A stretch of 63,054 nt of DNA, counting the filler, from Hyphochytrium catenoides (Eukaryota; Protista; Hyphochytriomycota): the NCBI GenBank assembly GCA_900088475.1. It is 5 parts of 5 records of this genome, joined end to end, with 100 filler letters (N's around TTAATTAATTAA, not from the genome) between each part and the next. Parts side by side here need not be neighbours in the genome. Positions count along the whole stretch, not along the records: positions 23,988 to 50,120 come from FLMG01000671.1; 4 more parts are not named here. One strand, 5' to 3'. A model generated the notes under the pieces. It was not told the origin of the DNA and did not search any database. It saw only the letters and a list, made by a program, of their open reading frames with translations. Positions 1 to 63,054 of this stretch are shown here, one piece after another; the first letter of the stretch is position 1; every line of letters begins with the position of its first letter. The position numbers and the translations under genes were made by a program.

Positions 1-732
1 TCTCTCTCTCTCTCTCTCGTCGTTTTCTCTTCCTCTCGCTCTTTCTCTTTCGCCCTCGCTCTCGCCCTCGCTCTCGGTGTCTCTTTCTCTCATGCCCGCT
101 CCTCTCTCTCTTCTCTCGTTCTCTCTTTGTCTCATTTTTCCCCCCTGCCTTCCACTAACCTTTTCCCTTCCGCGCGCTCGTTCTCTCTTTCTCTACTCTC
201 TCACTCTCGCTTCTCTGTTTCCTCTATCTCTCTCTCTGTCTCGAGTTCGTCCTCTCTTTCTCTCCTCGCGCTTTCTCTCTCTCTCACTTTCACTCCTCTC
301 GCTTTACCTTCTCTCTCCGTTTTTTCTCTCTTCCTCTTTCCCTCGCGCCCCCGAAACTCCTCCGAATCTCTGCCAATATCCTACTACGTCCATCTGTTCT
401 CTATTTACCCCGGTCTCCTCGCTTTTCTTTTCTCTCTTTCTCTTTCTCCTCTTCTCCTTGTTTCTCTTCTCTCCTCCGGATCTCTTCAGCAGTAGTATCC
501 TCTGATCTTGTGACAGCCTTTCATCTGCTGCCGGCTGCTGGTCGACGTCTCCGAGTTCTTCCACCATCGGTCTCCCATCCTCTTTCCTGCTGCTCCCTCT
601 GCCTTCCTCCAATCAAACAAGGAGAGACTCAGTTAGGACGTTAGGGCTGATGCCGATGAGACTGCAATAGAGAAAGAGAGAGAGAGAGAGAGAGAANNNN
701 NNNNNNNNNNNNNNNNNNNNNNNNNNNNNNNN

Positions 733-769
<37 letters not shown>

Positions 770-1070
770 GGGCAAGGAGAGAGAGAGACAGGAGAGGAGC
801 TTTGTAAATCTCTTCGAAGAAGATCTGTTCTGAGTAATAATTTCAGTATTGCCTCAGATGTAAACACACCAAGCAGAAAGACAAAGCTTTATTTCCGCTT
901 CTCTTCTTGGTACCATCAATCTCTTCTCTCTCTCTCTCCCATTCTCTTCAAGTTCTCCTAGGCATTCAGGTACGGAAGTTTCAGAGACAGAGTCTCTCCT
1001 TCGAGGAAGATAATCAAAGCAAGGAGCTCTACTCTTTCTTCTCGTGGGCAAGGAGTTGGGAGAGGAGAAG

Positions 1071-2822
1071 ATGAAGAGAGAGGCTTCGCCCTTCTCTCAC
1101 TTCTCTTCCTCTTCTCATATCTACCCGACCTTCCCCTCCTGCCATCATACTAGACTAGGGACTCTGTCTTTCCATGTCTCTCTCATTGCTCTGCTGTTCT
1201 GCTCTTTCCTTGCGAGCCATTGCGCGGAATCTTCTGCTCTTCTCCCCACGTCATCCTCTTTCTCTCCCTCTTTCTCATACTTGCCCTGGTCCACTCTTTC
1301 CTCTTCTTCATCTACCTCAGCATTAGTCTACTATGAGGAAGAAGCCATGGTTGGAAGAGGAGAGAGAAAGATGGAGAGAAAAGTGAGACGAAGAAGGAAA
1401 GAGGAACCCAAAGAAGAAGAATCATCTGCAAGACCAGCGAGTCTCTCTCACGGTAGAAAACTTGCTCATAAGCGTTTTCTCCTCTTTGGTCGACTCTCAT
1501 CTTCCTTCAAGGCTGCGATGCGACGAGCAGGAGGACGAGGAGAGAGAAGAAATGCAAGAGGAAACACTTGGTGGGCGCTCTTCTTAGGAAAACGAGGAAG
1601 ACAGGCCTCAACTGGTGTAAGAAGGGGAAGATCAACGCATTCTTCTTCTTCTTCTTCTTCCTCCTCCTCAGTACACAGCGCTGCTTCTCCCATGTCTTCG
1701 TCCTCTTCTCTCTCTTCCCATGGACGGGGAGACGCCGCGCTAAGAAATGAACAGAGTTCTATTGACTCGTGGCCAAGTCTCTCTCCCAGCGATGGTGGCG
1801 GAGGACATTTCTCTTCTCTCCTGCCTCCTGACGCTGAATCTCTATCGTTTTCTACTACGTCTTCGTCCTCTTCTTTCCTTTCCGATAGACTGGGAGGAGG
1901 CGCTGGGGCAAGAGATGCACAGGAATCTATTGGCTCTTGGCCGAGTCTCTCTCTCAGTGACCGCGGGGATGATCCCATCTCTTCTCTTCTTTCTCCTGAT
2001 GCTGTCTCTTCTTCTCAACCATCTTCAAGGCGACAACAAGTGCCTTCTGGGAAGGGAGAAGACGACACAGGTGCGGCGGTGAGGCCACAGGAGGGGAGAA
2101 AAGAAGAGCTAGCTCTTCCTCATTCATCTGCTGCTGTTCTTCTTCTCCCTCCGTCTGAGCCCAAACTCCTTCATCAGCCGCCTCAGAACAACATCCCCGA
2201 GAAGGTTCAACGTCTGCTTGACCGCATTCTGAAGCCTGAATCCCTTCAGCCTCAAGATCTGAGAGGCCTGCCAGAAGCGCTTCAGAAGAAACTCTCTTCC
2301 AAGGATTCGCAAGAGATCTTGGCGTCCATCGCCCAGATGCCTGACCCGAATCTGCAGAGCCTCATTGAGCAGATTCATCGTAAGATCTTGCCCAGTGTAG
2401 ACGCTGTATACAGCGCAGAGCTGATGTCTGTCAAGCAGCTGCTTTGGGACAGCGACAATGCGGCACTAGGAAAGCTAAGATCCATGTTCAAAGCTTCTCT
2501 TGCGGTCCATGAAGAGTTACCTGCTCAGTCCAACCAGCAAGGCTCGGCAGGCTCATCATCTCGTCTCTCAGATCTCGAGGCCGTAGCTCGAGAAGAAGAC
2601 CTCAAGCTTCAAAGAGAAGACCAAGCGAAGCTGTTAGAGGCTCATCCTCACCTTAGAGGAGAGAGCACAAAGCTTGAGGAGTATCAGGCAGCGCTGGAGA
2701 AGAGCCAGAGCGAGGTGAAGGCCGTGCTCACCATGCTGTCTGCAGATATAGAGAAAATGATCAGGAAGAGATGGGATGAGAGACTCCATATGATCCTGAA
2801 GACCAGGGAAAACATGGACTAG
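1071..2822 (+). CDS. Hypothetical intronless protein (583 aa from the first ATG): hydrophobic N-terminal segment, Ser-rich middle with an internal repeat, helical/coiled-coil C-terminus
   Basis: 1.75-kb open frame. The C-terminal ~230 aa is non-repetitive, L/E/Q/K-rich and helical-looking. Signal-like stretch LSFHVSLIALLFCSFLASHCAES. No family motif recognised. Confidence 0.7.
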   Translation: MKREASPFSHFSSSSHIYPTFPSCHHTRLGTLSFHVSLIALLFCSFLASHCAESSALLPTSSSFSPSFSYLPWSTLSSSSSTSALVYYEEEAMVGRGERKMERKVRRRRKEEPKEEESSARPASLSHGRKLAHKRFLLFGRLSSSFKAAMRRAGGRGERRNARGNTWWALFLGKRGRQASTGVRRGRSTHSSSSSSSSSSVHSAASPMSSSSSLSSHGRGDAALRNEQSSIDSWPSLSPSDGGGGHFSSLLPPDAESLSFSTTSSSSSFLSDRLGGGAGARDAQESIGSWPSLSLSDRGDDPISSLLSPDAVSSSQPSSRRQQVPSGKGEDDTGAAVRPQEGRKEELALPHSSAAVLLLPPSEPKLLHQPPQNNIPEKVQRLLDRILKPESLQPQDLRGLPEALQKKLSSKDSQEILASIAQMPDPNLQSLIEQIHRKILPSVDAVYSAELMSVKQLLWDSDNAALGKLRSMFKASLAVHEELPAQSNQQGSAGSSSRLSDLEAVAREEDLKLQREDQAKLLEAHPHLRGESTKLEEYQAALEKSQSEVKAVLTMLSADIEKMIRKRWDERLHMILKTRENMD

Positions 2823-3069
2823 TTATGACTGAGACGGGAACACGAGCGTTAGAGAGTAGACGCTGCAGGCGTTAGCGTCGTTCGATAAAAAGAGAGAGCG
2901 CAAGAGACGGGCAAGATCCAGGAAGAGGAAAGCGAAAGAAGCAGGAAGAAGGCATTGTCAACAGGCAGTGTCCCCTTATCAAGAGTACAGGCTTGAGGGC
3001 CTTGCGTCTTTTGGAGGAAGAGCAGGAGAGGGAAAAAAAAGGCAAAAGAAAGAGAGAAAGAGAGAGAGT

Positions 3070-3129
<60 letters not shown>

Positions 3130-4701
3130 AATCCTCAAAGTTCGGAAGATAGATAGCTCTCTTCTTCTCTTCTTGTTTCTCCCATCTGAATCTTCCTCTT
3201 TATTCCTCTTTCTGCTGCATCTAATATCAACTCCTCCTCCTCTCTGCTTCGTGTCTTGTTCCCATAAGGCGCTTCTCATCTTTCTCTTACACTCTGACCT
3301 TGAGCATCTGAGTCATCCTTCCTCCTCTCTTCTTCTTCTCGTTTTTGCTTCTTCTCCTTCATTATCGTCTCTTCTTCTTCTTCTTCTTGTTTGCCCCAAG
3401 GCTGAGTGCTTAGCTTCTCTCGAGCAGTGCATTCGCCTATGATTCCCTAGAATATCGGATAGTAGAGCCTCGAGTACTACTAGGAGGACCGACGAGTCAT
3501 CGCGAGCTTGCTGGCATCCCTCATTTGCCCTTTCCTATAGTCTATTCCCCTGCATGGAAGAACTCTGTCATAACTGGTTGGCAAACCGGACCCCTGGGCA
3601 GTGGAGGAAAGTGCATAGATCAGGAAGTGATGGCTGGAGATCGTGATGATGAAGGAGGAGAATGATGATGGTCACTTTGCCTGTCCGCTCGCTGTGGTCT
3701 GCTTCTTTCTCAAGTTTCTCCCCTCCTCGCTGTTTTGCCTTCCATCCATGGTGCTAATGATGGTCTTCCGCTGTCTATCTTCTGCGGCCTCTCGTCCGCC
3801 CTTCTTCTTCTTATCTATTATGGTGCTGCTGCTGCCTAGCCTCGCTCCACCGTCCTGCTGTTCTCTTCCTCAAGATCCACACCTCTGACTGCTGACGAGA
3901 AGCGACTTGAATGGCGGTCTATGAATACGTTCCTGCTGTTTCTCTCCTTCTCTCTCCATCCCAAACAGAGTCTTCTGCTGTCTATCTCTGCCTCTAGCGC
4001 GCCGCCGTCTTCTTTTCTTGCATCTCGTCAGTTGCCGCTGCTCCTCCTCTTCGTCGTCGTCGTCTGAAGCGTGACGGAAGCGATTGACGGAGCGACACAC
4101 ACACATCACCGCCACACTGGGTTGCAAGATCATTAACTGATAACCTGATAAAGAACTTAGTAGACGATGATAAAGATAATCATTTACCGCCAGTCTCCAT
4201 AGTCCGATATGTTGTACTTGGTATATCAAAGATCACTGTTTTAGATGGGCAACTATTGTCGGAGTTATTGGATAGGTTGCCCTGTGACTGGCGGGGCGGT
4301 GAGGGATGAACAGCTCTGAAGGATATCCCGTACCGCTTGGCTTNNNNNNNNNNNNNNNNNNNNNNNNNNNNNNNNNNNNNNNNNNNNNNNNNNNNNNNNN
4401 NNNNNNNNNNNNNNNNNNNNNNGAGAGAGGAGAGAGAGAGAATGTAGAGAGAGAGAGGAAGGAAGAGAGACTCGGATGGCATCAACAAAAGTGGAGAGGA
4501 CACCCATCGGCAGAAAGCAAACCATCCGTTCTCGATCGCTTTCTCCTCCTTCTTGTCTCAGCAAGCGCTGAAGTCTCTCTCTTCTAAGAGGAAAGCAGCG
4601 CAACGGAGGAAAGAAAGAGAAACTCTGTTCACCAAAAAAGAGAGAGAGAAACGGCAGACCTGTGAGGAGAGGAGCGCTTGGTAGCACTCTGCTAAGGGAA
4701 A

Positions 4702-5316
4702 ATGCTAGGCCTGGTGTCACGGCAGCTCACCTCCTCAATCGTTCGACATGGAGCGAAGAAGGTGAAGAGTACATGCGAGTTCATCTCTTTCTCTCTCTCT
4801 CTCCCTCTTCTCTCCGTGTCTCTTCCTCTTTCTCTCTCTCTTCCTCTCTCTCTCTCCGCCTCTCTCCCTCTTTGCTTTCCTTTTGTGCCATCTCTCCCAG
4901 CATCCATCTACCTCCATCTGGTCTGTCTCTCTTTTCCTCCGTTGTCTATTTCTTTCTCTCTTTTCCCTATCCTGTCTTATTCCCGCTCTCTCTCACTCAT
5001 TTTCCTTCTCTTCTCTTCGTTGTCTGTCTCCTCCTCTAGGGCCTGCATACAGCCAGGAGCTCTCAGACGCCAGCAGTGTCTGGCCGCTTTAAGGTAAATG
5101 AACTTAGGGAAGAAGGAGAGAGAGAGACAGAGCTGGAGAGAGAGACAGAGAAAGAGGAAGGTGCAGACACCGCACGGTAGGAGGGAGATGCTGAGACGCA
5201 AAGGGAGAGAACAGATATGAGAGAGAAGAGAGATCGAGAAGGAATGGAGTCCCAACTACACATAGCAAGAGACCAAGCACGAGCTTACGCAAGAGACAAA
5301 GGGAGGGAGAGAGAAA

Positions 5317-5355
<39 letters not shown>

Positions 5356-5772
5356 CGAGGTAACAGGGGCTCCTTAAAAAGACCAGAAATTCTGCCATGG
5401 TTGGAAAGAGAAACAGATATCCAGTGGCACAGCTCTAGGGAGACCGCACTTTGGTGTCCGTCTTCCCATTTCTCTTTCTGACATCTCTTCCCTTCGTCTC
5501 TCCTATCCACACCATCTTCTCCCACTCTTCCTACCCCTCTATCTTCTTTGGCTTCCGCTTCTTTTGGTCTTTCTCTCTCTCTTTCTCTCTCTCTCCTCTG
5601 TTGCTCTTCATCTCCTCTTTGCCCCATTCAGAGAGCTGCCACAGGTGCCGCCTGGGCGGGCCTGGGTCTAGCCACAGCTCTGGGCAGCAGCATTATCCTG
5701 GCGGAGGAAGCACCAGAGGAGCCGATAAAGCCTTCCAAGCCTCCAAGTAAACTCCCTTCCTCTCACTCTCCT

Positions 5773-5803
<31 letters not shown>

Positions 5804-6062
5804 CTCTCTCTCTCTTCTCTCTAGCTTTCCCTACCCCTTCCAATGCCTATCCTTCTTCTGGGGAGCATTGTCTTTTGCCGGGTTCTATGGGTAGCTGCGA
5901 CGCACTCAGTAGCTGCCATGACATGGCGTTCTCTTTCCTTATTTCTCTCTCTCTCTCTTTTACTCATTTCTGCCATATCTCCCACACATATCTCGCGCTT
6001 TCGTTGTTTCATTATTGTTTACTTCTTCTCCCTTTGCTGGCCGTTCCGCGCTTTTACTCTTT

Positions 6063-6100
<38 letters not shown>

Positions 6101-6645
6101 ACCCCTCTCTTCCTTCTCTTCCTCGTTCTCCCGTCTTCCCGTCATGCAGAAAAGTACGGCATCAAGGTCTTCAGCGGTAATGCAAATCGCGAACTTGCAC
6201 GGGACGTATCAGAGATTATTGGAGTAGATCTCGGTCGGATCACGGTATAAACAGCGTCCTTCGCTCTCTCGTCTTGTCCTCTCTCCTTCCGTTTGTGTCT
6301 GTCTCTCTCCGCTCTTCCAGTGTATTCTCTCTCTCTCCCTGTCCCTCTCTCTCTCTCTCTCCCTCTCTTTGCTCTTCTTCTGGGGATCTCTCTCTCTTTC
6401 CTCCACGATGGAAACTTTTGGGCCCTTTCGCAGCATCGTTTCCTCTCTATTTCAGTCTCTCGCTCTCTCTTTCTCCTCCCACTCTCCACCACATACAACA
6501 CGCTCTTTCTCTTTCTCATCCTGTACAGCTCTCCTTTCTCTCCCTGACCGCTTCTTGTCTCTAGGTGGAGAGATTCGCTGATGGCGAAGTGAATGTCATG
6601 GTGCATGAGAATGTTCGCGGAAAGGATGTGTATATTATCCAGGTA

Positions 6646-6686
<41 letters not shown>

Positions 6687-6744
6687 TTTGGTCTTGACCA
6701 TGCCAAGGAAGGTTATGTCTTTGCCTGCTGTGCCGGAACATTGT

Positions 6745-6783
<39 letters not shown>

Positions 6784-8329
6784 GTACAAGAATCTCTTGG
6801 TTAATGATGGTCTCGCCTCTGCCCTCCGCTTTCTTTTCTCTTTCTTGTCTCTCCTTTCTTCGAACTTCCATTGACCTTCTCATTTTGCTATTCTGTCTGT
6901 CTCTCTCTCTCTTTCTCTCCCTCTCCAGCCGACCTGCACGCCTGTGAACGAGAATCTTATGGAGTTGCTGCTGATGGTCAGCACCATGAGAAGAGCCAGC
7001 GCTAGGCGGATTACCGCCGTTATCCCTTATTACGGATATGCGAGGCAAGACAGAAAGGTAAGAGACAGAGAGGCAAAGAGATAGGAAGGAAGAGAGAGAG
7101 AGAGAGACAGAGACAGGGAGAGAGAGAGAGAGAAGGGTACAGAGTAAGGAAATGAGGGAAGACAGTCAAAGGAATGTCAGGAGTTATCAGGAGAAAAGTA
7201 AGGACAACAAGAAGGGATGGCTTAGAGGCAAAAAAGAATTCTAAAAGAGCGAAGAGAGCAGCTGATCACTGACCAGCTTTCTCCTTTCCATCACCTTACT
7301 CCTCTCTCCCTCACTCTTTTTTCTCATAAACCTTCTCTATTTCTCCTGGTCCTCTTTCTCTCTCTCTCTCTAGATGACCGCCCGTGTTCCTATCTCTGCG
7401 GCTGACGTCGCTCGTCTGATGGAGGCGATGGGCGTGGACCGTGTGATTGCTGTTGATCTGCACTGCGGCCAGATCCAAGGCTTCTTTGGACCCAGAGTAC
7501 CCGTCGATAATCTTGACGGTGAGCTTTTCTCTCTCTCTCTCTCTCTCTTACTCTCTCCTCTTCTTTGGGAAGTATGCAGCACTGTAGTCCCTCTTCTCTC
7601 TTCCGAGGGCCGCAGTTACCTTCTTCTATCCTCATTGCTGGCTTGTCTTCTTCGAGGTCATCATTCGTTCCTTCTCTCTCTCTCTCTCTCTCTCTTCTCC
7701 TTCCCACTATCCTCTCTCTCTCTGTCATGCCTCTCTTATATCACGTTGTCTCTCTCTTCTTTCTTCACTTATTCCTTTCTCTTTCTTCCCTCGCTCTTCC
7801 TCTCCCAGGCGGCTTCGTCGGTGTCTCCTACTTTGGAGACAAAGACCTGGTCCGGCCTGTGGTTGTCTCTCCCGATGCTGGCGGCGTCTACCGGGCAAAG
7901 AAGTTCCGAGAAGGTCTTATCAACAAATATGAGAAGCACGATGCGGGGCTGGCGATGATCATCAAACAGAGACAGAAAGCCAATGAAATAGAGAGAATGG
8001 ACCTCGTGGGCAACGTGCAAGGCAGTGACTGCATTATTGTTGATGATATGATCGACACGGCAGGGACGCTGTGTACCGCGGCCAAGCATCTCGTGGACAA
8101 TGGCGCTAGAAATGTCTATGCCTTTGCTTCTCATGGCCTGTTCAACGGCCCTGCCAACGAGAGGATCTCAAAGAGCGTGCTGAAGGAAGTGGTGGTCGTC
8201 AACACGATTCCTTTGCCAGGCAACTGTCAGGAGAATCCGAAGATTAGACAGCTCAATGTGGCGCCGCTGCTGGCTCAGGCCATTCTTAATATTCATGCCA
8301 AGCAGTCCGTGTCGGATCTGTTCAAGTGA
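4702..8329 (+). CDS. PRS: Ribose-phosphate pyrophosphokinase (PRPP synthetase), 8 exons
   Basis: Exons 4702-4761, 5040-5093, 5632-5746, 6150-6244, 6565-6642, 6929-7057, 7374-7518 and 7809-8329 splice in frame at GT-AG. Motifs: [56 protein letters not shown]. The first two exons are less certain than the rest. Confidence 0.96.
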
Positions 8330-9215
8330 GAGAGAGAAGAGAGAGAGAGAGAAGAAGGACAAGAGGAAAGAGAGAGGGTTCTCTTCTTTCTTTGCCCGTT
8401 CTTTTGTTTAGCCATCATGATCCCCCGCACTAATAATTATTGTTCATCATTTTCCTATCGCACGATGCCTGCCTTCATCTCTTCTTTCCTCTCGCCCGCA
8501 CACTCTCTTTCTCTCTCTCTCTCTCTCTCTTCTTTCTCTCGCTCTCCTTTCTCTTTGTCCCCACGACCCTCTCTTCCCTTATCCCTCTTTCGTTTGTCTC
8601 TCCCTCTTGAGTCTGTCCCACACATTCTAATCTCCATCTCTCTCTCTTTCTTTCTCGTCTGTCTCCCTTTTCTTCTTCCGGCCTTCGGTATCGACACTTC
8701 ATCAGCGCAGGAGAGAGAAAGAAATCCCTCTCTCTCCCTCACCAGGGCTTAAACTCATCAGCAACATGCCAACTAGCCCCTGTCGAACCTTCTGTGATGA
8801 GAGAGAGAATGGAGAAGCCAAGAGCGAGAGAGAGAGAAAGGGCTTGTTCTCTCTCGATTAACCCCGCTCTGGACAGTTTTCTTTGAACATTATCTGTCCT
8901 TGCCAGGCAACTGGTTCACCGTGGACGGACACGAAAGACCCCTCTCTCTCTCTCTTTGTCCGTCTCTCCTCTTCAATCTTCTCTGGCTAAGATGTTTCAT
9001 TCCTTTTTGGGACAACAGGATGCTTCTCGCACTTCACTGTCGCCTGCAGGGAGAAGACGGGTCAGAGAACGAGAAAGAGAGTGAGAGTGTCAGAGCGAGA
9101 AGCAGAGAGAGAGAGAGAGGTGGTGGCGAAAAGAAAGAAAGAGGATAGCGCCAATGGGGGATCTTCCTAGGAAATAAGAGATTCACCATGGAAGGACAAT
9201 GCACCTGAGAAGCGT

Positions 9216-10070
9216 TCATGGCCTTGGAGACTTTGCATAGACCATCAGGTTCCGCGCCTCACCCGAGCCATTGAGACCAACTTTATCAACAAAAACCTCA
9301 ATAAATCTCCGTCTGAGATCTGCAATAATCTCTATGGCATCTGCAGACGACGCTTCGTCAGCATTCTGAAGCTCAATGACAACCTGACGGATGAGCTTCC
9401 AGTTCTGCTCGGAGATGCCCTGCAATACGTCTCTCTCTGAGCCTTCAACGTCGATCTTCAGGAGGTCAATAAGCTGCAGATGGGCGTCCGAAATGTACGC
9501 GTCAACGGTAGAAACCCTGCATTCCAGAGACTGAGTTATCGCCATTTTGGAGCTCAGCCTCGGATTGAAGAATCTTAGTTCTGAAGCTTTCACCTCCGGA
9601 AAAAAAGTGGAGTTTCCCGGCATGTGAGGGAAGAATGTCAGAGTCTTTCTCTGAGGAGACGAAGGGAACAACGAGTAGAGGAAGACAGTAGAGAGAGAGA
9701 GAGAGAGAGAGAGACAACAGGAGAGGGGAGGGAATAAGTTTAGCATGGTTAGGAGGAGCTGAGTGGTCATAGACTCATGATTTACACGAGCGTCTAGTTT
9801 GAGCGGTATCATAGTCACGTACATCCTATTTCTCTCCCCATCTCCCAATTTTTCTCACTTCTACTCTTCTCTCTCTCTCTCTCTGTCTCTCTCTCTCTCT
9901 GTCTCTCTCTTCCTTTTTCATCCTCTATGATTATCTCTTTCTCTCGCTTTCTCGCTCTCTCTTTATCTATCGTATCTCTTTTCTCTCTGTCTGCCACTCC
10001 CACTCTTCCCTTCCATTGCCCTCTGTCTCTCTCATTCTTTCTTCGTCTTCACTCTCTGTTCTTTCGCCTT

Positions 10071-10107
<37 letters not shown>

Positions 10108-13100
10108 GTTCAGAGCGGCCCTCTCTTACCTCTTCCTTTGCTCCCAGGGCGAAGTCATTGATTTTCACGTCACAGAGAGAAGGAGAGACACCATGAAGCC
10201 TGAGATTCTCCCTAAAGCACCGAAGAGATGGTGCCGCAGGTTCAAAGGCATGGATGCAAAGAGGATCAGCAGCTTGTTTGCCTCTCTCTCTTTTTGAGGC
10301 TGGGGAGAGAGAGAAGATGATGACGAGAGAGAAAGAGACGTAGAGTCCATTGTAAGCATTGAAGGGAGCTTATTTCCCTAATCTATCTCTAGAGTCACTC
10401 TCTCTCTCTCTCTCTCTCNNNNNNNNNNNNNNNNNNNNNNNNNNNNNNNNNNNNNNNNNNNNNNNNNNNNNNNNNNTCTCTCTCTCTCTCTCTCAACTCA
10501 CTCTCTTGTCCATGATTCTGAAGCTTTCTTTTATGTCATTTTTGAGTCTATCTCCGTTCAATGACTGCTCTCTTTCTCTCTTTCTCTCTCGCTCTCTCTC
10601 TCTCTCTCTCCCTCTCTTTCTCTTTCTCTCTCTCTCTCTCTTTTTTTCACCTGCACTACCTACAGTAGCAAAGGCTGCTACTAACCTGCTTCGACCTCTT
10701 TGTAGAGAAAGAGAGAGAAGAGTCCAATGTTTGCGCCAACGTCCAGGACTGTCTCTCCTCTCTTCACCTGCAGGCCGTGACGGAGGTACGTCCGCTGATG
10801 GAAAATCTCCCTTTGCCAGAGATGGTGAGTCAGAACACATGTCTTAAAGAGCCCAGGCGTGAAAAGAGAGAGAGCAAAATAGAGAGAGAGTGTGTGTCTG
10901 TGAAAGAGAGATAAAGAGAGAGAGCGCGAGAGAGAGAACACCGGAAGAACGATAGGGAGAGAGCTCCACTTAAGAGAAAAAGGAAGGTGGAGACTTGGTC
11001 AAGAGCTGTCAAAAGATGCAAACTAAAACGCGAGAAGGACAAGAAGACTCCCATGGAGAACCAGAAAAGAAGGAAGGGACAGACCTGTCCGCGTGATGGA
11101 AGGTACAGAGAGAGAGAGAGAGAAAGAGAGAAAGAGAGAAAGAGAGAGACAGAGAGAGAGAGAGAAAGAGAGAAAGAAAGAAGTAGCGAAGAACATCAGA
11201 CTCTTACTTTACAAGAAAGACTGTCTCCTCCAGCGCTAGGTAGCAGACCTTCAGGCCGTCTTTAAAGGTCAGCGTCTTAGAACTTGTGTTTCTCTCTCTC
11301 TCCTCTCTCTCCTGTTCTCTTCTGTCGTCTTCTGTGTATGACGCCGAGGAGAGAAGAGAGAGAGAAGAGAGACGTTTCTTATATTCTTCAAAAGCGCTTG
11401 CTGCCTTAAGCATAAGATTTTGAATGGTTTCAACAGCTCTCTCCTCTCTCATTTCCATTGACACCTGGAGACATCTGAACGGGAAGAGAAAGATGTTTGT
11501 ACACCAGAATCAACAGAGAAAGAGTGAGAGAGAGCAAGAGAGAGCAAGAGAGAGAGAGAGAGAGAGAGAGACTGAGAGAAAAGAAGGTGAAAGGATATTG
11601 AGGCGAAGAGAATGAAGGAAAGAAGAGAGGAGAAGGCAGATGGAGACAGACGCGAAAGACAGAGAGAGGAGACAGATCCTAACACTGTATCCATAAAACG
11701 AAAGAAGAACGTGTCTCTTCTCTTGGTCTGCCTCTCTCTCTCTCTCTCACTCTGTTCCCGCCTACCTTACCTCTCTTTGAAGATATCCTTTGTAACCCGT
11801 CTTATTGCCTCCTCAGCCCGAGAGAGAGATTCCAAGCTGAGAAATTTCTCTCTCTTTCTATCTTTTTCATTACAAAAGGAGAGAGAGAGAAGTCTCTCTC
11901 TTTGCAATGCGACGCCTAAGCCCAGATATTCAATGACTTCTCCCCATGAAAACTGGTCGAACATGAAAGGAACCACGATCTATAAGAGAGACAGTGGTTC
12001 GAGTGAGAACAAAAGAGAGAAAGAGAGCGAGAGAGAGAGCGACAGAGAGAGAGAGAGGAGAGAGAGAGGTAGAGAATAGGAGGAGAAAGGGAAGAGGGCT
12101 TACAATAGAGATATAATGGGAAGGTAAGGGAGAAGACGGGAAAGAGAGACAAAGAAAGAAAGAAATGGAAGGTGACGGATATAGAGAAAGAGAACGGGCA
12201 TAGAGAGCGGAAGACGGGGGAATGTGAGAAAGAGTTTAGCAGGTAAAGGGGATAAAAGAAAGAAGATAATGGGAGGGAGGAGAGAGGCTTCTCTGGCAGG
12301 AGAAAGAGAGAGAGAGAGAGACACCTGTGGCACTCCTTCTCGTGCTGCTGCTTGAACAGTCCCGCTGCCGCCATGATTTACTATGGCAACAGAGAGAGGG
12401 AGAAGGATCGAGTGGGGGACAAAGTCTTCGAGAATCAGCACTCTCTCTTCTACTTCCGAGAAAGAGAGAAACATTCTCTTCTCCATTTGACTCTTCTCTC
12501 TCTCTTTTCCAGTGTCACTACCATCATCTTCACTATCCTGCAGAGCAGCGAAAAGAGAACGAATCCTCTCCCTCAAAGAAAAAGACCTGGAGCAGAGTCT
12601 CTCCTGTGTACATTCTCTCTCTCGTTCTTCTCTTTGTCGACTCTCTTTCTCTCCTTTATACATTCGAACAATGACTCTATACCCAGCCCTACACGCTGCG
12701 AGAGAGAAGAGAGAAAGGAGAGAGAGAGAAGAGGCAGTGCAGATATCAACCATCGACCCAAAATCAAGGAGAACAAAGGGCGAGCCATCTCCCTTCGCGA
12801 GAAAGGAAGAGAGAGAAAGAGGAGGAGAGAGGGAGGTGCGGTGGTCTCTTCTCTCCCTCCATTCTTCCAATTCTCTATCATCTTGAGTTACTCTCTTCCT
12901 CTTGTAAGTCAGCTTCTGCCTCTCTCCTGCTCTCTCTCTCTCACTTCTCTGGTCGAACTCCATTTTCATCTTCTTTCTGGCGCTCTCTCTCTCTGTCTCT
13001 TCTTCTTCTCTCTTTCTCTCTCTTTCTCTTTCGGCTCCATGGTCAGGTTGGTCTCTTCTCTTGCAAAGGGTCAGGGCACCGACAACGTGAACGCTAGAAG

Positions 13101-13304
13101 GCCAATAACCTAGAGAGAAAGAAGAGAGAGAGGGAGAGAAAACAAGTTTATGGGAAAAAGAGAGAGAGAAAGAGAAAGCAGGGAGGTAAGTGAAGATTAT
13201 TTTGCAGAAGAGAGAGAAAGAGTAACGGACAGAGGCAAAGCAAACAAAGATGACTGATGTGCTACGCAAGAGCGACAGACAGCGGAAGAGAGACCGCTCT
13301 CTTT

Positions 13305-13340
<36 letters not shown>

Positions 13341-13601
13341 CTCTCTCACTCTCTTTATTCCTAATTTGTCTCTTTCATTTTCCCTCTCCACACACCTGGC
13401 CGGGGCCTGAGGATCTGACTGTAGCAGTAAGCTAGCGGAGGAGGAGGAGGGAGAAGAGAGAGAGAAGAAGAGAGAGAGAAAGGAAGAGACGGCAATTTAA
13501 GTGTCTCCGTCCGCCATGGAGTCCAGTGAGGGGAAAACGCTGCCCACATCCAGTGCTAACAGAGAAACGGGTAGGGAGAACAGGAAAGAAAAGCCGCCAA
13601 C

Positions 13602-13633
<32 letters not shown>

Positions 13634-25205: not shown

Positions 25206-25909
25206 TTCTCTCTTCTCTCTCTCTCCCCACTCCTACCGTGGCACTTGACGCTCAATCTTCAGCGACATTTCGCGAGCTGCCACCCACTTTGTCTTTCTCG
25301 CTTTCTCATGATCGTTCTCTACCTTTTGCTCTTGCTGTTCCTCTTTCTGTGCGATGCTCTCGTACCGTTTCCAACCTCATTCCGGTTCGTAGGGTCACCG
25401 CGTATCACGGCTTTAAAGGAGCAAGTCATGAAAGACTTGGAGGAGATGGAAGAAGCTCAGGAGGATGACTATGATCTCGACCACCAGCAGCTGCGAGAGA
25501 AGTACGCTCCTACCTGCTGCTCTCTCTACTCCTCGTATCAGAGGCTCACTTCTCCAGCTTATCTTCTAAGTGTAGTCTAAAGAGTTTCATTGGGACGTGG
25601 CACAGTCGACGCATATCTGCTCTGTCTCTCTTTCTCTCTCTCTCTTTCTCGAGTCCGCGGTCCCATCCTCCTCCACGTTTTCTCTTCTTTGTCACTTCCC
25701 TGCGTCTCTTCCCCTGCGATGTGCTAAGAAACCTCAAAGGTTGTCCTTACTGATGTAGATCGCTGTCTTCAGGGTGCTCGCCAAGATCAGAAGGGCATTC
25801 ATGCTCTTCCTGGGTGATGGCACAGACTTGGAGAAGAGAGAGGCGAGAGTCGAAGTCTTTAGCATCTGGGATACTTCCTGGTGAGTTTGATTTNNNNNNN
25901 NNNNNNNNN

Positions 25910-25952
<43 letters not shown>

Positions 25953-28900
25953 CTGCTCTTTTATTCCCCTTCCTTGGGTGGAATGTATCCCCACCTTTTT
26001 CGCTTCTGCCACTTTTTCCTTCTCCTACGGCCCTAAATTCCTGCTCACTACCCTCTCGGTGGCCACCTTTCGCAGGCACATTCGCAACGGCGTTCACTAT
26101 GGACTGTTCACTCTTGGCGCCATCGGAGGCCAGGCCACTGAGGAACAGAAGGCGGAATGGCTTCCAAGAGCACTGACGCTTCAGATTTTTGGCTGTTTTG
26201 CGATGACAGAGTTGGGCCATGGCAGCAACCTAAGGGGTCTGGAGACCACTGCTCGCTATGACAAAGAGAGAGAAGAGTTTGTTATCAACACTCCCACGGA
26301 TACAGCCACGAAGTGGTAAATGTGCAGCCGCTAATGGTCCATTTGTATCGAGCACACTTCTCGGCAGTCTCCTCTGAGAAATATCCCCTTTAACTCCTCA
26401 AGCCGCCAATCGTTGATGAAGTGAGGGCCCTTCCTTTGTCTCTCGACGTTTCAACTTCCGTCAACGCTGTTCCGTCAGCCTCGTTCTAGCCTCAAATCTG
26501 ACTTTATGCCTCTGGTCTCTCTTACTGCCTTTCTCCAATGGATGGCTCTCCTTCGCGCTCTAGGTGGATAGGAGGAGCGGGGCAGACAGCCACACATGCG
26601 GCCGTGTACGCCCGTCTCATTCTCGGCGAGGAGGATAAGGGAGTGCAGACCTTCATCGTCCCTCTAAGAGACGAGGAACACCGCCCTCTTCCCGGTGTCA
26701 CCATTGGAGACTGCGGCAGGAAGATGGGCTTGGAGGGTGTCGACAACGGTTGGATTCAGGTTGAACGTCTCCTTCCTCAGCTTATCGCATCATGCCGGAC
26801 CTTTACAATCACACCTTTTCTCTCTTTTATATCTGGCATGTCTCTAGATTCGCGGTGACTCTAGCCCTTTCTTGTGCCCGCCCTCACGTCTCAACATTCC
26901 CTCCACATCCGCCCATTCTAACCCTCGTCTGTTCTCTTGCTCTCCTCTCTCTTCTCTCCTACACTTTTCCTGTCAAACTCTCACTTCAAATCTCCGGTGG
27001 ACAGTTCAATCATGTCCGCGTACCTCGCTCCCACATGCTTATGCGCTTTGCCGAAGTCTCCAAGGACGGTGAATACCGGGAGCCTCCTAAAGCTCAGCTC
27101 GCTTATGGAGCCCTACTTGGAACGAGGGGACAACTAATAAGATATTCAGTCAACGTCCTGAAAAAGGCACTGATGATCAGCGTCCGATACGGGTAAGAAA
27201 GACAGAGATATACAGATATGAAGTGACCAGCCTAACATTCGCTCTCGCACTCTCTCCCTCTCTCTCTCTGTCTTTCTCTCTTCTCTGTGCTTATAGCTCT
27301 TTAGCGTTTTTGCCTAATCTTGTTTTCCTTCTTTGAGAGTTGGGTCTCCATAATCATGGAAGACCGCCTTTAGACGTTCCTCCCCTGCGCATTCCCTTAG
27401 TGGCTTCTCGTCAAAACGCCTTCGATGAGTCTTTCTTACAGCTGTGTGTGCTCATAGGGCTGTACGGCGACAAGGTGGGGAAGAGGGAGAAAGAGAGTCT
27501 AAACTCTTGGACTATCAGTCCCATCAAGTCAAGCTAATGCCTGTTCTGGCTGCAGCTTACGCCTTTCACTGGATGGTAAGCCAAGAAATGTCTCTTTCTC
27601 GCTCTATATTGCCTGGTAGCTATGGATTCTGTCTTCTTGTCGCCACTGTCTTCGGGATGTTCTTTGCGCCACTCAAGAGCTCTTGTCCCTTCGTAGGGCG
27701 CCTACGTCATGCAGCTAAGTGCGCAATTAGAGGACCAAATGGACAATGAGGATATGAGCGGTATGGTGGCTTTCCCACGACCCTGAGCACTTGGGCTTCC
27801 AGGCTCTATGCTCGTGACTGCTCTCTCCTGTATGTATATGTCTACTGACTTGCATGCGTCTCTCTTATGTTCTGCCCAACCTCTAGACTTGCCAGATGTA
27901 CACGGCACAATGTCAGGACTGAAGGCCTACACTACTTGGTATGTGCTCGGGGCTATGGAAGGTGAGCTGATAGAATGCAAAGGGCAGGCGAGACGCTAGT
28001 CTGCGCTATTGTCGCTCGATGACGGCCAGGTTCTTCTTGTCTACTGGCCTCAATGGTCAACTTGATTCTAAAAAGGAGTATTTCAGCTTTATTCGTCTGA
28101 CGGCTGGCCCTCGCTGCCATGAGGTGTTACACTCTCTCACTTGGGAAGCTTGGTCTGACTCCTTCAGATCTCTGATGTTCGGTTTCCCTTCCTCCCATTG
28201 TGATGCCCTTTCCACTGTTGGTCCTCCAGTGTGCCGACAGGCATGTGGAGGCCATGGATACAGCGCTTACAACGGCCTCGCACGGACAATCTCAGACTTC
28301 GCCGTCTTCTGCACTTTTGAGGGTGATAACACTGTGATGGCTTTGCAGACGAGTCGCTATTTGATGGCTTCGTATGCCAAGTACAGCAGAGGCGAGAAGA
28401 TAACTGGCTCAGTGCGGTACGTACCAATGGTGTGGCTGTAGAAACAGAGAAAGAGAGACAGGGCATGACAGAAGGGCATCGAAGTATGATCCGAAGAGCT
28501 AAAGGTACCTTTCTATCTCCCCTTGCCCTTTAGGTATCTTGAGATGCTAAGCGGCGGCATGAACACCAAGGCCGAAGTTCCCACTCCTCAGCAGCTGCTA
28601 GACCCGGTACGGCAGAGAAGGAAGATTTGGTCATTCAAAACACGAAGATAGGGCAATCTAGAGGTGGCAACAAGATTGAAGAGACGGCGAAAAGCTTATT
28701 CACTGTTTTGCCCTTCTATGTCTGCTACTCCTATTCCTCGGCGGTGTTCAGGAGGTCCAGCTGGAGGCCATGCGCTTTCATGCCTCTCACTCTGTTGAGA
28801 GAGTCGCCCAGAGGCTGAAGAAGCTGAAAGAGCAGCAAGGATGCTCAGAGGACAAAGCAACTCTACAGTGCCAGGTAAAGTGGTTTCTCTCTTGTCATTA

Positions 28901-29875
28901 GACTTATTTGTTCTTTCTCTCTCTAGACGCTGAGCTTTTCCCGGCCAGCATGGCGCTTCTCTTTCCTTCCCTGTTCAACCCCACTGGTCTTTTAGTGCTA
29001 GGTCTGCAAATGCTACGCCGCTCCTCTTCCGCTTCCGGGCCACCGTTTGCGTCTGCATCTGCCACTGTGTCTACGTTATCTGTCTCTCTCCGTCTAATCG
29101 GTGCACGGCTCCGTGTAGGTTGATCTAATGCAGGCAGCGGAGGCGCATGTCTATTATAATGTAGCAGTACGGTTCGCCGTCAAGGTGAAGGAGGTTGCGA
29201 AGCTCCCTGGACGAGAAAAGGAATCCCAAGGTAATGCAAGGTTTACTGGGGAGAAATGCAGAGAATATCTGAACAAGGAGGAGGAGAAATTGCTCTAAAC
29301 GACTCTCATCCCTTTTCTCCTCAGTGTTGAAGACCTTGAGCGATTGCTTTGTACTCTGTCAGCTGCAGAAGTCGTTGAGCTTCTTCCTTCAGCACAATTA
29401 TTTCACAAGTAAACAGGCAGAATGGATCAATGAGAAGGTGAGCAGATCATAGATTTCTCTAGAGAAAGGCTCAATCTCTCTTCTTTCCTTGCACTTTGCA
29501 GGCACTTTCTCTTAGCGTCATCATACTATCCTTGACAAATCAAGCTCCCGTTTGCGCTTGATGAGGCTTAAGCTGTCACTATGCTTGTTCTTCCTGGACC
29601 AACCTTCTGACCACTTCCTCTTGTCTCTAACCTCCTCCACTTTTCTTTTGTGGCAGGTTCTGGAACTTTGTCAAGCTCTTCGAGCTAACGCTGTGCCACT
29701 GGTGGATGCTTTCAACTACTCGGACAGAGTCTTGGGCTCCTGCATCGGGCGAGAGGATGGAGATGTCTACCCTGCTCTCCTTGACAGGCTGAAGCGAGTA
29801 CCTCATGGCATGGAGAGAGCTCCATACTATGAGAAGGGGATCAAGCCCATTCTTGAAAGCGATATGTTTAACTGA
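24444..29875 (+). CDS. ACOX: Peroxisomal acyl-CoA oxidase with an N-terminal PTS2 (multi-exon)
   Basis: Exon 1 (24444-24573) encodes [17 protein letters not shown]. Exon 2 (24850-24921) encodes [21 protein letters not shown]. Later motifs: [32 protein letters not shown]|[54 protein letters not shown] (catalytic Glu), AVPLVDAF. Confidence 0.95.
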
Positions 29876-30923
29876 GAAGAGAGCAAGTTGGGAAGTTGAT
29901 GTGTGGGTTGAGCAAGCTGTGAGGAAAGGCGAACGGGAAGAGGAAGGAGAGTNNNNNNNNNNNNNNNNNNNNNNNNNNNNNNNNNNNNNNNNNNNNNNNN
30001 NNNNNNNNNNNNNNNNNNNNNNNNNNNNNNNNNNNNNNNNNNNNNNNNNNNNNNNNNNNNNNNNNNNNNNNNNNNNNNNNNNNNNNGTTTTGACTTGTAA
30101 CGTCCTCTTCATATTCCTAATATCAATTGCTATACGTTTTATTATACATAATATAACTTTGATCATTTACGATAGAACCTGCCTTCACCCCGTCTTCGTC
30201 CGCCCTTGCAGCTTCACGAAAGTTCTTGGTTCAACCTTGGGTCCTGGGGGATGTCTGTCTCCATGGTAGCCAAAACGGACTGTAAGTCACCTGCAGAAGG
30301 GAGAGAACAAGAAGTAGGAGAGAGAGGTAGAGGTACTCATAGGAACTTGCCGTGGTACAAAGACAAAGTGTCGAAAGAGACATGACAGAGGAAGTTCTGA
30401 TGATAGAAGGATGAGAGCTCTGACAAGAGAGAGCGAGAGCAGGAGAGAGAGAGAGAAAGATGGAGAGAGAGAGACAGAGAGAGACAGAGAGAAAGAGAGA
30501 GGGAGAGAGAGAGAGGGAGCGAGAGAGAGAAGGAGGAGACAGACAGAGAGAGAGAGAGAGAGAGAGAGAAGGGTCTTTTGCGGAGAAGGAAGAACACATT
30601 CAATCGACGAGTCATGGCACTCTTTCACAAATGGCCTGTCATCAGTTCGTAAGAACTGGACTCAATGACTGCTGATAATTAGGGAAGTGCTCTTTATAAA
30701 GCTTTGGGCCTTTGAAAAGAAGATACCAAGATTCGTGAGACTAGATTCCTCTGAAAGGCAAGCTTTCCTCCTTTTCCGCATACAGAGAGCAATACAAGTG
30801 AAGATCAAAACGCGAGGAACCGGACAAGGCCCGCCTACCTGTTACCATTGATCTTCTCTCTCTCTCTCTCTCTCTCGTCCTCCTCACACTTGTCGGCAGA
30901 GATATTCCCTTACGAGTGCGAGG

Positions 30924-32009
30924 ATGGAGAATGGCAGTGAGAGCGATGGCGAGGTGAACTACTGGCGGATACATCGGAAGCATCAGCGCCGCTACCTGGG
31001 ATATGCAACGGAGATAAGTAGCGATGAAGCAGGAGAGGATGAGGAAGAAGAGTACGACGTATTATACACAGAAGGCGGTGGTCAGCTTATTAGTGAGTTC
31101 TATGAAAAGTGGATGCCGAAGCTTCCTCCCTCTCCGCGAGTAAACAGTTGCCTGCTTAAAGTTTCACAGGTCCGTGAAGCCTAGTCCACCTGGTGTCTTG
31201 TTCATCTTTCTCTCGCTATTTCTATCTCTCCTTTTCTGCCTTGTCTCTTCTTCATATCGCTTTTCTCTTTGCTGTCGGCTGTATCTAAGACACTCACATC
31301 ACTCTCTCTCCTTTTTAGTAAGCCCTTGGTTCCTCCCTACCGTCTGCTCTTCGCTTGAGCTTGTCCGGACTGCCTCCTTTCCGTTCGCCTTCTGTTTCTC
31401 ATGCTACCTAACAGACCTAGTAACCTCCTCTCTCTTTCTCTCGCTTTTCTCTTCTCTCTGTAGAGAGCCATGTCTATCCTACTCCTTAGGGTGGAGAGAA
31501 AGAGACACGACCTCATGAAGTTTTGCCTCGCCTTCTTCTTCGGGCTGGTTGCAATGTTATGGCATCTAAGCGTCCTCCACATATCTCTTTCTCCTGCGGC
31601 GTCACGAATCAGCCATACGACCCCTGCCAGCTCCCAATCGTCCCACTGGGTGCCCTCTCTCTCACTCTCGTTGTGCTCAACAGCTCAGCATCCTCCGCTG
31701 TTGGTCGTTTGGTCTGTGACGCTTGGCCTGAGCATTGCCTTCTTCTCCTGTGCAATGATGGAGCTTGTAGATCACGTGAGAAGCAACGCGCCAAAACCCA
31801 TGGGAGAACAGAGGCTAAGAGAAAGTGAAAGGCGCGAAACGGAATCAACAAAAGGAAGACATCCTGCAGAAAAAAGGAAGGAAGGATGGACAGGGCTAGC
31901 GCTAGGCCTCTGCCTAGAACAGCTACTCTTTCCCTTCGCCAAGCTCCTCGTCCTCCTTCAGGACTGCAGCATCTTCGTTTTGAAGTTCACTAAGATAATG
32001 AATGTTTGA
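30924..32009 (+). CDS. Hypothetical membrane protein, 2 exons (30924-31169, 31464-32009)
   Basis: A phase-0 GT-AG intron joins an acidic N-terminal exon to an exon with 2-3 hydrophobic segments (FCLAFFFGLVAMLW; LLVVWSVTLGLSIAFFSCAMM). No family recognised. Confidence 0.55.
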
Positions 32010-32330
32010 CAGCGGCGAGAAAGAGATACATAGCAAGCGCAGCAGGAAATGTTGGGAAAGAGCGAGGTAGCGGTAGCCAGAGGGAGAGAGACAGAGATGG
32101 AGAAACCTACGGAGAGTGATGATAATGATCTCAGTCTGGGTGAAGGTCAGAGCTCAGGACCCTAGTAGGAGCAACGATGTACGATTATTAACTTGGCACC
32201 AGGTCCAGAAGTGATATCTGTGAGCAAATAGGAGGAGGCCAGCAGCCTCGTCATAGCTGGTGGTGCATCTCTTATATCAATAAGCCTCACATGACGGGCC
32301 ACTTTGACGAGAAAGAGCCGGGCCTTCAGC

Positions 32331-35300
32331 TCAAACGTCTACTTGAGAATCATGAGAGTCAGTCCGAGGGTTCCCTTGTATCTCTGCAGCGGGAAGAGAA
32401 GCCAGCCGAGGGGCTTTGGTATGTAGGCCCTCATCTGCTTCGTCTCTCTTTCTCTTCTTTGCCGCAATATTTACCATATCGTCAAACTCTTCTTGAGAGT
32501 CATCTTCATCAGAGGCAACAGAGCTCTCATGAACTCTCTCATTACCTTCTTCTCCATCATCCGCCTCCTGCAGCAATTCGTCCCCAGGAGATCCGTCTTC
32601 GTCCGCCAGAGATTTCTTCTCTATGACGTCTCTTTTGTCCGCTCCTCTACATTCCTTCTGGTTGTTGGAGGTTTCGTTGCTTCTCTCCGTTTCTTTGATC
32701 CTCTCTCCATCATCGAGAGGCTCGTCAGTCCTGGTGGTCCCGCCGCTAAAATCTATCGAGCAAAGGATGTCTTACTTAACCAGTATTAGCGGACGCAAAG
32801 AATATGAACGATGAGTGGGAACTAGAGACGGGTTACATTTTGGGATAATATGGAAGTCAGAAAGAGGAATAATGGAGTACAGAGAATTTGTGTCCTATAC
32901 CTGCTCTCTTCTCTATCGCTTCAGGGTCGCTCCCTCCTTCAGCATCTCCTACCGGGCTGGATAATGTCTCATTCTCGCCAGAAGGACCAGCGGTGATTGA
33001 AGGCAGGGGATGCTTGCGTGGTCGCCCTCTCTTTCTTTTAGTAGTTTCGTCAGGTACATAATCATCGCAATTATGACCTTTCTTAGGCACTCCACATTTG
33101 CGGCAGAGATAGGTTCTTCGCCCTCCTGGGCCCAGCTCATCCTCAGAATCCAAACTCTCTATTCTGGCTGCGGAGGGGGTTCCGTTCCCCTTCTTCTTTC
33201 CTTTTAGTCCCATCTTCTTCTTTTTCTTTGCGCCTTTCACAAGGACTTTCTTCTTAAGCGAGTTGGACGAGACGATGACACCTTTGCCCTTCTTCTTTCC
33301 CTTGATAGTCGCTTTGCCTGTGATAGTCTTCTTGCGTAGCTTTCCCTTAAGTTTGCTCTTCTTCAAAGACTTCGTTGTTGCTGCTGATGCGGCCTTTGGC
33401 GTTACCAGGGTGCGCCTTCTGGTACGAATGTCTAAACATAGGATAAGAAGACGTAAGATCGAATAAATGTGGCTTGGAAAAAAGCCAGCTGGCAAAATTG
33501 ACATGGGCGACGTATAAGGATGTTCATGCCACCACTCCAACTAGTGTGGAGGCGTAATCGCACGGCGGGAAGCCTTTGTCAGAACAAGGTTCAAACTAGA
33601 ATCGCCGCCATCATCTCTGTGACATGATGGAGCCCTTTTACATTTACCTGCCGCCATTCCTACCCTTGGGCTTCTTGCGCCTTTCTCTCCTCCATTTGTC
33701 GCCACCCACGTCGAATAGGCCGTCGATAGCCTAAACTCTGTGTAAAAGTAGAAGACGAGGTCATCGTACGAGCGCTCGGGAAAGTACTTGAGCCGCATGA
33801 GGCGCAAGTTGCCTAGATAACACACAGATATGGCGACTTAGAACCAGTACTTTCCAGTGCATTTAGAACTTCTTCTCTGTTTCTACACATTGCCTCCTTC
33901 CCTCTTTGGTTAGTATTAAAGTAGTTCCTTCACGACTAAAAACGAGCGGGCTGAGGGCCCTACCTCTTTCCTCCATAAAAGAGCGCCTGAAAAGAAGCCT
34001 TTCGTCTCCCGAAAAGAGCTGAAAGCTGTATGGAATCTGCTCAATAGGAAGACCCCTTACCATCTCCAGAGCTGCATCTACATCATAGTTGTGCTTATGA
34101 AGGATCAAAAGGGCCGCCTAGAGAGAGGAAAAGATGCCCACGTTAACCGGACCAAGGAGCGAACGGCAAAAGAGATATTAAGACAATTGTAGAGGAATGA
34201 TACGGGCAGGACGGATTTCGGACCAGGAGCCGACGGAAGCTTGCAGAGTCGGCAAGGGATCGTACATAACAAAACCAGCCCCGTCTCTCTATCAAACTTC
34301 AGGGGTACTAGACCCAAGAACCTCCACCCCCCGATGTTCAATGTCGTCTTACGGGTTCAGACAGCGGCTTATCCAGTGCTCGAACCCCATTAAGGTAGGA
34401 CGATACGGAGGCAGTGTCAAGCTTGTTCGGAAGCCAAAGAGTGGTCCACCTCTCCGCTTCCTCGTTGTCTTCTGCTGTGTTTCCACCTTCTCTCTTTTCA
34501 TCAGAAAATTCGAAGAGCAGATCACTCAACCACGCTCGGCCGCCCACGACCTTGCCGGGGTGTCCAGGTTTGGTAGGCTGCACACAAAGAAGCAACAGGA
34601 ACAGATCAAAAGAGAAAGGAATTAGATTGAAAGCTGATTATAAGAGCAGCCAGCATCGGCGAAGATAAAATAGGATGACCGATGAGAATGTACAAACCTT
34701 TCTGGCCCTGTCCTTCTCTATCTCTTGAGCTGTTCGTCTCCTTACACGAGCAGAAAAGACCCCGGTCTCCACGATCTGCAGATGTGAAACAATGCAAGAA
34801 AGCGTCCGTGTAAAGCACAGCATTAGGGTCAAGTTAACAAGCTGTATCGGCTCCGGAATGCCTTGGACAAGGTAAAAGATTCAAAGCGGCGGTGCAAGGC
34901 TCACCTCATCGTCAGCTTGGTGCTCTGTATACTGGACCTCATACTGCGTTTTTACTCCCAGGACAATGGCCTCCCTCCACTCTGCCTTGATTTCATCGTA
35001 GACCATCACTCTTTCCCCAGACTTGATACTACTGGGTCTTGATACATATAAGGAGGGGGACTTTGCAGGAGAAAAGTGCCCCAACAAAAAAATGTTGTTT
35101 GCTTTATTCCCAGGTAACGGAAGGTCGTCGACATCAGCTTGGTATCGGGATCCGATTCTAGGCTTTGCCTCTGCTTTCTCTGGGAGAGCCACTGTCAAGC
35201 AAGAAGACTGTAAGAACTCATGGAGCTTCCACGGCTACGTAACCGCAGACATAGATATGAGAACTATTGGGCAGAGGCTATAGGTAGAAATACAGAGATC

Positions 35301-38300
35301 TTAAGTCCGGGCGACAAGGACATCTTTTGAAATCCGTTACGTCCCTCATTACCTCCTGTTCCTCCAAGGGAATGCCCTACACCAACACACTTTGGACAAA
35401 GCCAAGCGCCGTGGGGAATGGTCGCAAGGGGAGGGCGGAGACAGAAGGTATGGTACCCAAGCTCGCAGTTATCACAAAGTAACATCCAAGCTCCGTCCTT
35501 CACAACGTCGCTATCGTTAGTATAGGCAACAACTCAGGATAGACGAGAGTGAGTGAGAAGGACAAATGGGCCGCATGAGATGGAAGATTGAGGGAGCGAG
35601 CTCCCAAAATGCTCCATGTGAACATTTCTGTAGTTTGATGACTGCCCTATTCTCTTTCTTCTGACCTTGGCTTGTCTGCAAACTCCACAGCCCAAGCCAT
35701 CGCAATCATCATCCTTTTCTGCTAACTGTGCTGCCCTTATTTCCTCAGCGGTCATCTCTTCCTCGATCCAGGCCTCCACTTTAGAGGTGATGGCCATAAT
35801 GTTTGTTGACAGGGAACATTCTAGCCATCGCGCAAAAAGAGCGCCCTTTATCCCCTAAGGAAAAGCTTAGTGACTTCAGCCTTAGCAAGACTGAGAAAGA
35901 GACACAGAAAGGCCCATTTGCAACGAGTATCCACGCTAAGACCAGAGAGATGGTCGAGAGCTAAAGACAGAGAGGCGGCAATGGAAGGAGCGGGGAGTAG
36001 ACGTCAGAAGACGGGCATTGTTGTCTCTTCAACTGCCGTCACACTACCAAGGTAGAAGCCATGGCCCTTGGATCCATTCTTCTTTTAAGCAGAACTTGGT
36101 TCATCTTTTTGATGGAATTCTTTGTCCGAACTAGATCCTCAGCCTGCTTTTCTAGGCTTTCAGATACGGTCATGGGTTCAAGCTCTATGCTCTCCTATAA
36201 AAGTGTTAAAAAGTAGAGAAAAGCTCAGCCAGGATCCACGCGGCATTAACAGTTGGCCATCCTCTGAGCAGAGGTGCCGGTGCTTGTAGTCATTCAAAAA
36301 GGGCGCTAAAATCAAATAAGGATGCAGGAAACGCTATCGACAATAAAGTGCTAGAAGGACACAGTACCTCCGTCTTGGCTTTTCTTTTAGCACTCTTAAG
36401 CAGTATGTCGCCCTCTGGTTTGTGCACCATTTCAATCCAATTGATGATCTTCTCTATCATTCCGGCGCCAAGCACTGTGTTACCCCTCTCCCAGTTGCAG
36501 AAAATAGCGTATGTCAGTCCCTAATCAACCAAGAAGGGAGACATGTGAATTAGTCGATGCCCTTGCTGCCAATAGCTCTTCGTTGAAGACGGATCTAACT
36601 CTCAGCCTGCAACCCTGCTTTTGGTGTGAGATGTGCGAATAGTTGGCTGTTCTGATAGGGTCTCGTGCTGCCGCGAGTGGCCCCTTCATCCCCTCACCGG
36701 GTCCTTACCATTTGCCTGGTGATTCTTAGTTTCGTTAAATCGTGAAGGCTGATGAGGCGCCGCACTTCATTCAAACAGTCACCATTTTTGTCCTCCAACC
36801 TCTGTCGGACTAGCTCCGGATTCTTATGAAGCTCCCTTAGCTGGTTGGACGGAGTATAAAAACGAATAGTTGTCAAAGGGAAAGCTTATCGTCATAGAAA
36901 AAGCTGCCCACCGCAACCTTCTGCTAAGACCGAGAGCGAAGCAAAAGGCACAAAAGGGATACCCAGATGTAATAATGGCGCACCCACCTCTTCGTCTAAA
37001 GCATCTCTTGCCTCCCTCGTCAGCCTGTCGCTAACCCATTTGGTAATATAATCCATGGTCCCCTTATTTAGCAAATGGAGCCAGGGCAGACGCAGCCAGT
37101 TTTCGAGCATAGAGTAAGGGATACCCTTCGGCATAAACAGTCAGTTAGTTCCTCTCAGGTGATTAAGGGATGATAGAAACTACCAGCTCTTCTGCAACTC
37201 GCTCTCCGGAGAGGCCAAGCCTCTGCATGAGCGCCTGTAGCTTGGTGCAGTAGAGCTCTGATACCAGACGCTCAGTCTTCTCCTAAGAAGTACGCCGGGA
37301 CACAACAGAAGTAAATGAAAGACTAACCAAAGTCAAAATAACTTGCAAATTCAGTTCCAATTTGTGTGAAGAGAGAAAGCAACGATACTCAGGCTGCAAA
37401 GTTCGCTCTGACATTGTGTGGGAACTAATAAAGGCTTGGAATAGAGGAAGAACAAGTGCATGCAGGTACAGACAGAGGAAAGTGGTAGCCTAAGCACTTA
37501 AATGCGCGTTTGTGAGAATCCCTTACTGGTGGCGGCGGCAGGTCGTCCGCTGCTTTTGCTGCTCTATCGTCGTACCCCGGCAGGTTGAGTGCAAACTTCA
37601 CATGTCGACGATACGCATCCTCCCAAGTCCCACCCTTCGAAATAAGATCACTGCGGGCCAACAAATTTTTACCTGTCGGCAAGAAGCAGACGAGGGTGCA
37701 TTATTCGCAACCTTTTCACTTAAACAAAGATCCCCCAGGCCCTGACAACTCATATATCCACCCACAACCTCCTCCATCAAAAAGGTGTATAACCTCATCT
37801 TTTCATATCAAACGAGGAAACTGCCAAGAAGGAGATTCTCCATTCATGTCGTCCTTTCCCGAATCATATCTGCCAACCATCCCGTCGCTAACCATTCCGG
37901 CTCCCACTCCTTCTGTCTCCCGGCTTCAATATGAACTAACCTTCTTGATGCATGGAGAATTCTTCCTGTGATAGGGTGTGCTTCAAGAAAGCGAGGAGCG
38001 CCTCAGCCTGATCTTCCTTTACGTGCCATCGTCCGGGCTTGTGCACATACCTCCCAAGGTGTTGCGAGGTCATTCCCTACGAAGTAAAAATATGACGGAT
38101 TCAGGAGGTAGCATATTTGTCTAAGAGCTACAATACTCAGGAAGATTGGGTGACAAGTCACGTCGTAAGCGTGGCATAGGATGGACCGAAAGAGGCTATT
38201 GGCCAAACGCACTGATTTAGAATGGACACGACTGGAAAGATAACGACCTACCGTCTTGTCGGCAATTTCCCCCACTTTGATAAGGTATTTGAGTACTACA

Positions 38301-40089
38301 TAGCGCAGACTCATCGCCAGGAGAATTTTCGGAGGTAAGGGCTCCTCATAGCATTCTTCATCCTCCCTTGAGCGGTCCTGTGCATGAACTCCTTCCTCCT
38401 CCTCTTGTCGTGACCCTTCCCTTTTCAGCCTCTTTGCTGATGGCGGGACACTCTGAGCCTGTTTTCTGGTGCCATGGGTCTTTGCTATTGGAGTCCTGTT
38501 ATTTGTTGGAGATGGGGATGGAGCCGGTTTTTCTAATAGACAAAAGAGCAGTGTCAACAATTATGTCCGACAGCACTTCGAGCAGAGCATAGAGTTAGAG
38601 TAGAAAGCGCCCGGGCCCAGACAAACCAAAGACCTGGCTACGTGGCTTCATTTTAAAGGAAGGAAAATAAGTACTAATACTTCTTTATTCCTTCTGGACG
38701 CCTTACTCCGGTATTCTTCCACAGAGTCCTTTATCCAAGGAATGAGCAGCATGCTCTCCTTTTTCTCGTATCGTGCCTTTTCTTCGTCGTTGAGACGGGC
38801 GAGAGCCCACTTCTCCAAGTCCTCAGTCTGAGCGGCACTTAACATCTTCGGTTTGGCTGCAAATCGCCCGAGAAGTTGCGCAGCGATGCCCTGAAAACAG
38901 ATATAGTTTCTTTAGCGTTGCAATGTGCTGCAGCATTAGTGACTTTCTAATAAGTAACTTGAGGTGGCAAGGATGATCTGAAGAAGCGACCCAATAATTA
39001 AGCGACGTTTACTCGAAGTAGAACGCAGAACGGAAGACCTAATAGTGCCTACCACTTGAGAACCGATTTCTCTGGCCGACAGGCCATCTCGCCAACAAAG
39101 GTATTTGTAATACTCTGCAAGGAGCTCCTTCTTTGCTTGCAACGCATGATCAGAGCTCTCGGCCTTCCTTGAGATGGGGCGAGGGCTACTCTTGGGCGTG
39201 ACCGGCATCGAGCTACCCTCTTTTCCTCTCTCCGCCAGTCCAGTTGTAGATATTGTTGTCTCTACTCTTCTCGAACCAGGCTCAAGACTGCCCTCCGGAG
39301 AAGTGCGAGAGTGCGGAGCAAGGCCGCCGAATGTCTGATACAATGAAGTCAGTTTCCGGCACTATAATAGGTAAGATAAGACCTTGCCCTGACCTTGTCC
39401 TTTTCTTTAGCCGCGAATGGCAGACGTTGGGGCCCGTCTTCTGGATCGATAGACTTTCTTACACTATATAGCCGGTCAGCCAGTACATCTTGATGGCTTA
39501 GCTGCTTGCTGACGCTTGCGGCAGTGTTGGCGACACGAGGAATACTAGGACTAGAGCGAGAAGTAGGAGAAATTGCAAAGCTTTTCCCGACATTAGCCTC
39601 AAGCGAGGAGGGAGCAATCCTTGCCTCCGACGAGAAAACATCATAACTTCGTTTTTTCAGTGGTTGTCTATCATCGCCTTTTTTGGGGCTAGCATGGGAG
39701 CTCTTCTCCGAACGGCTGTCGATATTTGGTACACTCTGCGCATTGATATCGGCGGGACCTTTAGCAACTGGTGGACGAGATGTCTCCTCTTCCATCATCG
39801 TGTTCTTCTGGTTGGCCCCTAATTTCTGGGACTCAACCTTGGAAGGAGAGACAACCTGCCGCCTGGGAGATGAAGCATTGTTAAAGCTTAATCTGTCAAC
39901 ATCCATAGCCTTCTCGGTGTTGCCTTCTTCAATTGAAGGTCGCCGCTTCCTAACATCCTCCCGAGCGGCTCCTTCTTCCTCCTCCATTTCTTTTTTATCC
40001 CTTGTCCTGTACAGTGTTGTGGAGAACCGGTTATAAGCTTTTTCAACTCTGGACCGTTCAGGACTTGTGGAGTTGGTAGCTACCTTCAA
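32331..40089 (-). CDS. Large multi-exon chromatin/transcription regulator: 5x Cro/C1-like HTH, PHD finger, ELM2 with a Tudor-like insert, SANT, CxxC-H-C Zn knuckle, AT-hook, acidic tail (5' end unresolved, may extend to ~41 kb)
   Basis: PHD: CGVC...[35 protein letters not shown]2: [11 protein letters not shown]...LWLP...[16 protein letters not shown]: [13 protein letters not shown]...[14 protein letters not shown]. Zn knuckle: [17 protein letters not shown]-hook: KRKRGRPRK. The HTH repeats are described under findings. Confidence 0.85.
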
Positions 40090-41604
40090 ATTTCCAGATG
40101 AATGACACCTATACCGGGAAGAAGGGTTGATGTTGTATGTCCCTTCTTAAGCTTCTCCTCTAGTCGTGAAATCTCTCTAGACTGTGTAATAGGAGGTTAG
40201 CTCACATAAGCTGCATTTGGAAGCAGGAGACCCTCTAGAGAAAAAGACTACGGATCGCGAAACAATCGAAAACATATGGAGTGAATCAAGCACGTGCTTT
40301 CTTGATCATTGGTCTCGTGCTGCTAAACCATAGGAAAAGGAAGAGTTGAAGACGAATAAGGGAAGTTATCGTTGGCAATGTCAGCATCTAAGTAGCTATG
40401 TCGAAGTAAAGTCATAAAGGAGAACAGGGAGCCTTAAGACAATGCAAGCATGATAAACAATATATATTAGCAAAGCAGATCCTGTCGTAACCCTACCTTG
40501 TCTTCATGTATAATTGTCTTACGCTCCTTGATCTAAGTAGCCACAGTAGGCGCTTCCAACGAGATCAAGACGCTGGAAATATCCGTCGGCTGCTCAGCGA
40601 GAAAAGTTTATTTGCCTGACGAAAACCGCAATATCGCGTCTTCGTTTATGCGCTGCAGATCTCGATGCAGATTGAGCTTTATTGCGATTTTCATTCAGAG
40701 CTCTTTTCATTCTCTTTTTTGTGTGTGTCCCAACTTTCCAACAAAACCAAGGAGGAAGAGGGAGGGACAGCAAGCAACAAACTATGAACCAAAAGAACAA
40801 GAACACACAATATCAAATGAGGTGACAAGAGACTCAGACTCTTCGTTCTCTACTTCTGTCTGTTTACTCTGACTCTGACCCCTCTGTCTCGATGCCCTTA
40901 TTTACGTCATCCACCACGATCATTGTTCTTTCCTTTGCACCCCTTTTCCCCTTCAAAGCTGAATTTGTACATTTGTGAGATCGGATTGAAGCAACCAGAA
41001 GGGCTTTGTAAAATAGGCTATTATAGAGTGGATTATACATTTTGAAACAGCAAACTGGTGGGTGGGTGGGTGAGGATCCTATGAGCCCTCCCACCCACTG
41101 ATCACGTTACCGGTTCCTATAAATAGTAATCATAGCTATAAACAATCTGATTACTTTATTGAAGTCAAAAAGACATCTCACAGTTTGACCCAACCGATTA
41201 CGAATATGGCTCAGAATCTGTGTACATATACAGTTCCATACACAGAACAGTACTTTTTCACTAGTGACATATGAAGAATACCTAGCTCAGGATCAGGAAC
41301 AGTCCAGCGGTTCTGTAAGGGTAACGGATCAGAATCAGTTCTCGCAGCTGCGGCAGAAGCAGCAGACGATCTGCAGATAGAAGCGCTGGCAGATCTGCAC
41401 GGACGGGAGAGCGCAGCGGAGGATGGCAGGGTGGAGCCACTGAGATCCTGCAGGACGTGCTTCAAGTCAATGCGAGAGATTGCAGGTGCTCGTTGTTTGT
41501 TGCATCGGCTAAGGGGCACAAGAAGGAGCTAGTGCAAGTCTTCCTGCCTTTGGCTCCTCAAGGTGTAGGTGCTTGTAAGGCTAAATACCTATCTGGTACA
41601 GGTC

Positions 41605-44362
41605 ATGGCTAGTCAACAGTCTTTGAAGTCACATGCTTGTGCAGGTCTGTCAATATCTCCTCCGGCAGGTGTCAGTCGCAGTATTTCACTCTTACTCGTA
41701 AGCAGCATGTGGGAAACTGGTGTACGCTATGGAGGATAAGGTCAAAGTGGATAACAACGAGCTCCACAGAGGCTGCTTTAAGTGTGCGCATTGCAACTGT
41801 CAGCTCACCTTGAACAACTTCTCCAAGGCGGGAAGTGAACTACTTTGCAAGGTGCACTACTTCGAGCGCTTCCACAAAAATAACAGCTACGGAGGAGAGG
41901 ACAAATTTTCTCAGAAGTCGAAGGCAGGGTCCTCTGCAATGCTCAGAGCAAAAGGTGCGTGAAGTTAACGATGAAGTAGAAGACCTAGAAGATGATGAAA
42001 GACAGATGAGAACAGGTGTTTCAACTCAGAAAGAAGAGAGGGGACACGGGGCTTTATGACCCCTGCTAAGTGGGAAACTAACCAGCTCTTTTGAACCTGT
42101 CTGCCGCTGTCATTAGGTACGATGTCTTCATCTAAGTCGCATCTTCAGTGCCGGTCATGAAAGAAACTCTTAATGTAGGCAACCCTGGAGGCATAGTCTC
42201 CCCGACTCACAGCGGTAACCTATCAGTCACCCCTGAAGGGTCCAAGGAGGGACTCAAAGATAGTCCGCCACCACTGGTGTCAAGGTATGAGCTAGCTTTA
42301 CTGCTCTGCTTCGTCTCACGCCCTGGCTCACCCTATCCCTCTCGCTACCTCTGCGACTACTTTATCCCACTTTCTCACTCTGTCTTGCAACCGTCAAGTC
42401 ACGTGGAGCTTCCTCGTACAGCGTCAGCTCCTGTCATAGTGAAGGCGTCTATCAAGGAGAGGTTCAATACCTCTCAGCCTGCCCTTGAGGCAGATGGACA
42501 ATCCAAAGGTGGAGAAAGACCACCGACCTCACGGCGGGTCTCCATGATTGACACAATGCAAAGCAGTCAGAGTCAAAAACTTTGCTTCGGTAATGCAGTG
42601 GACGGACAAGATAGTCGACAATCTGCCTTGTCATACCTAGAGCTTCGTTCTCTAACAAACTAGCACTTTCGCTCCTTAAATATTTGTAGGCAGGCTTCAT
42701 TTTATCTCTGACGTTCTGGTGATTTGTTGTCTCTTTCTCACCCGTTTCTCTCTCCTTTATGCAAATTCCTTACTTTTAGTCTGTCAAAAGAATGTGTATC
42801 CTATGGATAAGAAGGAGGTGATTGATGCTCGCACCGTCCACAAAGCTTGCCTCAAGTGCACAACGTGCCTCGCGCAACTCCTGCCGGCAGACGTCACGCA
42901 TTGTGAGTCATCAGCTCCGTCCACTTGGCGCCAAACTCTAACGCCTTGGAGCTTCTTTGTTGCCTCTATTTTATGCAGTGCGGCAGGACGCCAAGCTCGT
43001 GCTTCTTTGCAAGAAGCATCTGGCTACCAACTCTCTTATTGAAGAGGCTAAGTCAGAGGCATCACCAAAGGTTGATGTTCTCTCATCAAGCTCTCTCTGC
43101 TCCGTGCCAAGCAAGTGTCCCAATGGACCGTCGTCCCTCTCAGTGGCGAAGAGTGTAACCCCTTCCCAAGACGGATCTCGGTTGGCCCAGGCGGGATCAC
43201 CCTCTAGCCCAAGGGATGGTCTACACGGTGGACAACAAAGCTNNNNNNNNNNNNNNNNNNNNNNNNNNNNNNNNNNNNNNNNNNNNNNNNNNNNNNNNNN
43301 NNNNNNNNNNNNNNNNNNNNNNNNNNNNNNNNNNNNNNNNNNNNNNTAGTCTTTCTGTGAAGGGTGAGTACGTGCAGACTCAAGACGCAATTCTCTAGCC
43401 GTGGGCCGCCCCGCGTTATCGTACACTTAGATCCTAAAGTCTAGGCAGCCTGACTCCTAACCATTCCTTTCGAGTCCACGCTTTCTTATATAACATTCCC
43501 ATTAAAGTTCAGTCTTCTCTGTTAACCTTCGACTACTTCACAGAGAGCTCGAGCAAACTCCCTCTCACTCCATCTGGGACGGGCCCACGGCGAACGAGCT
43601 TGGTGTCTCCTACATCTTCTTGCATTTGTGAAGGTAATGATTAGGCCAGAACCATGTTCTGTCGGCATCATCGTAGCTTCTTAGCTTAGCCACTGGCGCT
43701 AACACCTCTTTCGCATGCCTTTCCCTGACCTCCAGCATGTAAACAGAGGGTCTACCAAATGGATGAAAAGGTGAGCTCAAGCCCTTCCCTTCTTCAGCTT
43801 TTCAAAAACTATGCATCGCCATCACTTGGAAGTAGAGAACTAACTACTTCTTTCGATTGAACTGCAAACCCAGATCACGATTGATGGCAAGAACTACCAT
43901 GGGAAGTGCTTCAAATGTCAAAAGTGCAAGGTAGCTCTCTCTCCCACTCTATTTCACCTCTCCTAGTCCCTAACCAGACATTCATCCTGCTCCTGCTCTC
44001 CCTGGTCGGCTTGTACTCTTGTCCCTAACGCGACATGCCGTGGTAGTGCCGTTTAACGCTGAAGACGTTCACGAAAGGTAAGACAAGGAGCATGACCAAC
44101 CCCTAACAGCTCGACTCGGTGCTTTTGACGCTCCCCTGTCTCTCACCTGTGCCTTTGGTGTCTGTCTATAGGGGGTGATGTGCTGTTATGCCAAACGCAC
44201 TACATGGAGCACTTCCACACGACGAACAAGTATCTCAATAGCTCCTTAGAGAGCGACGAGAAGCAACGCAGAGCTGGAGAGTTGGAGAAAGCGAAGACCG
44301 AAGGCGAAGAGCCAAATGTTGAACCTCTCCGGCCAGTAGAGCTAACTAAGTGTCTGACCTGA
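41605..44362 (+). CDS. Protein with three LIM domains separated by Ser/Pro-rich linkers (multi-exon, spans an N gap)
   Basis: LIM1: CA|ACGKLVYAMED..HRGCFKCAHC..LCKVH. LIM2: CF|VCQKNVYPMD..HKACLKCTTC..LCKKH. LIM3: CE|ACKQRVYQMDEK|..HGKCFKCQKCK|..LCQTH. Confidence 0.9.
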
Positions 44363-45029
44363 AAAAGACTCAATCAGGCAAGCCAAAAGCATAACGAGGA
44401 AGGCAAGCAAAAGAAGAAGAAGATTAGGGATTATGGGAGGACCTTGGCTCTTCTCTCTCTTTCCTCTTTATAGCACGCTTTAGATAACTCGCCGACTTCT
44501 CCGTCCTGTTATCCTCGCAGTTGATGCTGACTCAGCCCTCTCTAGGCGGCAAATAACTCCGCCAGTGTCCAAGTAGGCAAGAGGTAGTGGGACGAGCAGG
44601 GCCTAGTCATCCGAGTCAAGCAGCTATTTCCAAAAGGAGTCAAACAAAGAGGGAAAGACTGTGTGCTGCCATTGCTGGTTTCTGCTCTCCTTACTCCTTC
44701 CCTGTCTTTCTCTCCCCGTTGATGACTAGGAACTACCAGCGGACCTCTCTTCCATCATAACAAGCTACTGAGTACGAGGCACAGTCCCATCTCTTTTACA
44801 TGGTTGCTATAGATCATATTAGTTCTTCTTTATTAGTAGGCGTCACAGAGGAAAAAGAGAGGGAAAGCTCTCCTTAGCGTATAAATACTTAGGAAAAATA
44901 TTATTGTCTAAAGGCAAACGTACACGGGGCGGAGTAACCCCGTCAGAGAGAGAAGGCAGAGACGCATCAACTGGCAACGCCTTCTGTTGCTATGAATGGC
45001 CTATCCTTGAGAGGAAGGACGCAGGAAGA

Positions 45030-46517
45030 CTATACAATGTACGCGTAGTGAGGAGACTCCACCTTTACCTTCCGACTCGCTGCTTTCCGACCATCGGCTG
45101 AGAGAGGACTCTCAACAAACGATGAGTCATTCTCTCGCATCACAATCCCTTTCTTGCTATGGTTAGCCCAATAGGCCGTGGCATAGGGGTGGGGCCGGCC
45201 TGTGAATCTCTTCCTGCAGAAGCGTTCAAAGGGCTGAATGAGCTGCTCCAAGACCTCCAGGTTAATGCTGACAAAGAGATCAGGTGGAAGACCAGGAGAT
45301 TCAGGTCCTAAGAAGTCAATCTGCTGGATGACAGGCGCCTTACACGCAGCAGAGACTGACACTTGCATCGTGGAAGAGTCGCTGAAGTACAGCGTCCTGA
45401 TGTTCTTTGCCATTTCGTTCCTTCTTCTACCACTCGGTTCCATCTGATAATCCAGGCTCTCGGCATAGAACTGTCCCAAGCTTACACAGAACTCATCCAC
45501 AAGGTAGAGCGTGAGATCCTCTAAGAGCTCTCTGTCATCTAGAGCTGCAGCCAGTTGAACGGCGGTTGTTATAACTCCCTTTCCGTCGGCTGTGCTTTCG
45601 AAGTGGCTTGCTGTCCAGGTCTCGCTGGGAGTTCCTGCAGTCGTCATGGATGCAGTAGAAGCCTTCTTGAGGGCTCGATACGACGAACGAAGGGGAAGGA
45701 CAGAAAGCGTGATGCTGCACGTGTAGAGGAGAGAGGCATAGAGAACGGTAGCCCAGGCAGTATAAGCATTCTCGTTCAGCCCTTCTGCCTTTTCCTTCCC
45801 CTTTCCTTCCTTCCTGTCGTGTTCCTGAGCTTCAGCGAAGAAGCCTGAGACCTGCCAGAACACGACAGCGATGAAGAGAATGGAGGCACAGACTTTGTAC
45901 CGCTGACTCCAGCGGAACGCATCATCAAGCCGATGGAGAAGCAACGCGATGATGCAGAAACAAGCGGGGAAGATGCAGACAGTTGCGACATTCCCAATAG
46001 CCTCTACCAAGCCTACCGTAGAGCAGGCTTCATTCTGCACGGTGCCCATCACGACCTCTACGTCCATAGTTATTAGCCTTAGAGCCGGCACCAAAGCCAG
46101 TAACAGGCCCATACTAGCGATGGCCGTCGCGCCGAACCGCTTGGAGCGGAAGAGAGGGAGATATTGCATGAGATACTTGTTGGCAGAGTTCTTTTGCTTT
46201 GTCAGCAGTGTATTCTGCTGATATCGAATGAAGATCTGTGAGCCTTCATAGATCACCAAGGTCCCAAGAGGAAAGCACCCAGCGTTCCAGACGATGACAG
46301 CAACGTAGCAGGGAAGCTCCGGCAGTATAAGTGGAAGGAGTGTGCCTATCACGGCATAGGCTACAGAGAGCTCTCGCAGCACAGCCACTTTCATGCCGAT
46401 AGCATGCAGAGGATAAAGTTCTCGCCTCCGCCATAGAAGGACAGCGCAGACGATAGAAGTAAGTAAAGACAGACCGCCCAGACCTTGGCTCACAGCTTTC
46501 GCGACATCCGCGGACAT
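45030..46517 (-). CDS. Intronless 7TM-RGS protein (seven transmembrane helices + C-terminal RGS domain)
   Basis: Seven hydrophobic segments with loop motifs RRRELYPL, LPCY and DDAF. The C-terminus L..ALDD...YLVDEFC...FY....Y...AKNIRTLYF..S..QVSVS...DLF....EV..L...FERF fits an RGS box. Confidence 0.82.
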   Translation of the reverse strand: MSADVAKAVSQGLGGLSLLTSIVCAVLLWRRRELYPLHAIGMKVAVLRELSVAYAVIGTLLPLILPELPCYVAVIVWNAGCFPLGTLVIYEGSQIFIRYQQNTLLTKQKNSANKYLMQYLPLFRSKRFGATAIASMGLLLALVPALRLITMDVEVVMGTVQNEACSTVGLVEAIGNVATVCIFPACFCIIALLLHRLDDAFRWSQRYKVCASILFIAVVFWQVSGFFAEAQEHDRKEGKGKEKAEGLNENAYTAWATVLYASLLYTCSITLSVLPLRSSYRALKKASTASMTTAGTPSETWTASHFESTADGKGVITTAVQLAAALDDRELLEDLTLYLVDEFCVSLGQFYAESLDYQMEPSGRRRNEMAKNIRTLYFSDSSTMQVSVSAACKAPVIQQIDFLGPESPGLPPDLFVSINLEVLEQLIQPFERFCRKRFTGRPHPYATAYWANHSKKGIVMRENDSSFVESPLSADGRKAASRKVKVESPHYAYIV

Positions 46518-46913
46518 GGTTGCGCGCCAGCCTCGCTTCAGAGGCCGCCTGGCTGAGAAATTTACTCTCTAACGGGAGGCCAAGGACTGGGGATCCCCCT
46601 GGCCGTCCACTTTATATTATAGGATTATAGCGGATTGCCTTCAAAGCAAAGCGAAGCCTTTCTCTTTCGCGGTAGAACTATGTCGTCCTAGGTAGAGGAG
46701 AGGACGACTTCTCCCTTTCACCCTTGTGCCAGAGGGCCAACAAGCTTCCAGGAAGTTCATAGTGTTCAAAATTCATTCTCAGGGTGCATCTTGCTATCAA
46801 GTCAAGAGGAAGAAGGGAAAGAAGTCTATGGAAGTAGACAAATTTTGGCCTTGCCGATACTTCTATTACCATGGTTGACGTTATATCCAGATGGACTATG
46901 CGCTACGACTCGC

Positions 46914-46959
<46 letters not shown>

Positions 46960-47577
46960 CTCTCTCCTCTCTCTCTTTGTCTCTCTCTCTCTTCCTCTCT
47001 TTTCTCTCTATCGTCGCTAAAACTCTCCTTCGCTGTAGTATGGATCTTCTCTGGCAGGTAGTCTCCCTCGTCAACAACTCTATCTACTTCTCCTCTCTAT
47101 CTTTGCGTGCCATTGAACCTCTCTCCTCCTCAAGAGGAACTTAGCTTGCGGAGCAGCACAATCACTGGGAAGTCCATGATTTTGGTTGGCGCATCACTTC
47201 TTGACACGCCTGACCCGAAACATCCCAGGACAGACAAAACCCTGCTCCTTCTTCCTTCTCCTCCCAGGCGTGGCGCCAACTTCAAAGGCAAATGCTTGTG
47301 CGGCTCACAGCGGAAGGTCAGTTGTACCAAAAGAGACGACGACCAAGCCCAGTTCCAAATTTGGTCTCCTCACCCCACCACGTCCTTGACCTTCCTCACT
47401 ACTTCTCTCTGCCTTCTTTCTCTCTTTTCCTCGCTCATTTTTTGTTTGGGCCCCTCCCACATTTGTTCCTCCATTCTATCTCTCCCTTCGCTCTCTCTCT
47501 CTCTCTCCCTTTCTCCCTTTCTCTCTCTTTCTCAGTCCCTTCTCTCTTCTTTCTTTCTCTCTTCTTTCTTTCTTTCT

Positions 47578-47620
<43 letters not shown>

Positions 47621-50120
47621 TTTCTCTCTCTCTCTATCGGACAGCCCCAGTTGCTCTTCCAGCCTCTGCCTGCCCACGGTGTTAGGTGTTAGATGACAGG
47701 AGCCTAAGATCCACTACCGTTTTGCATGAGAAGAGGGAGTTTAGCTCTTTACAGAAAGTTAATAACACTGATAACGAAATCTTAGAAATAAACATGAAAT
47801 AACAAGACCAAGCCTCATAGTACTATCCCTCACACCTTGAAAGATTTTTTTCCTCTCACAAAGCAGCGAAAGATTCCTCTGTCTGGTGATACAAAGCCAC
47901 AGGGTCAGTTTAAAAGCCCTCTGAGCTCCAATTTTTCTCAACAGTAGTAGTCCGCGGTAGCTCTTCTACACAGACAGACGGCTGTCAAGCAAAGAGAAGA
48001 AGGCGAAGATCCTGTCTTTAAAGAGCCTGACATCGCTAGCAGTAGAGGTAGATCTCGAGTCAGAAGAACAGCTAGGGACTAGCTCTCTCAGAAAGGATGA
48101 AGAAGCAATCATCTTGCGAGTAGAGAGCAGAGTAGCTCTACGGACGGCCGCCACGAACAGAAGCAGCTCCTTAGGAAGGATGCGCTCCGCAACTTCCGCA
48201 CCCAAGGTAGAACTACAGGTGTAGGACCGATAAGCAAGTTGGCGATGGCTCTCTACCGTCCTTTGCCTTTCCTTTCCTTTGGGTTAGGGTTAGGGGGGTT
48301 AGTTCTATGATATTTTCTATGATATTTAGGATAGAACTCGGTCGCCAGGCTAGGAAGAGGCAGCTAGTTCCACGGTTCCCTTCTAGAGAGGCGGTTGTGC
48401 TCTAGTCCTAGTAAAGCGGTAGTAGGAGAAGAAGTTGACCTGAAGGACGACGACTCTACTCCTCAAGGAGAGATTGCTAGGTAGTTGTTCCTCATCCTAA
48501 AAGGACAGCGGCAGTAATTGTCGGAGAGTTGGTCTGCTGTCTAAGATGAAGCTTGAAGGCTCTCCAAAATGTGGGAAGCGACCTGACGCTTCTGGTAAAG
48601 CTCCTTTCAATCAATCCTGCCATTTGTGCTTCTATGAACGCTGTTCATTCGAGAGTTGCTCGACTACTCACGCTTGAGACGATGAAAGTAATGAAAGTGC
48701 TGAAAGGAAAGAATCCATGTTGGCTCCATCAACGATAGAGGATAACAGTCTTCCCCTCACTCGGCCAAGCCGGATCATAATGGGTGATGAGTCGCTGCCT
48801 TAAATTTCCGGCAGAGAGGGAAAGATTGCAGACGAATCCGGCATCCTCTCAATAATCATAAAGTTCTTCCAGGATCAGGCAGCTCCTTCATTCCTAGTGT
48901 ATTCCGACACTAACTGTCCTACGTTAACGGCTAAGGGCCAACTTTCTCGGGGGTATCCCCGGCAGACCTAGTGTACGGGAGACACCGTAATTCACTAACA
49001 AGGGAGAGAATCCCCTACACCTTTATGTGACACATATGAGGATAGCTGTACCTAAACGACGAGGGTACTCACTGAAAAAGCGCGTTACCGGAACAAGGGA
49101 GTCTCTCTTGGGTGACAGCTCTCTCTCTACGAGACATCTCTCAGGGGCGCTCTCGTGATGATCTGCTGGAGGAGCCTCCTCCTGCTGGTGGAGTCCGTCC
49201 AGCAGAGAAGAAGAGCAGGAAGAAGAAGAGCAGAAGTACTTGAACTCCCCGTTGGTCGCAGTCTGGCTTTAACAATCGGTACACCACAACTCAACCGGCT
49301 CTCTAGTGTAAAGGCACTGGAACATGGGGCATTATTTCGCAGAAGTACAGTATCATCATTCTCATCGCCGCCATCTTCTGTCTCTCTTCTTCCTTTGCCT
49401 TCGCCGAGTCCTCCTCCTCTTGTGCAAAGAAGTCCAGTGGTCGTGATGGTAGTTAGCCAGTTGCAGTATGCCTTTGTCAGGAAGACACGTCACGTGTTCA
49501 CCACCGTGCCACGAGAAGGGTCACAATAATAAGCTAACCTGCTGCCCAAAAGTGGGGGCCGCCAAACGGAGGGCTCGGGGGGGCGACAGAGGAAAATGAA
49601 AAGATAAAGGAAAACGAAGATATAAATACATGCGTGAAAAGGTAGTGAGGTCAAAAAAGAAGGCGAGGCCCTTGTTGAGAGAGACTCACAGACCACTGTT
49701 TTTCCACACGAGGGCAACTTCAGCCACGTCCAACTACTTCTTCTACAACGACCACCATAATCAGTGCTAGCAATACTCATGATGAGGAGGTTGTTGTTGG
49801 CCAAGAGGAGCAAAAGGGGGATAGTGGATGGTGCAGGTGGTCATCAATCCTCCCTCTTCTTGTTGATACTTCGTGGGCTACTACCAGTGGATCAGCGGGA
49901 CAACGGCCAAGGCTCTAGAGGATGACAACCACGACCCTGGTACTGTGGAAACTTTCCCCTTAACAAAGATGAACTTTTCGACGGCGACCGCTCCAGGCTT
50001 ACAAGAAAAGTTTCTGGAGGAAAAGCTAAAGAAATTCAAGAGCAGCACTTGGCTTAACCCTCCAAGGACGAAAGTTGCGAGGAGCGAAGGTTTGCACGCA
50101 ATCTTGCGCGAATGTTGATT

Positions 50121-50220
50121 NNNNNNNNNNNNNNNNNNNNNNNNNNNNNNNNNNNNNNNNNNNNTTAATTAATTAANNNNNNNNNNNNNNNNNNNNNNNN
50201 NNNNNNNNNNNNNNNNNNNN
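50121..50220. other. Artificial contig-joining spacer
   Basis: 44N-TTAATTAATTAA-44N. Confidence 0.97.
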
Positions 50221-50363
50221 TCCGCGATAGCACCACATGCTAAAGTGGCCCCTCTACATGGAGGGGTAGGGAGAGGAATCTGGAGGAGACGGAAGGGAGA
50301 CCTGCATAGCTTGCAGGGCTGACCTATGACCCGCCAGAGGTGGCACAATCCCATCTCTAACAC

Positions 50364-51536
50364 CTAAGCAAATGATCGCCGCATTGCTTCATAACGCTCT
50401 ATCTGTCGCCTTTGATCGTCTTCCATATCACCATGAGTCTGATCTAACTTCCTCTTCCCATCATCGGTGAGGGTTTCCAGTTTCCTTCGCTTGGACCCCA
50501 CCAGCTCATGCTCCAGCAAAGACTTGACAGTGTCGCATACAATCTCCCTGAGGGCGGTGTACCTATAGCGATATATATCAGGGTACTTCGTTGTGTAGGT
50601 GCACTCCTTGTTGATGCGAGAAAAGATGGCGTGGAAGTCTTCTTGCAGGGTCTTAGGGATAAATAGAAGGAAAGCCGGTGCCTCCATAGCAGACGGATGA
50701 AGCCCTTGGTCTGCGAATGACGATCTGATTACTTCCGCAATCTCTACGAACCACGCAGAGAGACCAACTGAGAAAAATCGACATCCAGGGGCTTTGGGTG
50801 AGTTCATGATGACCAAGTGCATATCTGCACAGTCGCGCACGTCCACAATGTGCAGGCGGTAGTGCGGTATCGTGGGCATCCTGCCTTCCGCGATGTCAGC
50901 AATCATCGCCAGCGGGAACTTGCCCGCCCAGCGAAAGAGTGTGGGCCCAAGCACAACGCCTGGATTTACAGCCGCGAGTTCTACGCCTCGGGGGTTAGTG
51001 CGCTTGTTCCGTGAGAGCTCCCAGGCACGGCGTTCTGCCATGGTCTTGCTCTCATAATAGTCTCCCACTCCAGGGCCGTCTACTATAGTCCAGTCATCCT
51101 CAGTAAAGTCTGTCTTTGAAGATCGGTGCCCGTACGCAATGGCTGCTTCGGAGCTAGTGATAACCACGCGTTGAACAGATTTCGACATAAAAACGGCCCG
51201 CAATACGTTCTCCATTCCAAAGACGGCAGCTTCTACCACGTCAGGATCGGCTCTGCCCTTCTCCGAACGTCTAGAAGAAGCAACATGGAAGACCCACTTG
51301 CAGCCCTCTACGGCGCGGCTCCATTTCTTTCTACCGTCTTCGCCTCCCTGCCGCATATCTGCCTCGTAAAGCTCAATCCCGGGAAGAGCTTTGCGAACTT
51401 CTGGTAGCCGGTCATCACCCTCGAGATGCCGAACAGTTCCTCGGACGCAAAATCCTCTCTCAAGAAGGCGCTTAGCGACCCAGGACCCAACATACCCCGT
51501 CACTCCTGTCACGAGGCACTCATCACCTGCCTCCAT
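50364..51536 (-). CDS. NAD(P)-dependent epimerase/dehydratase (extended SDR, dihydroflavonol-reductase/aldehyde-reductase-like), intronless
   Basis: CLVTGVTGYVGSW (TGxxGxxG), VRGTVR, VFHVAS, RVVITSSEAA, YYESK (YxxxK), VNPGVVLGP, IVDVRDCADMH. First ATG at 51536. Confidence 0.92.
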   Translation of the reverse strand: MEAGDECLVTGVTGYVGSWVAKRLLERGFCVRGTVRHLEGDDRLPEVRKALPGIELYEADMRQGGEDGRKKWSRAVEGCKWVFHVASSRRSEKGRADPDVVEAAVFGMENVLRAVFMSKSVQRVVITSSEAAIAYGHRSSKTDFTEDDWTIVDGPGVGDYYESKTMAERRAWELSRNKRTNPRGVELAAVNPGVVLGPTLFRWAGKFPLAMIADIAEGRMPTIPHYRLHIVDVRDCADMHLVIMNSPKAPGCRFFSVGLSAWFVEIAEVIRSSFADQGLHPSAMEAPAFLLFIPKTLQEDFHAIFSRINKECTYTTKYPDIYRYRYTALREIVCDTVKSLLEHELVGSKRRKLETLTDDGKRKLDQTHGDMEDDQRRQIERYEAMRRSFA

Positions 51537-53801
51537 TGATACTTGTAGAGCTACTGGACCGTAATCCTCCGTCTTCAAGCTTCTGACTTACCCCTGCGAA
51601 ATGGACTCTTTCGTCAGCCATGCAGTTCTACCGCCACATGTACAGCCGTTTTCACCGTTAAGAAGCACCTCAGGTCGCTATTGTCTTCTATTGGCCTCTT
51701 TACCTATGACTGCCTCTTCTCTTTGTTTCCCAAGCACGAGCTGTACTGCCCGCTGCTTCAGAATGGAGAGGTGGATAGAGCTGCCGTAGAAAACTGGTGA
51801 GGAGAGGTGGATAAAGCTGGTACCTCTGGCGTAAAGAGCCACTTCTATGGTGAACCTACTGCTTCCTAGTGTCAATGATGCGTGCCTGGAAGGCTTGAGT
51901 CGTCCACCGAGGATATGCAATGAGCTCCTGCTAACGAAGCTTTGCCTTGGCGGCCATGGTCAGAATAATGCGAAAAATGCAATGACACTGGGCAATCGGC
52001 AGTGCGGCTCAGAAAGACTTCGAAGAAGATTGACCAACATCCGCGGCTGAAAGTGTAAAATTTGGGAAACATGGAAGCTCTCTTTTCCCTTTCAAACTGC
52101 CTAATTCCTAACTCCAAAAAGGTCTTTTTTATAAAGGAAATGTATATTTGACACTTCGGCTCTATTATTATAAGTCTCGCACTGAACTATACTTCCCTAC
52201 CTGTAATTGTGGACTGTGGTGGTTCCCTGGTCTTTGTCCCTCTTCTCTCTGCACAACTTCAATTCCAGATCTGTTCCTATCCAAACCGCATCTGTACCTT
52301 TATTATTTATACTACTAAGAAACTGCTTACATACTTATACAGGTACACGGAAGACTTACAGTATCTATCAACTAGATGTACAGCGGGAGTACAGCCGCTT
52401 ACATCGCACAACGGCGTTCCCCCCATCGTTCTGCCGTTCTGCCCCATCAGCCCATCAGCCCATTCACAAGGTCGGTCGTTACAAAACTCAGTGCCCACAG
52501 CAGGCAACAAGGCCGCCGCCTGAATGAGAGGATGACAGACAGACAGACAGACAGACAGCGAGAGGTCCGTCCCATCATCATCTTCCACACTACCAGGCAG
52601 CTCGCGATCCGTGCCTGAGGTGAGACCTGGCGGAGAGATGAGAGGAGGGCGGGCTCTGCAGCAGCAGAGGAGGGCGACCAAGGAGGTAGTAGGTTGGAGG
52701 AGGAGAAGGAGGAGGAGGAGGGTAAAGAGAAGAGGTTAGAGAGACAGGAAGCAAGAGCGAGCCGTGGTTGCTGAGAGGAGAACGGAGGGAAGAGAAGGAG
52801 GAGGAAGAAGGGATGATGCTGGAGGAGAAAGGAGGGAAGAGAAGGAGGAGGAAGAAGGGATGATGGAGAGGAGGAGGAGGAGAGGGGCAATCAGTCGAAG
52901 TCAGGAGAGGGTAAAGAAGAAGGCGAAAGCAACACCAGCAGCAGGCGGAAGGAAGAGGAAGAGCCAGGAGAAGGGGGAGGTTTCACACTGTTCTTTGGCC
53001 GTTTGTCTCTTTTTTGAGGTCCCTTACCGGCACTGTCAGCGTAAGGGGCACAACAGCAGTACTACTTGTAGTAGGGCGAGAAGGTAACCTGAAGCGTTTA
53101 AGTCCTTCTCCTTATTAGTAGAGGATAGTGGTGCTGAAGCCAGAAAGGCCCTTTGTTTCTAGTCTTGTCGAAGCCAAGGACCCACTCCTCTCAAATACTG
53201 CCTCCAAGGTGGTGAGCTCATCACGTAGCAAGAACTTTCTTCATTGGCTAGGAGGGAGGAATTGTCGATGGTGCGCTACGGAAACATGATTGCCATATTC
53301 TGCCTAGTGTATGGGGCCACAAGGTGTTTTTTCTATCCTTCAGATCATGGGAAGCAGATCAGTAACAATGCGATTGTGTCCACGAGTGGTGGGCAGTGCC
53401 AGAGATATGCGGGGCAATAAGGGCAAGGCACAGAGACAGAAGAGAGAGGGCGATATAGTCCGTCAAACGAGTTGGCGCTCCGGCCCCTAGTGGCTCTAAG
53501 ATCAATCCCCTAGATAATAACAGATAGCTCCCGCATAATGAGCTCCATTATCAACAAAGCGACTTTTCACGACTGAAAGATTTACCTGGATGGGCGGGAG
53601 GCTCGCCCATCGGATGATGATGGTCCTGTCACAATGACAAGAAGATTATTCCTGGAGGTGCTGTCTTCCGTTAAAAGGAGCGTGAAGAACATGCCTCATA
53701 GAAGCCAGGAGAAGAAGGAAGAAACAGGATAATGGCAGAAGACGTCGTTCACCGCGGCGGGAAGAGTCCTATAGACTCCTATCCCTGTCAAACATTACCG
53801 G

Positions 53802-53901
53802 NNNNNNNNNNNNNNNNNNNNNNNNNNNNNNNNNNNNNNNNNNNNTTAATTAATTAANNNNNNNNNNNNNNNNNNNNNNNNNNNNNNNNNNNNNNNNNNN
53901 N
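53802..53901. other. Artificial contig-joining spacer
   Basis: 44N-TTAATTAATTAA-44N. Confidence 0.97.
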
Positions 53902-54251
53902 GCTAAGGTCGAGAGCGACTGCAGCAGGTGTGACCCTGGTCTCTCTTTCTCTCTCTTCTTCGCTCTTGTCCCCCTATGTGTCTCTCTTTCTTTACCCATA
54001 TCTCTTTCTCTCTTTTCTCCTTGTGATCTCTTTCTCCTTCTTACTCTCTCTCTAAATCTCTAAATCTCTCTCTCTCTCTCTCTAAACCTTTCGTGCCCTA
54101 TCGGAGTCTCCGCAATTCATCTCTTCCATTTGGTCTCCTTGTCGCGGTCTCCTTTCCCTTTTCTTGGGATATGCTTGCTCTCTCTCTCTCTCTCTTTCTC
54201 TCTTGTTCTCTACGTCCTCCCTGCTGCCTTGTTAAAATAGATCTCTCTTCT

Positions 54252-54304
<53 letters not shown>

Positions 54305-54466
54305 TTCTCTATCTCAAGTGCAAAAAGAGGGGGAGACCTGGGTCCCTTTGGCAAGGGGAAGATGCAAGCAGCTTTTGAGAAAGCGTCCTTCAACCTCAAA
54401 GTGGGAGAACTGAGCGACATGGTGGAGACAGACAGCGGAGTGCATATCATCCTTCGCGTGAAATAA
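53902..54466 (+). CDS. PIN1: 3' part of a Pin1-type parvulin peptidyl-prolyl isomerase (5' truncated by the contig end)
   Basis: Exons 53902-53927 and 54319-54466 give AKVESDCS|[49 protein letters not shown]. This is not in the ORF track. Confidence 0.92.
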
Positions 54467-54809
54467 GAGAGAGAGAGAGAGAGAGAAGAAAGTTCCCTTT
54501 CTCTCTCCCTATCTGTCCGTTCGTCTTTCCTTACTGCCTTCCAATTGCTTATTAGTCTCTCCTTTTCTTTTCCTCTCTCTCACTCTCTCTCTCCTGTCTC
54601 TGCTCTTCTTCCCCAAAGTGGGACCAAGAACTCTTTCTTGTGCATGACGGACAGTAAGGCCGGCTGTCAAGGTCCTGTCCCAGCCCTAGCTTATGCCCTA
54701 TGCGTTGTAGGAGAGAAGACAAAAAAGAGAAAGAAAGAGAGAGACAGAGTTCGATCTCTCTTCTAAAAAGTAAGAAGAGCCATCTTCTTCTCTCTTCTTT
54801 TTCCCTCTC

Positions 54810-56545
54810 CTAGTCCCAATCTGAAGGCTCTGATGCGGGATGGAAGTCCACCTGTGAGAGCAGCAGAAGAGGAGTAAGAGGTGCAACGTCTTCTGAGCAA
54901 TCGAGACTGAAGGAGTTGCTTCAAAAGAAAGAGAGAGAGAGAGAGAGAGAGGACGGGAGGCAGCAACAGAGAGAGTTGAAACGAGAAAGAGCATAAGGGA
55001 ATAAAAAGACGCACAAGAGTTGAGCCAAAGAGGAGAGAGGGAAGGAAGAGAGAGAGCAAGAGAGAGAGAGAGAGACTCCAGAGTATAAGTCCCTTCGGAA
55101 AGACTGGAAGAGCTGAGCAAAGAAAGACCATTGTATATAGTTGACCACAGAGAGAGAGAAAGAGGGGAAAGAGAGAGAGAGAGACGACCAGTCTGAAAAC
55201 AATTGTCCCACCTCCTTGTTATAGACGTAGCCTGGGTCTCCCGGCCTGAGCGCGTTGGCTTCAAAGGAAACGTTCATCACGGCCTTTGCGGACCTCAACG
55301 CAAAGTCTGAAGCTTTGTTGAGATCCACATCCAGCGCAGGAGGAAGAGGCTTCACACTGGGACTTCTCTCTCCCACGGCGCGGAGAGTGGAAGTGGCTGA
55401 AGATGCCGCGGGAGGCGCGGGCTTCTTAAGAGGCTTTGCCTTCATTTCCTGCGTGAGCGCCAAGGGTCAAAGGGAGAGAGAGAGAGAGACAAAAAGAGAA
55501 AGAGAGAGAGAAACCGGGGGAAAGGCGGTGGGGGTTAAAGAGAGAGAGATAGGGAGAGGGGAAAAAGAGAGACAATTCCTGGGTTGCAGAAGCCTTTACA
55601 TCGCTTATCTCAGGCAGCGAGAGGGTCCAAAGGGAGATTATGAGAGACAACTAGAGAATAAAGGAGAGAGAGAGAGAGAGAGACAAAAAAAAGAGAGACA
55701 CTGTCCTGCTTCGCAGATGCCCTTACATCGCTTATCTCCGTCAAAAGATTGTCCAGCGAGAGCTCTTCCACATTGTCTTCTTCGTCCTCTCCTGCCTCCT
55801 CCTCTTCAACAACCTCAAAATCTTCTTCATAGTCCGCCTCTTCCTTTGTAAGCTCTCTCTCTTTAGCAGGCAAGAGATGCTGTGCCTCTTTCTTTGTCTC
55901 TTTTTGAGTGGTTGTCGGCCCTGTGAGAGACAGTTTTCCTTAGCATTTGAAATCAGCGGAAGGAGAGAGAAAAACACGTTCACCCTTACCTTTCTTACTT
56001 TCTTGTTCTCTCCGCCCTCTCTCTTCTATCAGCGTCAGCAGCCTCTTTAGCAAACTAGCCACCTGCCAGAGAGAGAGAGAGAGCGAGAGCGTGCGATATA
56101 GTCAGGGAGAGAGAGAGAAAGAGTGAAGGAACAGAGAGAGAGAGAGAGAGAGAACAGAAAGAGAGAACAGAAAGCGGAGCATCGGAGAGAAGCGCAGAGA
56201 AGAAGAAAACAGAATGGACGAGAAGAGAAGAGGGAAGAGAAGAGGAAGAGAAGATAAGAAGAAAGGAGAGCCTCTCCAGCACAGAGAGAAAGACAGCTGC
56301 TCATTCAGGGAGAGAGACTCTCTCTCTCTCCTGACCTGCTCGAGATCTATTCCTTGGCTGAAGTACTTCTCATGCTGCCTCTGGAGGTGGCGCGCGCCGG
56401 TGTGAGAGTCCGAGAGGATGTCTGGGTCCAGGGGCATGAGGTGATGGCGCATCTCTCCTGAGGCGCACAGCCGGTACTCCAGCACCAGAGCAGGAGGAGA
56501 GGAGCTCAAGGCAAAGCGAAGCGGCTGGATGGCTGTAGTGGACAT
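54810..56545 (-). CDS. CEP19: CEP19-like centriolar/ciliary protein (multi-exon)
   Basis: The N-terminus QPLRFALSSSPPALVLEY...RHHLMPL...LQRQHEKYF...IDLEQ|VASLLKRL and the C-terminus DLNKASDFALRSAKAVMNVSFEANALRPGDPGYVYNKE|VDF...SDWD* match the two conserved CEP19 blocks. Confidence 0.85.
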
Positions 56546-56611
56546 GTTCCGCTCTCTCTCTCTCTTTATATTTCTCTCTCTCTCCCTCACTCTCTCTCGC
56601 TCTCCCTCCCC

Positions 56612-56642
<31 letters not shown>

Positions 56643-56682
56643 TGCTCTTTTTTCCCTCCCCTTCCCCTTTCCTTTTCTCCCC

Positions 56683-56716
<34 letters not shown>

Positions 56717-57303
56717 GCTTCCCTCCCTTTCTCTCTCTTTCTTTTCTCTCTCTCTCTGTCTCTCTCTTTCCCTCCCTTTTCTCTCTTTTTCCTCTCTACC
56801 TATCTCTGTTTGTGTCTCTCTCTCGCTGCTCTCTCTCTCTCTCTGTGGGTAGGTCTCTGTCTGAGGAGTCTATGGTGCTGGTCTTTGGCTGTGATTAGAA
56901 AAGACAGGCGGAAGAGAGAAGGAGCCCAGTGAGAGGCTAGCGAACAGACTAATTCGACTTTCTCTCGTCCTCTATCGGCGTCTCTCCCTCGTCTTTTCAC
57001 CGAAGACTAAGCGCTCTGTCGCCCTTCTTCTCTCTTCTCTCTCTTCCTGAGGCTTGGTCTCCAAGCTGTGGTTCCTTCTCCTCCTTTCCGGCCGCTCCCT
57101 GATGTCTCATCACGATGCGTGGCCTCCTGATAAAGAGAGAAATAGAGACGGAAAGAGGAGCAAAAGAGAGGGAAAGAGACAAGAATGAAGGAGAGAGATA
57201 GAGACAGAAGAGAGGGTAACGAGAGAGGGACTGAGACCCTCGGAGAGAAAAACAGTGAGGGAGAAAAGCAACACATGTAAACAGAGAGAAGGGAAGTGGA
57301 GAC

Positions 57304-57349
<46 letters not shown>

Positions 57350-57477
57350 AACGAGAGAGAGAGAGAAAGAGAAGAGGGAGACAGAGAGAAAAAGAGAAGA
57401 GAGAGTGAGAGAGAAAGAGAAGTGGGAGGCAGAGAGAAAAAGAGAAGAGAGAGATACAGAGAGAGAAAGAGAGAGAG

Positions 57478-57553
<76 letters not shown>

Positions 57554-57568
57554 GAACAAGAAATCTGT

Positions 57569-57717
57569 TGTAACTAACGTCCTTTCGATTACGCTCGTAG
57601 GAAGATCTGTGTTTGTCCTTGTTGTAATATGTCGTATGTCTATGCGACAACCACCTCTTTAAAGAGCACACAACTTGCCTCGATGGTGCGCACGATATCG
57701 AATCGCTTGGGGTTACA
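57569..57717 (-). mobile_element. Possible short Ty3/Gypsy-type LTR remnant
   Basis: 149 bp bounded by TGTAAC...GTTACA. On the minus strand it is preceded by a purine-rich PPT-like AAAAGGGAATGGTGGATC. No TSD and no second copy in the window. Confidence 0.35.
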
Positions 57718-58336
57718 GATCCACCATTCCCTTTTAGCTCTTGTGAAGTGGGCCATCACTGTTCATACCTGGAGCAAGAAAGAGAGATGAGGCGCACTAT
57801 GTTCCACCTTTTTGTTCTCAACCCATGCTGTACCTGTGGATGGTGGAGCGCACAATATGAGTTCGGTCTTTACTTTCTCTCATCCGTCACCATCATTATT
57901 ATGGACTGTCAGTCAACAGTCCATCATCTGCCTCGGCGCAACAAGCGCCAGAAGTCATCAAGCCCATCGTCGTTGGCGATGTGAGATGACTTGATGATGG
58001 TCAACGATGGGGACCGGTTGCTGATGATGGCTACGTGCGAGTTCTATCATCGCTGAACTGTGCCCAAGCGCCGTTTAGGCGTGCGCCGCAAGGAGGCCTC
58101 CTCTGCGTGTGGCGGTGCTTGTCAACATTGGCTCACTCGAGGAGCGCCAAGTTTTGACATCCATCATGATCGATGGTAGGTCTATTAGCCGAGAGTAAGT
58201 GACTGCTTCGCCGTGTCCGTCCTCTCCTTTTCAAGGCAGGAAAGGATGACCAGCGCTGCTCCTGATGACGGCAACCCCAGCCTGCGACAGCCCGCTAGAA
58301 AAGTCGCTCCATCCATAAGCAGCAACCATAATAAGA

Positions 58337-58436
58337 NNNNNNNNNNNNNNNNNNNNNNNNNNNNNNNNNNNNNNNNNNNNTTAATTAATTAANNNNNNNN
58401 NNNNNNNNNNNNNNNNNNNNNNNNNNNNNNNNNNNN
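58337..58436. other. Artificial contig-joining spacer
   Basis: 44N-TTAATTAATTAA-44N. Confidence 0.97.
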
Positions 58437-59639
58437 TTAAAGATAAAGTTTCGTTTACAGTGTCCCGGTGCAGTTGCTCTAACGCCTTTATCCTGTGCAC
58501 CTTGCTTCCGGGGGCCTCGACCATCTAGGGACAGGCTGGGCGGTGGGCAGTGATTTCTTCTCAACTGGATATAAAGTAGACGGGGCAGGGAAGCGCCTGA
58601 CCAGCAGACAGAAGAGATCTCAGAAGAGCCCAATAATAGCAGCCTCAAGGCCTGAAAAAAGAAGGAGGAAGCTGTGATGATTATTCTGCATTGTTGAGTG
58701 CCCTCTGCTTGTCTGCAGAGGGGCCTGGTAACGGTTGATTCCTTCCAGCAGGAGGAGTGCTGGGGTTGTGCATGTGTGATGAGTCCTTTTTGTCCTGCTT
58801 TATAGGGGAGGGAGCTGCACAGAGACTTCCCAAGGCGATAAAGGCCCGCCGCCCCACTAATGATTGCCGGCACTTCCAAAGAAAGGTGGTGCACTCAGAC
58901 GAGACTAACTCTACGAGCTGGGATGATGGGATGGGGTAGCTGTAGAAGCTGCTGTCTGCTGTATGATGAGTCAGAGGCAGAGTTGCCCTGATGGCTGGTG
59001 TACCCATCTGCTGAGTTACTTCTCCACCTCGGACACAGCAACAGCGGCCAGATGTCAGATTGCTGTCAGAGGGGCAAGTCTTTGAGGACGATTTGTATCA
59101 AAGCGACACGATGAACACTCTCTTGCTGATGAGCTACGTCATCTGTATTCGTCTCTCTCTCTTTTATCTCTCTGTGCCTCTTCTGCTGCTCTTCTTGATC
59201 CCCTCTCTATTTGTCTCTTGCTCATCAATCTTCTGAGCCTCAAAAAATTCTCGGTTGTCTTATCTGTTTGTATAGGTGTCTCTTTTATGATTCCTCCACC
59301 CTCGTAGCTGCTACTTTTCTCTTCTCCATCTTGCGCTTCTTGTACCTCTCTCTTCTAAAGCTCTTCTCTCTTCCCTTTCCCTCTTTCCGCTCCTTTCTAT
59401 GGCTTTTGTCCTGGTCTCACTTGCTTTAGCGCTTTCCAATCTCTCCCCAACAAGGATCTATCTTTGTACAATATGCGGTATCGCATCATGGCTTTAGCAG
59501 CTGTTTTCCTACGTCGCCTCCGAGGTGCTGAGGACAAAGCTAAGTAAGCCTTTTGCTGCACAAATATTCAGGCCAGGACTACTACGGCGGGGAGACAGAA
59601 GAGATCACATCAGACCGCGGATAACGTCTGTGAGCTAGC

Positions 59640-60425
59640 TAAAGCAAGAGGGATGCAATATATGTAGCTTTTTAGGGAGTACTCCGTGCCTCTCTCGCTC
59701 GGTGACCGTGCTGCTTACAGTTGTAGCACCGTCCCTTGAACTCTCCTCTCTTTTTGCTCGGGGGATTTTTGGGTCCAGGCGTAGTCTCCTCCTCCTGCTG
59801 CCTACTGGTGCCCGCTTGGAATAATGCCACCGGGGATCCCGTTTGCTTGTTGGATCCTTGTCCGCCTCCAGGACTTGAGTAGGTAGCATTCAGTCTGCCC
59901 CTTCGCTCTCTCCTGTCGACTTCCTCCAATAGTGTCGCCATAACCATGTTGGCCGTCAGCACCTTATGCCGATTGGGGAGACACCTCATGGACAAGACAA
60001 AGCTGTCATAGCTTCTAGGTAAGCTATTGAAGATCCGCAGTACAAAGTCCTCCTCTCCAATCTTGTAGGGCGTCCCGTCGAGCCTGTTCTTCAGATCCAT
60101 CAAGTCCCCCAGATGCTCCTTGACCAAGCCTCCCTCTGCGAGCTGAAGTGTCAGAAAGTTCATCTTCAAGAACTTGGGGGTCATTGTGACCCTTGTTTTG
60201 GAAGATATCCCTCAGGTTGACCCATCATGCCTGACCAGGGGTGTTCACTCCTCTAACATGAACCCTCTGAGCCTTTCCTATGGACAGGAGAAGATACTCC
60301 ATCTCGTATGCCCAGTCCCGATAGTTGTCGAAGCCAAGCTCTGCTAGAGCAAAGGCGTTCTTGGTTGTCGGCATGACGTTGGCGCTGTCCATGTTCGAAG
60401 AATGGGTCACGTGGGCCCAGTGACC
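59640..60425 (-). mobile_element. Degenerate Ty1/Copia retrotransposon gag remnant
   Basis: Broken frames encode LGFDNYRDWAYEMEYLL (Copia gag N-terminus), IFNSLPRSYDSFV (UBN2-like) and CYNCKQHGH (Zn knuckle, last Cys lost). Upstream GGTCACTGGGCCCAC resembles the copia PBS GGTTATGGGCCCA. No pol recognised. Confidence 0.85.
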
Positions 60426-61031
60426 TTTAGCTGAGTGCTCGTTGAGAGCTAGTGTTGGACTTGTGCTCTTCGTAGGAGATTGATGAATGAATTAGTTGAT
60501 CGAAGTGACCAAGTGCTCATCAAGCTCTTGTCTAGTGAATCTTCTAGAGCTAACTGGCTAAACTACGTAAGTCGCTAACTTACTACTGAACTACTGAGCC
60601 ACTTCCTATATCCAAGTTCTACGATGAAAGAGCAACACATGCAAAGAAGATAGAAGTAGAAGGGAGTGAGAGAGAAAGACCTCAGAAGAGACACGAAGGA
60701 AGAAAAGCTTTCAAGAGCTTCGGTCCTTGTGTCCCGTGAGAAGTTCAGAGCGCCATCAGAACTTCCATCTGCAAAGTCTAACGCAGAAGACCAGCACGGT
60801 CTAGTGCATAGACAGTGCGCGAGAGACTTCCAGTGCAGAGTCCGAGCGTCAGCAGTAACTTCCAGTACTCATTACAGGGACAATCCATTAAGCACTCTAT
60901 AATTCTAGAGTAACTTTCTTGTTATACCAAAGCAAACTGATCACAGCAAAGATAATAGATATCATCTACTTCAATTAAGTTGCGTTCAGGTTTTGGCTTA
61001 ACAAGAAAGTTACTCTGTTCAATAAACAACG

Positions 61032-61637
61032 CTACAGATAGCTGTCACGAGTGCACCAGTGAGTTTTTGCTTCTTCTGCAGTAACATCCAGACTGCAAGT
61101 CCAATTGGGACACCCTACTATCCGCTTGTTGCATTTAGACTCTTCATGGATCCGAAGTTTCTTCTGCTTCATGGTCTGTCCACAGAATCGGCACATATGT
61201 TGCTCAATCACCAGGTTATTGAAAAGCCACTCAAGTAGTGCCTGTGTTGCTTCAGGACTATTCCTCTTAGAGATATGAAAGATGGTAGCTTCCATCGCAG
61301 TGGACAGCTCTCTATTGCTTAACGAACTTCCACCATTGGCGTTTGGTGGTAGGATCTCTTCAAGATGTAGCTGGTTTGCCCAGTATGCCTGCGCTGTTTC
61401 TTCAGTGTATACCTTCGCCCGATCAGTCAACTCCTCTGCTGACGCAGGGTTCTGGGCATTGGAACTTCTGGAACGAAGCCACTTTATAACGGCTAGTTCC
61501 AATACTGCATCCCCTTCAACGGCATCCATCTCAGTTGTACCATCACCACCAGCGCTTCTCAAAATGACCTTACTTCGGATATAATCGTCCGTCAGGTTGC
61601 ATCGTTGCAGATAGGTCCCATACTTGAATGCTGCCAT
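61032..61637 (-). CDS. Intronless 201-aa protein: divergent RNase III nuclease domain + TRAF-type zinc finger, no dsRBD
   Basis: GDAVLELAVIKWL...ELTDRAKVY...AQA..ANQLHLEEIL...ELSTAMEATI follows the RNase III helix pattern. C-terminus: CRFC-x11-H-x4-C..RIVGCPN..C...H.C. Confidence 0.72.
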   Translation of the reverse strand: MAAFKYGTYLQRCNLTDDYIRSKVILRSAGGDGTTEMDAVEGDAVLELAVIKWLRSRSSNAQNPASAEELTDRAKVYTEETAQAYWANQLHLEEILPPNANGGSSLSNRELSTAMEATIFHISKRNSPEATQALLEWLFNNLVIEQHMCRFCGQTMKQKKLRIHEESKCNKRIVGCPNWTCSLDVTAEEAKTHWCTRDSYL

Positions 61638-61919
61638 TGCGGAAAGAGCGGGCCAGAGAAGACAAAGCAACGAGGACAGAAAGGACGGGCTTCGCGCAGA
61701 CAGGAAATTTGCAAAGTGGCTATGAGAAAGAAGATCGCGGCGTGGGGTCCACGAGCTTCCGTTTCCACTTGAAAGTTATTCTAAAAGCTTCGTCTTATTC
61801 TCGATCGTATTTGACTATCGTGAGCAAAACAGAAATAGTGATATCATTAATCTTGATACCATTAGCGTAGAAGAAATCCTCAACTTGTCCCCTTGATGTA
61901 AAGGCTTTTATAATCCTAC

Positions 61920-62760
61920 CGGACGAAGTAAGGAAGCAAGCAAACCCGCTTCCTGTAATGGTGAGCATTAAACTGTATGGATCTTAGGGTGAAGGATGTT
62001 GTGCTTTTCAAACTCAATACTAATCTCTAATCTCTGCAGTGGTCAGTCCTTCCGTAGCTCAAACAGTGCTCTCCACCATCAGGTGATGACAAAAGAACTG
62101 GATTTAGTTTTTTATTGTGATTTTAGCGCCGCAAAGAAGATGAGGGAGTCAGAAGGAGGAGGATGATGAAGAATGAAGAAGCGAGAAGACACAGACCAAT
62201 AATAGTGATGACGACGCAGTCAGGGGTATTAAAACTCGTAGAAGCCGTAGTACAAGGAGATGCGGGAGTGACGAGCAGCAGGACCGGCAGCAGCTAGCCT
62301 GCGACGGCGAAGAACTTCTGAGTGAATGTCGATAATGAGAATGACTTGAAGGATAATCGCCGAAACAAGAGTTCAAGGGGAGGAGCTTAGCAAGAGAATA
62401 TCAACCTCCATCACTGACCACTACGAATGACGATGTTAGCAGCGGTGAGAATTGATGAAAAGAATTCTTCATCTGCTTCTTCTTCCCCTCCTGCAGCTGT
62501 AGAGACGTAGTAGCCTCTAGGGTCTACAAGATCTAATTATCGTCTATAAAATGGGCCAATGCTATCAGAAGAGGAAGTAGTAAGAAAGCCAGCAAACCCA
62601 CTGCTGCCTAGGACGATGGGCATTACACTATAATATTGATCTTAGGTTAACGATGTCGACAAGCTAGCTAAATAGTAATCTCTGCAGTGATCAGTCCTTC
62701 CGTGGCTTGTGCTCCTCTTCTCATCATCAGGTGACCAAATAATAACTGGATTTTAGCGCT
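61920..62760. repeat. Diverged direct repeat, ~200 bp copies at ~61920-62130 and ~62570-62760
   Basis: Collinear shared blocks: agcaaaccc, gcatta, gatcttagg, taatctctgcagtg(g/a)tcagtccttccgt, catcaggtga, aactggattt, ttttagcgc. Confidence 0.8.
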
Positions 62761-63054
62761 CCCTGATACACTGGCGTAGCATCATCTTAGGTGCCTCGCT
62801 TCTCTTCTCCTGGTCTTCAATATCCCTTCCTGTCTCTTCTCCTGGTCTTAATATCCTGTTCTACTAGCCCTGTCCATTCTGTCTGATCTCTGCCAGAGAG
62901 TAGAGGTTCTCTTTATCTGTCCTCAATATCCGCCCGTCCTATTGCTCCTGTCCCATTCTCGTCCCTGCGCTTTCCTCTTTGCTTCTTTGCTTTTTTGGGT
63001 AGTTTAAGATAACAGGAGGAGTCTGCAGGAGATGCGGAAGCAATGCATTCCGGC

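What the first reader, a model, noticed from the sequence alone, without database searches (positions are those of the whole stretch)
35760..39130. Five tandem Cro/C1 (lambda-repressor-like) HTH repeats, each split by a phase-0 intron at the identical position before the turn glycine
Seen after manual splicing (minus strand). A (39053|38890): [19 protein letters not shown]|[24 protein letters not shown] (38252|38076): [19 protein letters not shown]|[24 protein letters not shown] (37184|37125): [19 protein letters not shown]|[22 protein letters not shown] (36709|36520): [19 protein letters not shown]|[23 protein letters not shown] (36048|35854): [19 protein letters not shown]|[21 protein letters not shown]. 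All fit the XRE pattern L....GL....A..L-G.....L..W..G, with a terminal Trp helix like HNF1/POU-specific-type domains. The array is invisible in the ORF track because every recognition helix lies on a separate exon. Inference: an intron-bearing HTH module was amplified five-fold and diverged in its recognition helices, giving a modular DNA-reading array coupled to PHD/ELM2-SANT. Because all five introns are phase 0 at the same site, exon skipping could join the first half of one repeat to the recognition helix of another, producing in-frame chimeric HTHs. I know of no described family with this architecture.
Basis: partly seen in the sequence, partly recalled or inferred. Interest (0 to 1): 0.85.

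Follow-up and report, generated by a model that had tools for sequence, protein, structure and literature searches.

The report
Five intron-split HTH repeats, chromatin protein
A 21-exon eukaryotic gene encodes five diverged copies of a small helix-turn-helix domain of the lambda-repressor/HNF1/POU/CUT fold, each cut by an intron at the same spot, joined to a PHD finger: a real and unusual domain arrangement, but its expression and DNA binding are untested.

Summary
With 15 more GT-AG introns they give one open 1467-codon reading frame on the minus strand (39987..32331). Anchored only on the five intron positions, with no gaps, the five 36-residue blocks score +211 (sum-of-pairs BLOSUM62). Random anchors give -297±55 (z 9.2) and shifted registers give z 9.5. 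Each unit beats 2000 shuffles against an HMM built from the other four. There are exactly five copies.

Unit C (exons 7+8) folds with high confidence from its single sequence (pLDDT 88.9). Its structural neighbours are almost all lambda-repressor-like domains: HNF-1A Z 9.9, HNF-1B 8.7, ONECUT CUT 8.3, XRE 7.4, Oct4 POU-specific 7.3, lambda cI 6.6. The intron falls between the last residue of helix 2 and the turn glycine.

Limits:
- No RNA run was listed and no homologue was found.
- Unit B modelled poorly. Units A, D and E were not modelled.
- Pfam gives only sub-threshold generic HTH hits, for unit C alone.
- The PHD finger is solid and shares exon 12 with unit E. ELM2 and SANT are weak.
- The units are near-neutral in charge, so DNA binding is inferred.
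- The exon-skipping idea is correct arithmetic with no evidence behind it.

Verdict: a new variant of a known kind, of moderate interest.

The parts
32331..39987 (-). Predicted 21-exon gene: ATG at 39987-39985, stop codon at 32333-32331, 1467 aa
   Evidence: Hand-built model with all introns GT-AG and no internal stop. There is no transcript or homologue support.
38762..39142 (-). Unit A (aa 263-335): first half 39142-39053, 162-nt phase-0 intron 39052-38891, second half 38890-38762
37942..38338 (-). Unit B (aa 419-492): first half 38338-38252, 175-nt phase-0 intron 38251-38077, second half 38076-37942
   Evidence: The AF2 model has low confidence.
36991..37282 (-). Unit C (aa 542-619): exon 7 at 37282-37184, 58-nt phase-0 intron 37183-37126, second half 37125-36991 (in exon 8)
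   Evidence: AF2 pLDDT 88.9 with four helices. Fold neighbours are HNF1, CUT, POU and XRE proteins. Pfam HTH_23 and HTH_3 are sub-threshold.
36398..36831 (-). Unit D (aa 624-705): first half 36831-36709, 188-nt phase-0 intron 36708-36521, second half 36520-36398. It carries the XRE-like W-E-R-G motif after helix 3.
35726..36155 (-). Unit E (aa 729-807): first half 36155-36048, 193-nt phase-0 intron 36047-35855, second half 35854-35726
   Evidence: A second GT lies 3 nt downstream (36044) and scores about the same.
35384..35707 (-). PHD finger (aa 814-865), split by the intron 35665-35498. Its first Cys pair is on the same exon as the second half of unit E.
   Evidence: Pfam PHD E = 4.3e-11, 43.1 bits against a cut-off of 24. 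Spliced sequence.
33724..35162 (-). Possible ELM2 (N-terminal motif 35162-35106, C-terminal part 34409-34061) with an inserted Tudor/Agenet-like stretch (35024-34905), followed by a SANT-like stretch (34018-33724)
   Evidence: ELM2 E = 0.025 and Agenet E = 0.093, both below cut-off. SANT is absent from Pfam. NCoR1 SANT in the PDB at E = 1.3. Otherwise read by eye from the pattern.
33004..33431 (-). Lys-rich basic region (net charge +37 over aa 1151-1300), a CxxC..HxC knuckle (33111-33064) and an AT-hook (33042-33004)
   Evidence: Pfam AT_hook E = 0.043, below cut-off. Charges, coordinates.

Best explanation
This is a eukaryotic nuclear protein gene. Its middle part (aa 263-807) is an array of five anciently duplicated domains of about 75 residues each. 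The domains belong to the lambda-repressor-like helix-turn-helix superfamily, with the layout: long helix 1, helix 2, turn glycine, helix 3, loop, long helix 4 carrying a conserved Trp or Phe.

The ancestral module already carried a phase-0 intron between helix 2 and the turn glycine. Tandem duplication of this two-exon module produced the array. Units C, D and E still sit on exon pairs bounded by phase-0 introns on both sides. A and B form a second, closer pair.

The array is fused in one reading frame to a PHD finger. Downstream lie a probable diverged ELM2/SANT-like region, a very basic AT-hook region and an acidic tail.

The most likely function (inferred, not shown) is a chromatin regulator. 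The HTH units, helped by the basic AT-hook region, would place it on DNA. The PHD finger would read a histone tail. The ELM2/SANT-like part would recruit a partner such as a class I deacetylase.
For: - Junctions and frame.
- Repeat statistics with the register fixed by the intron: z 9.2 and 9.5.
- Leave-one-out HMMs.
- Exactly five copies, none elsewhere in the piece.
- Splice matrices trained on the other introns pick the same junctions for A to D.
- Unit C from its single sequence in AF2: pLDDT 88.9, pTM 0.77, helices 2-22, 26-33, 37-45 and 54-77, with the junction between residues 33 and 34.
- Foldseek's top 50 are almost all XRE, HipB, SinR, C-protein, lambda cI, HNF1 or MBF1 (probability up to 0.98, TM about 0.6).
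- VIA-align: HNF-1A Z 9.9 over 77 of 79 residues, HNF-1B 8.7, ONECUT 8.3, XRE 7.4, Oct4 7.3, Cux2 7.0, SATB1 6.9, lambda cI 6.6.
- Weak sequence echoes: HTH_23 at E = 1e-3 and HTH_3 at 6e-3; phage regulators at 1.5e-3.
- PHD E = 4e-11, sharing exon 12 with unit E.
- No DNA-level repeats in the array, so the duplications are old.
Against: - No transcript evidence: no RNA run was listed.
- No homologue in any search. The two ORF-based word-index searches are uninformative about the full-length protein because of the length window.
- Only one of five units was modelled with confidence. Unit B gave pLDDT 66.9 and random fold matches.
- Foldseek E-values are all 0.29 or higher. Z of 8-10 is middling for helical models by the tool's own note.
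- Pfam finds nothing in units A, B, D or E.
- The units are nearly uncharged and C is acidic, which is unusual for DNA-binding HTH domains.
- ELM2 and SANT are below every threshold.
Confidence: 0.7

Rival explanations
1. The five units have the lambda-repressor-like fold but no longer read DNA. They would act as protein-protein or scaffold modules, as the HTH of MBF1 does on the ribosome. DNA contact would come from the Lys-rich AT-hook region.
For: Net charge of the units is -2 to +2, and unit C has pI 5.4 with an acidic or hydrophobic helix 3 (IPYSMLENW). Residues 1151-1300 carry +37 and an AT-hook. MBF1 appears among the fold neighbours.
Against: Units B and D keep XRE-like recognition-helix motifs (G-M-T-S-Q-H-L and N-W-E-R-G). 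The best structural neighbours are DNA-bound HNF1, CUT and POU domains. Neither point is a test of binding.
Confidence: 0.2
2. The units are ordinary three-helix 'homeodomain-like' HTHs of the transposase or paired type (HTH_23/HTH_28), for example from a domesticated transposase, and not lambda-repressor-like.
For: The best Pfam hit of unit C is HTH_23 (E = 1e-3). HTH_28 and HTH_Tnp_1 also appear weakly.
Against: All these hits are below the gathering scores and cover only helix 2, the turn and helix 3. Neither structure search puts a paired, Tc3 or homeodomain chain among its top 50; nearly all rows are lambda-repressor-like proteins, and the conserved fourth helix is part of the match. No transposase domain was seen in the model or in the pieces of it scanned against Pfam.
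Confidence: 0.04
3. The array is an artefact of hand splicing, or lies in a dead gene. The exon halves would not be joined in vivo as proposed.
For: No RNA run was listed, no homologue supports any exon, and the donor of intron E scores only at the 57th percentile.
Against: A stop-free 1467-codon path through 20 canonical introns is unlikely by chance. Independently trained splice matrices choose the same junctions for A to D. The spliced unit C folds with pLDDT 88.9 into a known fold. The five joins recreate the same motif in register.
Confidence: 0.04
4. The five introns were gained independently at the same proto-splice site (G|GG, created by the conserved glycine codon) after an intron-less module had been duplicated.
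For: All five junctions read G|GG(N), a typical proto-splice context.
Against: It needs five parallel gains, all in phase 0 at one alignment column, against one ancestral intron. The G|GG context also follows simply from the conserved Gly.
Confidence: 0.02

Closest known systems
HNF1 (HNF-1A/HNF-1B) POU-specific-like domain
   Same: It is the best structural neighbour of unit C and covers the whole model: Z 9.9 over 77 of 79 residues for 8pi8, and Z 8.7 for 2h8r. It shares the long first helix and the long last helix around an HTH core.
   Different: Identity is about 12%. Pfam HNF-1_N gives no hit. There is no dimerisation domain and no homeodomain. Here there are five copies instead of one.
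CUT repeats of CUX, ONECUT and SATB proteins
   Same: Eukaryotic nuclear proteins with one to three tandem domains of the same superfamily. Z 8.3 for ONECUT, 7.0 for Cux2 and 6.9 for SATB1.
   Different: Pfam CUT gives no match. There is no homeodomain. There are five units, each split by an intron at the turn, and they are fused to a PHD finger.
POU-specific domain (Oct4, Brn-5, POU2F3)
   Same: Four-helix lambda-repressor-like fold with a hydrophobic or Trp-bearing last helix. Z 6.6-7.3.
   Different: Pfam Pou gives no match, and there is no POU homeodomain.
Bacterial and phage XRE / Cro-C1 (Pfam HTH_3) regulators: HipB, SinR, C.Esp1396I, lambda cI
   Same: They share the fold (Foldseek probability up to 0.98, Z 6-7.4). 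They share the sequence pattern helix 2, G, hydrophobic, x4, L, x2, W/F/Y. Unit D keeps W-E-R-G and unit B keeps G-M-T-S-Q.
   Different: HTH_3 scores 17.1 bits against a cut-off of 23, and for unit C only. The gene is eukaryotic and intron-bearing, the domain is repeated five times in one chain, and no dimerisation or sensor domain is present.
ELM2-SANT corepressor scaffolds (MTA, MIER, RCOR/CoREST, MIDEAS) and fungal Snt2-type PHD-SANT proteins
   Same: A PHD finger is followed by an ELM2-like N-terminal motif ([10 protein letters not shown]), an ELM2-like C-terminal helix and a SANT-like stretch in the usual order.
   Different: ELM2 and SANT are both below threshold. About 140 residues, including a Tudor/Agenet-like stretch, are inserted into the ELM2 region. 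I do not know of any of these families carrying a lambda-repressor-like array (own knowledge; two literature searches found none).

Membership tests
Lambda repressor-like DNA-binding domain superfamily (fold level) | Compact bundle of 4-5 helices in which helices 2 and 3 form the HTH | tested here: met
   Unit C only. AF2 pLDDT 88.9 with four helices. Nearly all of the top 50 matches in each of the three structure searches are members of this superfamily. Units A, B, D and E are inferred from homology. The unit B model is inconclusive.
Pfam HTH_3 (Cro/C1, XRE) | Score at or above the Pfam gathering threshold (23 bits) | tested here: not met
   Unit C scores 17.1 bits, E = 0.0059, matching profile positions 1-30 of 55. 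Units A, B, D and E give no hit.
Pfam CUT / Pou / HNF-1_N | Any hit to the family HMM | tested here: not met
   None is listed at E up to 10 for any unit. HMMER's filters drop most hits above about 0.1, so very weak matches cannot be excluded.
CUT, POU and HNF homeobox classes | A homeodomain C-terminal to the lambda-repressor-like domain | tested here: not met
   No homeobox hit in the pieces scanned. The model has PHD, ELM2-like and SANT-like parts in that place.
PHD finger | Cys4-His-Cys3 pattern and the Pfam threshold (24 bits) | tested here: met
   43.1 bits, E = 4.3e-11, from exon 13 alone. The spliced sequence supplies the first CxxC.
ELM2 domain | Pfam threshold (21.7 bits) | tested here: not met
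   15.9 bits, E = 0.025, covering only 14 residues of the N-terminal motif.
SANT / Myb-like | A Pfam or PDB sequence match | tested here: inconclusive
   No Pfam hit. The only PDB hit is the NCoR1 SANT domain, E = 1.3, aligned over the expected 43 residues.
Sequence-specific DNA-binding transcription factor | Demonstrated DNA binding | not testable with these tools
   Only indirect evidence: near-neutral charge of the units and motifs in helix 3.

The most novel reading that the evidence does not exclude
The five units are the first seen members of an undescribed eukaryotic family of intron-split lambda-repressor-like domains. The family would be specifically related to the HNF1/POU-specific/CUT type and would occur outside the homeobox context. 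It would act as a modular, multi-site DNA reader wired directly to a histone reader and a deacetylase-recruiting module. If the source organism lies outside animals, the family would bear on where the animal POU, CUT and HNF1 domains came from.
Probability: 0.12. Interest if true: 0.8.

Novelty: new variant of a known kind. Interest (0 to 1): 0.5.

Why it matters
Lambda-repressor-like HTH domains are everywhere in bacteria and phages. In eukaryotes they are known mainly as MBF1 and as the animal POU-specific, CUT and HNF1 domains, which sit next to a homeodomain. An array of five such domains without a homeodomain, fused to chromatin-reader modules, would add a new way in which this fold is used in eukaryotes. 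It also gives an unusually clean example of a domain array built by duplicating a two-exon module, because the intron marks the same structural position in all five copies. Its closest structural neighbour is HNF1. If the source organism proves informative, the gene becomes relevant to the unresolved origin of the animal POU, CUT and HNF1 domains. Without the organism, transcripts or relatives, this remains a lead.

Tried and rejected
- RNA evidence: the look-up of sequencing runs with kind 'rna' listed nothing. That used the only search, so read laying could not be run.
- Full-library HMMER with the ELM2/Tudor exon gave only spurious repeat proteins at 36% identity or less. The gene's product and close orthologues are apparently not in that collection.
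- The search for homologous proteins with the N-terminal ORF, the neighbouring 495-aa ORF and spliced unit C all came back blank. The first two say nothing about the full-length protein because of the length window.
- A metagenome scan with exon 12 found nothing.
- phmmer of unit C and a profile of the second halves against PDB sequences gave nothing meaningful.
- blastp of the protein against itself shows no off-diagonal hit. The repeats are visible only to anchored or profile methods.
- DNA-level repeats: none. Rfam: none.
- The ESM Atlas feature search on exon 12 was uninformative. The Atlas fold search failed five times because the remote machine did not answer.
- Three literature searches found no description of this architecture.
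- The spliced units have no reference form. I did not hand the five-unit alignment to the remote tools because that would need much typed text. So whole-domain profile searches against the PDB and profile-profile comparisons were not run. The five-unit HMM was used only locally.
Full report
**What is in the sequence.** The region lies in a eukaryotic, intron-rich piece with about 49% G+C. I read the minus strand. The five upstream half-exons end at 39053, 38252, 37184, 36709 and 36048, each followed by GT. The five downstream half-exons begin at 38890, 38076, 37125, 36520 and 35854, each preceded by AG and each starting with a glycine codon.

I extended the model in both directions by hand, using GT-AG sites and frame continuity. 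The result is a 21-exon gene (ATG 39987, stop 32331) with a stop-free CDS of 4404 nt, 1467 aa. Sixteen of the twenty donors follow a G. Most read GTAAG or GTAGG. Several introns carry CTAAC- or CTAAT-like branch sites. The five introns of interest are 162, 175, 58, 188 and 193 nt long, and all are phase 0.

**Are the five units more than chance?** Yes. The register was fixed only by the intron position, with no gaps and no optimisation.
- The five 36-residue blocks (22 before the junction, 14 after) give a sum-of-pairs BLOSUM62 score of +211.
- Five random anchors in the same protein give -297±55 (z 9.2; 0 of 20000 reach it).
- Shuffled units give z 14.
- Shifting each unit independently by up to 8 residues gives at most +18 (z 9.5).
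- Any five of the gene's other introns used as anchors give at most -100.

MAFFT, run without the anchor, places the five junction glycines in one column. An HMM built from any four units scores the fifth at 36.4 (A), 11.8 (B), 24.6 (C), 15.9 (D) and 20.9 (E) bits, against a maximum of about 9 for 2000 shuffles of that unit. The five-unit HMM finds exactly five domains in the protein (aa 263-335, 419-492, 542-619, 624-705, 729-807) and no further copy in the six-frame translation of the piece.

Pairwise identity is low, 4-11 of 36 positions. Plain blastp of the protein against itself sees nothing, and there is no DNA-level repeat. The duplications are therefore old. A and B are closest to each other, and C, D and E form a second group.

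**Are the junctions credible without RNA?** No RNA run was listed, so transcripts could not be checked. As a substitute I trained donor and acceptor matrices on the other 15 introns of the model and scored every GT..AG pair that keeps the frame open.
- For E it ranks fourth of 33, within about 1 bit of the best. A second GT lies 3 nt downstream.

The spliced product of exons 7+8 also folds with high confidence into a known fold (next section). That is independent support for at least that junction.

**What fold is it?** Unit C (aa 542-620) was modelled from its single sequence.
- AF2 gave mean pLDDT 88.9 and pTM 0.77, with helices at 2-22, 26-33, 37-45 and 54-77.
- The exon junction lies between residue 33, the last residue of helix 2, and Gly34, the turn.
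- Foldseek against the PDB gave no E-value below 0.29. Even so, its top 50 are almost entirely HipB, SinR, phage 186 and lambda regulators, XRE-family proteins, R-M controller proteins, HNF-1A and MBF1 (probability up to 0.98, TM about 0.55-0.62, rmsd 2.3-2.6 Å over about 60 residues).
- The Foldseek-independent search of 48,161 representatives put HNF-1A (Z 8.6, 77 aligned) and the ONECUT CUT domain (Z 8.3) on top. Then came an XRE regulator (7.4), the MuB N-terminal domain, Oct4 and Brn-5 POU-specific domains (7.3, 7.2), Cux2 and SATB CUT domains (about 7) and lambda cI (6.6).
- Re-aligning Foldseek's list gave HNF-1A Z 9.9 and HNF-1B Z 8.7, about 1.3-2.5 units above the rest.

By the tool's own note, Z of 8-10 is middling for helical models. 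The weight therefore rests on three searches agreeing on one superfamily and on coverage of the whole domain.

At sequence level only unit C gives sub-threshold generic HTH hits: HTH_23 at E = 1e-3, HTH_3 at 6e-3 with 17.1 against 23 bits, then HTH_ParB and HTH_31. PHROGs adds phage regulators at E = 1.5e-3 and weaker. Units A, B, D and E hit nothing in Pfam. Read directly from the sequence, unit D keeps the XRE signature W-E-R-G after helix 3, and unit B keeps G-M-T-S-Q-H-L.

The second AF2 job, on the most divergent unit B, gave a poor model. Its pLDDT was 66.9 and pTM 0.40, with helices 1 and 2 merged. Its fold matches were random helical proteins at Z 5.1 or below.

**Context in the protein.** Exon 12 (35854-35666) encodes both the second half of unit E and the first CxxC of a PHD finger. 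Exon 13 carries the rest of the finger, with Pfam PHD E = 4.3e-11. The array and the PHD finger are therefore in one protein whatever happens at the other splice sites.

Downstream I read the following parts:
- an ELM2-like N-terminal motif;
- a Tudor/Agenet-like insert;
- an ELM2-like C-terminal helix;
- a SANT-like stretch;
- a Lys-rich region with net charge +37, a small Cys/His knuckle and an AT-hook;
- an acidic tail.

Support for ELM2 and SANT is weak. ELM2 scores 15.9 against 21.7 bits and Agenet E = 0.093. Pfam finds no SANT. The only PDB hit is the NCoR1 SANT domain at E = 1.3, although it aligns over the expected residues.

**How it probably works.**
- Shown: five homologous units; the lambda-repressor-like fold of one of them; the intron at the same structural position in all five; fusion to a PHD finger.
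- Inferred, origin: one intron-bearing two-exon module was duplicated in tandem. C, D and E still sit on exon pairs with phase-0 boundaries on both sides (99+138, 132+153 and 147+189 nt). Five independent gains at a G|GG proto-splice site are possible but much less parsimonious.
- Inferred, function: the protein is a chromatin regulator. The HTH units and the AT-hook region bind DNA, the PHD finger reads a histone tail, and the ELM2/SANT-like part recruits a partner.

DNA binding by the units is uncertain. Their net charges are only -2 to +2, and unit C has pI 5.4 with a hydrophobic and acidic helix 3. A scaffold role for some or all units is the main rival.

The exon groups between equivalent junctions sum to 465, 381, 270 and 300 nt, all multiples of three. 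Nothing here tests it.

**Comparison with known families and novelty.** At fold level this belongs to the lambda-repressor-like superfamily. It works most like the multi-CUT and POU/HNF1 proteins of animals or like XRE regulators. It is not a demonstrable member of Pfam HTH_3, CUT, Pou or HNF-1_N, because all thresholds were missed, and it lacks the homeodomain that defines the CUT, POU and HNF classes.

I found no homologue of the parts I could query and no paper describing such an architecture. A review of fungal transcription factors does record lambda-repressor-like domains combined with homeodomains in zygomycetes (PMC5415576). So the fold outside animals is not new in itself.

The searches were limited in three ways. 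The word-index search sees only proteins of similar length. No whole-domain profile search of eukaryotic proteomes was possible. I therefore rate this a new variant of a known kind, with moderate interest. The interest would rise if relatives, transcripts or the organism's position make the link to HNF1, POU and CUT domains specific.

Noticed in passing
window 26792-28441 (+): Exons of an acyl-CoA oxidase gene. Pfam ACOX_C_alpha1 E = 7e-19. The best PDB relatives are human and rat ACOX1, then Yarrowia, then plant enzymes.
   Followed up: partly
window 45030-46517 (-): An intron-less 495-aa ORF with several hydrophobic segments. The length-limited word search found no homologue. Function unknown.
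   Followed up: partly
window 24002-25947, 30545-30876, 46918-47611: Many (CT)n/(GA)n microsatellites that create spurious 'SLSLSL' ORFs. Assembly gaps (runs of N) lie at 25894-25909, 29953-30086 and 43243-43346.
   Followed up: no
window 36047/36044 (-): The donor of the unit E intron reads GTAGTG. A second GT 3 nt downstream scores about the same, and using it would add one Val before the turn glycine.
   Followed up: partly
window 35024-34905 (-): A Tudor/Agenet-like stretch (Agenet E = 0.093) sits between the N-terminal and C-terminal parts of the putative ELM2 region. In the full-library search it matched only repetitive proteins weakly.
   Followed up: partly
window 33111-33004 (-): A small CxxC-x6-H-x-C knuckle followed by an AT-hook (KRKRGRPRK), inside a Lys-rich region with net charge +37.
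   Followed up: no
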